Origin: a bacterium
Lineage (GTDB): Bacteria; JADJOY01
Assembly (NCBI GenBank): GCA_046331705.1
Contig: JAXLQJ010000021.1
Location: forward strand, 1-64,000
DNA: 64,000 bases
Reading direction: 5' to 3'
Below the pieces are notes generated by a model. That model ran no database searches. It saw only the letters and a list, made by a program, of their open reading frames with translations, and had not been told where the DNA came from. Shown here piece by piece: positions 1 to 64,000 of the stretch. Every line of letters starts with the position of its first letter. Positions within the stretch are counted from its first letter, which is position 1. A program made the translations under genes and the position numbers.

Positions 1-24
1 CCCTGGCTGCTCGAGCACCGATGA
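1..24 (+). CDS. 3' end of an upstream gene truncated by the window edge (PWLLEHR*)
   Basis: Frame-1 TGA at 22-24 overlaps the ATG at 21 (ATGA), as elsewhere in this operon. Confidence 0.45.
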   Translation, partial: PWLLEHR

Positions 25-920
25 CCCACGACGCTTCGCATCCCGCCGGCGACGGTCCGCGCACGCTCGCGGGTCGAGTCGCGGTGGTGACCGGCGCCTC
101 GCGCGGGCTCGGCCGCGCGATCGCGGAAGCGCTGTGGGCCGAGGGCGCGTCGCTGCTGCTCGTGGCGCGCGGCGCGGCCGCGCTGGAGGAGCTGACGCGC
201 ACGCTCGGCGAGCGCGGGGATGGCGCTCAGACGGTGGACGCCTGCGCGGCCGACCTCGCCGACCCCGCCACGCCGGCGCGGATCGCCGCCGCCGCGCTCG
301 CGCGCTGGAACCGCATCGACGTGCTGGTGAACGATGCCGCGCTCCTCGGCCCCATCGGCCGGCTCTGGCAAACCGATCGTGAAGCGTGGGACACGACGCT
401 GCGCGTGAACCTGCTGGCGCCCGTCGATCTCTGCCGCCGGGTGGTCCCGAGCATGATCGAGCGCGGCGACGGCCGGATCGTGAACGTCTCGGGTGGCGGC
501 GCGAGCACGCCGCTGCCGCATTTCTCCGCGTACGCCACGGCCAAGGCCGGGCTGGTGCGGTTCTCCGAGACCCTCGCGAACGAGCTGGCCGGGACCGGTG
601 TCGAGGTGAATTGCCTGGCACCCGGACCGCTCGACACCCGCATGCACGCGGAGATCCGCGCCGCAGGCGAGGCCGCCGCGGGCGCGGCGATGTCGCGCCT
701 GGCGCGCGAGGTGCTCGAAGCCGGCAGCGCCCCCATGGAGCGGGCGGCGGCGCTCGCGGTGTTCCTCGCCTCGCCCGCGAGCGCCGGCATCACCGGCCGG
801 CTGGTGAGCGCGGTGTGGGACCCGTGGCCAGCGCTCGCCGCCCGCCGCGAGGAGCTCGCGCATTCCGACGTGTACACCCTGCGGCGCGTCTCACCGAGCG
901 ACCGCGGCAAGGAGTGGTGA
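21..920 (+). CDS. SDR-family NAD(P)-dependent oxidoreductase
   Basis: TGASRGLG Rossmann motif and YATAK catalytic YxxxK. Confidence 0.9.
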   Translation: MTHDASHPAGDGPRTLAGRVAVVTGASRGLGRAIAEALWAEGASLLLVARGAAALEELTRTLGERGDGAQTVDACAADLADPATPARIAAAALARWNRIDVLVNDAALLGPIGRLWQTDREAWDTTLRVNLLAPVDLCRRVVPSMIERGDGRIVNVSGGGASTPLPHFSAYATAKAGLVRFSETLANELAGTGVEVNCLAPGPLDTRMHAEIRAAGEAAAGAAMSRLAREVLEAGSAPMERAAALAVFLASPASAGITGRLVSAVWDPWPALAARREELAHSDVYTLRRVSPSDRGKEW

Positions 921-925
921 GCGCC

Positions 926-1918
926 ATGAGTCGTCCCCTGGGATTGGCGATCGTGGGTTGTGGGCGGGTCGCCGCGAAGCGCGCGTACGCGCTCGGCCGG
1001 GCACGGCTCACGTGGTGCGTGGACGTCGAGCGCGCGCGTGCCGAGCACATCGCCGTCCAGGTGGGCGGCGACGTGCGCGTCTCGACCGATTGGCGCGACG
1101 TGCTCACGGCCCGAGACGTGGACGCGGTGGTCGTCGCGACCTCTCACGACGGCCTCGCGCCCATCGCCACCGCCGCCGCCGCCGCGGGCAAGCACGTGCT
1201 GGTCGAAAAACCGGCGGCCAAGCACGTGAGCGAGCTCGCCGCGCTCGCCGACGCCGCGCGCGCCACCGGCGTGTGCGTGCGGGTGGGCTACAACCACCGC
1301 TTCCACCCGGCGCTGCTCACGGCGCGCGCCCTGGTGGACGCCAGCGAGCTCGGCGACCTCCACTACGTTCGCGGCCGCTACGGGCACGGCGGGCGGCTCG
1401 GCTACGAGCGCGAATGGCGCGCCGACGCGGAGCGCTCGGGCGGTGGCGAGCTGCTCGATCAGGGAGTCCACTTGATCGACCTGGCGCGCTGGTTCCTGGG
1501 GGAGCTGGACGTGGCCGCGGGGATGACGCGCACGTATTTCTGGGACACGCCCGTGGACGACAACGCGTTCGTGCTGCTCGCGGGCGAGCGCGGGCGCGTG
1601 GCCTGGCTCCACTCGAGCTGGACCGAGTGGAAGAACACGTTCTCGTTCGAGATCACCGGCAGCCTGGGCAAGCTCGAGGTCACCGGGCTCGGCGGTAGCT
1701 ACGGGACCGAGCGCCTCGCGTGGTACCGCATGCTGCCGACGCTCGGTCCGCCCGAGACGACGATCTGGGAATACCCGGGCGAGGACGGCTCGTGGGCGCT
1801 CGAGATGGCGGCCTTCGTCGACGACGTCGCCGAGCGCCGCGAGTCGGTTCCCGGCATCGCCGACGCCCGCGCGGTGCTGGCGATCGTGGAGCGCGTCTAC
1901 GCGGGATCGAGCCCGTGA
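926..1918 (+). CDS. Gfo/Idh/MocA-family oxidoreductase
   Basis: Start reassigned to ATG 926 (MSRPLGLAIVGCG); HVLVEKP, GYNHRF and GGGELLDQGVHLID motifs. Confidence 0.9.
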   Translation: MSRPLGLAIVGCGRVAAKRAYALGRARLTWCVDVERARAEHIAVQVGGDVRVSTDWRDVLTARDVDAVVVATSHDGLAPIATAAAAAGKHVLVEKPAAKHVSELAALADAARATGVCVRVGYNHRFHPALLTARALVDASELGDLHYVRGRYGHGGRLGYEREWRADAERSGGGELLDQGVHLIDLARWFLGELDVAAGMTRTYFWDTPVDDNAFVLLAGERGRVAWLHSSWTEWKNTFSFEITGSLGKLEVTGLGGSYGTERLAWYRMLPTLGPPETTIWEYPGEDGSWALEMAAFVDDVAERRESVPGIADARAVLAIVERVYAGSSP

Positions 1919-2898
1919 TCATCACCCGCAGCCCGTTGCGCATCACGCTCGGCGGAGGCGGCACCGACCTCGCGTCGTACTACGGCGAGCACGGCGGCTT
2001 CGTGATGTCGGCCGCCATCGATCGCTACGTGTACGTCACGCTGCACCGCACCTTCGAGCCCGAGCTGATCGCGAAATACTCGCGCATGGAGCGGGTGAAG
2101 CGGACGGTGGAGCTCGAGCACCCGCTGATCCGCGAGGTGCTGCTGTCGCTCGGACACGCGGAGCCGTCGCTCGAGATCGCGAGCATGGCGGACATCCCGG
2201 CGGGCACGGGCCTCGGCTCGTCGGGAAGCTTCACGACCGCGCTGATCCTGGCGCTGGTGGCGCTCGATCGGCGGCGCATCGAGCCAGCGGAGCTGGCGGA
2301 GCACGCCTCGCGCATCGAGATCGAGACCCTCGGCAACCCGGTCGGCAAGCAAGACACCTACGCGGCCGCGTTCGGCGGGTTGCACGGCTTTCGGATCGCT
2401 CGCGATGGCCACGTGACCGTCGAGCCGCTCGCGCTGCGCAGCGAGACGCTCCACGACCTGGAAGACGATCTGCTGCTCTTCTTCACGGGTTTCTCGCGCT
2501 CCGCCTCCGAGATCCTGGCCGAGCAGGATCAGCGCAGCCGCGCGCACGATCCCGCGATGATCGACCACCTCCATCGCGTGAAGGAGCTGGGCGAGCGCAG
2601 CCACGAGCTGCTGATCGCCGGCGATCTCGATCGCTACGGCGACCTCCTGCACGAGCACTGGCTGCTCAAGCGCGGCCGCGCGAGCCAGATGAGCAACGCC
2701 CGCATCGATGCGTGGTATCGCCTCGGCCTCGAGAACGGAGCGCGAGGCGGCAAGCTGGTGGGAGCGGGAGGCGGCGGCTTCCTGCTCTTCTATTGCACGG
2801 AGAAAGCCCGGCTGCGTCGCGCCATGGCAGCGGCCGGATTGCCGGAGGTCCGGTTCCGGTTCGAGCACGACGGCACCCAGGTGGTGAGCCGCACATGA
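1915..2898 (+). CDS. hddA: GHMP-family sugar kinase, HddA-like (D-glycero-D-manno-heptose 7-phosphate kinase)
   Basis: GTG start overlapping the previous stop; SPLRITLGGGGTD, PAGTGLGSSG, GKQD and GGKLVGAGGGGF motifs. Confidence 0.85.
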   Translation: MIITRSPLRITLGGGGTDLASYYGEHGGFVMSAAIDRYVYVTLHRTFEPELIAKYSRMERVKRTVELEHPLIREVLLSLGHAEPSLEIASMADIPAGTGLGSSGSFTTALILALVALDRRRIEPAELAEHASRIEIETLGNPVGKQDTYAAAFGGLHGFRIARDGHVTVEPLALRSETLHDLEDDLLLFFTGFSRSASEILAEQDQRSRAHDPAMIDHLHRVKELGERSHELLIAGDLDRYGDLLHEHWLLKRGRASQMSNARIDAWYRLGLENGARGGKLVGAGGGGFLLFYCTEKARLRRAMAAAGLPEVRFRFEHDGTQVVSRT

Positions 2899-3665
2899 GC
2901 GCCTCGCTGCCGACGGTCGCGATCCTGGCCGGCGGGCTCGCCACCCGCCTGGGCGCCGCGGCGGCCGCAACGCCCAAATGCCTGGTCGACGTGAACGGCG
3001 AGCCGTTCCTGCTGCGCCAGGCGCGATTGCTGGCGAGCCGCGGCGTGACGCGCGTCGTGGTGCTCGCGGGCCATCGCGGCGAGCAGGTCGCCGAAGCCCG
3101 CGACCGGTTGCCGTGGCCGCCCGGGCTCGAGATCTCGGTCCGGATGGACGGGCCATGCTTGCTCGGCACCGCGGGGGCGATTCGTCGCGCGCTCGCCCAT
3201 CTCGGCGATCCGTTCTTCGTGCTCTACGGAGACTCGTACCTCGCGTGCGACCACCGGGCGGTTCACGCGCGCTTCGTCGCGAGCACGATGCCCGCGCTCA
3301 TGACCATCCATCGCAACGAGAACCGCTGGGAGCCGAGCAACGTCGAGAGCGACGGCCGCATCGTGCGCCACTACGACAAGCGCGCGCCCACCGGCCGCAT
3401 GCGTCACATCGACTACGGCCTGGGGCTCTTTCGCGCAGCGGTCTTCGACACACTCGCCGACGGCGAGGCCGCCGACCTCGCCGACCTGTACGCAGCGCTC
3501 GCGGCGCGCGGTCAGCTCGCGGCGCACGAGGTGCCCGAACGCTTCTACGAGATCGGCTCGCCGCGCGGCCTCGCCGAGCTGCGCGACCACCTGGCCGGCG
3601 GCACCCGCCTGGCCACCTCGCCCGACGCGCCGTCGCGCCCGTCGGCAGCGGAGCACCCATCATGA
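2895..3665 (+). CDS. Sugar-phosphate nucleotidyltransferase, HddC-like
   Basis: ATGA overlap; ILAGGLATRL...PKCL, LGTAGAI and LYGDSY motifs. Confidence 0.85.
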   Translation: MSASLPTVAILAGGLATRLGAAAAATPKCLVDVNGEPFLLRQARLLASRGVTRVVVLAGHRGEQVAEARDRLPWPPGLEISVRMDGPCLLGTAGAIRRALAHLGDPFFVLYGDSYLACDHRAVHARFVASTMPALMTIHRNENRWEPSNVESDGRIVRHYDKRAPTGRMRHIDYGLGLFRAAVFDTLADGEAADLADLYAALAARGQLAAHEVPERFYEIGSPRGLAELRDHLAGGTRLATSPDAPSRPSAAEHPS

Positions 3666-4258
3666 GCTTCACGGCGACGTATCTGCGCGAGGCCGCGCAG
3701 ATCGCGGCGGCGATCGACACGGCGAGCATCGAGCGCTTGGTCGACCTGCTGGCCGCCACCCGCGAGCGCGGCGGCCGCGTGTTCGTGATCGGCGTGGGCG
3801 GAAGCGCCGCGAACGCATCCCATTGGGTGAGCGACCTGCGCAAGCTCGCGGACGTCGAGGCCTACGCGCCCACCGACAACGTGGCGGAGCTCACCGCGCG
3901 GACCAACGACGAGGGCTGGCCGCGGGTCTTCGCCGACTGGCTGGAGGTGAGCCGAGTGGTCGCGGACGACCTCCTCGTGGTGCTCTCGGTGGGCGGCGGC
4001 AGCGTCGCACCCCCGGTGAGCCCGAACTTGATCGAAGCGATACGCGCGGCCAAACGGGTGGGCGCCCGCGTGGCGGGAGTCGTGGGCCGCGACGGCGGCT
4101 TCACCGGACGCGAAGCCGACCTGTGCGTGATCGTGCCCACCGTGAACCCCGAGCACACCACCGCGCACACCGAGGCCATGCAGGCCGTGATCGGGCACCT
4201 GCTGGTCACCCATCCGACGCTGCGCCGCCGGCGCGGCCACTGGGAATCGATCGGCTGA
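3662..4258 (+). CDS. gmhA: SIS-domain phosphoheptose isomerase (GmhA-like)
   Basis: ATGA overlap; GVGGSAANASH, TARTND and HTEAMQ motifs. Confidence 0.8.
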   Translation: MSFTATYLREAAQIAAAIDTASIERLVDLLAATRERGGRVFVIGVGGSAANASHWVSDLRKLADVEAYAPTDNVAELTARTNDEGWPRVFADWLEVSRVVADDLLVVLSVGGGSVAPPVSPNLIEAIRAAKRVGARVAGVVGRDGGFTGREADLCVIVPTVNPEHTTAHTEAMQAVIGHLLVTHPTLRRRRGHWESIG

Positions 4259-4376
4259 GGCTCGGCGCGGGGCAGGGCGGCTGCGGTCACGCCGGGGCGC
4301 AGGCGGCGCGCGCGAGGCGTGTGCTATCGTCGCGGCGCCCTCCTGCTCGCGCCCGTCTCGGACCGGTCCGACGCGC

Positions 4377-5642
4377 GTGATGAACGTCGATCTCTTCCGC
4401 CGCGTCGACCGCCTCGTCGGCGTTCCGCTCTGTTTCGCGCTGAGCGTGCTCGACAGGCTGCGCCCGCGCCGTCCGCGCGGGGTGGCAACCTGGCCGCCGC
4501 GAAGGATCCTGCTGCTCAAGCTACCGGAGATGGGCAGTGTCGTGCTGCTCCACCCGTTGCTCGAGCGCGCTCGCCAGCGCTGGCCCGAGTGCGAGATCTG
4601 GCTGGTCACCTTCGAGGAGAGCCGCGCGGTGGTGGCGCTGCTCGGCTCGATCCCGGCGGAGCGCGTCCTCACGATCAGCACTCGCGGTCCGGGGCGATTC
4701 GTCGCGAGCGTCGTCCGGGTGCTGGCGCAGGTGCGGGCGCTCGGTTTCGACGCGGTCATCGACCTCGAGTTCTTCGCGCGGTTCTCCGCGCTCTTCGCGT
4801 ACCTGACGCGAGCGCAGAGCCGGGTCGGCTTCCACCGCTTCCACACCGAGGGGCTCTATCGCGGTGCGCTGCTCACCCACCCGGTCGCGTACAACCCGTA
4901 CCTGCACACCGCGCACGCGTTTCTCACGCTGCTCGAGGCGCTCGCTCACGATCCCAGCGAAGCACCGCTGGTCAAGGACCGCGTCGCGAGCCTGGCGTTG
5001 CCGATGCCGCGCTTCGTGCCGCGCCCCGAGGAGTCTCGCGACCTCGCGACCCGGCTCGACGTCCTCGCCGGCACGCGCGTGGCGGATCGCCCGCTCTATC
5101 TCCTCAACCCGAACGCGAGCGAGCTCATCCCCATTCGACGCTGGCCGGTGGAGCGCTACGTCGAGCTCGCCGAGCGGCTGCTCGCCGATCCGCGGGCGCT
5201 GCTGGCGTTGATCGGGTCGAGCGACGATCGGCCCGCCGCCAACGCGATCTGCGCCCGCATCTCGTCGCCGCGCCTGCTCAATCTCGCCGGCACGACCAGT
5301 GTCCGCGAGCTCGTCACGCTCTTCACCCTCGCGACCGCGCTGGTGAGCAACGACAGTGGCCCGGCGCACTTCGCGAGCCTCACCGATCTACCGACGGTGA
5401 CGCTGTTCGGCCCGGAGACGCCGCAGCTCTACGGCCCGCTCGGCCCGCACCAGACCAACCTCTACGCCGGCTTCGCGTGCAGCCCGTGCGTGACGGCCCA
5501 CAACCATCGCCACAGCGCCTGCCAGCGCGCGCGCTGCCTGGAAGCGATCTCGGTCGAGCAGGTACTCGCCGCGCTCGACGCCATGATCGCGAAGCGCGAC
5601 TCCAGCCGCACGCCCTCCCCGAGACTGCGCGTCGTCTCCTGA
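4377..5642 (+). CDS. Glycosyltransferase family 9 (heptosyltransferase-like)
   Basis: LLKLPEMGSVVL, RRWPVERY, LNLAGTTS, VSNDSGPAHFA and LFGPETP motifs. Confidence 0.88.
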   Translation: MMNVDLFRRVDRLVGVPLCFALSVLDRLRPRRPRGVATWPPRRILLLKLPEMGSVVLLHPLLERARQRWPECEIWLVTFEESRAVVALLGSIPAERVLTISTRGPGRFVASVVRVLAQVRALGFDAVIDLEFFARFSALFAYLTRAQSRVGFHRFHTEGLYRGALLTHPVAYNPYLHTAHAFLTLLEALAHDPSEAPLVKDRVASLALPMPRFVPRPEESRDLATRLDVLAGTRVADRPLYLLNPNASELIPIRRWPVERYVELAERLLADPRALLALIGSSDDRPAANAICARISSPRLLNLAGTTSVRELVTLFTLATALVSNDSGPAHFASLTDLPTVTLFGPETPQLYGPLGPHQTNLYAGFACSPCVTAHNHRHSACQRARCLEAISVEQVLAALDAMIAKRDSSRTPSPRLRVVS

Positions 5643-5663
5643 CGATCGCCCCCACGTGCGCGC

Positions 5664-6488
5664 ATGCCCGTCTCCGTGGTGCTTCCGACGTACGACGAGC
5701 GCGACAACATCGTGCCGCTGCTCGAGCGCTGCGAGCGCGCGCTCGGCGCCATCGGCTACGAGGCGATCGTGGTCGACGACGATTCCCCGGACGGCACCGC
5801 GGCGATCGCCGCCGAGCACGCGCGACGCAATCCCGCGGTGCGGGTGATCGTGCGCGAGCCGCCGCGCGGGCTCCGCGCATCGATCGCCCGCGGCGCCGCC
5901 GAGGCGCGCCACCCGGTGATCGCCTGGATGGACACCGACGGCTCGATGCCGCCGGAGCTCTTGCCGAGCCTCGTCCAACCGATCGAGCGTGGCGACGCGG
6001 ACATCGTCATCGGCTCCCGCTTCCTGCCGGGCGGCGGCATCAAGGGCCAGAACCCGGCGCACCCCAGGCTCGGGTGGCTGGGCGTCGCGCGCCGGCTTCG
6101 CGGCACCGAGGACTCGCTCATCGCGGTCGCGCTGTCGAGCTTCGGCAATTGGCTGCTGCGGCGCCTCTTGACCGATCAGGTGACCGACTGGACCAGCGGC
6201 TTCATCGCGGTGCGCGCCGACGTGATCGACGCGGTGCCGCTGGAAGGCGATTACGGCGAGTACTTCCTGAGCTTCGTCTATCGCGCGATCGGGGCCGGCT
6301 TCCGGGTGCGCGAGGTGCCCTACGTCATCGCGCCGCGGCTCTACGGCGTCTCGAAGACCGGCGAGAACCTGCGCGAGTACGCGCAACGTGGGGTCCAGTA
6401 CATCGCGGCGGCGCTGCGCGCCAGACGCGTCGCGCGCGTCCCACGGAGCGCGTCGATCCGGTCGTCGCCGATGCGCTCAACGCTGTGA
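5664..6488 (+). CDS. GT2 polyprenol-phosphate glycosyltransferase (DPM1/ArnC-like)
   Basis: SVVLPTYDERDNI, VVDDDSPDGT, MDTDGS, VIGSRF and DWTSGF motifs. Confidence 0.88.
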   Translation: MPVSVVLPTYDERDNIVPLLERCERALGAIGYEAIVVDDDSPDGTAAIAAEHARRNPAVRVIVREPPRGLRASIARGAAEARHPVIAWMDTDGSMPPELLPSLVQPIERGDADIVIGSRFLPGGGIKGQNPAHPRLGWLGVARRLRGTEDSLIAVALSSFGNWLLRRLLTDQVTDWTSGFIAVRADVIDAVPLEGDYGEYFLSFVYRAIGAGFRVREVPYVIAPRLYGVSKTGENLREYAQRGVQYIAAALRARRVARVPRSASIRSSPMRSTL

Positions 6489-9149
6489 TGGTCGCTCCTC
6501 GAGCAAGACCGGGAGCGTGAAGCGGATCGTCTGATCGCGCAGCGGCGTCTGGGTCTTTCCCGGGACGACCTGCACCATCACCGCGTCGATCGCCGCGAGC
6601 GACAAACGGCCGTCGCCGGCGCTCTGGTTCGCGTCCCGCTCGAAGGCGGCGAACGGCACCGCCAAGGCCTTCCATCCCTCCTCCCACAACACGACGGGAT
6701 CGGCGTGACGCCATTCATCGCCGTCGTGCTCGTGCAGCACGAGGCGGAGCTCGCCGCCGCGTCCGCTCGACTCGAGTTCCGTCGCGAGCCCCCAATTCCC
6801 GCGAAAATCCGAGCGCGGATAGGGTGACATCGTCACGAACCAATACGCCCGCTCCGACAGCAACGAGAACTGCGTTTCCCACGCCGCCAAGGACCAGGGT
6901 GCGTGTGCGAGCCGGACGGTCGCGGGCGTATCCGGGCCGGTACGGAACGCCTCGACCATCTTGGGTCCGTGCGGCATGGGCAGCCCCACCGGCAGCCAGC
7001 CGGTCGGCCGCACGTCGGCGGCGATGCGGAAGCGGCGCGGATCGGGAGATACGAAGCGCGCGAGGCGCGCCACCTCCGGCGGCGCGCGCAACGCTCGATC
7101 CGAGCTCTCGAGGGTCAGCACGTAGGCGTCGATGCTCGCCGTCGAATAGCGCAGCACCAGCTTGAATCGCAGCACGTTCGGCCCCACCGACCAGTGGTCG
7201 TCGAGCGGATACGTGTGGATCGTCGACTCGAGCTCGTCGCGAGAGCGTCCCGGCGGGCAGTGGTTGCTCGCCAAGGTTTCGCCGTTCAGCACCACCCACT
7301 CGACGCACTCGCGCGTCTGGATCACGAAGAGCCCGTGCGCCCGCGGCTCGTGCAGCTCGAACGGAACCTCGAGGTACTGCGCCGCCACCGACTCGTCGAG
7401 CGCGGTTGCTCCGCCCCACGAGAGCGGAAACTTCGAGATCACCCAATCGCTCGAGTGGCCGCCCACACGCTGCCAGTCCTCCGGCACGTGGCTGGCGCGA
7501 AACGCGTAGCTCATGGTCACGGCCTCGTCGAAGCGCACCACCGAGAACCGTTCGCGCTCGTATTCCTCGGTGGTGACGAGCTCGGGCACGACCTGAGCTT
7601 GCTCACCGCGGTAGACGACCAGGTAACGCGGACCACGCGGACGATCGAGCCGCCGCTTCACTCCGACCTCGTCCATCAGATACGAGAAGAGCGGCAAGAA
7701 CCCACGATGGCGATCGGGCGCCGGCACGTCGGGCCACGAGAAGAACGACGTGTCGCGAGCGAACGCAGGTGCGTCGAGGCCGATGTCCTCGATGAAAAAA
7801 CGCGCCACCTCGAGCTTCGCGCCCAGCGTGCCGTCGTTGGCGACGAGCCCGGTGGCACGAGCGTCCGCGCGGGTCTCGCCGATCACTTTCATCTGCACGA
7901 GGCACCACGCGGCGAGCACGAGGGCGCCGAGCGCGGCCAGCGCGACGCGGGCGCCGCGCCGAGCCGAGCGCACCCGTTCGAGCGCGAGCGGTGCGACCGC
8001 CAGAATCATCGGCAACGGATAGAGCGGCAGCAGGTAGCGATCGTAGAGACGGAATCGAGCCAGCGCGAGCACCGCGAGCGGAACCGCGTAGAGCGCGAGC
8101 ACGAGCGCCGCGCCGCGCGCTCGTCCCGCGCGTTCGGCCGAGCGCCCCGAACGGAGCCACTGGAGGACGAACCCGAGGAGCACGAGCGCTCCTGCGGCGG
8201 CGCATGTCCCGAGGAGCACGCCTAGCTCGTCGAGCGCTCGGACGAACCACGCGGGTTGCACGCCAGCAGGCAGGAAGCGCGTCGGCAAGCTCGGAAATGC
8301 CACGCCGCGGAACGTGGCGCCGCGCGCGAGCACGGCCGCGTTGAATCGGTTCGGGACTGCGTCGACTTCGAGGGGAGTCGATCCCGTGAAGACCGAGGCC
8401 GCGATGTCGCGCGCGGCGCGCAGGTTCGGGAATCCCGCGCGGACCTCGTGGGCGAGATAAGGCGCCCACCCCAGCAAGGCGAGCGCCACTCCGATCGCGA
8501 CGTGCGCGGGACGCAAGCGCGGCCGATGGATCAACAGCAACGACACCACGGGCGGCACGAAGTACGCCGTCACGTAATGAAGCTGAACGAGCGCCGAGAG
8601 CGCCGCTAGCAACGGAATCACGCCCCAGGAGCGGCGCTCGACCAGGACCAGCACCAGCCCGAGCAAGAGCAGCGCCGTGAAGCACGGCACCATCGTGAGA
8701 TTCCAGAGGGTTTGTGAATACGCGACGAGCGTGGCGTCGAACGCGTAGAGCAAACCGGCGACGAGCCCGGCGACGCGGCCGAACAAGCGCCGCGCCACCA
8801 GACAGGTGAGGCCCGCCGCCGCCACGTCGAAGAGTGCGCCGAACGCGATCAACGCCAGGGGCGAGCGCGTGACGAAGCGCGGCAAGGCCAGGATCCAGAA
8901 GAGCAGCGCCGGCAGCGAGCCGCCGAAACGCCCGGAGATCTCCCAGCCCACCGCGGGCCAGGCGCCCTGGTTCACGATGGGATCGACGAGCTTCAGGATC
9001 TCGACCTGATTGTGGTCCCACGGCACGGCGTCGAGCCCCGACAAGCGCAGCGCCGCCGCGACACCGACCACCCACACCACGTCCCACCCTGGCCGCGTCG
9101 CGAGGGTCGCCAGCGTGGCCATCGCGGGACGGTTCGGATCGCGAGTCAC
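6477..9149 (-). CDS. ArnT/PMT-like (GT-C) multi-pass membrane glycosyltransferase with a long C-terminal extracytoplasmic, probably carbohydrate-binding region
   Basis: Many hydrophobic helices in the N-terminal half (ARRLFGRVAGLVAGLLYA; YDRYLLPLYP). The C-terminus GWKALAVPFAAF...GDGRLSLAAIDAV resembles CBM11/CIA30-like folds. Confidence 0.75.
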   Translation of the reverse strand: MTRDPNRPAMATLATLATRPGWDVVWVVGVAAALRLSGLDAVPWDHNQVEILKLVDPIVNQGAWPAVGWEISGRFGGSLPALLFWILALPRFVTRSPLALIAFGALFDVAAAGLTCLVARRLFGRVAGLVAGLLYAFDATLVAYSQTLWNLTMVPCFTALLLLGLVLVLVERRSWGVIPLLAALSALVQLHYVTAYFVPPVVSLLLIHRPRLRPAHVAIGVALALLGWAPYLAHEVRAGFPNLRAARDIAASVFTGSTPLEVDAVPNRFNAAVLARGATFRGVAFPSLPTRFLPAGVQPAWFVRALDELGVLLGTCAAAGALVLLGFVLQWLRSGRSAERAGRARGAALVLALYAVPLAVLALARFRLYDRYLLPLYPLPMILAVAPLALERVRSARRGARVALAALGALVLAAWCLVQMKVIGETRADARATGLVANDGTLGAKLEVARFFIEDIGLDAPAFARDTSFFSWPDVPAPDRHRGFLPLFSYLMDEVGVKRRLDRPRGPRYLVVYRGEQAQVVPELVTTEEYERERFSVVRFDEAVTMSYAFRASHVPEDWQRVGGHSSDWVISKFPLSWGGATALDESVAAQYLEVPFELHEPRAHGLFVIQTRECVEWVVLNGETLASNHCPPGRSRDELESTIHTYPLDDHWSVGPNVLRFKLVLRYSTASIDAYVLTLESSDRALRAPPEVARLARFVSPDPRRFRIAADVRPTGWLPVGLPMPHGPKMVEAFRTGPDTPATVRLAHAPWSLAAWETQFSLLSERAYWFVTMSPYPRSDFRGNWGLATELESSGRGGELRLVLHEHDGDEWRHADPVVLWEEGWKALAVPFAAFERDANQSAGDGRLSLAAIDAVMVQVVPGKTQTPLRDQTIRFTLPVLLEERPSQR

Positions 9150-9283
9150 GTGGCGGCGGAACGACGGCGAAGGCGCGATTCGTAGGGGATCTCACCGACG
9201 AGCGCCCCTACCCTACCGATCCGCCCCACGCGGCTCAACCGCGCGATCCTGCACATGCGATTCACCGTCGCGTGCGCGCGGCT

Positions 9284-9312
9284 TTGACGCGCTGCGACGG
9301 CGTCTGGATAAT
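9284..9312 (+). promoter_or_regulatory. Sigma70-type promoter TTGACG-N17-GATAAT
   Basis: Near-consensus hexamers, 17-nt spacer, upstream of GGAGG (9336-9340) and ATG 9349. Confidence 0.6.
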
Positions 9313-9348
9313 CGAAACAGAGTCCCGCACACACCGGAGGTCGTCTCG

Positions 9349-10740
9349 ATGGGCGTCTCGCTCACGCCATGCGTGTCGTTTTCTGCTTCTCGGGTCCGTG
9401 CTCCGCGCGCGACACGCGCAAGCCCGTTCCTCGGCGCCGTGCTCGCGCTCGGAGTGTTCTCGGCGTCACCGGCTGCAGCCGGGCCGCTTCTCGACAAAGC
9501 GCTCGCGTATTCGCAGAACTTCCAGGACGTTCACTCGCCGGCGTTCGGTTGCTCGGTGGAGGTGCAGTTCGCCAGCCCCTCCGACCCCACGGTGGTCGCC
9601 TATCACGACGAGGGCGATTCCTCGATCTGGACCGGCAACTACGTCGCCGCCGAGGCGTACCGTTACGCCGTCACCCACGATCCCCAAGCCAAGGCGTTCG
9701 GATTGCGCAGCGTGAACTGCCTGCTGGCGCTCGAGGAGGTCACCGGGAAGCCGGGATTCATCGCGCGCTGGGTGGGCCCCGCCGAGCCGCCGTACTACTT
9801 CGGCGGCTGCGAGGGTGATTGCCATCTCGTCACCGAGGGGCCGTACGCCGGCACCTTCTGGCTCGGCAACACGAGCTCCGACCAGTACCTCGGCTGGTGG
9901 TACGGCCTCTCGCACGCCTACGACTACTTGCTCGACTCGCCCGACGACGAGCCGACGCGCCAGCGCATCCGCGGTGCTTTCTCGCGCGTGGTGGACACAC
10001 TCCTCGCCGACAACTACCTGATCGTCGATCCCGACGGCACCGTGAGCACCGCCGGCCCCGACCAGCACGGCCACAAGATGATGTCGTACATCTCGATCAC
10101 GGCGCACGCCGTGGGCGAGCCGTACGCGAGCATGCTGCCGCAGATCTACAGCGAGAACCTGCTCGATTACCTGCTGCTCACGCTCTACCCGATCACCCGC
10201 TGGTTCCAGTACTACGCGTTTCACCTCGGCCACATGGCGCAGCACATGGTGATGAAGTGGGAGACGATGCCGTTCTGGGCCGAGATCCACAAGACGATGC
10301 TGCGCGATCGCCTCTACGCGCTGGTGAAGGACACGCAGCAGGTGATGTTCGACTACATCGCGTTCGGCATGGGCGCCGCGACGCCGACCCCCGACCAGCT
10401 CGACCAGGACCGCGCCGCGCTCGCCGCCTTTCCCGATCCGCCGAAGCGACGCCTCAACCCCGCGCAAGGCGCGTTCGAATGGGATCCGTTCCCGGCCCAG
10501 ATGAACGACATCATCGAGTTCATCGAGACGCTGCTCCCCACCCTCGACCTGCCCCATTTCAACGAGCAGGCGCTCGAGCCCTTCCCGCTCGACGAACGCT
10601 GCGTCACCGGCTTCCGCTGGCAGACGCCGCCGTACGAGGTCTGCGGCGGCAGCGACCCGGCCTTCGAATATCCAGGTGAGGACTACCTCGTCGCCTACTG
10701 GCTGGGCCGCTACCACGGCTTCCTGAGCGAAGCCGACTGA
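9349..10740 (+). CDS. Secreted hypothetical protein, probably alpha-helical and possibly glycosidase-like
   Basis: RBS GGAGG; signal-like segment ending ASPAAA; normal composition; blocks SIWTGNY, EAYRYAVT, NTSSDQYLG, DYLVAYWLGRY. Confidence 0.75.
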   Translation: MGVSLTPCVSFSASRVRAPRATRASPFLGAVLALGVFSASPAAAGPLLDKALAYSQNFQDVHSPAFGCSVEVQFASPSDPTVVAYHDEGDSSIWTGNYVAAEAYRYAVTHDPQAKAFGLRSVNCLLALEEVTGKPGFIARWVGPAEPPYYFGGCEGDCHLVTEGPYAGTFWLGNTSSDQYLGWWYGLSHAYDYLLDSPDDEPTRQRIRGAFSRVVDTLLADNYLIVDPDGTVSTAGPDQHGHKMMSYISITAHAVGEPYASMLPQIYSENLLDYLLLTLYPITRWFQYYAFHLGHMAQHMVMKWETMPFWAEIHKTMLRDRLYALVKDTQQVMFDYIAFGMGAATPTPDQLDQDRAALAAFPDPPKRRLNPAQGAFEWDPFPAQMNDIIEFIETLLPTLDLPHFNEQALEPFPLDERCVTGFRWQTPPYEVCGGSDPAFEYPGEDYLVAYWLGRYHGFLSEAD

Positions 10741-10769
10741 GCGAGGCCGGCGCAGGAAAGCCGGCGGAG

Positions 10770-11438
10770 ATGCCGATCGACCCGCCGCCGTCGCGGCGCT
10801 GGCGGCGCCGAGCCACCGGGCTCACCGCGACGGCGTCGGCTGTCGCCGCGTGGCTGATTCTCGGCGAGTGGCCGGGCACCGAGGGCTCTCTCACCATCAC
10901 GCCGCCGCTCGAGCCGGCGCAGCGCGCGTACCTCGGCGCGTTTCACGCCAGCCGTCGTGTCGCTCGCGACCCAGCCGTCCTCGGCGACGTTCCGGATCCA
11001 GCGCGCGACGCCGTACACCTGCCGCTCGGTCCCGAGGCTGTCTACTTCGTGGCCGACGTCAACGACGAGACCACGGGATCCGGAGTCACCGACGTGAATC
11101 GCCCAGCGCTCGGCCAACCGAGCCTGTATTGCGATTGGGTGCCCACGAGCGACGGCAGCGCGCTCGAATGGGCCGGTGAGGACTCGTTCGAAGCGCCCGT
11201 GGAGTGGATCGCGTATCTCGATGCAACGTTCCTCGGCCCATGGCAACGCCAGGTCACGGGCCACGTCGACTGGTACACGATGGAGGGCGCGGCCGTTCGC
11301 GTCGAGATCGTGAAGGGCCAAGCGATCCTGACCGAGCTCTCGCTCGCCCATCGAGCTCGCGCATGGACGCGAGTCCTGCGCGCGATCGCGATCCTCGGCA
11401 CGCGACGCCTGCTCGGGCTACCGCTCCACGGCGGCTGA
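10770..11438 (+). CDS. Hypothetical protein with an N-terminal hydrophobic segment
   Basis: Follows the previous gene after 29 nt with a GGAG RBS; Trp-rich core QPSLYCDWVPTSDGSALEW...VEWIAYL...FLGPW. Confidence 0.7.
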   Translation: MPIDPPPSRRWRRRATGLTATASAVAAWLILGEWPGTEGSLTITPPLEPAQRAYLGAFHASRRVARDPAVLGDVPDPARDAVHLPLGPEAVYFVADVNDETTGSGVTDVNRPALGQPSLYCDWVPTSDGSALEWAGEDSFEAPVEWIAYLDATFLGPWQRQVTGHVDWYTMEGAAVRVEIVKGQAILTELSLAHRARAWTRVLRAIAILGTRRLLGLPLHGG

Positions 11439-11511
11439 CGCCGCGCCCGCAGGATGAGCACGCGACGAGCGCTCGGCGTGCCACCGATCCTTTGGCGACG
11501 ACGCCCTGCGC

Positions 11512-12003
11512 TCACTCCACGCGCACGACGAGCGTGCGCATCGGCGCACCGGGCAGCGGGATCTGGCTGAGACGGATCGCTCGCGGTCCGTCCGCTTCGA
11601 CGCGCACCTGGCACGAGTCGATCGGCCCCGCCGTGTACGCCGCCTGATTCCGGTTCCGCGGGTTGTCTTCGTCCACGTGGCGCCGCAACAGACAGCGAAT
11701 CACTCCCGTGGCTTCAACCTCGTGGCAGAAGCCATCGCGCGCAGGCAGCACCACCGTCTTCAGCTCCTCAGCGACCTCTTCGGCGAGCACCACGAGATGC
11801 GCGTCGCAAGCGGATTGCCGCGCCGCCTGACGACGCCGCGCCTCGACCATCGGATCGTGAGCCAGCACGTACACGATCGTGCCAACTCCCACGGTGACGA
11901 TCGTGAGCAAACCGAGCCAATCGGTCTTGACGTTGGTCGTCGAACGAGCTTCTCGCAGCATCGTTCCAGAATCCAGTTTCACACGGCCATCTCGCGCTTC
12001 CAT
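11512..12003 (-). CDS. Single-TM pilin-like protein with an HxDEDNP domain (paralog 1)
   Basis: Start ATG 12003 (or 11961); TM WLGLLTIVTVGVGTIVYVL; four Cys; aligns with the C-terminal part of 12012-12734 and with 18796-19185. Confidence 0.75.
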   Translation of the reverse strand: MEARDGRVKLDSGTMLREARSTTNVKTDWLGLLTIVTVGVGTIVYVLAHDPMVEARRRQAARQSACDAHLVVLAEEVAEELKTVVLPARDGFCHEVEATGVIRCLLRRHVDEDNPRNRNQAAYTAGPIDSCQVRVEADGPRAIRLSQIPLPGAPMRTLVVRVE

Positions 12004-12011
12004 CCGCTGGA

Positions 12012-12734
12012 TCAATCCACCCGGATCGAGAAGGTCCGCGTCGCACCGCCGACGTGAGGTCTCTGCGCGAACGTGATGCCGTTGGTGCTGAGCGGCGCGA
12101 GCTGGACCTGGCAGGCATCCGGAATGCCCAGCGTGTAGGCGTGCTGCTTCCTGTCGAGTGGATTGTCCTCGTCGAGGTGCTCGGTGACGATGCAGCGGGC
12201 GATCGCCGCGGGATCGTCCCCGGCGCAGCGTCGATTGACGTCGCCACGCAACGCGGCATCGAGCTCGTTGGCGACCTCGCCGTTGAGCGCGACGTAGACG
12301 TTGTCGCAGGTTGCGTTGCGGCTGCGCTCGCCGTGGAACAGGAGCTCGTGAGACAAGTGCGGAAGCGCGCCGGCTGCGAGCATCACCAACGCCAGGACAT
12401 CGAGCCCGCTCGAGTCGTTGGAATGCCGCCGCGCCCACAGCGCGAGCCAGATTCCCGCTTGAGCGAATGTCGCGATCACACAGATCGGCCCGGAAGCACG
12501 AGCTTCGCGCGCCAACGCAGCGAGCGGCGTGACCAGCACGGTGAGCACCGCGGCCCAACCCCACTCCCCCGCCTGTCGCAGCCACCACGCGGTGATGGCC
12601 GAGGCGAAGACGAGCACGAGGATCCAGATGGGCGCCGACGACGCTCGAAACCCCGCGCTCGACGACGCGAGCGCCAAGCGTCTCGCACGTTCGGCGGACC
12701 GCAAGAGCCGGTCGTCATTCGGTGAGGTACCCAT
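12012..12734 (-). CDS. Four-TM membrane protein with a C-terminal pilin-like HxDEDNP domain (paralog 2)
   Basis: Start ATG 12734 just downstream of a sigma54 promoter; four hydrophobic helices then ATCDNVYVALNGEVANEL...HLDEDNPLDRKQHAY...CQV...RTFSIRVD. Confidence 0.78.
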   Translation of the reverse strand: MGTSPNDDRLLRSAERARRLALASSSAGFRASSAPIWILVLVFASAITAWWLRQAGEWGWAAVLTVLVTPLAALAREARASGPICVIATFAQAGIWLALWARRHSNDSSGLDVLALVMLAAGALPHLSHELLFHGERSRNATCDNVYVALNGEVANELDAALRGDVNRRCAGDDPAAIARCIVTEHLDEDNPLDRKQHAYTLGIPDACQVQLAPLSTNGITFAQRPHVGGATRTFSIRVD

Positions 12735-12767
12735 GTTTGCCGGGCTGATCGTGGCGTGACGCCGAGA

Positions 12768-12781
12768 GCAACCCACATGCC
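12768..12781 (-). promoter_or_regulatory. Sigma54 -24/-12 promoter (GGCATGTGGGTTGC)
   Basis: GG-N10-GC with GGCA and TTGC on the minus strand, 33 nt upstream of ATG 12734. Confidence 0.7.
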
Positions 12782-12847
12782 TCGCCCAGTCCGATCGCTT
12801 TCATGAGTAGGTTTCGTGCGCCTGCCGCGGTGCGGCCCTGTCGCACT

Positions 12848-12883
12848 CGTTCCCAGGTGAGAAATCCCGTTCCCACCTGAGAA
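12848..12883. promoter_or_regulatory. Tandem near-palindromic sites CGTTCCCA(GG/CC)TGAGAA with 20-bp period; candidate enhancer (UAS)
   Basis: Copies at 12848-12863 and 12868-12883 are identical except for the central 2 bp; they lie between two divergent sigma54 promoters. Confidence 0.7.
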
Positions 12884-13039
12884 CGTCTCCGGTTGGCCTT
12901 CGACGACGCTCACGGGCGCCACGGCAACCCTGCATCATCGAGGGCGCGGCTCCCGCAACGACTTTCGCCGCGCCAGGCGGCCGCACGGCCGCCCCTACGG
13001 ACACGGCAAATCGATGGCTCGAGAGCTCGATCGCGCTCG

Positions 13040-13053
13040 GGCACACGCGTTGC
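13040..13053 (+). promoter_or_regulatory. Sigma54 -24/-12 promoter (GGCACACGCGTTGC)
   Basis: Exact GGCAC-N5-TTGC upstream of ATG 13108. Confidence 0.75.
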
Positions 13054-13107
13054 TCTCTGCGCCTCTATCGGCGGCACGCCCCGAGGCCACCGCGAAGGGA
13101 CGAAACC

Positions 13108-14424
13108 ATGAGCGACGAGATCCTGCGAGCCACACCCGCCTCCGAGACCGATCCGGCGGCCGGCCCGGGCGACACGCCGATCGGTGCGGTGCGCGCACAG
13201 TCACCGCAACCGGTTCCGCAGCCGCTCGTCGAGCGGTGGGCGCGGACGCGGGCCACCCAGCGCTGGAATCCGTTCTACGTGCTGAGCGCCTTCTCGATGC
13301 TCGCGAGCTGCTATGCGCTCAATTACGACTTCATGCGCGGCCCGGAATCGCTTGCCGAGATCGCGCGACCGCTCGTCGCGTTGCAGATCTACGAGGTGCT
13401 CGTGCTCGCGACGGCGATCTTCCTGGTCCGCACCGAGCGCGCCCCCGGCGATGCTCGCATGCTGGCGCTCATCGAGGCTCCGTTCTTGGTGGACGTCACC
13501 TATTTCCTGGGCGAGGCGGCCACCTTCGATCCTCGCGCGGGTACGTGGCTGGGCGCGGGCGCCTTCGTGCTGGCGCTCGCCAAGCTCGCGGCCGTCAACG
13601 CCGGCATGGGCCTGGGCTGGCAGCGCGGCGAGCGCGCCCACTTCGTGCTGCTGCTGGGATTGCTCCACGCGCTCCCGCCAGTGCTGATGCGCTGCATCGC
13701 CGTTGGGCCAGTCCATCCGATGGTGCTGCACGCCGCGTGGTGGTGCGTCGCGGCAGCACTCTCGACGAAACCCGATCACGTCGTCACCCGCCACGTCGAC
13801 GTGCGCACCGATCTCGGCCATTCGGTCGAGGCGCTCTTTCGCCGCGTGCTGCTGGTCGCGCTCGCGGGCTCGCTGGTGGCGCATCTCGCCGTGCTCCACT
13901 TCGTCCACGACGTCACCTACTTCCGCGGCAACGCGTCGCCCATCCTGCTCGCCTTCGCGGCGCTGCTCACGCGCGAGCGCTTCCAGAACGTGGCGCCGCG
14001 CCTGCGGCTCCGCTCGATCGCGCTGCTGCCGCTGGTTGCGATCGCCCTCGAGCTCACGCCGCCGCGCGGCGCGCTGCGCCCGATTCCCGCGCTGGGCGAT
14101 GTCACGATCTCGCCGTACTGGCTGGTGCTGGCCGGCGCCGCGGTGGTGTACGTGCTCGCCTTCCTGCGTCTCGGCACCGCCCGATTCGGGGTGCTCGCCG
14201 CTTGCACCGCCATCGCCGCGGCCTGCGGTCAGACGCCGCGTGAGACCGCCCACGCGCTCGCGACCCGCGCCGACGACGCCTGGCTCGCCGCCTCGGCGCT
14301 CGTCCCTCGCACCCTCGCCGAATGGGGTGCGATCGGCTTGGTGGTCGCATTCGCGTTCTTGGGCGCCGGCATTCGCGCGAGCGTGCGAACCCGGCCCGAA
14401 CCGTTGGCGCGAGCGAGCAGCTGA
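13108..14424 (+). CDS. Uncharacterised polytopic membrane protein
   Basis: Roughly 10-12 hydrophobic segments; blocks WNPFYVLSA, LQIYEVL, GDARML and FLVD. Confidence 0.8.
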   Translation: MSDEILRATPASETDPAAGPGDTPIGAVRAQSPQPVPQPLVERWARTRATQRWNPFYVLSAFSMLASCYALNYDFMRGPESLAEIARPLVALQIYEVLVLATAIFLVRTERAPGDARMLALIEAPFLVDVTYFLGEAATFDPRAGTWLGAGAFVLALAKLAAVNAGMGLGWQRGERAHFVLLLGLLHALPPVLMRCIAVGPVHPMVLHAAWWCVAAALSTKPDHVVTRHVDVRTDLGHSVEALFRRVLLVALAGSLVAHLAVLHFVHDVTYFRGNASPILLAFAALLTRERFQNVAPRLRLRSIALLPLVAIALELTPPRGALRPIPALGDVTISPYWLVLAGAAVVYVLAFLRLGTARFGVLAACTAIAAACGQTPRETAHALATRADDAWLAASALVPRTLAEWGAIGLVVAFAFLGAGIRASVRTRPEPLARASS

Positions 14425-14476
14425 GAGCTGCGCGTGGATCGAGGGGTAGAATGCCACCGGATCCGGGTGCCCCGCG

Positions 14477-16105
14477 ATGAGCATTTCCCCGACGATGGAC
14501 CTACGCGCCCTCGCGGTGCTGGCCGTGCTGGCGATCCACGCGCTGCTGGTGGGATTCGCGCTCACGAAGCGCCCTACGCCGCCTGCCGCGCAGCGTTTCG
14601 CGATCCAGGCCGGGTTGGTATTCCTGTGGAGCGCGGGCCGTCTGCTCACCTTCGCCAACGCCACCGAGACGGGCTTGTCGATCGCGACGCTCGCCGGGCT
14701 CGCGAGCGTGGTCGCGCTGGCGTGGCATCTCGGCGCGACCCGCATCGTGCTACCGCTCTCGATTTCCGGCGTCGCGCTCTTTCTCGGGCACGCCCTCGCC
14801 GGTTCGAGGCCACCCGCGCTCGCCGCGCCCTGGCTCGGTGCCGCCGGCGGGATCTATCTCCTCGCTCCCACGGCGTGGCGCGTCCGGCGCGGCGGCGCGA
14901 CGACTGTGCCGGCGTCGAGTGTCGCGATCGAGCTTCGCGCCGCCACTCCGATCCTCGCCGCGGGCGGCCTCTGGCACGCGCTCGCCGCCATCGCGCACGT
15001 TCCCGGACCGCGCCTCGACGTGGTCGGCGTGCTCGCCTCGGAAGCCGCCGTGCTGGCGATGATCCGCTCGCGCCAGCTCGATCTCGAGCCCGAGGCCGGC
15101 TCGGTGGTCGTGCGCCTGTGTCAGGCGGTGGCCACCTCGGCGGTGGTGCTGGTGGGTGTCGCGATCGTGCAGCGCTACGCCGGTGTCTCGATGGACCCAT
15201 CGGCGGTCACGTCGCTCTCGGCGCTTGCGTTCGCGGCCACGTGGCTGCTCGGCGGATCGGCGCGGTGGATCGAGCCGATCGTCGAGCGAACGCTCTTTCC
15301 GGAGCGAGCCCGCTACCGGGCGCTCGCGCTCGAGCTGGCGGCGGAGCGCGAGAGCCTGCGCAGTCGCCTGGCCGAGAGCGAGCGGCTCGCGCTGGTCGGC
15401 GAGCTGGCGGCGACCGTCGCTCACGAGATCAAGAACCCACTCGGCCCCATCAAGGGGTTCGCGCAGATGATTGCCGAGGACCTCGAGCGCGCCGACGCGC
15501 CGCTCGACCGTGACGTGCTCAAGCGACGGGTGGGCGTGATCGTCGAGGAGGTCGAGCGGATCGACGAGCGAATCCGCCAGCTGCTCGATCGCGCACGCGA
15601 CCGGGCGGAGACTCCCAGCGCCTGCGCGCTCAACGAGATGCTCGAGCGCTCGATGCTGCTGGTCGCGGGCGACGCGTCGCGGCGACGCGCGGTTCGGCTG
15701 GGCTCGGCGCTCGCCGCCACCAGCCAGCTTCCGCCGCTCGTGCTGCGACGGCGATCGTTCGAGAGCGCGATGGTGAACTTGCTGCTCAACGCCCTCGATG
15801 CGGTCGCGGACGAAGGGGCGATCGAGGTGTGTACGGCGCTGCGCGGCGAAGCGCAACGAGGGATCGAGGTCCAGGTGAGGGACGACGGCTGCGGAATCGC
15901 GCCGGAGCGGCTCGCGCGCATCTTCGATCCATTCGTGAGCGGGCGCGCCGACGGCGTGGGGCTGGGGCTCGGGATCGCCCGGCGTGCCATCGAGGCGGAC
16001 GGCGGCACGATCGCCGTCGAGAGCCGCCTCGGCCACGGCACCGTCGTCACGATCCGGCTCGCGCTTCCAGAACCGGCGTCGTGCGATCGAGCGAGGTCGC
16101 CATGA
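14477..16105 (+). CDS. Membrane-bound sensor histidine kinase
   Basis: Multi-TM N-terminus; H-box AHEIKNPL, N-box NLLLNA, DDGCGI and GVGLGL. Confidence 0.92.
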   Translation: MSISPTMDLRALAVLAVLAIHALLVGFALTKRPTPPAAQRFAIQAGLVFLWSAGRLLTFANATETGLSIATLAGLASVVALAWHLGATRIVLPLSISGVALFLGHALAGSRPPALAAPWLGAAGGIYLLAPTAWRVRRGGATTVPASSVAIELRAATPILAAGGLWHALAAIAHVPGPRLDVVGVLASEAAVLAMIRSRQLDLEPEAGSVVVRLCQAVATSAVVLVGVAIVQRYAGVSMDPSAVTSLSALAFAATWLLGGSARWIEPIVERTLFPERARYRALALELAAERESLRSRLAESERLALVGELAATVAHEIKNPLGPIKGFAQMIAEDLERADAPLDRDVLKRRVGVIVEEVERIDERIRQLLDRARDRAETPSACALNEMLERSMLLVAGDASRRRAVRLGSALAATSQLPPLVLRRRSFESAMVNLLLNALDAVADEGAIEVCTALRGEAQRGIEVQVRDDGCGIAPERLARIFDPFVSGRADGVGLGLGIARRAIEADGGTIAVESRLGHGTVVTIRLALPEPASCDRARSP

Positions 16106-17535
16106 CACGCGCCTTGGTCGTGGATGACGAGCGCAACATGCGGCTCATGCTCGCCGAGCTCTTGACCGGCGAGGGCTACACGGTGCTCGAGGCCGCCGAT
16201 GGACGCGCGGCATTCGATTGCCTGGACGGCGACGTCCCGTTCGAGCTCGTGGTCCTCGATCTCAGGCTTCCGGACGTGAACGGCCTCGAGATCCTGGAGC
16301 GCATCCGCGCAAGCCGCCCGTCGCTGCCGGTGGTGGTGCTCACCGCGCACGGCACCATCGACGCGGCCGTGGGCGCGATGCGGCGCGGCGCCTTCGACTT
16401 CCTGGTGAAACCCGTCGACGTGTCGCGGATGCGCGAGCTGGTGCGCCGCGTGCGCGGGTCGGGCGAGCTGGCCGACCGGGCACGGCTCGCGAGCCCGCGG
16501 GTGGACGCGAGCGAGGACACGCTGCCGATCGTGGGTGCCTCGCGCGGGTTGCGCGACGTGCTGGCGACGATACACAAGGTGGCCGCCACCGACGCCTCGG
16601 TGCTGATCACTGGCGAGAGCGGCACCGGCAAGGAGCTGATCGCGCGTGCGCTGCACTCGAACAGCAACCGCAAGAGCGGGCCGTTCGTTTCGCTCAACTG
16701 CGCGGCGCTCCCCGAGACGCTGCTCGAAAGCGAGCTGTTCGGCTTCGAGAAGGGCTCGTTCACCGGCGCTCATGCGCGCAAGCTCGGCACCTTCGAGCTG
16801 GCGCAGGGCGGCACCCTCTTCCTCGACGAGATCGGCGACATGGCGCAGGCGCTGCAAGCGAAGATCCTGCGTGCGCTCCAGGAGCGAAGGATCACGCGGA
16901 TCGGCGGCGATCGCGAGCTCGAGGTCGATGTTCGGCTCATCTCCGCGACCCACCGCGATCTCGCTGCGGCGATCCAGGCGGGGCGGTTTCGCAGCGACCT
17001 CTACTACCGGTTGAACGTGATCGCGGTTCACCTGCCGCCCCTGCGCGAGCGTCGCGACGACATTCCCGACCTCGCTCGCCACTTCGCGGAGCGAAGCGCG
17101 CGCAGGCACGGCCGATCGTTCGCGGGATTCTCGCCGGACGCGATCTCCGCGCTCTGCGCCCACGCGTGGCCCGGCAACATCCGCGAGCTCGAGAACGCCG
17201 TCGAGAAGGGACTACTACTCGGCGAGGACGCGATGCTCGCGAGCCTCGGGCCGCTCGCTTCACCCTCGCCCTCCGCGACCATCGCACCCTTCGTCACGAG
17301 CAGCGTTGCCCGCCGGAGCGCCGCCACGCTCAAGGACGCCGTCGCGAGCGCCGAGCGCCAGGCGATCGTCGACTCGCTCGCGGCCGCACGCGGCAACAAG
17401 CGCGAGGCCGCGCGCATCCTCGACGTGAGCTACAAGACGCTCTTCAACAAGCTGCGCGAGCTGGGCATCCAGACGCGGGTCGAGGTCGATGTCACCCGTC
17501 CCGGCGAAGCAGGCTCTTCCGCGGACGATGCGTAG
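16102..17535 (+). CDS. NtrC-family sigma54-dependent response regulator (REC-AAA+-Fis HTH)
   Basis: ATGA overlap with the kinase; LVVDD receiver, GESGTGKE, GSFTGA, LFLDEIG, WPGNIREL and C-terminal HTH. Confidence 0.95.
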   Translation: MTRALVVDDERNMRLMLAELLTGEGYTVLEAADGRAAFDCLDGDVPFELVVLDLRLPDVNGLEILERIRASRPSLPVVVLTAHGTIDAAVGAMRRGAFDFLVKPVDVSRMRELVRRVRGSGELADRARLASPRVDASEDTLPIVGASRGLRDVLATIHKVAATDASVLITGESGTGKELIARALHSNSNRKSGPFVSLNCAALPETLLESELFGFEKGSFTGAHARKLGTFELAQGGTLFLDEIGDMAQALQAKILRALQERRITRIGGDRELEVDVRLISATHRDLAAAIQAGRFRSDLYYRLNVIAVHLPPLRERRDDIPDLARHFAERSARRHGRSFAGFSPDAISALCAHAWPGNIRELENAVEKGLLLGEDAMLASLGPLASPSPSATIAPFVTSSVARRSAATLKDAVASAERQAIVDSLAAARGNKREAARILDVSYKTLFNKLRELGIQTRVEVDVTRPGEAGSSADDA

Positions 17536-17608
17536 CGCGCGAACCCGGCCCGTCGTGCCAGCGCCGCATCCGCCGCCAGCGTCCAGTGCTTCGCCCTCGA
17601 TCGGGCGC

Positions 17609-17642
17609 TGACCACCTGAGAACGGGCTGACCCAGGTGGGTC
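17609..17642. promoter_or_regulatory. Second tandem CA(CC/GG)TG site pair with 20-bp period; candidate UAS
   Basis: TGACCACCTGAGAA (17609-17622) and GACCCAGGTGGGTC (17629-17642); shares the 13-mer CCACCTGAGAACG with 12873-12885. Confidence 0.65.
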
Positions 17643-17718
17643 GCGGCGGGCATCGCGTCTGCGACCATTCGGACCGTTTTCGCGGGTGATCTCGGCGCAG
17701 CGAGCGCTCGCCTCCGGC

Positions 17719-17732
17719 GGCACGCGGCTTGC
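17719..17732 (+). promoter_or_regulatory. Sigma54 -24/-12 promoter (GGCACGCGGCTTGC)
   Basis: Exact GGCACG-N4-TTGC, 17 nt upstream of ATG 17750. Confidence 0.75.
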
Positions 17733-17749
17733 GCTACCGATCGCCTGCC

Positions 17750-18799
17750 ATGAACGAGCCCCGCACGCGCTCGCGCGACGTCTCTGCTCGCCTCGCGTCT
17801 CGAGTCGTCGCGCTGTTGCGCCGGCCCGTCTTGCCTGGTCCGGACGGTCCCTCGCGGTGGATCCCCTGGCTCGGCGCGCTGTTCACGATGGGCGTGGCGG
17901 CGGCGATCGGCGCGCCGCAGCTTCTCGGCGCACGCGAGAAGGCGCGCAGCGCGACGTCCGACAACCTCTACGTCGCGCTCAGCGGCGAGGTCGCGAGCGA
18001 GTTGGAAGGGGCGCTCAACGGCGGCACGGGCACGCTCGGTCCCGTCCCGAGCGTGGCGGCGTTGGTGGTTCCACCGCCGGCCCGCCTGCCACGATCCGCG
18101 ACACGAGCCGTCGTCTACTCGGGCGAGATGACGCTCGTGGCGCTCGACGTGCGACGGACAGCCTCGCGCGTGGTGCGCATCACGGAGAGCGTCGGCGGAA
18201 CCGTCGTGGCGCAAACCATCACCGGCGGTCGGCGCGAGCCCGCCAGCGCGACTCTCTCGCTGCGGGTGCCAACTCCCACCTTCCAGCCCGTGACCGAGCA
18301 GCTCGCCGCACTCGGTCACGTCGAGCATCAAACGGCCAAGGCCGTCGATCGGACCGACGACCACGCCGACCTCGAAGCGCGGCTGGTGGCGAAGCGGGCG
18401 CTGGAAACGCGATTGCTCGCGCTGCTCGAGCGCGCACCGGCGAACCTCGCGGACACACTCGCGGTCGAGACGGAGCTGGCGCGGGTGCGCGAGGAGATCG
18501 AGACGCTCGTCGGTCGCGGCGCCGGCCTGAGCTCGAGCGTGGAGCTCGCCGCGCTCGAGGTTCGGATCGACGAAGCGACGGGCGAGGCGCGCGGCTTCCG
18601 CGGCCGGCTGGCCGAACGGGCGGCCGCGATGCGCGCGTCGCTGGCGCGGTTCGCCGAAGCGCTCGGGCGCGTGGCCGCAGACGGCTTGCTGATCGCGCTT
18701 CCGCTCTCGCTCGCCGCGGCCGCGACGCTCGGCTGGGCGCGCCGGCGACGCCGCTCGCCGCGACCCGCGCGCCGCCCGATCGCCGAGGCACGGCGATGA
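17750..18799 (+). CDS. Membrane protein: N-terminal half of the pilin-like domain fused to a DUF4349-like domain
   Basis: TM plus GAPQLLGAREKARSATSDNLYVALSGEVASEL; then LSLRVP, DRTDDHADLEARL, LAVETELARVREEIE and a C-terminal TM, typical of DUF4349. Confidence 0.8.
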   Translation: MNEPRTRSRDVSARLASRVVALLRRPVLPGPDGPSRWIPWLGALFTMGVAAAIGAPQLLGAREKARSATSDNLYVALSGEVASELEGALNGGTGTLGPVPSVAALVVPPPARLPRSATRAVVYSGEMTLVALDVRRTASRVVRITESVGGTVVAQTITGGRREPASATLSLRVPTPTFQPVTEQLAALGHVEHQTAKAVDRTDDHADLEARLVAKRALETRLLALLERAPANLADTLAVETELARVREEIETLVGRGAGLSSSVELAALEVRIDEATGEARGFRGRLAERAAAMRASLARFAEALGRVAADGLLIALPLSLAAAATLGWARRRRRSPRPARRPIAEARR

Positions 18800-19185
18800 G
18801 CCACGGGCGAACGCTGCTCGCGATCGCGTGGCTCACGTCGCTCGTGGCGAGCTACCGGCTCGGCGTCGAGCGCGACGCGGAGCCGGCGCTCGTGCCACGG
18901 GTCGCGATCGTGGCCGCTTCGCCGCCTCCCGCGCCGCTTCCACCGGCGCCGCGCGACGCGGCGGCACTCACGCCCGCGCAGTTCGTGGCGCGCGGCGTGG
19001 TGGCGAAGCACGTCGACGAGGACAACCCGCTCGACCGCAATCAGCACGCGTACGTGCTGGGCGGCCCCGAGGACATCGTCCCCGCGCAGGTGGGACTGCT
19101 GCCCATCGGCGCCAACCGCATTCTCTTCTCGCAATACCCGCGCGTGGGCGCGCCGCTGCGCACCTTCAGCATCGCCGTGAACTGA
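18796..19185 (+). CDS. Small exported/anchored protein carrying the C-terminal half of the pilin-like HxDEDNP domain
   Basis: ATGA overlap; hydrophobic N-terminus, Pro-rich linker, KHVDEDNPLDRNQHAY...QV...RTFSIAVN. Confidence 0.78.
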   Translation: MSHGRTLLAIAWLTSLVASYRLGVERDAEPALVPRVAIVAASPPPAPLPPAPRDAAALTPAQFVARGVVAKHVDEDNPLDRNQHAYVLGGPEDIVPAQVGLLPIGANRILFSQYPRVGAPLRTFSIAVN

Positions 19186-19203
19186 GCGCGGGCGGCGTCG
19201 GGC

Positions 19204-20835
19204 TCAGGCGCCGACCTCGCGCTGCAGGACGGTCGGGTGCAACCACGCGGTGCTCGTCTCGGGATGGTCGAGCGTGTAGTGCAGCCCACGGCTCTCGCGG
19301 CGCTCGAGCGCCGAACGAATGATCAGGTCCGCGACGATGGCGATGTTGCGCAGCTCGATCAGATCGGCGGTCACCACCGAATCCCAGTAGTACGCGTGGA
19401 TCTCCTTCCAGATCAGATCGATCCGCGCCTTGGCGCGCTTGAGGCGCTTGTCGGTGCGCACGATGCCGACGTAGTTCCACATGAAGCGTCGGATCTCGTC
19501 CCAGTTCTGGGTGACGACGACCGACTCGTCGCTGTCGACCGCGTGGCCCGGGTTCCAGCGCGGCGGCTCCGGACCGACGCGTCGCTTTGGATCGCGCAAC
19601 CGACCCCGAACCGCCTCGGCGGCCCGGTACGCGAACACGATTGCCTCGAGCAACGAGTTCGACGCCAAGCGATTCGCGCCGTGGAGCCCGGTGTACGCGA
19701 CCTCTCCCGCTGCGAAGAGGTCGGGGATCGAGGTCTCGCCGTGCAGGTCCGTCATGACGCCGCCGCACGCGTAATGCGCGGCGGGCACCACGGGGATGGG
19801 GCCGGTGGTCATGTCGTAGCCGAACTCCAGGCAGCGCGCGTGGATGTTGGGAAAGCGCTCGCGGATCCAGTCCGCCGGCTTGTGGCTCAGGTCGAGCAGC
19901 ACGTACTCGTCGCCGCGCCGCTTCATCTCCGCGTCGATGGCGCGCGCCACGATGTCGCGCGGCGCGAGCTCGGCCAGCTCGTGGTAGCCGCGCATGAACG
20001 GCGTGCCGTCGGTGCGCTTCAGGATCGCGCCCTCTCCGCGCACGGCCTCGGAGATCAGGAAGCTCTTGGCGCGCGGGTGATAGAGGCAGGTCGGGTGGAA
20101 CTGGAAGAACTCCATGTTCGCCACCCGCGCTCCGGCGCGGTAGCCGATCGCGACGCCGTCGCCTGTCGCGATGTCCGGGTTCGAGGTGTAGAGATAGACC
20201 TTCCCGGCGCCACCGGTGGCGAGCAACGTCACATCGGCGGTCACGGTCGTCACCCGGCCGGTCGTCCGATCCAGGATGTAGGCGCCTTCGCAGCGATCCA
20301 CGGCGGCGCTGGGATCGAGCTTGCGGCGGGTGATGAGATCGATGGCGATGTGGTTCTCGAGGATGCGAATGCGCGAGGTGGAGTCCGCACGCGCGAGCAG
20401 CGCGCGCTGGATCTCCCGCCCAGTCCAGTCCTCCGCGTGGAGCACCCGGCGGGCCGAGTGCCCACCCTCGCGCGTCAGGTCGTAGTGCGCGGCGGCGCCT
20501 TCGCCGCTGCGCGTGAACTCGACGCCCCAGGCGAGCAGATCGGCGATCCGGTCGGGGGCCTCCCGCACCACGGCCTCGACGACGGTGCGATCGCAGAGCC
20601 CCGCGCCGGCGCGCAGCGTGTCCTCGATGTGGGCGTCGAACGAGTCGTCCGCCGACTGGACGCTGGCGATGCCGCCCTGCGCCTGGCTCGTGTTCGAGGT
20701 GTCGCGCTGCATCTTGGTGACGACCAAGACATCCGCGCCCTCGAGGTAGATACTGAACGCCAGGCCGGCGATGCCGCTGCCCATGACGAGGCAGTCGACG
20801 TGGATTCGGTCTTCGGTGGAAGCGCTGCTCGGCAT
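19204..20835 (-). CDS. nadB: L-aspartate oxidase
   Basis: [38 protein letters not shown] and RESRGLHY motifs; start reassigned to ATG 20835. Confidence 0.95.
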
Positions 20836-20881
20836 GTCCTCACCCGGTGATCTCACTCCGACGGTCGCCAAACTGGACGTT

Positions 20882-20895
20882 GGCACGAGGTTCGC
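20882..20895 (+). promoter_or_regulatory. Sigma54-like promoter (TTGGCACGAGGTTCGCA)
   Basis: GG-N10-GC with a perfect -24 TGGCACG; the -12 reads TCGC. Confidence 0.55.
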
Positions 20896-20909
20896 ATCGA
20901 GCCCCAGCG

Positions 20910-20947
20910 TTGACAACGTTCGAGGGGCCTTCCTAGGATGGCCCCTC
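20910..20947 (+). promoter_or_regulatory. Sigma70-type promoter TTGACA-N18-TAGGAT overlapped by a 26-bp palindrome
   Basis: TTGACA 20910-20915, TAGGAT 20934-20939; GAGGGGCCTTCCT|AGGATGGCCCCTC at 20922-20947 with one mismatch. Confidence 0.6.
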
Positions 20948-21048
20948 TCGATGACGAGCCCGCCTCCGCATCGGCACCGGTTACGGTCGCCGATCCGATG
21001 GGGCCGCCCCAGCGGGGCGTTCAGAGCGAGCTCGAGAAGATCGTGCGC

Positions 21049-21750
21049 ATGAGACGAGTCGAGACCGCCGTCGCCGCCGTGCTCGCCAGCGTGGGCCTCA
21101 TGCTCATGCCAAGCACCGGCAAAGCCGACATCTACCGCTACGTCGACGCCAAAGGCGTCATTCATTTCAGCAACATCCCCCGAGGTCCCGGCGCCCAGAA
21201 CGCGAAGCGCATGGTGGCCGAATCCAAGAAGACCGGACGCTCGGTCTACCTCGGCTACCGCACCGGCATCTGGAGCGCGGACTTCTACCGCAAGGTCAGC
21301 TCGGCCGAGCTCAAGCGACGGCGGGCCCTGTACGAACCGCTCATCAACCAGGCCGCGCTGGCCCAGGGGCTCGATCCGAACCTCGTCAAGGCCGTGGCGC
21401 ACATCGAGTCGGGATTCAATTCCATGGCGCGGTCACCGGCCGGTGCGATGGGCATCATGCAGCTCATGCCCGGCACCGCCGACCTCGTCGACGTCGCCAA
21501 CGCCTGGGATCCGGCGGACAACATCAACGGCGGCTGCCGCTATCTCAAGCAGATGCTCGAGCGCTTCAAGGGCGACGTCCGGCTGGCGCTTGCCGCGTAC
21601 AACGCGGGACCGGAAAACGTCGAGAAATACGGCGGCATCCCGCCCTTCCAAGAAACGCAACAGTACGTGAGATCGGTCGCCTACCAGCACCGCGTGTATA
21701 CGACCGAGAGCCTCTCGGCGGCGCCCGAGACGCGCGTCGCGAGCCGCTGA
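21049..21750 (+). CDS. Lytic transglycosylase (SLT domain) with a DUF4124-like N-terminus
   Basis: Signal-like N-terminus, [32 protein letters not shown] and ALAAYNAG; start uncertain. Confidence 0.9.
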
Positions 21751-21793
21751 TCCGCGTCGTCGCTCGTTCCCTCGAATCCCCCCGGACCCGCGA

Positions 21794-22471
21794 ATGACGC
21801 CACCCGACGGTGCGGCGAACCCCTCGGGCTCCGCGCGCCGGAGCGTGTGGAACGTCCCCAACATCCTGACGGCGTCCCGCATCGCGGTGGTGCCGTTCGT
21901 GATCTTCCTCCTGTGGTACGAGCACCACATGGGCTGGGAGCGGCCCGCGGATGCCTCGCCGGCCGGTCCAGGACGATGGACGTCCTTCGGCGCCGCGTTC
22001 CTCTATCTGGTCGCCGGGATCACCGACCTCATCGACGGCCGCATCGCGCGCAAGACCGGCACGCAGACGGTGCTCGGCCAGCTGCTCGACCCGCTCGCCG
22101 ACAAGCTCGTCCTCGCGGCGGGCTGCATCATGCTCATCCCGATGGAGCGGTTGCCGGCGTGGGTGGCGTTCGTGCTCATCGGGCGCGAGATCCTGGTCAC
22201 CGGGCTGCGTGGCATCGCCAGCACCCGCGGTGTCGTGATCGCCGCGCAGGACCTGGGCAAGCGCAAGGCCACGTTCCAGGCGATCAGCATCAATCTGTTG
22301 ATCCTGCACTACCGGAGCGTGGGGCTCGACGTGCGCGCGATCGGCAACGTGATGCTGGTCTTCGCGGTCTTCTACACGCTCTATTCGGGCTGGGATTACT
22401 GCCGCGCGTTCCTGCCGGGGATCATCGAGGCATCGAGGCAGGCACCGGCGAGCACCCAGCCGTCGGCGTGA
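21794..22471 (+). CDS. pgsA: CDP-diacylglycerol--glycerol-3-phosphate 3-phosphatidyltransferase
   Basis: NVPNILTASRI, TDLIDGRIARK...GQLLDPLADK and REILVTGLR motifs. Confidence 0.92.
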   Translation: MTPPDGAANPSGSARRSVWNVPNILTASRIAVVPFVIFLLWYEHHMGWERPADASPAGPGRWTSFGAAFLYLVAGITDLIDGRIARKTGTQTVLGQLLDPLADKLVLAAGCIMLIPMERLPAWVAFVLIGREILVTGLRGIASTRGVVIAAQDLGKRKATFQAISINLLILHYRSVGLDVRAIGNVMLVFAVFYTLYSGWDYCRAFLPGIIEASRQAPASTQPSA

Positions 22472-22547
22472 GCGGCGCGGCGCCGAGCCGTGGCTGCAGA
22501 CGCGAGTCGGCCTCGCGTGGCGCGAGGCTCGCTCGGGAGCCGGTCGC

Positions 22548-24251
22548 TTGAGACGTGCATCGCCGGACGGAATCCGCGGCCGGACGTTGATCCCGGGACT
22601 CATCGCCGCCGACGCGCTGGCGACGGTGGCGCTCGCGTACCGCGGGATCGATCGCCTGCTGCTCGGCATCTCCGACGCGCTGCCGCTCGGGGCGGCCGCG
22701 ACCTCCGCGAGCCTCTCGCTCGGCGCCGCGGCGGCGCTCGCTCTGGCCTCCGAGCGGCTGTGCCGATCCCACCCGGCGCGCGCGCGGGCCGCCCGATGGT
22801 GGGAGGCCCCGGCATCGTTCGCGGGTGTGGCCGTGCTCGCGGTGATCCTCGGCGAGCATCTCGTGCCGTTGCCCACGCCGCTCGCGAACCTCACGTGGGA
22901 TTGGCACGCGCTGGTGGGAAACCTCGACGCGTCGATGCACGTCTCGCGCGACCTCGCGAAGGCCGCCTTGGCGATCTGGCTCTCGCTGGTGTGGGCGTTG
23001 GCGCTCGATGGACCCGTGTCGCGTGGCTGGACACGGCTGCTGCTCACGATCTGGGGCGCGAGCGCCGTCGGCCTGGTGTTCAGGGCGGACGCGCTCGCGG
23101 CCGTGCGGCCGCTCGCCGCGCTGCTCGCGCTGCTGCCGCTGATCGCGCTCGCGCTGGCGGAATCGGGACGACCCCACGGCGCGGCCCGGGTGACCCTCGC
23201 GGCGGCGCTGCTCTCGTTCGTGGGGCTGCACGCCAGCGGCCTCGCTCCCCTGAGCGCCCGTGGGCGAGATGGGGCGCTGGCCGATGCGGCGAGCGTCGCA
23301 GCCGCGGAGGGGAGCACGGCGCTACCCGTCGCCGCGCTGGCGATCTCCCAGGACGGGAGGCTCGCCGCGGCGGCGCTCACCAGCGACGAAGGGTTGGCGC
23401 AGATCGATCTCGCGAGCGGGCAAGCGGCGCTGCTCGGCCTCGGCGCGCCCGTCGCGGCGCTGGCCGTGGACGCGCGCACCGGCACCGTCGCGGCGCGCGC
23501 CCCCCAGCACCGAGTCCTGCTGACGTTGCGCCTCGAGCCGCTCACGGTGCTGCGCAGCGTGCTGGTGCCGGGCCATCCCATCGGCTCGCTGAGCGCGGTG
23601 GCGGCGCGCTCGGGACGCGTGCTGCTCGCCAATCGTCCCGGCGCCGGCCTCGACGAATACGCCCTCGACACGCTGAGCTTCGTGGCCGAGCACCCGCTCA
23701 GCTCGACCCCCGACGCCGCGCTTCACTACGTCGCGACGCAGCTCGCCGCGGACCCGGCGACGGGCGCGTGGTACGCGGCGGTGGCGAGTGTCGAGACGAC
23801 GGGCGACCGCCAGCTCACGCGGATCGAGCCCGGGCGCAACGGCAAGCGCATCACCGCGCCCATCGCCGGTGCCGACGCGCTCGCCGTGGCGGCGCATCCG
23901 GGCGGCGGGAGCCGGGTGTTCGTGGCCAACGCTCGCACGGGAACCATCCAGATGCTGGATGGCGAGACGCTCGCGCTGCTGCGTGAGGCGCGCGGGCCGG
24001 TCGACGTGCGCGCCGTCGCCTGGGAACCGCGCCGGGAGGTGCTGCTGGCGATGGGACGGATGTCGCGTCAGCTCGCCGCGGTCGACCTGCGGTTGGGACG
24101 CACGGTCAAGGCATCCGCGCTGGCCGCGGTGCCACGAGCGATGGTCCTCGACTTCCAGCACGACCGCGTGCTGGTGGGCGGCGATCGCGGCTTGCTCGCG
24201 GTGGACCTCACCCGCTGGCTCTACCCGGCGCCCGCGGCCGGCGCACGCTGA
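22548..24251 (+). CDS. Multi-TM protein with a C-terminal YncE-like beta-propeller
   Basis: Hydrophobic N-terminal half; repeated blades (LAVDARTG, LAADPATG, RVFVAN, VPRAMVLD); start uncertain. Confidence 0.65.
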   Translation: MRRASPDGIRGRTLIPGLIAADALATVALAYRGIDRLLLGISDALPLGAAATSASLSLGAAAALALASERLCRSHPARARAARWWEAPASFAGVAVLAVILGEHLVPLPTPLANLTWDWHALVGNLDASMHVSRDLAKAALAIWLSLVWALALDGPVSRGWTRLLLTIWGASAVGLVFRADALAAVRPLAALLALLPLIALALAESGRPHGAARVTLAAALLSFVGLHASGLAPLSARGRDGALADAASVAAAEGSTALPVAALAISQDGRLAAAALTSDEGLAQIDLASGQAALLGLGAPVAALAVDARTGTVAARAPQHRVLLTLRLEPLTVLRSVLVPGHPIGSLSAVAARSGRVLLANRPGAGLDEYALDTLSFVAEHPLSSTPDAALHYVATQLAADPATGAWYAAVASVETTGDRQLTRIEPGRNGKRITAPIAGADALAVAAHPGGGSRVFVANARTGTIQMLDGETLALLREARGPVDVRAVAWEPRREVLLAMGRMSRQLAAVDLRLGRTVKASALAAVPRAMVLDFQHDRVLVGGDRGLLAVDLTRWLYPAPAAGAR

Positions 24252-25963
24252 GCCTCGCCGAGGAACGCGCCGAGCTCCACGCGGAACACGCCGTCCTCGC
24301 TGCCGAGGTAGAGGCGATCGGTGGCGGGGTCGAGCGCCAGCGACATCGACTTGTTGCCGACGCGCTCGCGGGCGAGCACCGCCTCGTCGCCGTAGCGAAT
24401 CGCCCACAGCTCGCCAGGCAAGAACGCGATCGCGAGCAGCAGGTCGCGGCGCGCGTCGTACGCCATGGCACGGACGTTGAGCGGACCGACGATGGTGCGG
24501 CGGGGCGCGAGGGTCGTCGCGTCGAGCTCGAAGACGCGGTCCGTGAAGAACCCGGCCGTGAAGATCGCGTTGCGCTCGGGCACCCACAGGATCGCGAGGC
24601 CGCCGTCGGGCACCTCGTGCTGGGCGACCACCGTGAGCGTGTCGAGGTCGACGCGCACGAGCAGGTAGCGACCGGCGGCGTCGACCGCGCCCAGCTCGAC
24701 CACCAGGAACCGCCGCTCCGCGTCGCCGACGGCCTCCCAGGCACCGCTGCGGTAACGCGTGAGCCCCTGATCGCGAAAGGAGAGCGTGCGCCGGATCGCG
24801 CCGCTCGCCAGATCCACCTCGGCGACGCTCGGGAGCTCGGTGTAGACGACGTACGCGGACTCGGAGCCCACGAGAAAGCTCATCGGCACCCGCCGCCCCG
24901 GGCCTTTGAGCGCGATCGCGTCGGGCTCGATCGCGAACGGATCCTTGGAGATCCGGAGCATCGTGCCGAGCACCCAATCGAGCGCCAGCAGGCGGCTGGG
25001 ATCGGGCGACGGACGCAGATGACGCACCAATCCGTTGCCGACCTCGATGGGCGCGAGCGTGCCGTTGCCGAGATCGAGTCGCAGGATCCCCGAGGTGGGT
25101 CCGTACGCCGAGTAGATGGCGTTGCGGCCCGAGTCCAGCTCGAAATCCCGCAGGAACGCGAGCGGCACCTCGGGTGCCGCGCCGCCCACCGGATAGATCC
25201 GCGTCACACCGGGGTGCGACGCGAAGTCCGCGTGGCCGAACGGCAGCACCCCGAGGTAGTGAACGAGCAGGCCGCCCATCGTCACGCCGATCGCGGCCGC
25301 GCGCGCCGCCAGCCGCGCGCGGCCGCGCGCGAGCCCGACGGCGGCGACCGCCCAGGGCAGCACGTACGCGATCAAGTACACGATGATCCGCGCGCCCGCG
25401 GTGATTCGAGACAGCCACACCACCAACGTCGCGGCGATCGCGATCGGCACCAGCGCCGTCGCGAGACCCGCGCGGCGCGAGTCGCGCGTGAGCGCCGCGA
25501 ACACCACGTGCAGGGCGAAGAGCGCCGCACCCGCCCAGCCGATCCACGGCGTGAGCCGCCCGAGCAAGACGAAGTTCGCGGGGATCTTCGCCCATTCCTG
25601 GGCGAGCCAGAGCCACGAGATGCCCTCGTTGCCGCCCCACACCGCCAAACCCACCGGCACCGCGATGGTCACGCCGATGAAGCCGGCTTCCAGCACCAGC
25701 TCGCGCGGGCGGCGCAGCGTGAGCGCCGTGGCGCGCGCGATCCAGCCGAGCGCCGCGAGCACCGCGAGCCAGCCAGCCACGGCCGTGCTCGCCGCGCCAG
25801 GCGCGAGCACGCCGTCGGCGCCCTGGAGCCCGGCGCGAATCGCCAGATAGATCGCCGCGACCGAGAGCGGCGCGTCCATGGCGAGCCACACGCCCGCCGC
25901 CACGCCGGGCGCACGGCGAGACGGCGAATCGGCGGCGAGGGTCGGGAGGCTCACGGAGTCCAA
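24221..25963 (-). CDS. Multi-TM protein with a C-terminal beta-propeller
   Basis: About seven TM segments then blades (RDFELDSGRN, RAMAYDARRD, SLALDPATDRLYLG); start may be ATG 25879. Confidence 0.72.
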   Translation of the reverse strand: MDSVSLPTLAADSPSRRAPGVAAGVWLAMDAPLSVAAIYLAIRAGLQGADGVLAPGAASTAVAGWLAVLAALGWIARATALTLRRPRELVLEAGFIGVTIAVPVGLAVWGGNEGISWLWLAQEWAKIPANFVLLGRLTPWIGWAGAALFALHVVFAALTRDSRRAGLATALVPIAIAATLVVWLSRITAGARIIVYLIAYVLPWAVAAVGLARGRARLAARAAAIGVTMGGLLVHYLGVLPFGHADFASHPGVTRIYPVGGAAPEVPLAFLRDFELDSGRNAIYSAYGPTSGILRLDLGNGTLAPIEVGNGLVRHLRPSPDPSRLLALDWVLGTMLRISKDPFAIEPDAIALKGPGRRVPMSFLVGSESAYVVYTELPSVAEVDLASGAIRRTLSFRDQGLTRYRSGAWEAVGDAERRFLVVELGAVDAAGRYLLVRVDLDTLTVVAQHEVPDGGLAILWVPERNAIFTAGFFTDRVFELDATTLAPRRTIVGPLNVRAMAYDARRDLLLAIAFLPGELWAIRYGDEAVLARERVGNKSMSLALDPATDRLYLGSEDGVFRVELGAFLGEAQRAPAAGAG

Positions 25964-26181
25964 TCACCCGGCGGCGAGGCGCGGATCATACGGTCTCGTC
26001 CGGAGGGAACAAACCCACGACGCGAGTCGCGAACGCGACCTGCTGCGCACGTCCGCTCGCGGCGGCGCGAGTCGACGTAGACTCGTCGCGCGGGGCGGCG
26101 TAGCCTCGCCAGCGGCACGACGAGGTTCCCCACGCGCGACACCCACTCCCCTCGAGGGTGGGGTGATCCGAGGAGCGTCCC

Positions 26182-27828
26182 ATGAGCGAGGAAGCGAAGA
26201 AGCCCGCAGCGCCGAGCGTTCGCAGCATGCGCGAGCTGGTGGCCGAGATCGAGGAGCTGAAGCGCGACGCGCTTCGGCTCGGCGACGAGAAGCACGTCCA
26301 GCGCCAGCGCGACAAGGGCAAGATGAACTGCCGCGAACGCATCGAGGCACTGTTCGACGCGGGCACGTTCCAGGAATTCGGCGTGCTCGCGTATCACCAC
26401 CCCAAGCCCGAGAACGCGCGCACGCCGGCGGACGGTGTCGTCACCGGCTACGGCAAGGTCGACGGTCGCTGGGTGGCGTGCGCGGCCTACGACTTCACGG
26501 TGATGGGCGGCTCGATCGGCGAGACCGGCGAACGCAAGGTCACCGAGCTGCGCGAGATGGTGTGCAAGTGGCGCATCCCCATCGTGTGGCTCATCGACTC
26601 GGCGGGCGCACGCATCCACACCGAAGGCGGCTTCGGCGGGATGATGGCGCGCGGCGAGGGGGATCTGCGCAAGGAAGCACGGCGCACCGGCATTGGCGCC
26701 TCGATCTTCGCGTACTCGGGGGCGCTCTTCCGCGAGCAGTCGATCCTGTCGGGCGTGATCCCGCAGGTGTGCGCGATGATGGGCCCGGGCGCGGCGGGAA
26801 CGGCGTACATCCCGGGCCTCGCGGATTTCGTGCCGATGGTGAAGGGCACCAGCTCCATGGGGCTGGGCGGGCCGTACCTCGTGAAGGCCGCCGTGGGCGA
26901 GGACATCACCGAGGAAGACCTCGGCTCGAAGCTCCACAACACCAAGAGCGGTGTGGCCGATCTCGAGGTGGCGGACGACGCGGCGTGCATCGCGGCCATC
27001 CGCGACTACCTCTCGTACTTCCCCGCGAACGCCGAGGAGCAGCCGGCGGTGGTGCCTTGCGACGATCCCGTCGAGCGCGCCGACGAAGAGCTGCTGGACA
27101 TCGTCCCCGTGGAGCCGCGCAAGGTCTACGACGTCAAGAAGGTCATCAAGCGCCTCGCCGACCACGGCAAGCTCTTCGAGATGAAGCCCCTCTTCGCGCG
27201 GAACCTGGTGACGGCGTTCGTGCGAATCGGTGGTCGCACCGCCGGCGTCGTCGCCAACAACCCGATGTTCTACGGCGGCGTCCTCGACGTGGACGCCTCG
27301 GACAAGGGCGCGCGCTTCATCAACCTGTGCGACGCCTTCAACATCCCGCTGGTCTTCTTGATGGACACGCCAGGCTTCCTGATCGGCACCAAGGCCGAGG
27401 AGCAAGGCATCATCCGGCACGGCGCCAAGATGGTGCACGCGGTGTCGTGCGCCACCGTGCCCAAGCTGACGGTGGTGCTGCGCAAGGGCTACGGCGCTGG
27501 CTACTACGCCATGTGCGGCAAGGGCTACGAGCCGGATCACATCGTGGCCTGGCCCACCGCCGAGATCAGCGTGATGGGGCCCGAGGGCATGGTCTCGATC
27601 TTCGCGCGGAAGCTGCTCGCCGCGCAGGAGGATCCGGCGCCGCTCGCCAAGTTCCTCGCCGACAAGATCCGCGAGACCATCGACCCCGTGATCGCCGCCG
27701 GCTGGGGCTACATCGACGACATCATCGACCCACGCCAGACCCGCAAGGTCCTCGCCACGCTCCTCGAGCTCACCCGCAACAAGACCGTCCAGCGCCCCTA
27801 CCGCAAACACGGCGTCGTGCCGGTTTGA
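26182..27828 (+). CDS. Acyl-CoA carboxylase carboxyltransferase (beta) subunit
   Basis: GAGGAG RBS; RERIEALFD, PADGVVTG, DFTVMGGS, DSAGARI, DTPGF and KHGVVPV motifs. Confidence 0.93.
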   Translation: MSEEAKKPAAPSVRSMRELVAEIEELKRDALRLGDEKHVQRQRDKGKMNCRERIEALFDAGTFQEFGVLAYHHPKPENARTPADGVVTGYGKVDGRWVACAAYDFTVMGGSIGETGERKVTELREMVCKWRIPIVWLIDSAGARIHTEGGFGGMMARGEGDLRKEARRTGIGASIFAYSGALFREQSILSGVIPQVCAMMGPGAAGTAYIPGLADFVPMVKGTSSMGLGGPYLVKAAVGEDITEEDLGSKLHNTKSGVADLEVADDAACIAAIRDYLSYFPANAEEQPAVVPCDDPVERADEELLDIVPVEPRKVYDVKKVIKRLADHGKLFEMKPLFARNLVTAFVRIGGRTAGVVANNPMFYGGVLDVDASDKGARFINLCDAFNIPLVFLMDTPGFLIGTKAEEQGIIRHGAKMVHAVSCATVPKLTVVLRKGYGAGYYAMCGKGYEPDHIVAWPTAEISVMGPEGMVSIFARKLLAAQEDPAPLAKFLADKIRETIDPVIAAGWGYIDDIIDPRQTRKVLATLLELTRNKTVQRPYRKHGVVPV

Positions 27829-27865
27829 CCTGCTCGGGGTGGCGTGGAAGCCGCATGACGGCGTA

Positions 27866-27891
27866 GCGCCGGGGGATCCGTCCCCCGGCGC
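27866..27891. terminator. 11-bp GC hairpin between convergent genes
   Basis: GCGCCGGGGGA-TCCG-TCCCCCGGCGC; no U-tract. Confidence 0.55.
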
Positions 27892-27896
27892 GCGCG

Positions 27897-29429
27897 TCAG
27901 GGCTTGGTGGGATAGGTGGCGCGCAGCTCGTCGATGGCGATCTGGCGCACGTCGCGAAGCTCTTCGATCTCGTGGACCTGTGGGTTGTCGCGCTTCAGGA
28001 ATCCCAGGTTGATCTCGCCGCCGGTGAGCAGGAACGCGGGCAGCGCCACGCGGTAGCGCGCCTGGGGGTCGATCGCCTCGTCGCCGACGAGCCAGCCGCG
28101 CTCGTCATGGCGAACGCCCCAGGTGTGCAGGTAGCCGCCCAACCCTTGGTTGTGATCGCCGGCGTCGAGAACCCGAGCGAGCAGCTCGCCCTCGAAGACC
28201 GCCTTCACCACGCGCCCGCCGAACGGCAGGATGCGGATCACGTCGTACTCGGTGATCGGCCCCGCGGGGACCACGTCGTCGATGCGAACCGAGCCGCCGT
28301 TGAGCAACGCCACGTCGGCGTCCTTCGCTTCCCGCGCCATCCCCGCCACCAGGATCTGGGTGAGGCGACCGGGAGCGTTGCGAACCGTGGACTCGCGACC
28401 GTCGAGCGGCTCGGTGGTCGTGGTCACCACGGACTCGGGCGAGAAGCCGTCCTTGCGAAACGCCTCGAACGCCGTCGCCGTCCACTTCTTCACGACCTCC
28501 TCGACCGCTGGCGCGGACGGCACGGCATCGTCGATCACGCGCAACCGCGACGAGACCTCGGGGCGGGTGCCCGGCGCGCCGATCTCGAGCGTGACCACGG
28601 CCAGCGTGCGCACGTTCGCGTCCGCCTTGATGATCGGCACGAGACGCGGGCCGCGGCGCAGCTCCCAGTTCTCGTGCTCGTGCCCGCCGAGCACGACGTC
28701 GATCTCGGGCACCTTCGTCACCAGCTCGGTGTCGCCCGCGAGCGAGAGGTGCGTGAGCGCGACGATCGCATCGACCTGGCCCGCGAGGCGATCGACCTCC
28801 GCACGCGCCGCCAGGATCGGGTCGCGGTAGCGCACCCACTCGTTCTTGGTCGCGGGGATCGTCACGCCGACGAGCCCGAGCCTCACCGTTCGGCCACCCG
28901 CCTCGACCGGCACCACCGCCGACGTGGGCACTCCCGCGAAAGGCTCACCCTTCACGTCCGTGACGTTGCTCGAGACCAGCCGGAACTTGGACTCGGCGAG
29001 GCGCGCGCGAAACGCGGCTTCGGACACGTCGAACTCGTGATTGCCGAAGGTCGCCCAGTCCAGTCCGCTCGCGTTCAGCACCTCGACCATCTGTCGGCCC
29101 GCGAGCGGCTTGCCGTCGATGCGCGCGGTGCCGAGCGCGGAGGGCGACAGATAGTCGCCGCCGAGCGTGGTGAGCACCGGCGGCTGCGCGCGGCGGAGCT
29201 CGGCGAACACCGTCGCCACCCGCGCCAGGCCGCCGTACTTGCCGCCCTCCACGGCGCCGATCTCGTAGATGTCGTTGAGATGGACCAACGTCACTCGGAC
29301 CGGCTTCGTTGCGCCGTCCGGCTGCGCGAGCGCCTGCCCCGCGACGGCGAGCACGCACGTCGCGACCACGCAGAGCGCGCGGCGCACGAGCGCGGGAAGC
29401 GGGCGACGCCGTGCCATCGAGAGGCTCAT
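27897..29429 (-). CDS. Bifunctional metallophosphatase/5'-nucleotidase, exported
   Basis: Signal peptide (QALA); HLNDIY, GGDYLSPS, GNHEFD, GGHEH and NGGSVR motifs. Confidence 0.92.
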   Translation of the reverse strand: MSLSMARRRPLPALVRRALCVVATCVLAVAGQALAQPDGATKPVRVTLVHLNDIYEIGAVEGGKYGGLARVATVFAELRRAQPPVLTTLGGDYLSPSALGTARIDGKPLAGRQMVEVLNASGLDWATFGNHEFDVSEAAFRARLAESKFRLVSSNVTDVKGEPFAGVPTSAVVPVEAGGRTVRLGLVGVTIPATKNEWVRYRDPILAARAEVDRLAGQVDAIVALTHLSLAGDTELVTKVPEIDVVLGGHEHENWELRRGPRLVPIIKADANVRTLAVVTLEIGAPGTRPEVSSRLRVIDDAVPSAPAVEEVVKKWTATAFEAFRKDGFSPESVVTTTTEPLDGRESTVRNAPGRLTQILVAGMAREAKDADVALLNGGSVRIDDVVPAGPITEYDVIRILPFGGRVVKAVFEGELLARVLDAGDHNQGLGGYLHTWGVRHDERGWLVGDEAIDPQARYRVALPAFLLTGGEINLGFLKRDNPQVHEIEELRDVRQIAIDELRATYPTKP

Positions 29430-30001
29430 TCGCGTCTCCCGCGCGAGAGGTAGCGGGCCTCGCGGGTGTCGACCTTCACCACCTCGCCGCTCTCGAGGTA
29501 GGCCGGCACCTGGATCACGATCCCGGTCGAGAGCTTCGCGGGCTTGGTCTGTGCTTGCGCGCTCGCGCCCTTCACCACCGGCGCGGTCTCCACGATCTCG
29601 AGCTCGACGGTGTTGGGCAGCTCGATCGAGATCACCTCGTCGTTGAAGAGCACCGAGCGGATGTCGCCGAGCCCGTCGGTGAGGTAACCGGTCACGTCGC
29701 CCAGGTCCTCCGCGCTCAGCGCGAACTGGTCGTACGACTGGGCATCCATGAAGTGGTAGCCGTCGCGGTCCTGATAGAGGAACTGCACGGGGCGCAGCTC
29801 CACGTTCGGCTCCTCGACCTTGTCGCCGCCCCGGAAGGTCTTGTCGAAGACCTGCCCGGTCCTCAGGTTGCGCACCTTCACCTTGGTGAGCGAGCTGGCG
29901 CCGCGTGCGGAAGGTGGCTGCACGTGGACGTCGACGATGACGAAAGGCTCGCCGTCGAGCTGGACGCGAACGCCGCGCTTGAAATCGCTGGTGGAGATCA
30001 T
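29426..30001 (-). CDS. efpL: Elongation factor P-like protein (EfpL/YeiP type)
   Basis: EF-P fold motifs (KVRNLRTG, FMD..YDQ, TKPAKLSTG...VDTR) with loop PSARG instead of KPGKG. Confidence 0.85.
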   Translation of the reverse strand: MISTSDFKRGVRVQLDGEPFVIVDVHVQPPSARGASSLTKVKVRNLRTGQVFDKTFRGGDKVEEPNVELRPVQFLYQDRDGYHFMDAQSYDQFALSAEDLGDVTGYLTDGLGDIRSVLFNDEVISIELPNTVELEIVETAPVVKGASAQAQTKPAKLSTGIVIQVPAYLESGEVVKVDTREARYLSRGRRE

Positions 30002-30296
30002 CGTGTCACCGACTCCTCGAGTGGAGAGGCCGAGCGCCCGCTCGGCGTGAGAGCGCCAAGCATGGACCGCAGGGCGCGCGCGGCGTCAACAGCGCCGCGC
30101 GGACGCCGAGCCTGCGAGCGGCGCGGCGCGGTTGCTCCGAGCGAGGGCACCTCCGTATCATCGAAGGTACCGAACAAGCAGCGGACGCGATCACCCCGGG
30201 GCGGGCGGGCTCGGGTGTCGCATTCGCTTATTCAACGGCTCGCACGAGCCGGTCCGCCGGGTGGGCGGACCTCGAGCTTCAGGGAGGGGATTGCTC

Positions 30297-31922
<1,626 letters not shown>

Positions 31923-31945
31923 CGCACGCGCGCGGCGGGCACACC

Positions 31946-31988
31946 ACGGCCGGCGGCCTTCGGGCCGCCGGCCGTTTCTTTTTCTTTT
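31946..31988 (+). terminator. Rho-independent terminator
   Basis: 13-bp stem ACGGCCGGCGGCC / GGCCGCCGGCCGT, cUUCGg loop, followed by TTCTTTTTCTTTT. Confidence 0.9.
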
Positions 31989-32028
31989 CGGGACACGCGC
32001 AACGCGGTCGACGTTCGCCGCTCGGGGA

Positions 32029-33171
32029 TCAGCCGAAGAGGAACGCAGCGGCTCGGCGCCAGGTGTCCTCGAACGATGCGGCGGTGAAGCGCGTGCCGCT
32101 CGACAGCCAATCGTGGTGGATCGGGCTCAGCCGCTCGCCGTCGAAGTGTCCGAGGACGTCGAGATGATCGGCCCAGACCGCCGCGATGACCTTGCCCCAC
32201 GGCTGCGAGAGCGTCGGCACGACACCGTCGTTGTCGCTCGGCCGGGGGAGGCCGCCGAAGCCCACCCTGAGCGCCGCGAGCTGGGCCGTGTCGAAGCTCT
32301 CGGGCGAGACGTCCGCCGCCCGTGCGGTGACTCGGTGGAGCGCCACGAACACTGCGTGCGACGCGAGTGCCGTCGGGCTCGGCCCCACGCGCAAGGCGGT
32401 GCCCACTCCGGGGGCTCGCGCGCGACAGACGATCGATCCGTAGCGAACACCCGGGCGAGCCGTGATTGCCGCATTGAGGAGATCGATGCCCTCCGGCGTG
32501 AGCTGCGTGACGAGCGCATTCTCGGAGGCCACTTGCCGCAGGAACGCCACGATCTCGCGGCGGCGCTCCGCCGAGAACCCGCGCAGCACTTGCTCCTCGA
32601 GGGCGTGGAAGATCCCGCCGGCGAGCCCCAGCTCGCGGTCGACGCGTCGGGCGACCCGCGCGAGCGTCGCCAGCGTCCACACCGGCAGCGGCCCCGCGCC
32701 GAGCACCGCGATCGTCGCCAGCGAGAGCGCGCTCAAGAGCTCGCGACCGAAGAGCGTGCGGAAGAATGCCGCTGCCGGGGTCCCGCGATGCGGCGTCGCG
32801 ACGGTGAGGACCGTGCGCACCCGCCCAGCCCAGCGCTCGACATCGTTCCCATCCGGCGCATCGGGTCCTCGAGCGAGGGACACGCCGGGGCTCACGAGCA
32901 AGCGCGCGTCCAGCCCGCCGGTGGAATGGCCGACGAGATGGATCGGCCCGTCCTCCGACGCGTGCTCGACGATCGCGTCGAGCAGTGCTCGAGCGCGTGC
33001 CCGGATCGACGCGGTGGGCGGCACCGCCACGTCGCGGATCACGAGCCGGACGCCCGCGCGCTCGGCGTCGCGCGCCAGCGCACGCCGCACGTGCGCGAAG
33101 TAATCCAGCTCGCCGAGGTTGGTGAACCCGAAGAATCCGGGAATCAGGAACGCGTGGTGAAGCTCGGCCAT
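32029..33171 (-). CDS. Lipase/esterase (alpha/beta hydrolase)
   Basis: LIPGFFGF, GHSTGGLDAR, TPHRGTP, NDGVVP and DHLDVLGH motifs. Confidence 0.88.
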   Translation of the reverse strand: MAELHHAFLIPGFFGFTNLGELDYFAHVRRALARDAERAGVRLVIRDVAVPPTASIRARARALLDAIVEHASEDGPIHLVGHSTGGLDARLLVSPGVSLARGPDAPDGNDVERWAGRVRTVLTVATPHRGTPAAAFFRTLFGRELLSALSLATIAVLGAGPLPVWTLATLARVARRVDRELGLAGGIFHALEEQVLRGFSAERRREIVAFLRQVASENALVTQLTPEGIDLLNAAITARPGVRYGSIVCRARAPGVGTALRVGPSPTALASHAVFVALHRVTARAADVSPESFDTAQLAALRVGFGGLPRPSDNDGVVPTLSQPWGKVIAAVWADHLDVLGHFDGERLSPIHHDWLSSGTRFTAASFEDTWRRAAAFLFG

Positions 33172-33245
33172 GGCCCTACCCCATCGCCACGCGCGCGGCG
33201 CGCGGCGGCCGCAGCCGCGGCGCGCTCAGCCGGATCGTCGCCGGC

Positions 33246-34268
33246 TCAGGCGAGGCTCGCCAGCGCGTCCATGAGCCCCGCTTCCTCGAGCGTCTTGCCG
33301 TAGATCACCTTCTCCACCGTCGAGACCATCATCTTGCGCCGGTCGGAGCGTCGGAACATCTCGAAATTGAGGAAGAAGCGGATGGGATTGGCGGGGGCTC
33401 GCACGGCCTTGAGCCAGGGGTTCTCGATCCACGCGTCCATGTACACGTCCACCGAGTCGTCGGGAGTGACGTTCGAGAGGTAGGCGCTCTGGCGACGCAC
33501 CACGGTGCGCAGGTCCAGCAGATGATGATCGAAGCGGATGCGGGTCTTGGTCGAGAGCAGCTCGCGCTCGGCGAGATCGAGGATCGTCGGATAGTTGGCG
33601 AAGTAGAGCAGCCCCACGCCGTTGAGATCGCGGTCCGGCAGCGGCTGGTAGCTGGTGTGCAAACGCTCGTCGTTGAGCGGGCTCATGATCTTCGGCGCGA
33701 CCTTGAACCGCCCGTTCTCGTGGGCGTTCATCATGAGCGTGTAGGAATCGAAGAAATCCTTGGCGCGGGGGATCTTCGCCATGCCGGGGTGCGCGGGTAC
33801 GCCCTTCTTGAGCCAGCTCGCGCCCTGGAACATGAGCACGAAGGTGTTGGAGGTGCGGACGTACGGGATGCCGAGCTTCACCGCCGCGGCGCCGTCCGGA
33901 AGGGCGACCTTCTTCTCCTCCGGCCACTCGTACGGATAGAGGAAGTGGTAGCCGTCGAGCATCGAGTTGTTGTCCCAGCTCTGCAGCGTGTTGACCAGGG
34001 TCAGCCGGTCGTTCTCGCCGAAGTGCGCCATCGGCGTCTTCTCGGGGAACACGACGTCGACGTAGAAGAACGTGGCGTAGAGGCGGTTGAGCTGGTCGTC
34101 CTTGACGTCCCGGCTGTCGACGCCGGTGAGCCGCGCCATGTGCAGCCAGCGGATGTCGCCCACGACCTTGAGCAACGGCGTCTCCGCCAGGTTGTTGCGG
34201 CCGGTGTGCGACATGCCGATCTCCAGATCGGCCCACATCGTCCCGGCTTCGTCGATTGGATGGTCCAC
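33246..34268 (-). CDS. Double-hotdog biosynthetic protein, LnmK/Pnap_2097-like
   Basis: GAGGAG RBS before GTG; IGMSH...LAETPLLKVVGDIRW, LYATF and DLNGVGLLYFANY motifs, recalled from these families. Confidence 0.7.
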   Translation of the reverse strand: MDHPIDEAGTMWADLEIGMSHTGRNNLAETPLLKVVGDIRWLHMARLTGVDSRDVKDDQLNRLYATFFYVDVVFPEKTPMAHFGENDRLTLVNTLQSWDNNSMLDGYHFLYPYEWPEEKKVALPDGAAAVKLGIPYVRTSNTFVLMFQGASWLKKGVPAHPGMAKIPRAKDFFDSYTLMMNAHENGRFKVAPKIMSPLNDERLHTSYQPLPDRDLNGVGLLYFANYPTILDLAERELLSTKTRIRFDHHLLDLRTVVRRQSAYLSNVTPDDSVDVYMDAWIENPWLKAVRAPANPIRFFLNFEMFRRSDRRKMMVSTVEKVIYGKTLEEAGLMDALASLA

Positions 34269-34521
34269 GGTTCGCTCTCCTCGCTCGCGGGCGACTCGCT
34301 TGGCGGACCGAGCTTAGCCCGAAATCCCCAGCCGTCTTCTACTGCGCCCGATGATTCCCCGCGAGACCGCGGGGGACTCGTTCACGGCGGCCCTCGCCGT
34401 ACGACCGGCGACTCGCCGGTCCCGCAACGGGCCCGTCCGAGGCATCCGGGCTTGGCAGGCGTTGGCGCGCCAGCGACGCCGCGCGATCGGTGCGGTGCGG
34501 CCGCTCGGACCGCGGCGCGCG

Positions 34522-36051
34522 TCAGGCGGGCAACGGCGCGCGGCGGCGAACGAGCGCCGGCACGCGCTCGCGCAGCCACTCGGCCACGTAATGGCGGTAA
34601 TGCTTCGTGTAGCGATGCAGGATCGCTTCCGAGCGGTGGTCCTTGGTGCGGTTGAGCCAGCGCAGGATGAGGTACGAGACCCGCGGGAACCACAGATTGG
34701 GCAGGAAGCGGTAGAGACGCCGATCGAGGATCGCGTCGACGGTGCTGGGCTTCAGGAACGGAAGCAGCACGAACAGTGTGTAGAACTTGCGCGCGCTGGC
34801 GCTCGGCAAGCTGCCGCCGGTGGCGATCGACTTCCCGCCCTCGCCGCGATGGAAGCGATCGCGCGTGGCGTCGTCGATGTGCCCCAGGCGGTGGGCCACG
34901 TCCACCATCTCGGTCTTCGGGTAGTACTTGAGCCAGTAGAACTTGAGGATGTCGGGACGCAGCTCGTTGTAGAAGCGCGCCATCTCGACGAGGTGCTCTT
35001 CGCGCTCGCCCGGCGTCGACACGATGTTCTCGGCGGCCACGGTGATGCCGTGCGATTTGAGGCAGCGGATGCCGCGTGCGATCTCCTCGTTGGTGTCCTT
35101 GCGAAGCATGATCTCGCGGCGCATCTCCTCGTTCACCGCCTGGACGCCGATGTCCACCTTCACGCAGCCGGCCTCGGCGAGCAGCGCGATGCGGCGCTCC
35201 TGCAGGAAGCCCGGATAGAGACAGGCCATGAACGGCAGGCCGATCTCGCGCTTGTAGCGGGACGCGAACTCCTCGAGCCACGAGTCCTTGAGGGCGAAGA
35301 TCTCGTCGTAGAAGTTGACCTCGGCCGGCTGATGGCGAGCGATCGCGTGGCGCAGCTCGGCCATCACGCTGTCCACCGAGCGCGTGCGGCTCCAGCTCTG
35401 GCCCTTGTACTCGCGGTGGTAGACGTTGTTGTTGCAGAACGTGCAGCGCAGCGGGCACCCGCGCGACGCCATCACGGTGTAGAGGTCACGGCTCGAGATC
35501 GAGGTGTCGCGGTAGAGGTCCTTGTCGGGAAACGGCAGGATGTCGAGATCGTCGATGAGCGGGCGCTTCTCGTTGATGCGGAGCGTCCCGCCGCGCTTGT
35601 AGCCGAGATTGCGCACGGCGGTGAAATCGCGGTCGTGCTCCAGGCAATCCAGAAGCTCGACGAAGGCGTCCTCACCCTCTCCCGTGACCACGAAGTCGCA
35701 GCACGGCTGCTCGAGCACCACGTCGGGAACGCTGGTGACGTGGATGCCGCCGACGACGATCGGTACGTGCGGAAGGCGCCGCTTGATCTCGGCGGCGCGG
35801 CTCAGGAACCACCAGTAGCGGTCGCTCACGAGCGAGAAGCACACGACCTCCGGATCGAGCGCGACGACGCGGTCGATCACCTGCCGCGCGCGATCGAAGA
35901 ACGGCGCCAGGAACGGCAGGTCGGTGAACTGGTCGTCGAAGAGGCAGGGATCGAAGGCGAGCGCGGTCGAGTGCCCCGCCTGTCGCGCCACCGCCGACAG
36001 GTACTCGATTCCCAGGTTCTCGAAGGCTGGGTAGACGAAGGCGACGCGCAT
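34522..36051 (-). CDS. Cobalamin-binding radical SAM protein (class B methyltransferase-like)
   Basis: LGIEYLSA, GGIHVT, GEGE and SRGCPLRCTFC motifs. Confidence 0.9.
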   Translation of the reverse strand: MRVAFVYPAFENLGIEYLSAVARQAGHSTALAFDPCLFDDQFTDLPFLAPFFDRARQVIDRVVALDPEVVCFSLVSDRYWWFLSRAAEIKRRLPHVPIVVGGIHVTSVPDVVLEQPCCDFVVTGEGEDAFVELLDCLEHDRDFTAVRNLGYKRGGTLRINEKRPLIDDLDILPFPDKDLYRDTSISSRDLYTVMASRGCPLRCTFCNNNVYHREYKGQSWSRTRSVDSVMAELRHAIARHQPAEVNFYDEIFALKDSWLEEFASRYKREIGLPFMACLYPGFLQERRIALLAEAGCVKVDIGVQAVNEEMRREIMLRKDTNEEIARGIRCLKSHGITVAAENIVSTPGEREEHLVEMARFYNELRPDILKFYWLKYYPKTEMVDVAHRLGHIDDATRDRFHRGEGGKSIATGGSLPSASARKFYTLFVLLPFLKPSTVDAILDRRLYRFLPNLWFPRVSYLILRWLNRTKDHRSEAILHRYTKHYRHYVAEWLRERVPALVRRRAPLPA

Positions 36052-36060
36052 CGTGGACCG

Positions 36061-37473
36061 TCAGGCGGGAAGCACGGGCTCGGCGACGCCCCGCTCCAGC
36101 GCATTGTAGCTGCAGAGCAGCGAGTACCCGTCCTCGGTCAAGTAGGCCTTGTCGCAATCCGAGGCTTCGCGGAAGTCGATCGTCTGGCGATCGAGTAGGG
36201 CCTCGACCACCACGAACGAAAGGTGCTTCGAATAAGGAGTTCGATCGATGCGGAAGAAGTTCCGCACCAGCGGCCAGAGCCGCGGGACCGCGCGCCAGTG
36301 ACGGGCCAGCGTCAGCGGATGAAGCAACCGATTGAGCGGCACCAGCGCATCGCCGTCGTGGTAGTAGGCCAGGTGCAAGAGGCACGAGCGCGGCTTGTAG
36401 TCGGGATTGCCGGTGACGCGGTGGATGAGCCGCAGCGCGCGCAGGAACCACAGGAAATCACGCTTGGCGATCTGGCCGTGGGTGGCGCGCTCGATCTCCT
36501 CGATCACGTCCACCACGCCGATCTTCGCCGGCGCGTCGGTGAGCTCGTTGCGCCCCTGGCGCGACGAGGGCAGCAGCGAGATGGTGAAGACCTGCGGCGT
36601 CGTGCGCGCGAACTCGAGCAGCTCGCCGATCTCGCGGTCGTTCTCGTCCTTCTCGATCATGCACGCCAGCAGCACCTTGAAGCCGAAGCGGATGCAGTTC
36701 TCGAGCGCGCGGCGCCGCACGTTCGACATCGGCCGGGCGCGCAGCTTCTCGAGCGTCGGCTCGCGCAGGCTGTCCCACTGCAGGTACACCCACTCCAGGC
36801 CGGCGTCCTTGAGCTCCTGGCAATAGCTCTCGTCGACGAGCCGGATGCCGTTGGTCTCGAGCTTCACGATGAAGCCCTCGCGGACCAGGGTCGCGAGGAA
36901 CGGCACCAAGTCCTTGCGCAGCGTGGGCTCGCCGCCGATCAGGTAGACGATGGGCTTGCGTCCCGGGATGGCCCGCAGGCTCTCGAGGAGCGCCGCCATG
37001 TCCGGCTCCCGGGTCGGCGCGTAGCGCGAGTCCGTGATGCAGTTCGGGCACGCCATGTTGCACGCGTCGGTGACGTCGATGAGCAGCGAGCGCAGCCCAC
37101 CGAAGTCCTCGAAGCGCGGCTTGCGGAGGCGGCCGTCGGCCGGCGGCTGGGTGAGGCTTCGCACCTCGCGCACGAAGCGTTGATCTCGCGAGAAGAAGAG
37201 ATCGAAGAGCCCGTGCTCGGGGCAGCGCTTGCGCATGTAGAGGTCGTCGCCCCGCACCACCAGCTCGGCGTCGAGCAACCGCTGGCAGTTGGGGCAGACG
37301 CTGCGGGTGCGCTCGGCGACGAGGTCGAACGGCCGCTCGGGCGCGCTCGCCGGCATCGGCGCGACGTCGAAGACCGTGCCGGGCTTGAACGAGAGCGACC
37401 GCGGCGCTCGGATCGCGGCGCCGTCGCGAGCCGGTCGTGTCGAGGAGAAGGCCGAGGACTGAGCGTTGGTCAC
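36061..37473 (-). CDS. Radical SAM protein of the MJ0619/Tes (tetraether synthase)-like group
   Basis: N-terminal TRSVCPNC...KRCPEHG metal site, CNMACPNC, GGEPT, YLQWD and C-terminal SDC...LLCSYN; start may be ATG 37356. Confidence 0.8.
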   Translation of the reverse strand: MTNAQSSAFSSTRPARDGAAIRAPRSLSFKPGTVFDVAPMPASAPERPFDLVAERTRSVCPNCQRLLDAELVVRGDDLYMRKRCPEHGLFDLFFSRDQRFVREVRSLTQPPADGRLRKPRFEDFGGLRSLLIDVTDACNMACPNCITDSRYAPTREPDMAALLESLRAIPGRKPIVYLIGGEPTLRKDLVPFLATLVREGFIVKLETNGIRLVDESYCQELKDAGLEWVYLQWDSLREPTLEKLRARPMSNVRRRALENCIRFGFKVLLACMIEKDENDREIGELLEFARTTPQVFTISLLPSSRQGRNELTDAPAKIGVVDVIEEIERATHGQIAKRDFLWFLRALRLIHRVTGNPDYKPRSCLLHLAYYHDGDALVPLNRLLHPLTLARHWRAVPRLWPLVRNFFRIDRTPYSKHLSFVVVEALLDRQTIDFREASDCDKAYLTEDGYSLLCSYNALERGVAEPVLPA

Positions 37474-37574
37474 GAAGCCACGCGCGCGCGAGCCGTCGGC
37501 CCGTCCAACGCGGGGGAACGCGGGCGGGGTGGAACGGATTGCCGAGAGCGACGCTAGGGTACGGCTCGCAAAAA

Positions 37575-39230
37575 TCAGGAGTCAAGGCGAGCGACGCGGT
37601 CCGCTCGCTCGTACACCGTGAAGGTCTGCCGCAGGTAGAGCAAGTCGCCGGGCAAGGGCGCCCCGGCACGGCCGCCCGAGCACAACGGATGCCACAGCGG
37701 CCCGATCCTGGCCACGGCGCGATACGCGTTGCCGTGGACGAGCTCGTCCACGAAGCGCGTGGCGGTCGGGCCGCTCACGCCCGAGGCCGTCGCGTCGCTG
37801 AGGGCGATGAAGTCGAGCCCGCGCGCGAGATAGCCCGAGGCATCGAAGTTCTCGCGCAGCATCAGCTCCTCGATCCGCAGCACGCCGCGCGCCGGGCTGT
37901 CGGCGAACCGCGGCACGTACGTCCAGTCCCCGTAGAACGAGGGGGTGATCCCGACGCGGGCACCTTCCGGGGCGTGCTGGGCGATCCAGCGGCCGGTGCG
38001 GTAGCGCGCATCGTCCGCGAAGTGCATCTCGACGACGTACGCGAGCGAGGCCTGCAACGCCGCGGCGGCCACCGCTGCGTACGCGACAGGGCGCAGCCAC
38101 GCGGCGGCCCGCCGCGCGCCCAGACCGGAGGACGCGCGCTCGATCGCTTCGTCGAGGGCGCCGCCGGCGAGAACCGCGAACTCCGGCGCCAGGAACAGCA
38201 CGTAGCGCAGCATCTGCCCTTCCAGCATCCCGAGCAGCACCGCGCCCGCGGCGAGCGCCGCCACCACGATCCAGCGCGCTGCCGGCGTGCGGCGCGCGAC
38301 CGTGAGCACCGCGCCGCCGTACGCGGACACGGTGGCGAGCGTGCCGAACGCGAACAGGGCCGTGCCTCCCAGGAGCGCCGTCGGCGCGTGGTAATGCGTC
38401 GAGCCGTGCATCAACGCGGCGCGCTCGCGGCCCTCGAGGAACGTGTCCCAGAAGAGGAAGGTCTCGACGCTGCCCAGCAGGTAGCCGAGCACCGTCGCGC
38501 CGGCGATCGCCAGCCCGATCGTCGCCACGCCGGTGAGGTAGCGGCGATCCACGCTTCCGCGCCATTGCGCGATCGCCACCGCCAGCGCCAGCGGCACCAG
38601 CGCCAGCACACCCCAGATCATCGTGGCGATGGCGAGCCCCGCCGCCAGCCCGCCGGCGACCGACCATGCGAGCACCCGGGGCGAGTGACGGGTGGCGACG
38701 GTGGCGGCACACGCGAGCGCGACGCACGAGAGACCGACCTGGATCACGTCCGGCCGGGCGTAATGGGACTCGAGGACGTGCGCGGGAAACGCCAAGAACA
38801 GGAACGCCGCGAGCAATCCGGCGCGCCGTCCGTAGAGCAGTCGCGCGGTGCGATGAATCGCCAGCGCCGACAGCACGCCGACCAAGGCGCTGACGAGGCG
38901 CAGGCCCGCGACGGTGGCGTGGGTCGCCGCGAACGAGTCGCCCGGATGCAGCCCGTCGCCCAACGCGCGCACCACCCACGCGACCCGAAAATAGAAGGCG
39001 CCGCCCCAGGTGAAAGTGATGGCATCCGGGGCCGTGTAGAGCGAGCCACCCTCCTCGTACGGCACCAGCTCGTCGGGATGGAAAGGCGGCTCGCCGGGAA
39101 CCCGCGCCGACGGCAACCCCCAGCCGATGCCGAGCATGCGCAGCAAGAGCCCCACGAGCAGCACCGCCGCCAGGGCACGCGTGTGGCTGCGTTCGGGCGT
39201 GGGCGATGGCGTCGGCGGCGCGCGGAGCAT
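37575..39230 (-). CDS. ArnT/PMT-like (GT-C) membrane glycosyltransferase
   Basis: LLLRMLGIGWGLP...HPDE loop, HVLESHYARPD, RYVLFLAP and multiple TMs; start reassigned to ATG 39230. Confidence 0.82.
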   Translation of the reverse strand: MLRAPPTPSPTPERSHTRALAAVLLVGLLLRMLGIGWGLPSARVPGEPPFHPDELVPYEEGGSLYTAPDAITFTWGGAFYFRVAWVVRALGDGLHPGDSFAATHATVAGLRLVSALVGVLSALAIHRTARLLYGRRAGLLAAFLFLAFPAHVLESHYARPDVIQVGLSCVALACAATVATRHSPRVLAWSVAGGLAAGLAIATMIWGVLALVPLALAVAIAQWRGSVDRRYLTGVATIGLAIAGATVLGYLLGSVETFLFWDTFLEGRERAALMHGSTHYHAPTALLGGTALFAFGTLATVSAYGGAVLTVARRTPAARWIVVAALAAGAVLLGMLEGQMLRYVLFLAPEFAVLAGGALDEAIERASSGLGARRAAAWLRPVAYAAVAAAALQASLAYVVEMHFADDARYRTGRWIAQHAPEGARVGITPSFYGDWTYVPRFADSPARGVLRIEELMLRENFDASGYLARGLDFIALSDATASGVSGPTATRFVDELVHGNAYRAVARIGPLWHPLCSGGRAGAPLPGDLLYLRQTFTVYERADRVARLDS

Positions 39231-39493
39231 GTGCGGGCGACCCGGGCCGTGAGCACGCGGCGGCCGGGCCACCGGATCGCGACGGGTTCCCAGGTTTACG
39301 GCGCAGCTCCCCGGCGACGCAAGCGCGGCACGTGCGCCTCGGCCAGCGTCACGGGGCGGCATCCGGACGGAAGCCATCGAGCATTTCGCGGGTTTTTCCG
39401 ACTGCCGTTGGGGGTGCCCCCGTCGTACCATGCGGGGCTGACTGCTTCCTCGACGCGATCTCGACGTGGGCACGAGTGCGGGGCGCCAACGCG

Positions 39494-40516
39494 ATGTGGA
39501 TCGTCTGCCCAGGCTGCCAGAACCGATTTCAGCTCGAGCCCACGGTGGCGCGAGGGCGAACCTTCCGAGCGCGCTGCTCGAGGTGCGAGGCACGCTTCGA
39601 CGCCGACATCGAGACCGGCGAGGTCGTGGCGAGCCCGGCCAGCTCGCCGGCCACGCCGCGCCCAGCGCCTCGCGCCACGCCGGCGGCGCCCGCCAGCGCA
39701 GCGCCCACGCCGGTGCCCGCGCCGCGCTCCGAGTCGGCGCGCCCGCGTGAGCTCGAGGACATCCTGCGCGAGATCGACGAGCGTTACGACGATCTGATGA
39801 AGCGCGACCCGTTCGCGCTCCTCGGCGTCCACGTCGACAGCACCAACCAGGAAGTGATGGATGCCTATTTCCGGCTCACCGAGCGCTATCGCGCCTCGCG
39901 CTGGGTGGGATTGCTCAGCGACGACGAATCCCATCGCATGTGGCAGCTGATGCTGCGCATCGACGAGGCGTTCAACGAGCTCGGCGACGTGGAGCGGCGG
40001 CGGCGCTCCCACCAGATGCGAAGCGCGGCGTCCGAGCGCAAGGTCAAGACCGACCTGGTGACCGGCGCCCACGCCGCGCTCATCAAGGAGCAGCTCGAGG
40101 CCGACGCGGCCTTCGACGAAGGGCGCTACGAGGACGCCAAGAACGCCTACCAGCGCTGCACCGTGCTGGCCCCCGAGCGCGGCTTCTTCCTGCTCAGGCT
40201 CGGACAAGCCTTGCTGCGCGAGGCATCGTTCGCCGGCAAGCAGCCCGATTGGCTGGCCATCGAGCGCGCCTTCGACAAGGCGCTCAAGCTCGAGCCCGAG
40301 AACCTCGAGGTGCTCATGGCGCTGGGCGAGATGTGGAGCGCCCGGGGCCAGCCCAGCCGCGCGATGCCCTACTTCAAGCGCGTCCGCGACATCGAGCCCA
40401 ATCACTCCGGCGCGATCGCGGCCATCGATGCGTACCTGAGCGGCAAGCAGCCCGCGCCGCAAAGACGCACCACCACCGAACGCTTGTTCAAGTTCCTCCG
40501 TCGCAACGACGGCTGA
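39494..40516 (+). CDS. MJ0042-type zinc ribbon + degenerate J-like domain + TPR protein
   Basis: MWIVCPGC...RCSRC; DPFALLGV...AYFRL...IDEAFNELGD..RR; TPR helices. Confidence 0.82.
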   Translation: MWIVCPGCQNRFQLEPTVARGRTFRARCSRCEARFDADIETGEVVASPASSPATPRPAPRATPAAPASAAPTPVPAPRSESARPRELEDILREIDERYDDLMKRDPFALLGVHVDSTNQEVMDAYFRLTERYRASRWVGLLSDDESHRMWQLMLRIDEAFNELGDVERRRRSHQMRSAASERKVKTDLVTGAHAALIKEQLEADAAFDEGRYEDAKNAYQRCTVLAPERGFFLLRLGQALLREASFAGKQPDWLAIERAFDKALKLEPENLEVLMALGEMWSARGQPSRAMPYFKRVRDIEPNHSGAIAAIDAYLSGKQPAPQRRTTTERLFKFLRRNDG

Positions 40517-40623
40517 GCGCGAGGCCTGCGGCGCGATCCGCACGCACGTGCGGCGCGCGCCGATCGAGATAAGATCGGCCGGCCCCGGGTATTCCCCCCA
40601 ACCGCGCACCGCCGATCGCCGAC

Positions 40624-41595
40624 ATGAACGAGCCCCGAATCCCCACGCCCACGTCCTCCACGTCACCACGCCCCGCCGCGCCGCCACCCGCGACCACCGG
40701 CGCGCTGGCGCGTTGCGAGCAACACCGCGAACGCTTCGCCGACTGGGTCTGCACGCGCTGCGCGAAGACCTGGTGCGCCGAATGCGCGCTGGTGACCCGT
40801 GCGGTGCACACCAAGGCCGAGCTCGTTCAGTGCCCAGCATGCCGCGATCGCTGCACGCCGAGCGTGCGGCGTCAGCGCCAGATGCAGCGCGAGCAACGCC
40901 AGGTTCAAGACCGCTACTCGCTCGGATGGGCGCTGCGCGACGCGCTGATGCGTCCGTTCAGCGGTTGGGGTGCCTTCGTCTGGCTCGGTTGCGGCCTGCT
41001 CTTCGCGGTCCCCGAGCTCAGCCGACGGTTCTTCGAGGGCATCGCCCTCGGCGGCGTGCTGCAGCTCTTGCCCGTGGCCTATTTCCTGCGGATCGTGCGG
41101 CACGCCGCGACGGGCGGGAAGGGATTCCCCGAGGGCGGCGAGGTGACCGACTGGTACTACGACCTGATCTTCCCGGCGCTGCGCTTCTTCCTCGGCTGCT
41201 GGCTCGTGATGCTCCCCGCGGGGATCTACCTGATCTTGGGGCTCGGCGATTCGCCGGGGCGCGGCGCCAGCGACCCCACGTTCTGGATTCTCTTCGCAGC
41301 CGGGCTCTTCTACTTGCCGGGGGTCATCATCACCACGGCCATGACCGAATCGGTCGCCGTGGCGCTCAATCCCGTGGTCACGGTCCAGCTGATGGGCCGG
41401 GTCGGCGCGGACTACTTGGTGCTGCTCCTCGGAAGCCTGGCACTCGGCGCATTCGAGCTGCTCGACGCCAGCACGATCCCGACGGGGATCGCGCTCGCGC
41501 TTCCCTGGATCCAGGTCTACGCGACCCTCGCGATCATGGGGCTCTTCGGCAACATCCTCTATCGCAAGCGCGACCGACTCGGCATCGACGCCTGA
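40624..41595 (+). CDS. B-box-like zinc finger fused to a DUF4013-like membrane domain
   Basis: CEQH...CTRC...CAEC...CPAC followed by about six TM segments. Confidence 0.75.
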   Translation: MNEPRIPTPTSSTSPRPAAPPPATTGALARCEQHRERFADWVCTRCAKTWCAECALVTRAVHTKAELVQCPACRDRCTPSVRRQRQMQREQRQVQDRYSLGWALRDALMRPFSGWGAFVWLGCGLLFAVPELSRRFFEGIALGGVLQLLPVAYFLRIVRHAATGGKGFPEGGEVTDWYYDLIFPALRFFLGCWLVMLPAGIYLILGLGDSPGRGASDPTFWILFAAGLFYLPGVIITTAMTESVAVALNPVVTVQLMGRVGADYLVLLLGSLALGAFELLDASTIPTGIALALPWIQVYATLAIMGLFGNILYRKRDRLGIDA

Positions 41596-41626
41596 CTCGC
41601 CGCGGTCGCGCGCGGCGCGGCGCGCG

Positions 41627-41654
41627 TTGACATGCGGCTGCCGCGCCTTAGGTT
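41627..41654 (+). promoter_or_regulatory. Sigma70-type promoter TTGACA-N16-TAGGTT
   Basis: Perfect -35 in the intergenic region upstream of hsp20. Confidence 0.55.
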
Positions 41655-41721
41655 CAACGCGTCGCAGGCTCGGCGGCTCGATGCACCGCCGAGCCTGGTC
41701 GACGTTGGGGAGGGCTCACTC

Positions 41722-42144
41722 GTGCCACGTGAAGGATCCCGATTCATCACCGCCTTCCTGGACGGCGTGCCGATCGCGCGGGTCCGGGTCGGCGCCTCGA
41801 CGTGGACCCCGCCGGTCGACGTCTGGGAGACCCCGACCGAGGTCGTCGTCGTCGCCGAGATCGCCGGCGTGGACGACCAATCCCTCGAGGTCCACTTCGA
41901 GGGTCGCGAGCTCGCCATCCGCGGCACTCGCCCCGAGCCGTTCGCGGTGCCGGAGCAGCGGATCTGTCAACACCAGATGGAGCTGAGCTACGGCCATTTC
42001 GAGCGCATCCTGACCATTCCCGTCCCCATCGATCCCAACCGGATCGAGGCCAAGCACCGCAACGGATTGCTCGAGATCCGCTGCGCGAAGCTCAAGCGCC
42101 CCGGGCGGGTTCGCGTCGCCGTGACCAGCGAGGGCGACGGCTGA
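41722..42144 (+). CDS. Hsp20/alpha-crystallin small heat-shock protein
   Basis: WTPPVDVWET, AEIAGV, YGHFER and NGLLEI motifs; GTG start chosen after GGGAGG RBS. Confidence 0.9.
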   Translation: MPREGSRFITAFLDGVPIARVRVGASTWTPPVDVWETPTEVVVVAEIAGVDDQSLEVHFEGRELAIRGTRPEPFAVPEQRICQHQMELSYGHFERILTIPVPIDPNRIEAKHRNGLLEIRCAKLKRPGRVRVAVTSEGDG

Positions 42145-42181
42145 GCGCTCGCGAGCCGTCGGCGACGAAGGAGAACTCACC

Positions 42182-44617
<2,436 letters not shown>

Positions 44618-44646
44618 GCGGCGTTCTTCGGTCATACTGCCGGCGC

Positions 44647-45672
44647 ATGCGTGCGCCGCACGATCTCCACGGCCGTCCCCTGCGCAATCTGCGCATCTCG
44701 GTCACCGACCGGTGCAACCTGAGGTGCGCCTACTGCATGCCCGAGAAGGAGTACGTGTGGCTGCCGCGCGCCGGCATCCTGCGCTTCGAGGAGCTCTCGA
44801 CCCTGATCGACGGCTTCGCGCTGGCCGGCGTCGATCGGGTGCGGCTGACCGGGGGCGAGCCGCTGCTGCGTCACGAGCTCGCACGGTTCGTGCGGATGGT
44901 CGCCGAGAAGCCCGCCATTCGCGATCTCGCCCTCACCACCAACGGGGTGCTGCTCGCCGAGCACGCGCGTGCGCTCGCCGAAGCCGGGCTGCGCCGGCTG
45001 ACGGTGAGCCTCGACACGTTGCGCGCCGATCGCTTCCGGGCCCTCAACCAGCGGGACGAGCTGCCGGCGGTGCTGCGCGGCATCGAGGCCGCGCGGGACG
45101 CCGGCTTCGCGCCGCTCAAGATCGACACGGTGGTCATGGCGGGCGTCAACGACGACGAGCTGGTCGATCTGCTCGATTTCGGCCGTGACGCCAACGCCGA
45201 GGTGCGCTTCATCGAGTACATGGACGTCGGCGGTGCCACGCGCTGGTCGATGGATCAGGTGGTCTCCCGAGAGACCATGCTCCGCCGTCTGGCGTCCGTC
45301 CTCGGCCCGATCGAGCCGCTCGCCGAGGCGAGCAGCGCTCCCGCCGAGCGCTTCCTGCTCGGCGACGGACGTACGTTCGGCATCATCTCCTCGACCACCG
45401 CGCCGTTTTGCTCCGCCTGCGACCGCTCGCGGCTCACGGCGGACGGGATGTGGCTCCACTGCCTCTACGCACCCACCGGCATCGACCTGCGCGCGGTGAT
45501 CCGCGGCGGCGCCGACGCCGCCGCGATCGCGGAGCGGGTGGCCGCGGGCTGGGCGCGGCGCGGCGACCGCGGCGCCGAGGTCCGGCTCGCCCTGGCGGCC
45601 CGCGAGCCCTTGGCCCCGCCACCCGAGCTGCGCTCCAACCCGCACCTCGAGATGCACACCCGCGGCGGGTGA
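44647..45672 (+). CDS. moaA: GTP 3',8-cyclase (molybdenum cofactor biosynthesis)
   Basis: LRISVTDRCNLRCAYC, FCSACDR...CL and C-terminal MHTRGG. Confidence 0.95.
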   Translation: MRAPHDLHGRPLRNLRISVTDRCNLRCAYCMPEKEYVWLPRAGILRFEELSTLIDGFALAGVDRVRLTGGEPLLRHELARFVRMVAEKPAIRDLALTTNGVLLAEHARALAEAGLRRLTVSLDTLRADRFRALNQRDELPAVLRGIEAARDAGFAPLKIDTVVMAGVNDDELVDLLDFGRDANAEVRFIEYMDVGGATRWSMDQVVSRETMLRRLASVLGPIEPLAEASSAPAERFLLGDGRTFGIISSTTAPFCSACDRSRLTADGMWLHCLYAPTGIDLRAVIRGGADAAAIAERVAAGWARRGDRGAEVRLALAAREPLAPPPELRSNPHLEMHTRGG

Positions 45673-45694
45673 GGCGCCCGTCCGCGCCCCTCGG

Positions 45695-46900
45695 TCAAGG
45701 AGGCGGCGTGGTGCCGCCCTCGGCGTCCGTCTTGACCAGCAGCACCTGTCCGTCGCTGAACGTCTGTCCAGAGGTTCCGGCCAGCGCATAACCGCCGTCC
45801 GAGGTCGACAGGACCTTCTGGCCCTTCTCCTGCGCCGCGCCTCCCAGGTAGCGAGTCCACGCCGACGTGCCTGCGTCGTCGAGCTTGGCGAGCATCACCT
45901 GGATGTTGGTCGGACTCGTACCGACGTCGCCGTAGCCGCCCACGATCAGGCCGCCGGCGAGGGCATGCTGGATGTCCCGCGCGTGCTCGTCTCGATCGGG
46001 GTCTCCGAAGTGCCGCGACCAGAGCACTTCGCCGAGGGCATCGGTGCGCACGACGAGCGCGTCGCCATAGGGGTGACTGGCCCCTTGGACCTCCAGCGTT
46101 CCGCTGAACGCCGCCCCGCCGTCGGCCATGGCGATCACCGCGCTACCGTCGTCGTAGCCGGCGGTACCGAAGGTCTTGTCCCATTGCCTCGTGCCGCTCG
46201 AGTCGGTCTTCACGAGCCATGCGTCGAAGTTGCCGGCGCCATACGAGGTCGTGACGCCGGCCAAGAAGAAACCGCCATCCACCGCCGGCGCCACGCCGTA
46301 CGCTTCCTCGTAGCCCGCGCCGCCGTACGTCTTGCTCCATTCCTCGACGCCGTCGCCATCGACTTTCAGCAGCAGCATGTCGGCGACGCTCGACGCACTC
46401 CCGATCCAGCGGCTTCCCACCAGAACGAACCCACCGTCCGCAGTGGGCCGGATCGCTTGAATCGCCTGCGACGATCCGGTCGGCGCGAGCAGCGCGCGAC
46501 GCCACATCTCCTCGCCAGCGGGATCGGTCCTGACGAGGAGGCCGCGCGTGTCGCTCGCATCGAACGACGAGCCGACGACCAGCAGACCGCCGTCGGGAAA
46601 CGCGACCACGCCCGACGCGGAGTCCGACTTCGACGTACCGTAGACCCGAGACCATTGCATCTCGCCGCGCACGTCGGACCTCACGACCAGCAGGTCGGTG
46701 GGACCGCTCGCCGGGCCGGTGGCACCGGCGACGGCGAACCCGCCGTCGGAAAGCTGGGCCACTGCCCGGCCTTCCTCGTGCGAAGCGGCGTCGCCGTAGA
46801 GCTCCCAGAACGTGATGGGCTGACAGGCGGCGGTGAGGCCGAGAACTGCCCAGCAGCCAAACGTCCATGCTCGTCGTCGGATGTCGATCACGAGATGCAT
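45695..46900 (-). CDS. Lipoprotein with seven ~50-aa repeats (predicted 7-blade beta-propeller)
   Basis: Lipobox-like LTAAC; seven repeats of DGG...G...LVK/RTD..G...W...YG; start 46900 or GTG 46891. Confidence 0.82.
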   Translation of the reverse strand: MHLVIDIRRRAWTFGCWAVLGLTAACQPITFWELYGDAASHEEGRAVAQLSDGGFAVAGATGPASGPTDLLVVRSDVRGEMQWSRVYGTSKSDSASGVVAFPDGGLLVVGSSFDASDTRGLLVRTDPAGEEMWRRALLAPTGSSQAIQAIRPTADGGFVLVGSRWIGSASSVADMLLLKVDGDGVEEWSKTYGGAGYEEAYGVAPAVDGGFFLAGVTTSYGAGNFDAWLVKTDSSGTRQWDKTFGTAGYDDGSAVIAMADGGAAFSGTLEVQGASHPYGDALVVRTDALGEVLWSRHFGDPDRDEHARDIQHALAGGLIVGGYGDVGTSPTNIQVMLAKLDDAGTSAWTRYLGGAAQEKGQKVLSTSDGGYALAGTSGQTFSDGQVLLVKTDAEGGTTPPP

Positions 46901-47015
46901 CCTCCTCGCACCGAGTCTGGACGACCTGACTTCCGACCCGCAAGGCAGCCACGCCCAACCGTAGCCTCGCGTCCGCAGGGAGGGTAAACCGTTTGATTTC
47001 GCCTCGGGCGCCTCC

Positions 47016-48815
<1,800 letters not shown>

Positions 48816-49151
48816 TCGAGCGTCGAGCTCGACCGACGGCTCCCGGCTGACGAGCCGGTTCCGATCGCGTGGGCTCCGAGCGCGCCGCCAGCGCGCGTCG
48901 TGACCGCCCGCCTCCTCCGATCGCCGCGCGCGAGCGCGGCCCGTCCGGTTGGGTCCGGCGCGGACCCGCTCCCCTGCGCGCGCGACGCGGTCGGCGTGTG
49001 CGCCAGAGCACGCACGAGCGCGCCCACTCGGCAGTTCTTGCCGATTCGCATCCTCCAGTGGGGCATCGAGCTTCCCCGGCTCCGCCGACACTCGGACACC
49101 ACTGCCCGAATTTCGGACCTTTCCTCCACGCGCCCGACACGCAGCGGACGC

Positions 49152-49165
49152 GGCACGGCCTTCGC
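49152..49165 (+). promoter_or_regulatory. Sigma54-like promoter (GGCACGGCCTTCGC)
   Basis: GG-N10-GC with GGCACG, upstream of ATG 49241; palindrome TCGGCA-N5-TGCCGA at 49028-49044. Confidence 0.55.
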
Positions 49166-49240
49166 ACTGGGTGCGCGCGGCCTTCCGCAACGTTCGAAGC
49201 CCGCGCGCCCGCGAGGACGCCGTGGACGAGGGAAACGAGC

Positions 49241-52633
<3,393 letters not shown>

Positions 52634-52643
52634 ACGGGGCGCG

Positions 52644-54050
52644 TCACGCCGGCCGCGGCGGCAGGCGCGAGAGCTCGTCGTAGAGGTAGACCGCGGCGCG
52701 CGTGCCGTTCTTCCAGTCGTCGACGTTGAGCGACTCGTTCTCCGAATGGGCGTTGCAGGTGGGGTCCTCGACGCCCATGAGCAGCGCCGGCACGCCGCCC
52801 AGCACCTTGGCGAACGGGTCCACGAACGGGATCGAGCCGCCGCAACCGATGAAGACGCAGTCGCGGCCATAGGCCTTCGACATCGCGCGCGCGGCGGCGT
52901 CGAAGGCTGGCCCGTTGGGCTCGGTCATCCACCAGCCCGCCGCGTGCTCGCGCTCGACCTTCACCTTGAGACCCCACGGCACGCGCATCTCGAAGTGGCG
53001 GACCATCGCGTCCTGCACCTTCTTGGGGTCCTGATCCGGGACGATGCGAACCGAGATCCGGGCACGCGCGCTCTCGATGATCTGGTTCGTCGAGCCCTCG
53101 AACGGCCGCGCCTCGAACGCGAGCACGGTGACCGCCGGCTGGCGCCACACGCGTCCCCACACCGGCATGCGCTGGTCGCCGATGAGGGTGGCGCCCTCCA
53201 CCAACCCCACTTGCTCGCGGAACTGCTTCTCGCTGAAGGGCAACGCGGCGATCGCTTGGTGGGATTTGCGATCGAGCGGCCGGACGTCACCCCACACCGG
53301 CAGGTTCAGGGTGCCTTCGTCGGTCATGAGCTCGCCGATCGCCTTGCAGAGCGCGATCACGGGATCGGGCACGGGCCCGCCCCACATCCCGCTGTGCACC
53401 GGGTGATCGAGCGCCTGGACCTCGACGCGGATCCCCACGATCCCGCGCAGCGCGTAGGTGATCGAGGGGATGCCGGCGTCGTAGTTCGAGGTATCCGTCA
53501 GCACCAGCACGTCCGCGGCGAGCTCGCGCTGATACTCGCGCAAGAACGGCTCGAGCGACTCCGAGCCGGTCTCCTCCTCGCCCTCGACGATGAACTTCAC
53601 GTTCACCGGCAGCTTGCCGGCGGTCCGGAGATAGGCGCCGCACGCGGCGACGTGCATGAGCACGCCGGCCTTGTCGTCGACCACGCCGCGCCCGTAGAGC
53701 CGCCCGTCGCGCCGCAGGGTGGGCTCGAACGCGGGCGTCTCCCACTTTTCCGGCCGGCCCGGCGGCTGGACGTCGTGGTGCCCGTAGAGCAGCACCGTGG
53801 GCGCGCCAGGCGCGTGCAGCCATTCGCCGTACACGTACGGATGGCCACCCGGGAACTCGATGACCTTGCAGCCTTCCAAGCCGGCCGCCTCGAAGAGCTC
53901 CTTGGTCTTGCGGGCGCTCGCCGCGACCGCGGCGCTGGGCGGGGCGTCGGCCGACACGCTCGGGATGCGCGACAGCTCCACGAGCTGCGCCAGGTACGAG
54001 TCCCAGCTCGCGTCGAGGTGAGCGAGCGCCTGATTCACGGGATCGGTCAT
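52644..54050 (-). CDS. M20-family metallo-dipeptidase
   Basis: LLYGHHDVQP, GRGVVDDKAG, EGEEETGS, HSGMWGG, GGSIP and HSENE motifs. Confidence 0.92.
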   Translation of the reverse strand: MTDPVNQALAHLDASWDSYLAQLVELSRIPSVSADAPPSAAVAASARKTKELFEAAGLEGCKVIEFPGGHPYVYGEWLHAPGAPTVLLYGHHDVQPPGRPEKWETPAFEPTLRRDGRLYGRGVVDDKAGVLMHVAACGAYLRTAGKLPVNVKFIVEGEEETGSESLEPFLREYQRELAADVLVLTDTSNYDAGIPSITYALRGIVGIRVEVQALDHPVHSGMWGGPVPDPVIALCKAIGELMTDEGTLNLPVWGDVRPLDRKSHQAIAALPFSEKQFREQVGLVEGATLIGDQRMPVWGRVWRQPAVTVLAFEARPFEGSTNQIIESARARISVRIVPDQDPKKVQDAMVRHFEMRVPWGLKVKVEREHAAGWWMTEPNGPAFDAAARAMSKAYGRDCVFIGCGGSIPFVDPFAKVLGGVPALLMGVEDPTCNAHSENESLNVDDWKNGTRAAVYLYDELSRLPPRPA

Positions 54051-54192
54051 CGAATGAGCTCTCGTGCGGCGGCGTGCGTTCGCTGGTGCCGAGCCGCGCG
54101 CCGGAAGAAGTGGTACGGGGACTGCGCCGGAGGGGCCTAATGTCTCAGGAGATTCGCGTTCGCAGCAACTCGCTCGGGCGATCGCGAGGAGG

Positions 54193-55215
54193 TCAGCCGG
54201 CCGTCGCCATGCCGGCGCGGATGGCGCCGCCCAGATCGCGCTCCACCGTCTTGCGGGCGACGCGGATGGCATTGCGAATCGCCCAGGCGTTCGAGCGTCC
54301 ATGGGCCTTGATCACCGGCTTGGTGAAGCCCAGCACCGGCGCGCCGCCGTACTGCCGCCAGTCGGTCATGGTGCGGATCTGACGGATGCCCTCGGAGAGC
54401 ATCATCAGCCCGAGCTTCCACAGGAACTTCCGCGCGTAGGCATCCTTGGCGATGTCGGAGACGACCTCGCTCACGCCCTCCAGCATCTTCAACACCACGT
54501 TGCCGAGGAATCCCTCGCACACCACCACGTCCACCGTGCCCTTCGGGATGTCGAGGCCTTCGACGTTCCCCACGAAGTTGATGCCGGGCATCGCCGCCAG
54601 CAGCCGATGCGCTTCCACGATCGCCGCCGTGCCCTTGGTGGGCTCGGTGCCGTTCGAGAGCAGCGCCACCCGCGGTGACTCGATCGACGAGATGATGCGC
54701 GAATAGGCGGAGCCCATCACCGCGAAGCTCACCAGATCACGCGCCTCCACGGTGAGCGTCGCGCCGACGTCGAGCATCAACGCGAAGGGATCGTCGTGGG
54801 GGCCGTGCTGCTGCTCCGTGGGATGGACCGTGGCGAGCGCGCAGCGATGGACACCCGCCACACGCTCGAGCTTGCGGGACGCCGCGAGAATCAGGGCGCC
54901 GGTGCTGCCGGCCCCCACCAGCGCGTCCGCCTCGCCCCGGGCCACCAGATCGGCGGCCAGGAGCGCCGAGCACTGCGCCTTCTGGTCGAGCGCCACCGCC
55001 GGCTTCTCGTCCTGGCGAACCCAATCGGCGGTGTGCAGGAGCGACAGCCGGCTGCGGTCGTAGGCCTGTCGCTTGAGCAACGGCTCGATCTGGGCGCCGT
55101 CGCCCACCAGCACCATCCGGATCGGCACGTCCTCGCGGCTCACCTGCGCGGCGCCCTCGACCACCACGCCGGGACCGGCATCGGGCCCCATCGCGTCCAG
55201 CGCGATCGTGATCAT
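54193..55215 (-). CDS. plsX: Phosphate acyltransferase PlsX
   Basis: IALDAMG, GSTGA, LDVGA, GTEPTKG, FVGNVEG, GFLGNVVLK, YGGAPVLG and KAHGRS motifs. Confidence 0.88.
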   Translation of the reverse strand: MITIALDAMGPDAGPGVVVEGAAQVSREDVPIRMVLVGDGAQIEPLLKRQAYDRSRLSLLHTADWVRQDEKPAVALDQKAQCSALLAADLVARGEADALVGAGSTGALILAASRKLERVAGVHRCALATVHPTEQQHGPHDDPFALMLDVGATLTVEARDLVSFAVMGSAYSRIISSIESPRVALLSNGTEPTKGTAAIVEAHRLLAAMPGINFVGNVEGLDIPKGTVDVVVCEGFLGNVVLKMLEGVSEVVSDIAKDAYARKFLWKLGLMMLSEGIRQIRTMTDWRQYGGAPVLGFTKPVIKAHGRSNAWAIRNAIRVARKTVERDLGGAIRAGMATAG

Positions 55216-55368
55216 CCTCGCTCCCCCGCTCGCTGCGTGCTCACGGCGCGGCGCGTCCAGCAGCACGCGCAGCATCGCGACCGAATCTACCTCCGGCGCA
55301 CCCGGCGGGAACCCTCGCGGTTCGCGAGCTCGCCGCGCTCGTTTCGCGACACGCTATCTTCCGCGCCG

Positions 55369-56331
55369 ATGGCGCCACCCTCTCCACGCTCGGCCGCCGC
55401 GCGGACTTCCGCGCCCACCGCCCGCATCGAGCCCGAGCAGCTCGGGCCGATCGCCGCCGAGATCCATCGCCTCGACGCCGAAGACGGCGCCGAGCTGGCG
55501 CTCACGCGGGTTCCGGCGGCGCCAGCCGATGCGCATGCGACGCCGGTGGTGCTGGTGCACGGCAACTACAGCCGCCGCAACTTCTGGATCTCGCCCAAGG
55601 GCATCGGCCTCGCGCCGTTCCTGGCGCAGCGCGGATTCGACGTGTGGGTGCTCGAGCTGCGCGGCCACGGGCTATCGCCGAAAGGCGCGCGATTCTCCGC
55701 GATCACCGCGGAGGATCACATGCGACTCGACCTCGCGGCCGCCGAGCGCCACGTGCGAGCGCACGGCGCGCGCGCGGCGTTCTGGGTCGCGCATTCGGCG
55801 GGCGGGATCTACGTGCTGGGTGCGCTCGCGGCGGGCTGGCTCGATCCGCAGCGAGTCCTGGGCGTGGCGACGTTCGGCTCGCAGATTCGTGACGGCGAGG
55901 CCTTCTTGCGCGTTCCCGGAGTCGCGGGGTTGCTCGCGTTGGCGTTACGCGCGCTGGGTCATCTACCCGCGCCGCGATTCGGTCTGGGCCCCGAGATCGA
56001 GCCCGCCGGCGAGATGATCGAGTTCATCCGCTGGAAAGGCTGGCGCGGTCGTTGGCGGAGCAGCGAGGGCTTCGACTACGGGCGAGGGCTCGCCGCCGTC
56101 ACCGTGCCGCTCGCGAGCTTCGCCGGCGCAGCGGACGAGCAAGATCCTCCCAGCGGATGCCGCGCGCTCCTCGATCTCGCAGGAAGCCCCGACAAGACCT
56201 TCGTCGAGCTGGGTCGCACCAACGGCTTCGTTCGCGACTACGGCCACGTCGACATGATCGTGAGCAAAGAGGCCGCCACCGAAGTCTGGCCGCGCCTCGC
56301 ACGCTGGCTCGAGGATCGAGCTCCGCGCTGA
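55369..56331 (+). CDS. Alpha/beta hydrolase
   Basis: VVLVHG, ELRGHGLS, AHSAGG and DYGHVDM motifs. Confidence 0.88.
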   Translation: MAPPSPRSAAARTSAPTARIEPEQLGPIAAEIHRLDAEDGAELALTRVPAAPADAHATPVVLVHGNYSRRNFWISPKGIGLAPFLAQRGFDVWVLELRGHGLSPKGARFSAITAEDHMRLDLAAAERHVRAHGARAAFWVAHSAGGIYVLGALAAGWLDPQRVLGVATFGSQIRDGEAFLRVPGVAGLLALALRALGHLPAPRFGLGPEIEPAGEMIEFIRWKGWRGRWRSSEGFDYGRGLAAVTVPLASFAGAADEQDPPSGCRALLDLAGSPDKTFVELGRTNGFVRDYGHVDMIVSKEAATEVWPRLARWLEDRAPR

Positions 56332-56357
56332 TCCCGCGGCGCCCGCGGTCGCCGCGC

Positions 56358-57689
56358 TCAGACCCTCGGCAACCAGCGGCGCACGGACACCATCTCGAGA
56401 GCGACCTCCACCTTGCGCAGCAGGATCTCGAGGTCGCCGCGGTGGCCGCCGCTCGCCAACCGCGTCGCGAGCGTCGCGCCGATCGAAGCGGCCGTGCTGC
56501 GAGCGCCACCGTCGTCGGCGTAGAAGACGGCGACCGGCTGGCCGCGCACGTCGATCCGGACTCCACACACCGAGCGCGGCGTCGCGCCGATGCCGAGCGT
56601 CCGAGCCAGGGCGATGCCGGTGGGATCGATCCGAAGCTCACGCACGACCAGCTCGCGCCGCGCGACGATCTCGTGCGCGAAGCCGGCGCCGATCGTGACC
56701 CGCGCCTCTCGAAACCGCTGCTCCTCGACGGTGCCGCCGATCGCGCGCCAGCCACGCAGGCCGCGCGGCCCCACGTGGAAGAGCGCCGCGCGATCGAACA
56801 CGGTGGACGCGTAGCCGAGGAGCACGGCGGCGACGTCGGCAAGATGCCGGGCGTCGGCGAGCTGGCGACAAGCCGCCGCCAGGCTCGAGAGGGGGACGAT
56901 CTCCCCGCGCTGCGGCACCGCCTCCTCGACGGGCTCGCCGACCACCAAGGGAAGCTCTTCTTCCGGCGCGGTGACGCGGGCGGGTGCGGCGACACCGCGA
57001 CTGGCCTGCTCGACCGGCCACGGCGTGCTGCGCACTCCGAGCCACTCGTCCTCGACCTCCTGGCGTTCCGTGGGCCGAGTCATGAGGCCGGGAATCCGCT
57101 CGACCTCCACGTTCGCCAGCCCCGAGGCGGTCGCGCCCACGGCACCGGCGGCGCGTGTGCCGTTCGACGCGGCGAAACCGCTGCGCGCCTGCGCCTGGGC
57201 CTTGAACTGAGCCACCGTCTCCGATTGCTGCGGCCGGACCAGCTCCACGAAGCTCGCGCCGAAATACGTCTCGAGCGCCCGCTTGATGATGAAATCCGGT
57301 GCCACACGCACGTGAATGGCCTTGCCGGTCGCGAAAGCCATCTCGTCCACCGCTTGCACGTTGCTGGGGTCGCTCATCACCACCGTGATGCGCCCCTTGG
57401 TCATGGCGATGGGAATCGCGCGGTGCTTGAGAAGCTGCTCGCGCGGCACCGAGTTGAGGATGTCCCAGCGGATCCCCCGCACCTCCGTGGGCTCGACGGA
57501 GTCGATGCCGTGGTAGGCACCCAGGTGACGGGTGAGATCGAGTGGAGAGAGGAAGCCCAGGTCCACCAGGTTGAACCCGAGCCGCCCGCCGAAGCGGGTC
57601 TGGGCGTCGAGCGCCACCCGCAGCTGCTCGCCGTTGATCGCGCCCTTGGCCACCAGATACTGCCCGAGCTGCCGTCCCATGGGATGCAC
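56358..57689 (-). CDS. MshEN/T2SSE_N-domain protein without ATPase, with a C-terminal GAF-like region
   Basis: QLGQYLVAKGAINGEQLRVALDAQ...RLGFNLVDLGFL, VVMSDP; C-terminal PVAVFYAD; start 57689 or 57680. Confidence 0.8.
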   Translation of the reverse strand: MHPMGRQLGQYLVAKGAINGEQLRVALDAQTRFGGRLGFNLVDLGFLSPLDLTRHLGAYHGIDSVEPTEVRGIRWDILNSVPREQLLKHRAIPIAMTKGRITVVMSDPSNVQAVDEMAFATGKAIHVRVAPDFIIKRALETYFGASFVELVRPQQSETVAQFKAQAQARSGFAASNGTRAAGAVGATASGLANVEVERIPGLMTRPTERQEVEDEWLGVRSTPWPVEQASRGVAAPARVTAPEEELPLVVGEPVEEAVPQRGEIVPLSSLAAACRQLADARHLADVAAVLLGYASTVFDRAALFHVGPRGLRGWRAIGGTVEEQRFREARVTIGAGFAHEIVARRELVVRELRIDPTGIALARTLGIGATPRSVCGVRIDVRGQPVAVFYADDGGARSTAASIGATLATRLASGGHRGDLEILLRKVEVALEMVSVRRWLPRV

Positions 57690-57798
57690 TCCAACTAAAG
57701 CGGTCGGATTCCGCGTTTCACCGTATCGTCTCCATTACACCACCGCGGGCCGGGCCGATTCAAACGGCGACTCGGACGCCCGGCTCACCGGGAACGGG

Positions 57799-59475
57799 TC
57801 AACGCTCGTCGTCGGGGGGCCGAGCGCAGGCGAGCGCGATCAAATCCGCGATTCCCGGGGAATTCCCGCTGTCCAGCACCGAGGCCAGGCGCCCCGCGGC
57901 TTCTCCACCGTGGCGCCTCCCGAGCTCGCGCTCGCACTTGGCCCGCACCGCCGCAAGTCGATCGTTTTCCCCCGGCGCGCCGACGGGTACCTCCTGGGTG
58001 GCGCAAAGCCGGCGGCCGTCGTGGAGCACGATCGTCACCGTCGCTGGAAAGGCCATCCGGAAGGCCGTGAGATCCACCGAGCCGAGGTCCGGACGTGTGC
58101 CGCGCAGGCGGGCATCCGCTCGCCGTGCGCGCCCCCGGCGCAGCGCCGCGCGCAGCCGCCGGCGGTGCGCGCCGAGCAATCCCGCGAGGTCGAGGCCGTG
58201 ACTGCGCCGCCCTCCCAGCTCGCGCGCATAGCCGCGCGCCACCTTCCAGAAGTCGACCAGACGCAGCGCGGCGACCACCGAGCTCGAACCGAACGCCCCG
58301 TCGAAGGCCTCGGCGACGGTCAGCGTGGCGCCCCAATCGTGGCGCAGCACCACGCGGCTCGCGAGCGCGCGCAGCGTGGTCTCGTGCATGGCGAGGAACT
58401 CGGGCTCGAGCTCGCGCGGCGTGAGCGCGGCAGCCACCACGCCGATCGCGACGCTGAGCGGGATCGAGAAATTCGCGAACACCGCGCTCAGGCCCACCTC
58501 GGATCGATGCTCGGCCGAGAGGTTGTCCATCTCCACGGTGAGCAGGCTCGCGTCGACCTCGATGCGTTCGATGGCCTCGGGCGCCAGGGCATGCCCGTCC
58601 GTCACCCGCTGCTGGTCCAGCAACCGGAAGAGCGCATCCATGGTGGTATCGATGTAGGCGCAACCGGGATAGCGCTTGAACGCGAGCGTGTCGGTGACCC
58701 ACGAGCGGCCGAGCCCGGTCATCGCGTGCGGGATGGGGACGAACGAGAAGAAGCGCCACAGGCCCTTGCGGCGGTGCTCGAAGATCTCGCGCGCGCCCGT
58801 CAGCCCCTCCGCAGCGCAGTACGCGGCCTGGACACCGGCGATCGTCGGGCCGGCGGCGGTGAGCACCTTGCTGCCGGGCCCCATGAACCCCGGCCACAAC
58901 GTGAACGTGGGCTGGTAGAGCGCGATGGCGAGGGCGTGCGCCGTGCGCGCGGCGTCGAGGCCGAGGATCTTGGCGCCCGCCGCCGCCGCGCCGGCCGCGT
59001 GGATGAAGCTCCACGCCTGCCCGTTCTGCGGGCCGAGCACGCAGCTCGCGCCCACGCGCCCGGCGATCTCGTTGGCCACCACCTGCGCCAGCAACAGCTC
59101 GTCCATGGTGCGCCCCTCGAGCTCCGCGATCGCCAGGCTCGCGAGCACCGCCGAGTGACCGGTGTGGCCGAGGTAGAGATAGTCGTCGTAGTCGAGCGCC
59201 ATGCTGCGGGCGCTCGACACGGTCAACGCGTCGGCGAGCGACCATCGCTCGCCGGTGGGCAACACCGTGACGCGGCCCGGCGTCGCGTGTCGCGCCACCG
59301 CGCGCTCGACGGCGCGCGCTTCCTCGGTGGGCGTCCCGGCGTGGATGGAAGCCACCACGTTCACGAGCTGGTGCCGCGCCAGCTCCAGCACTCGCTGCGG
59401 CACGTCCTCGACGCGCACGGTGGCGATCCACGCGCCGAGCCTCTCGCCGACCGTCGCGCCCACGGGGATCTTCAT
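57799..59475 (-). CDS. MmgE/PrpD-family protein
   Basis: ALDYDD, GHTG, FKRYPGCAY, FSIP and C-terminal PVGAP motifs; start reassigned to ATG 59475. Confidence 0.85.
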   Translation of the reverse strand: MKIPVGATVGERLGAWIATVRVEDVPQRVLELARHQLVNVVASIHAGTPTEEARAVERAVARHATPGRVTVLPTGERWSLADALTVSSARSMALDYDDYLYLGHTGHSAVLASLAIAELEGRTMDELLLAQVVANEIAGRVGASCVLGPQNGQAWSFIHAAGAAAAGAKILGLDAARTAHALAIALYQPTFTLWPGFMGPGSKVLTAAGPTIAGVQAAYCAAEGLTGAREIFEHRRKGLWRFFSFVPIPHAMTGLGRSWVTDTLAFKRYPGCAYIDTTMDALFRLLDQQRVTDGHALAPEAIERIEVDASLLTVEMDNLSAEHRSEVGLSAVFANFSIPLSVAIGVVAAALTPRELEPEFLAMHETTLRALASRVVLRHDWGATLTVAEAFDGAFGSSSVVAALRLVDFWKVARGYARELGGRRSHGLDLAGLLGAHRRRLRAALRRGRARRADARLRGTRPDLGSVDLTAFRMAFPATVTIVLHDGRRLCATQEVPVGAPGENDRLAAVRAKCERELGRRHGGEAAGRLASVLDSGNSPGIADLIALACARPPDDER

Positions 59476-59618
59476 CGCCGATCGAGCCTCCGCTGCTTCG
59501 GGTTTCGAGGAAACGCGCACTGCAATTTCGGGCGCCAATCTCGCTTGCGAGCGCCGCGCGCTCCCGGATACGCTCCTCGTTCTCGGCAAGCGTGCCACGC
59601 GCGAAGCCCGACGGGCGA

Positions 59619-59632
59619 GGCACACGGCGTGC
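59619..59632 (+). promoter_or_regulatory. Weak sigma54-like promoter (GGCACACGGCGTGC)
   Basis: GG-N10-GC with GGCAC and TGCA, upstream of ATG 59733. Confidence 0.4.
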
Positions 59633-59732
59633 ATTGGGATTTCCACCGGGGTATGCTCTTGTTTTCGATCGACGTCTCGGCGCAGCGCGTACCGCCTCCG
59701 TGCAGTGACGCGAGACGAGCGAGCGAGCGACG

Positions 59733-61163
59733 ATGACCGCCACCCGCAGTACCGTCCTGGTCGTCGACGATCTGGAGCCGGCGCGCAACATGCTGCGCCG
59801 CCTGCTCCATCGCGAAGGATTCGAGGTGCTCACCGCCGCCGACGGCAGCCATGCCATCGAGGCGATCGCGAGCCATCCGATCGACCTGGTGCTCCTCGAC
59901 ATGGCCATGCCCGGCATGGACGGCCTCGAGGTCTTGCGCCACGTGCGCACCGACCATTCCGCCGCCGAGCTGCCGGTGATCATCCAGACCGCCTACACCA
60001 AGCGCGAGGAGATGATCGAGGCGCTCGAGATCGGCGCCAACGATTTCGTCTCGAAGCCCATCGACTTCCCCGTCCTGCTGGCGCGCATTCGCGCGCAGCT
60101 TCGGGTCCGCGAGGCGAAGAGCGGGACGGTGGGCGGGGCACCGGCAGCGGACGGTGTCGCCGCGAGGCGCATCGAGCTGCGCCCCGGGACCGTCATCGCG
60201 AACCGCTACGAGATCCTGCTGGAGATCGGTGCCGGCAACTTCGCGTCGATCTACCGCGCGCGGCACCTGGCGCTCGACCAAGAGGTCGCCGTGAAGGTGC
60301 TGCGCGCCGAGATCGCCGACCGCACCGATGCGCTGGCCCGCTTCCGGGCGGAAGCCACGTTGGCGCGGCAGCTCAACCATCCCAACGCGATCACGGTCCT
60401 CGACTTCGGCGTCACGGCCCAGGGCCTCCCGTACCTGGTGATGGAGCTGCTGCACGGACGCTCGCTGTCCGATCTGCTGCGCCAGCGCGCTCGCCTCAGC
60501 CCGCGGCAATGCGCGGAGATCCTGCTGCCCGTCTGCCACGTGCTCGCGGAGGCTCACGACCAGGGCATCATCCATCGCGACCTCAAGCCGTCGAACATCT
60601 ACCTGGCGCACATGGGGCGTCGGGAGATCGTCAAGGTGGTCGACTTCGGCATCGCCAAGCTGCTCACGGACCTCAACACCTCGGCCAGCCTGACCGTCGA
60701 GGGCTCGTGGGTGGGGACACCCGCGTACATGGCGCCCGAGCGGCTGCGCAACGATCCCTACGACGGCCGATCGGACGTCTACAGCCTGGGCGTGATGCTC
60801 TTCGAGATGCTGACCGGCCAGCTGCCGTTCCAGTCGCGCGACGACGATCCGGTCGCCGTCGCGCTGCAGCACCTCACCGCGGTGCCGCCTCGGCCGCGCA
60901 CGCTGGTGCCCGACGTTCCGTCCGACCTGGAAACGGTGGTCATGCGCTGCATGGCGAAGGAGGCCAATCTGCGGCCGACCGCGATCGAGCTCGCCGAGCT
61001 GGTGGCTCGGGCCGTTGGAGTCGAGTACCGCAGCAGCACCGAGCACGGCGGCGAGGCCATCGTCGTGGATGCACCTTGCCCGCAGCCCCTCGACGAGCCC
61101 GCCTGGGTCCGCACCACCGTGCACGTCTCGAAGCCCGCCAGCCACGCCAAGCCGAAGACCTGA
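59733..61163 (+). CDS. Receiver domain fused to a Hanks-type Ser/Thr protein kinase
   Basis: VLVVDD, LLDMAMP and SKP receiver motifs; VAVKVL, HRDLKPSN, DFGIAK and GTPAYMAPE kinase motifs. Confidence 0.93.
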   Translation: MTATRSTVLVVDDLEPARNMLRRLLHREGFEVLTAADGSHAIEAIASHPIDLVLLDMAMPGMDGLEVLRHVRTDHSAAELPVIIQTAYTKREEMIEALEIGANDFVSKPIDFPVLLARIRAQLRVREAKSGTVGGAPAADGVAARRIELRPGTVIANRYEILLEIGAGNFASIYRARHLALDQEVAVKVLRAEIADRTDALARFRAEATLARQLNHPNAITVLDFGVTAQGLPYLVMELLHGRSLSDLLRQRARLSPRQCAEILLPVCHVLAEAHDQGIIHRDLKPSNIYLAHMGRREIVKVVDFGIAKLLTDLNTSASLTVEGSWVGTPAYMAPERLRNDPYDGRSDVYSLGVMLFEMLTGQLPFQSRDDDPVAVALQHLTAVPPRPRTLVPDVPSDLETVVMRCMAKEANLRPTAIELAELVARAVGVEYRSSTEHGGEAIVVDAPCPQPLDEPAWVRTTVHVSKPASHAKPKT

Positions 61164-61220
61164 TTCGCCGCGCGTCGGGGTGCGAGCTCCTCCCCTTTCG
61201 CGCGGCGGGCGCGAGGAACC

Positions 61221-61931
61221 ATGCCCACTGCATTCGTCGCGGGAGCGACAGGATTCACCGGCCGCGAGGTCGTGCGGCTGCTGGCGCAGTCCGGCGCGAC
61301 GGCGATCGCCCACGTGCGCCCCGACTCCCCCAGCCTCGGCCATTGGCAGGAGCGGTTCGCGAGCATGGGTGCCCGCGTCGATGCCACCCCCTGGGCGCTC
61401 GGGCCGATGACGGAAACCATCCGCCAGCTCGATCCCGAGTGGGTGTTCTGCTTGATCGGCACGACGCGCAAGCGGGGCCGCCAGGCCGTCGAGACGGGGC
61501 GACCGGCCGAGACGTACGAGAGCGTCGACTACGGCCTGACCAAGCTGCTGGCGGACGCGACGGTCGCTTCCGGCCGCCGACCGCGCTTCGTCTATCTCTC
61601 GGCGGCGGGAGTTTCGGCGCGCGCCGGCGGCGCGTACGGTCGGGCGCGCTGGAAGGCCGAGCAAGCGGTGCGCGCGAGCGGCCTCCCGTTCACGATCGCG
61701 CGCCCCTCGTTCATCGTCGGCGCGGGCCGCGACGAGCCGCGTCCCGCCGAGCTCGCCGGCGCACGGGCCATCGACGGGCTCCTCACGGTGGTCGGCGCGA
61801 TCGGGCTAGGCCGCGTCCGCGATCGCTATCGCTCGACGACCAACACGGTGCTCGCACGCGCGCTCGTCCGGCTCGCGGAAGACCCGGCCGCGCGGGACGC
61901 CATCGTGGAATCCGAAGACCTGCACCACTGA
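61221..61931 (+). CDS. NAD(P)H-binding atypical SDR
   Basis: VAGATGFTG, CLIGTT, VDYG, YGRARWKAE and IARPS motifs. Confidence 0.85.
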   Translation: MPTAFVAGATGFTGREVVRLLAQSGATAIAHVRPDSPSLGHWQERFASMGARVDATPWALGPMTETIRQLDPEWVFCLIGTTRKRGRQAVETGRPAETYESVDYGLTKLLADATVASGRRPRFVYLSAAGVSARAGGAYGRARWKAEQAVRASGLPFTIARPSFIVGAGRDEPRPAELAGARAIDGLLTVVGAIGLGRVRDRYRSTTNTVLARALVRLAEDPAARDAIVESEDLHH

Positions 61932-61963
61932 GCCGTCCCGAACGCGACTCGGCCCTTCCCGGC

Positions 61964-64000
61964 TCAGAAGCGCGCCAGCCAGCGGATCCGCTCGAAGCCC
62001 TCCGCCGCCTTCGGCGGGCGCGCGTCGACGAGCCGGAACGCGACGCGCAGGATCGAAGCGCCGCCACTGGCCGGCTCACGGCGGGTGGACAGCTCCTCGA
62101 CGGACATGCCGTCGGGCACCTGCACGTCGAAGCCGGCGAACGCGAATCCGCTCGGCACGTGGAACGCCAGCCGGTGCACGAACGGCGCGAAGGCCGTCCC
62201 CACCGATCCTTCCTGCACGCCGGCCAGCGTGCGGGCCGCGCCATCCCATTCCAGCGACTCGATCACGCCCACGCCGCCCAGCACGTGGCGGTTCGTGCCG
62301 AGGAGCTGCGGCCGGTCGAGCTTGGGTCGAAGCGCGATCGCGCGCGCCGTGTGGGGCGGCACGTCGACCGAAAGCGTGCTCTCGATCTCGCCCAGGAACG
62401 ATTCGGTCCAGAACTCCCACGCGAGCTTGGGGGTGGCGGGGTCGAGCCCCGCGGCAGCGAGATCCACGTCGATGCGCCGCGGCTCGTCGGGTAGCGCCAG
62501 GTACGGGTTCACGGCGAGATCGCGATTGCGCCCCCAATGCGTGAGACCGATCACGTGGTAAGGCTCGGGGAAGTCGGGCACGGGCAGGCTCTCGACCTCG
62601 GGATACTCGCGCGTCAGCACGTCGAGCGGGCGAGCGGCGCGTCCGTGGATGGGAAGCAACGCGCGAATCGACGCGATCGCCTCGGGTGAGAGGTCGACGA
62701 GCTTGTCACCGAGCTTCACGATCCCACCGCTCATCGCCACGAACTGGGCCAGCGCCTGCGACTCGCTCAGCGTGAGCGGCGGCAGGCTGGTGTCGGCGTG
62801 GGAGCGGAAGAAGATCAGATCGGGATGGACCAGCCACACGCGATCGTGGAGGAACCAGCGCCGCGCGGCTGCGCGCACGGTGGGTTTGATGCCTTGGTTC
62901 GACAGGTCCTCGAAGACGTTGCTCGGGCGCGGATCCTCGCCGTCCCAAACCGGTTGGGTATCGAGCGTGACGCGATTGGCGTCCACGAGGTCGTACGTGG
63001 GGCCGACCACCGAGACCGTGAGAAAGAACGTGTCGGGTCCGATGGCGTCGCGCACCACGCGGTGCGCGGCACGAAACGCCTCGACGCGCGTGACGTCCTG
63101 CTGCTGCCAGCCGTGGCTCATCAGGAAGTAGTAGCCGAAATCGAGCTTGATCCAGCGCGCCCCCCAGCCCACGACCTTGCGCATGAGCGCGTCGAGCCAC
63201 GCGCGCACGTCCTGGCGCGTGAGATCGAGGGGAACCTGATCGTCGTCGATGGTGAAGGTGCCGACGAGATCCTTCTGCGCGACCCACTCGGGGTGTTCGC
63301 GCACCAGCTTCGAGTCGAAGCGCGCGGAATACGGGCTGATCCACACACCCGGGCGAAAGCCGCGCCGCGCGATCTCGCCCATCAGCCACTGGATCCCGTT
63401 CTGTTCTCCGTGCCGCGGAAAGCGATCGGCGCGCACCTCCCAGTCGCCCTGGGCGACCTGCCAGCCGTCGTCGATCTGGAACCAGCGCATCCCCCACTTG
63501 CGCAGCTCGCGATCCGCCACGTCGAGATTGGCGAGGATGATCTGCTCGTCGATGTCGGTGCCATAGCCGCCCGAGCCGCTCGACCCCGTCCACGAGTTCC
63601 AGCCGTCGGGGACGCCGATCTCGGGATGACGCTCGGTCCACGGCACGATGCCCAGCCAGGTGCGTACCGCGTCGGCGTAGCGTTCGAGCTGGGGCAGCAG
63701 ATCGGCGCCGCGGATGTCCACGTAGAGCGGCTCGGCTTCGAGCCGCTCGCCCGGCGCGACTCGGACCGCCGGCGTGAGCACGTTCAGCGTCTCGACGGCG
63801 AGGGCACCGTCGGAAGTGGCGGACGCCGCCGTGGAGACCAGCGGCTCGCCGCGCGCGAACGAGAGCCCACCGATGACCACGCTCGTGCCGCGCGCCAGGT
63901 CCGCGATCCCGGCGTTCCAGTTGGCGGCCGATGGTGCGGTGCCAGGCACCACGCGCGCCGCGAAATCGAAGTAGCTCACAGCGCCGTTCTCGAGGACGCG
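61964..64000 (-). CDS. Alpha-galactosidase-like glycoside hydrolase (GH36/clan D), N-terminus beyond the window
   Basis: GWNSW, FQIDDGW, PGVWISP and IKLDF motifs; the frame stays open to the window edge. Confidence 0.85.
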   Translation of the reverse strand, partial: RVLENGAVSYFDFAARVVPGTAPSAANWNAGIADLARGTSVVIGGLSFARGEPLVSTAASATSDGALAVETLNVLTPAVRVAPGERLEAEPLYVDIRGADLLPQLERYADAVRTWLGIVPWTERHPEIGVPDGWNSWTGSSGSGGYGTDIDEQIILANLDVADRELRKWGMRWFQIDDGWQVAQGDWEVRADRFPRHGEQNGIQWLMGEIARRGFRPGVWISPYSARFDSKLVREHPEWVAQKDLVGTFTIDDDQVPLDLTRQDVRAWLDALMRKVVGWGARWIKLDFGYYFLMSHGWQQQDVTRVEAFRAAHRVVRDAIGPDTFFLTVSVVGPTYDLVDANRVTLDTQPVWDGEDPRPSNVFEDLSNQGIKPTVRAAARRWFLHDRVWLVHPDLIFFRSHADTSLPPLTLSESQALAQFVAMSGGIVKLGDKLVDLSPEAIASIRALLPIHGRAARPLDVLTREYPEVESLPVPDFPEPYHVIGLTHWGRNRDLAVNPYLALPDEPRRIDVDLAAAGLDPATPKLAWEFWTESFLGEIESTLSVDVPPHTARAIALRPKLDRPQLLGTNRHVLGGVGVIESLEWDGAARTLAGVQEGSVGTAFAPFVHRLAFHVPSGFAFAGFDVQVPDGMSVEELSTRREPASGGASILRVAFRLVDARPPKAAEGFERIRWLARF

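What the first reader, a model, noticed from the sequence alone, without database searches (positions are those of the whole stretch)
17750..19185. Domain split across two coupled genes with concerted loss of cysteines
Seen: the N-half of the pilin-like domain (ATSDNLYVALSGEVASEL versus ATCDNVYVALNGEVANEL) sits at the start of the DUF4349 gene. The C-half (HVDEDNPLDRNQHAY...RTFSIAVN versus HLDEDNPLDRKQHAY...RTFSIRVD) forms the next gene, coupled by an ATGA overlap. Every alignable Cys of the intact copies is replaced (ATC to ATS, ARC to ARG, ACQV to PAQV) while neighbouring residues stay conserved. Both genes also share a similar Pro-rich linker (VPSVA...PPPARLP versus VPRVA...PPPAPLP). Inference: duplication with reciprocal loss produced a split domain that may reassemble non-covalently as a heterodimer and dock the DUF4349 module.
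Basis: partly seen in the sequence, partly recalled or inferred. Interest (0 to 1): 0.7.

Follow-up and report, generated by a model that had tools for sequence, protein, structure and literature searches.

The report
Split pilin fold fused to DUF4349
A pilus-subunit fold has been cut into two overlapping neighbour genes, one half welded to a membrane protein of unknown function, in a rare uncultured wastewater bacterium; it recalls the two-piece pilin of Geobacter but no longer looks able to build a pilus.

Summary
The core observation is real. Gene g1 (17750-18799) starts with a membrane helix and the alpha1-C helix of a type IV pilin, followed by a DUF4349 domain. Gene g2 (18796-19185, ATGA overlap) carries the pilin beta-sheet half. 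All four family cysteines are gone. The "shared Pro-rich linker" is not above chance.

The family includes true prepilins (GFTLIE motif, N_methyl hit) in this genome. g1 has lost that motif.

The gene pair, its 4-base overlap and a sigma-54-type promoter recur in 3 of the 6 genomes held for this phylum, across two genera. The pair always lies behind a histidine kinase and a sigma-54 response regulator.

The two pilin halves are the best-conserved parts of their genes (dN/dS 0.08-0.46). Three independent assemblies show no indel.

A paralogue on contig C1 holds both halves in one chain, around an inserted vWA/YfbK module at the same point.

The complex prediction gave only weak support (0.33 against 0.00 for controls).

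Best reading: a non-filament derivative of a split pilin, like Geobacter PilA-N/PilA-C, whose halves reassemble in the periplasm. That makes it a new variant of a known kind. The proposed origin by duplication with reciprocal loss is untested.

The parts
17610..17642 (+). Imperfect inverted repeat GACCACCTG-N14-CAGGTGGGTC, about 100 bp upstream of the promoter-like site. Possible binding site for the sigma-54 activator.
   Evidence: Read. Kept between G000 and G001 in the upstream alignment. G005 has a different palindrome there. The function is inferred.
17719..17735 (+). Sigma-54-type promoter-like element GGCACG-N4-CTTGCGCT (GG-N10-GC spacing), 31 bp before the ATG of g1.
   Evidence: 2 matches to GGCACNNNNNTTGC in the window against 0.52 expected (11 of 100 shuffles reach 2); the same element sits at -31/-31/-30 in 3 of 3 orthologous upstream regions while the flanks diverge. 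The consensus itself is recalled.
17750..18799 (+). g1 (349 aa): cytoplasmic Arg-rich N-terminus, membrane helix, pilin alpha1-C helix, Pro-rich linker, DUF4349 and a C-terminal membrane helix with an Arg-rich tail.
17870..17926 (+). Membrane helix of g1 (aa 41-59), homologous to pilin alpha1-N but without the Gly-1/Phe+1/Glu+5 prepilin motif.
   Evidence: Hydropathy. Alignments. No N_methyl or TIGR02532 hit for g1, whereas paralogue C37 passes both.
17918..18037 (+). Pilin alpha1-C half (aa 57-96, QLLGAREKARSATSDNLYVALSGEVASELEGALNGGTGTL). It ends at about mature-pilin position 61.
   Evidence: Amino-acid identity 80-93% between orthologues, dN/dS 0.08-0.28.
18038..18103 (+). Pro-rich linker of g1 (aa 97-118).
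   Evidence: Poorly conserved (40-57% identity).
18104..18742 (+). DUF4349 domain (PF14257), including the tail-anchor helix at aa 308-330 (18671-18739).
   Evidence: AF2 core pLDDT above 90.
18796..18799 (+). ATGA overlap of the g1 stop and the g2 start.
   Evidence: G001 has a GTGA overlap. G005 has an in-frame GTG overlapping the stop, 30 nt before the first ATG.
18796..19185 (+). g2 (129 aa): short hydrophobic N-terminus (aa 6-20, like a signal peptide), Pro-rich linker (aa 27-57) and the pilin beta-sheet half (aa 58-129, 18967-19182).
14477..16105 (+). Histidine kinase with a polytopic N-terminus. Its gene order relative to g1-g2 is conserved.
   Evidence: HisKA and HATPase_c hits. Membrane segments. 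Synteny with G005.
16102..17535 (+). NtrC-type sigma-54-dependent response regulator (ATGA overlap with the kinase gene).
   Evidence: Response_reg, Sigma54_activat and HTH_8 hits.. Synteny with G001 and G005.
12012..12734 (-). cA: intact four-cysteine pilin-like domain behind a multi-helix membrane N-terminus, without a prepilin motif.
   Evidence: AF2 model pLDDT 88.9.
11512..11961 (-). cB: second intact pilin-like paralogue, in tandem with cA.

Best explanation
g1 and g2 are the two halves of a former type IV pilin gene that no longer makes a pilus subunit. g1 keeps the pilin's membrane helix and its amphipathic alpha1-C helix but has lost the prepilin-peptidase motif. It continues into a DUF4349 domain that ends in its own tail-anchor helix, so g1 is held in the inner membrane at both ends with its middle in the periplasm. 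g2 is translated from the overlapping start codon and exported by its own short hydrophobic N-terminus. It supplies the beta-sheet half of the pilin head. The most likely working model is that the alpha1-C helix of g1 packs non-covalently on the sheet of g2 in the periplasm, as PilA-N packs on PilA-C in Geobacter. That would give a cysteine-free pilin-like head tethered to DUF4349. The pair is probably transcribed from a sigma-54 promoter driven by the adjacent kinase and NtrC-type regulator.

Shown: homology of both halves, the split, its conservation, purifying selection, the loss of the motif and the conserved promoter-like element. Inferred: membrane topology, export, binding of the halves and the regulation. 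The biochemical role of DUF4349 remains unknown.
For: - The family is a pilin family. Paralogue C37 passes TIGR02532 (37.5 bits, cut-off 16.3) and PF07963 N_methyl (41.8 bits, cut-off 21.2). The family profile hits only pilins and pseudopilins in the PDB (20 of 20 rows; best are Geobacter 'Geopilin domain 1' chains at 5.9e-9 to 3.4e-7). The AF2 model of cA (pLDDT 88.9) aligns best to type IV pilins (8tum_e: Z 5.4, rmsd 3.3, 103 aligned). By my count 21 of the 50 listed rows are pilins or pseudopilins.
- Both halves are homologous to intact copies.
- The pair recurs in 3 of the 6 genomes held for the phylum, in two genera, with the same order kinase, regulator, g1, g2. The 4-base stop/start overlap is present or possible in 3 of 3.
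- NG86 dN/dS: alpha1-C 0.08-0.28, C-half 0.22-0.46, DUF4349 0.23-0.52, membrane and linker parts 0.37-0.86. The pilin halves are therefore the most constrained parts. The hydrophobic face of alpha1-C (L, Y, L, V, L) is kept in g1 (read).
- In the AF2 model of g1 alone, DUF4349 has pLDDT above 90. Residues 58-113 stay below 50 and unstructured, so the helix is not packed on DUF4349.
- Complex prediction: ipSAE 0.33 (runs 0.30, 0.34, 0.33) against 0.00 for the best of 3 controls. Partner pLDDT is at least 60 and the runs share at least 59% of contacts. The verdict is 'weak support'. The mark was reached by 116 of 157 solved complexes and 2 of 215 mismatched pairs, but scores of 0.60 or under came from only 18 of those 157 solved complexes and from both mismatches that passed. 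A similar complex (Geobacter PilA-N/PilA-C) is solved, so the pass may reflect likeness.
- The promoter-like element is conserved at the same offset in 3 of 3 upstream regions.
- No indels in three independent assemblies. Population variants: g1 has 5 synonymous and 7 non-synonymous, none in alpha1-C; g2 has 3 synonymous and 0 non-synonymous.
Against: - The complex score is only a weak pass, and no contacts were released.
- All cysteines are lost, including the likely Cys1-Cys4 bridge between helix and sheet. That would also fit halves that no longer meet.
- The G005 orthologue of the vWA paralogue carries a C-half with no N-half, no membrane helix and no signal in the same frame. A C-half can therefore persist without a cis helix.
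- The low pLDDT of alpha1-C in the g1 model may only reflect that 5 of the 11 alignment rows cover that part.
- Structural matches of the intact model to pilins are middling (Z under 8) and are interleaved with inositol-monophosphatase-like folds. Foldseek found nothing at E <= 0.001.
- The pair was not found in 3 of the 6 genomes (G002, G003, G004; completeness 90, 86 and 74%).
- dS may be underestimated at 70% G+C, and only three species were compared.
- Expression is not shown. One 153-nt contig from an RNA library covers 18655-18807, but it does not bridge the junction by the tool's 31-nt rule and could be DNA.
Confidence: 0.55

Rival explanations
1. The halves do not reassemble. g1 merely reuses a pilin membrane helix and stalk in place of the lipoprotein signal that ordinary DUF4349 proteins carry. 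g2 is an independent small periplasmic protein with another partner or none.
For: Typical DUF4349 proteins have a lipoprotein-type signal, a linker, the domain and a C-terminal membrane helix (P0008-P0011 and P0013; passages of PMC10924467). The pilin part of g1 sits exactly where a signal would be. The complex score is weak. The cysteines are lost. The G005 vWA protein has a C-half but no N-half.
Against: A mere anchor or stalk would not need 80-93% identity and dN/dS of 0.08-0.28 over alpha1-C while the membrane helix itself drifts (32-45% identity, dN/dS 0.69-0.86). An exposed hydrophobic helix face needs a partner. The gene overlap is kept in 3 of 3. The controls scored 0.00.
Confidence: 0.27
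2. A decaying remnant: a pilin gene destroyed by the arrival of a DUF4349 gene, with both pilin pieces drifting.
For: The prepilin motif and all cysteines are lost. The pair was not found in 3 of 6 genomes. In G002 the whole cluster is missing at the syntenic site next to nadB.
Against: Open frames are kept in two genera and in a fourth g1-type protein (P0004). dN/dS is well under 1 in both halves. Three independent assemblies show no stops or indels. The promoter-like element and the overlap are conserved.
Confidence: 0.05
3. A true Geobacter-type two-chain pilus subunit: g1 is processed and polymerised, carrying DUF4349 on the filament.
For: The cut lies at about mature position 61, the length given for PilA-N (61 aa, passage of PMC11046646). 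The pair sits behind a kinase and a sigma-54 regulator, as pilA genes often do (recalled). Two prepilin peptidase genes exist in the genome.
Against: g1 and its orthologues lack Glu+5, and G005 also lacks Gly-1. g1 has no N_methyl or TIGR02532 hit. The C-terminal tail anchor of DUF4349 would hold g1 in the membrane.
Confidence: 0.05
4. Assembly or frameshift artefact: one gene wrongly cut in two.
For: The genome is a metagenome-assembled draft of 118 contigs.
Against: Contigs from runs X2 (17700-19250), X1 (17823-18974) and X6 (17898-19250) have 10, 7 and 7 substitutions and 0 gaps. The same two-frame layout occurs in G001 and G005.
Confidence: 0.02

Closest known systems
Geobacter sulfurreducens PilA-N / PilA-C (GSU1496/GSU1497), the two-gene heterodimeric type IVa pilin (PDB 6VK9, 7TGG). 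Read here: passages of PMC11046646, PMC10710030 and PMC5174107.
   Same: A pilin is cut after helix alpha1 into two adjacent co-oriented genes. The N-gene gives the helix (61 aa in PilA-N; here the homologous stretch ends at about mature position 61). The C-gene gives the globular beta-sheet part with its own export signal. The best PDB sequence hits of this family's profile are the Geopilin domain 1 chains. Both pairs lie behind a kinase and a sigma-54 regulator (recalled for Geobacter).
   Different: g1 has no prepilin cleavage motif, so it should not enter a filament. Its helix is fused to a 230-aa tail-anchored DUF4349 domain. The PDB match covers only the generic N-terminal helix. The C-half is homologous to this lineage's own pilins, not shown to be homologous to PilA-C, so this is an independent fission. 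Heterodimer formation is solved for Geobacter and only weakly predicted here.
Modular type IV pilins, such as Streptococcus sanguinis PilB (pilin module plus vWA module). Read here: abstract and passages of PMC8179133.
   Same: A pilin module is combined with a functional module, including vWA in the C1 paralogue.
   Different: In modular pilins the module is grafted to the C-terminal end of a complete, cleavable pilin and shown on the filament tip. Here the module sits inside the fold, between alpha1-C and the sheet, and the prepilin motif is gone. In g1/g2 the chain is also broken.
Ordinary DUF4349 (PF14257) proteins: signal or lipobox, linker, domain and C-terminal tail anchor. Read here: passages of PMC10924467; sequences P0008-P0013.
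   Same: The DUF4349 domain and Arg-rich tail anchor of g1 are typical.
   Different: The N-terminal lipoprotein signal is replaced by a pilin membrane helix plus alpha1-C. Only 4 relatives with this fusion were found among 5.8 billion clustered proteins.
PilS-PilR-sigma-54 control of pilA in Pseudomonas, Myxococcus and Geobacter (recalled, not read here).
   Same: The gene order is polytopic kinase, NtrC-type sigma-54 regulator, pilin-derived gene, with a -24/-12-type element.
   Different: The kinase and regulator reach no PilS- or PilR-specific model. They score only as generic AtoS/NtrB and AtoC/NtrC types, below the equivalog cut-offs.

Membership tests
Type IV prepilin (class III signal peptide; TIGR02532 / PF07963 N_methyl) | Gly-1, Phe/Met+1 and Glu+5 cleavage/methylation motif | tested here: not met
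   g1 has no hit to PF07963 (E up to 1) or TIGR02532. The aligned positions in g1 and its G001 and G005 orthologues lack Glu+5. Paralogue C37 passes both models.
Type IV prepilin (class III signal peptide; TIGR02532 / PF07963 N_methyl) | Hydrophobic alpha1-N followed by amphipathic alpha1-C, homologous to pilins | tested here: met
   78% identity over 41 aa to the canonical prepilin C37. Alignment A1. Membrane segment at aa 41-59.
Type IV prepilin (class III signal peptide; TIGR02532 / PF07963 N_methyl) | Globular beta-sheet head on the same chain, with a stabilising disulfide | tested here: not met
   The head lies in g2. There are 0 cysteines in g1 and g2.
Type IV pilin fold (intact paralogue cA) | Long N-terminal helix packed on an antiparallel sheet | tested here: inconclusive
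   AF2 pLDDT 88.9 with helices then 3 strands. Best VIA rows are pilins, but at Z 5.4 or less. Foldseek found none at E <= 0.001.
Geobacter-type split pilin (PilA-N/PilA-C) | Two adjacent co-oriented genes encoding alpha1 and the globular part | tested here: met
   Conserved in G001 and G005.
Geobacter-type split pilin (PilA-N/PilA-C) | N-half is a cleavable prepilin that polymerises | tested here: not met
   No prepilin motif. A tail anchor lies at the other end of g1. Polymerisation itself is not testable here.
Geobacter-type split pilin (PilA-N/PilA-C) | C-half has its own export signal | tested here: inconclusive
   g2 has a positively charged start and a ~15-residue hydrophobic stretch that is below a membrane-helix threshold. 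No signal-peptide predictor was available.
Geobacter-type split pilin (PilA-N/PilA-C) | The two chains form a heterodimer | tested here: inconclusive
   Complex prediction gave weak support: 0.33 against 0.00 for the best control.
Geobacter-type split pilin (PilA-N/PilA-C) | Sequence homology of the C-half to PilA-C (geopilin domain 2) | tested here: inconclusive
   The PDB profile search with the whole-domain alignment returned only matches to the N-terminal helix. No separate search with the C-half against the PDB was run.
DUF4349 (PF14257) | Pfam model above the gathering score | tested here: met
   130.8 bits against 27.7, profile positions 1-212 of 213. Confirmed.
Modular pilins (N-terminal IPR012902 plus extra module) | Cleavable pilin N-terminus with a module appended after a complete pilin module | tested here: not met
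   There is no N_methyl motif. The module lies between the halves of the fold.

The most novel reading that the evidence does not exclude
In this phylum the pilin fold has been taken out of the filament business and turned into a two-piece periplasmic fastener. A membrane-anchored alpha1-C helix and a separately supplied beta-sheet half snap together without disulfides. Interchangeable cargo (DUF4349 in g1/g2, a vWA/YfbK module in the C1 paralogue) is placed at the alpha-beta loop. The unit keeps the pilS/pilR-like sigma-54 control of its pilin ancestor, so that a former pilin-sensing circuit now governs an envelope complex.
Probability: 0.3. Interest if true: 0.65.

Novelty: new variant of a known kind. 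Interest (0 to 1): 0.5.

Why it matters
Split pilins are known from Geobacter, and earlier unchecked notes of this scan list more of them. In all of those cases the pieces still build a pilus. Here the same cut, at the same place, is combined with loss of the prepilin motif, fusion of the helix half to a tail-anchored domain of unknown function, and complete loss of disulfides. The pair is nevertheless kept under purifying selection across genera.

If the halves do reassemble, the pilin fold can serve as a general non-covalent heterodimerisation module outside filaments. It would also give DUF4349, a widespread uncharacterised family, a first defined partner and a regulatory context (sigma-54 two-component control). 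The one-chain vWA paralogue offers a natural control for how far apart the two halves of the fold can be placed.

The organism is an uncultured lineage with six genomes held. Any test will therefore need heterologous expression.

Tried and rejected
- Linker duplication as a trace of the origin: no DNA similarity, and only 10 of 17 residues match. Rejected as evidence.
- Recent gene conversion between g1 and the C1 paralogue: rejected, since DNA identity is only 74% over 136 nt, less than to C37 (80%).
- N-half tree: 13 of 14 inner branches are open, so it is uninformative.
- Foldseek on the cA model: nothing at E <= 0.001.
- Foldseek on the g1 model: nothing at E <= 0.001. The best hit is the NikR C-domain / ACT-like ferredoxin fold at 6.8e-3.
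- VIA-align on g1: only generic helical hairpins over residues 198-266 (Z about 9-10.6, uninformative for helices). No function for DUF4349 was obtained.
- NCBIfam: no hit for g1 or g2. The kinase and regulator score only as generic types.
- Search for the pair elsewhere. The search for homologous proteins with g2 gave 2 proteins. GTDB contigs gave 12 loci, all in MAGs of this lineage. Metagenome contigs gave 6 loci. A profile search of 1.84 billion representatives gave 52 proteins at E <= 0.001, none of them a further split pair that I could recognise among the 8 I read.
- One search failed because alignment A3 was too divergent to give a search pattern. I repeated the search with the narrower alignment A4.
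- Sigma-54 regulator genes lie within 15 kb of 4 of the 15 pilin-family loci listed (C21, C11, C86, C27). With many such regulators in the genome, I do not treat this as significant.
- The two other DUF4349 genes of the genome (C21, 86.9-88.4 kb) have ordinary signals and no pilin part.
- RNA-library contigs cover only 10 of 30 bins, mostly as short partial matches, so no statement on expression can be made.
- Earlier-findings look-ups by place and by sequence gave nothing relevant.
- Supplements of the cited papers were not opened.
Full report
THE OBSERVATION

The window is contig C21, bases 1-64000, of an 8.17-Mb draft genome in 118 contigs with about 70% G+C. On the + strand, the ORF listing gives an ORF at 17729..18799. 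The ATG at 17750 matches the N-termini of the orthologues, so I call g1 17750-18799 (349 aa). Pfam places DUF4349 on its last two thirds (130.8 bits, cut-off 27.7, E 5.7e-38).

The sequence at the end of g1 reads ...CGATGAGC.... The stop codon TGA overlaps an ATG that opens g2 (18796-19185, 129 aa).

g1 residues ~57-96 match the first half of these domains, with 60% identity over 35 aa to cA and 78% over 41 aa to a paralogue on contig C37. The last ~70 residues of g2 match the second half, with 54.5% over 66 aa to cA (E 1.65e-17).

In an alignment of 15 full-length family members plus the two halves, Cys1 and Cys4 are present in 15 of 15 rows and Cys2 and Cys3 in 13 of 15. g1 has Ser at Cys1. 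g2 has Gly at Cys3 and Ala at Cys4. The Cys2 region is where the g1 homology ends. Neither protein has any cysteine. The two paralogues that keep only Cys1 and Cys4 suggest the pairing Cys1-Cys4 (helix to sheet) and Cys2-Cys3 (loop); this is an inference.

The 'shared Pro-rich linker' is 10 of 17 identities (E 0.023 one-against-one), has no DNA counterpart and is not kept in the orthologues. I treat it as compositional.

WHAT THE DOMAIN IS

'Pilin-like' is correct. Nine paralogues in the genome begin with a canonical prepilin motif, G/F(T/S)L(I/L)E. The C37 copy passes TIGR02532 (37.5 bits, cut-off 16.3) and PF07963 (41.8 bits, cut-off 21.2).

The family profile hits only pilins and pseudopilins among solved structures (20 of 20 rows), all through the N-terminal helix. 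The best are the Geobacter 'Geopilin domain 1' chains (5.9e-9, 4.1e-8, 3.4e-7).

An AF2 model of the cA domain is confident (pLDDT 88.9, pTM 0.75). It shows a long helix, a short helix and three strands. Foldseek found nothing at E <= 0.001. VIA-align ranks a Pseudomonas type IV pilin first (8tum_e: Z 5.4, rmsd 3.3, 103 aligned). By my count 21 of the 50 listed rows are pilins or pseudopilins, but all Z values are under 8 and inositol-monophosphatase-like folds are interleaved. The fold assignment therefore rests mainly on sequence.

The genome has two prepilin peptidase genes.

g1 itself has lost the motif. There is no N_methyl or TIGR02532 hit, and the aligned positions in g1 and its orthologues lack Glu+5. 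Several other family members have also lost it and are fused to other things:
- a zinc ribbon (C27, P0007);
- a multi-helix membrane part (cA, C26);
- an ATPase-TPR protein (P0026);
- a 600-residue unknown region (P0042).

In this lineage the pilin head is thus a reusable extracytoplasmic module.

IS THE SPLIT REAL, AND IS IT KEPT?

The phylum is represented by only six genomes in the held collection. Orthologues of both genes lie side by side in G001 (same genus; 68% and 69% identity) and G005 (another genus; 57% and 52%). They were not found in G002, G003 or G004 (completeness 90, 86 and 74%).

The order membrane protein, histidine kinase, sigma-54 response regulator, g1, g2 is conserved. 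G001 has a GTGA stop/start overlap. G005 has an in-frame GTG overlapping the stop, 30 nt before its first ATG.

Among 5.8 billion clustered proteins only four relatives combine the N-half with PF14257: a 98% variant, G001, G005 and one further species, P0004. g2 has one relative. The motif DEDNP[LR][ND]R found 12 loci in GTDB contigs, all in MAGs of this lineage, and 6 loci in metagenome contigs. A profile of the C-half found 52 proteins at E <= 0.001 among 1.84 billion representatives.

NG86 dN/dS over the three species:
- alpha1-C: 0.08-0.28 (80-93% amino-acid identity);
- C-half: 0.22-0.46;
- DUF4349: 0.23-0.52;
- membrane helix and linkers: 0.37-0.86, with two linker pairs not computable.

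The stretch occurs in 16 sequencing runs with at least half of its sampled words. All are activated sludge, sludge, wastewater or digester metagenomes, from 11 studies, and one of them may be the source. Contigs of three runs from three studies span the junction with 10, 7 and 7 substitutions and no gaps. Of the 15 listed variants, g1 has 5 synonymous and 7 non-synonymous (none in alpha1-C), and g2 has 3 synonymous and none non-synonymous. Misassembly and decay are therefore unlikely.

A SISTER ARCHITECTURE

On contig C1 one ORF (674 aa from its Met) carries, in order:
- a membrane helix;
- the alpha1-C half (65.6% identity to g1);
- vWF_A, VWA and YfbK_C domains (131, 61 and 227 bits);
- the C-half (48.6% identity to g2).

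The break in homology is at the same place, right after GGTGT(L/V)G, and the same cysteines are gone. In a tree of C-halves the three g2 orthologues and the two vWA C-halves form one clade (ultrafast bootstrap 90, SH-aLRT 99; not at the tool's starred level). The N-half tree is unresolved.

The interrupted, cysteine-free form therefore probably arose once. Cysteine loss is not a consequence of having two chains. The G005 orthologue of the vWA protein has no N-half, membrane helix or signal in its frame. Homology to the G000 gene begins only at nucleotide 507. This remains unexplained.

HOW IT PROBABLY WORKS

Hydropathy gives g1 two membrane segments, at aa 41-59 and 308-330, with Arg-rich ends: 8 Lys/Arg in the first 36 residues and 9 in the 18-residue tail. 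By the positive-inside rule both ends are cytoplasmic, and alpha1-C, the linker and DUF4349 are periplasmic. This is an inference.

Ordinary DUF4349 proteins have a lipoprotein-type signal, a linker, the domain and a tail anchor (passages of PMC10924467). In g1 the signal is replaced by the pilin helix.

g2 has a charged start and a ~15-residue hydrophobic stretch that is too short for the membrane-helix threshold. It looks more like a signal peptide (inference).

The cut lies at about mature-pilin position 61. In paralogue C37, 61 mature residues precede Cys2. That is the length given for Geobacter PilA-N, whose partner PilA-C supplies the globular domain of a heterodimeric pilin (passages of PMC11046646 and PMC10710030; gene-fission analysis in PMC5174107).

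Four arguments favour reassembly:
- The extreme conservation of alpha1-C, including its hydrophobic face, while the adjacent membrane helix drifts.
- The conserved overlap of the two genes.
- The AF2 model of g1 alone, in which DUF4349 is confident (above 90) but residues 58-113 stay under pLDDT 50 and unstructured, so the helix is not packed on DUF4349 (only 5 of the 11 alignment rows cover that part).
- The complex prediction. ipSAE was 0.33 (runs 0.30, 0.34, 0.33) against 0.00 for the best of three controls. Partner pLDDT was at least 60 and the runs shared at least 59% of contacts. The verdict was 'weak support'. The mark was reached by 116 of 157 solved complexes and 2 of 215 mismatches, but scores of 0.60 or less came from only 18 of the 157 solved complexes and from both passing mismatches. 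A like complex is solved, so the pass may reflect likeness. My own alignments were used.

REGULATION

Thirty-one bases before the ATG of g1 lies GGCACGCGGCTTGCGCT, with the GG-N10-GC spacing of sigma-54 promoters (the consensus is recalled). The pattern alone is not significant in the window: 2 matches against 0.52 expected, and 11 of 100 shuffles reach 2. However, the element sits at -31, -31 and -30 in all three orthologous upstream regions while the flanks diverge. The second window match, at 13040, lies 55 bp before the membrane-protein gene that opens the cluster.

The gene just upstream of g1 encodes a receiver, sigma-54-interaction and Fis-type HTH protein (240.5 bits for Sigma54_activat). 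It overlaps the kinase gene by ATGA. Neither protein reaches a specific NCBIfam equivalog. The layout is that of pilS-pilR-pilA loci (recalled), which suggests that g1/g2 occupy a former pilin slot.

WHAT COULD NOT BE LEARNED

No function for DUF4349 was obtained. The core is a beta-alpha-beta-beta-alpha-beta unit plus a helical hairpin. Foldseek gave no match at E <= 0.001, and VIA-align gave only generic hairpin matches. Expression is not shown.

COMPARISON AND NOVELTY

This works like the Geobacter split pilin but fails two of its defining features: a cleavable N-half and filament formation. It is not a modular pilin in the sense of PMC8179133, where a module is appended to a complete, cleavable pilin. 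Earlier notes of this scan, unchecked by me, list Geobacter-type split pilins in several other genomes, so the split alone is not rare. New here are the loss of the prepilin motif, the fusion to DUF4349, the full loss of disulfides and the one-chain vWA sister.

I searched the paper library for DUF4349 (3 papers hold the term, 2 listed) and for split pilins. I found no description of a pilin-DUF4349 fusion.

Verdict: a new variant of a known kind, interest 0.5.

Noticed in passing
L031:2473-4494 (-) = G000 contig C1, 141472-143493: One 674-aa protein with membrane helix, pilin alpha1-C half, vWF_A, VWA, YfbK_C and then the pilin C-half. A vWA module is inserted inside the pilin fold at the same point where g1/g2 are cut, and all four cysteines are lost.
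   Followed up: partly
L016:1827-3695 (+) = G005 contig C93: The orthologue of the vWA protein (71% identity from residue 170 on) has the C-half but no N-half, membrane helix or signal. DNA homology to the G000 gene starts only at nucleotide 507, and a CBS-like ORF lies upstream on the other strand. The metagenome locus L046 gave matching blastn hits over the same part.
   Followed up: partly
window 11512-12734 (-): cA and cB are tandem four-cysteine pilin-like genes without a prepilin motif. cA sits behind a multi-helix membrane N-terminus. A database variant of cB (P0058, 88 aa) lacks alpha1-C and the start of the C-half through an internal deletion.
   Followed up: partly
L014:1844-2266 (-) = G002 contig C102: In G002 a cB-like C-half-only ORF directly abuts nadB. 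The stretch holding cA, the membrane protein, kinase, regulator, g1 and g2 is missing at this syntenic site.
   Followed up: no
window 13040-13053 (+): The second match to GGCACNNNNNTTGC lies 55 bp before the membrane-protein gene (13108-14424) that precedes the kinase. It may be a sigma-54 promoter for the regulatory genes themselves.
   Followed up: no
L013:1321-4029 (+) = G001 contig C149 (P0026); P0042; L020 (C27, P0007): The pilin head, without a prepilin motif, is fused to an ATPase-TPR protein (815 aa), to a 600-residue unknown extracytoplasmic region (728 aa, no Pfam hit) and to a cytoplasmic zinc ribbon (192 aa).
   Followed up: partly
G000 contig C99, 5343-5555 and 7010-7378 (L023): A second, frameshifted or TGA-interrupted partial copy of the C99 pilin-like gene lies 1.6 kb upstream of the intact one. 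It is a likely pseudogene duplicate.
   Followed up: no
window 17686-19185 (+): the ORF listing reports one 499-aa ORF whose last 129 residues are g2. The upstream 370 residues are an Arg/Ala-rich reading of g1's DNA in another frame, as is common at 70% G+C. The orthologue alignment begins at the overlapping start codon.
   Followed up: partly
G000 contig C86, 7339-9472; contig C11, 29785-36556: Canonical prepilin genes lie next to further sigma-54 response-regulator genes. On C11 there is also a prepilin peptidase gene (32945-33331). These are probable true pilus loci of the organism.
   Followed up: no
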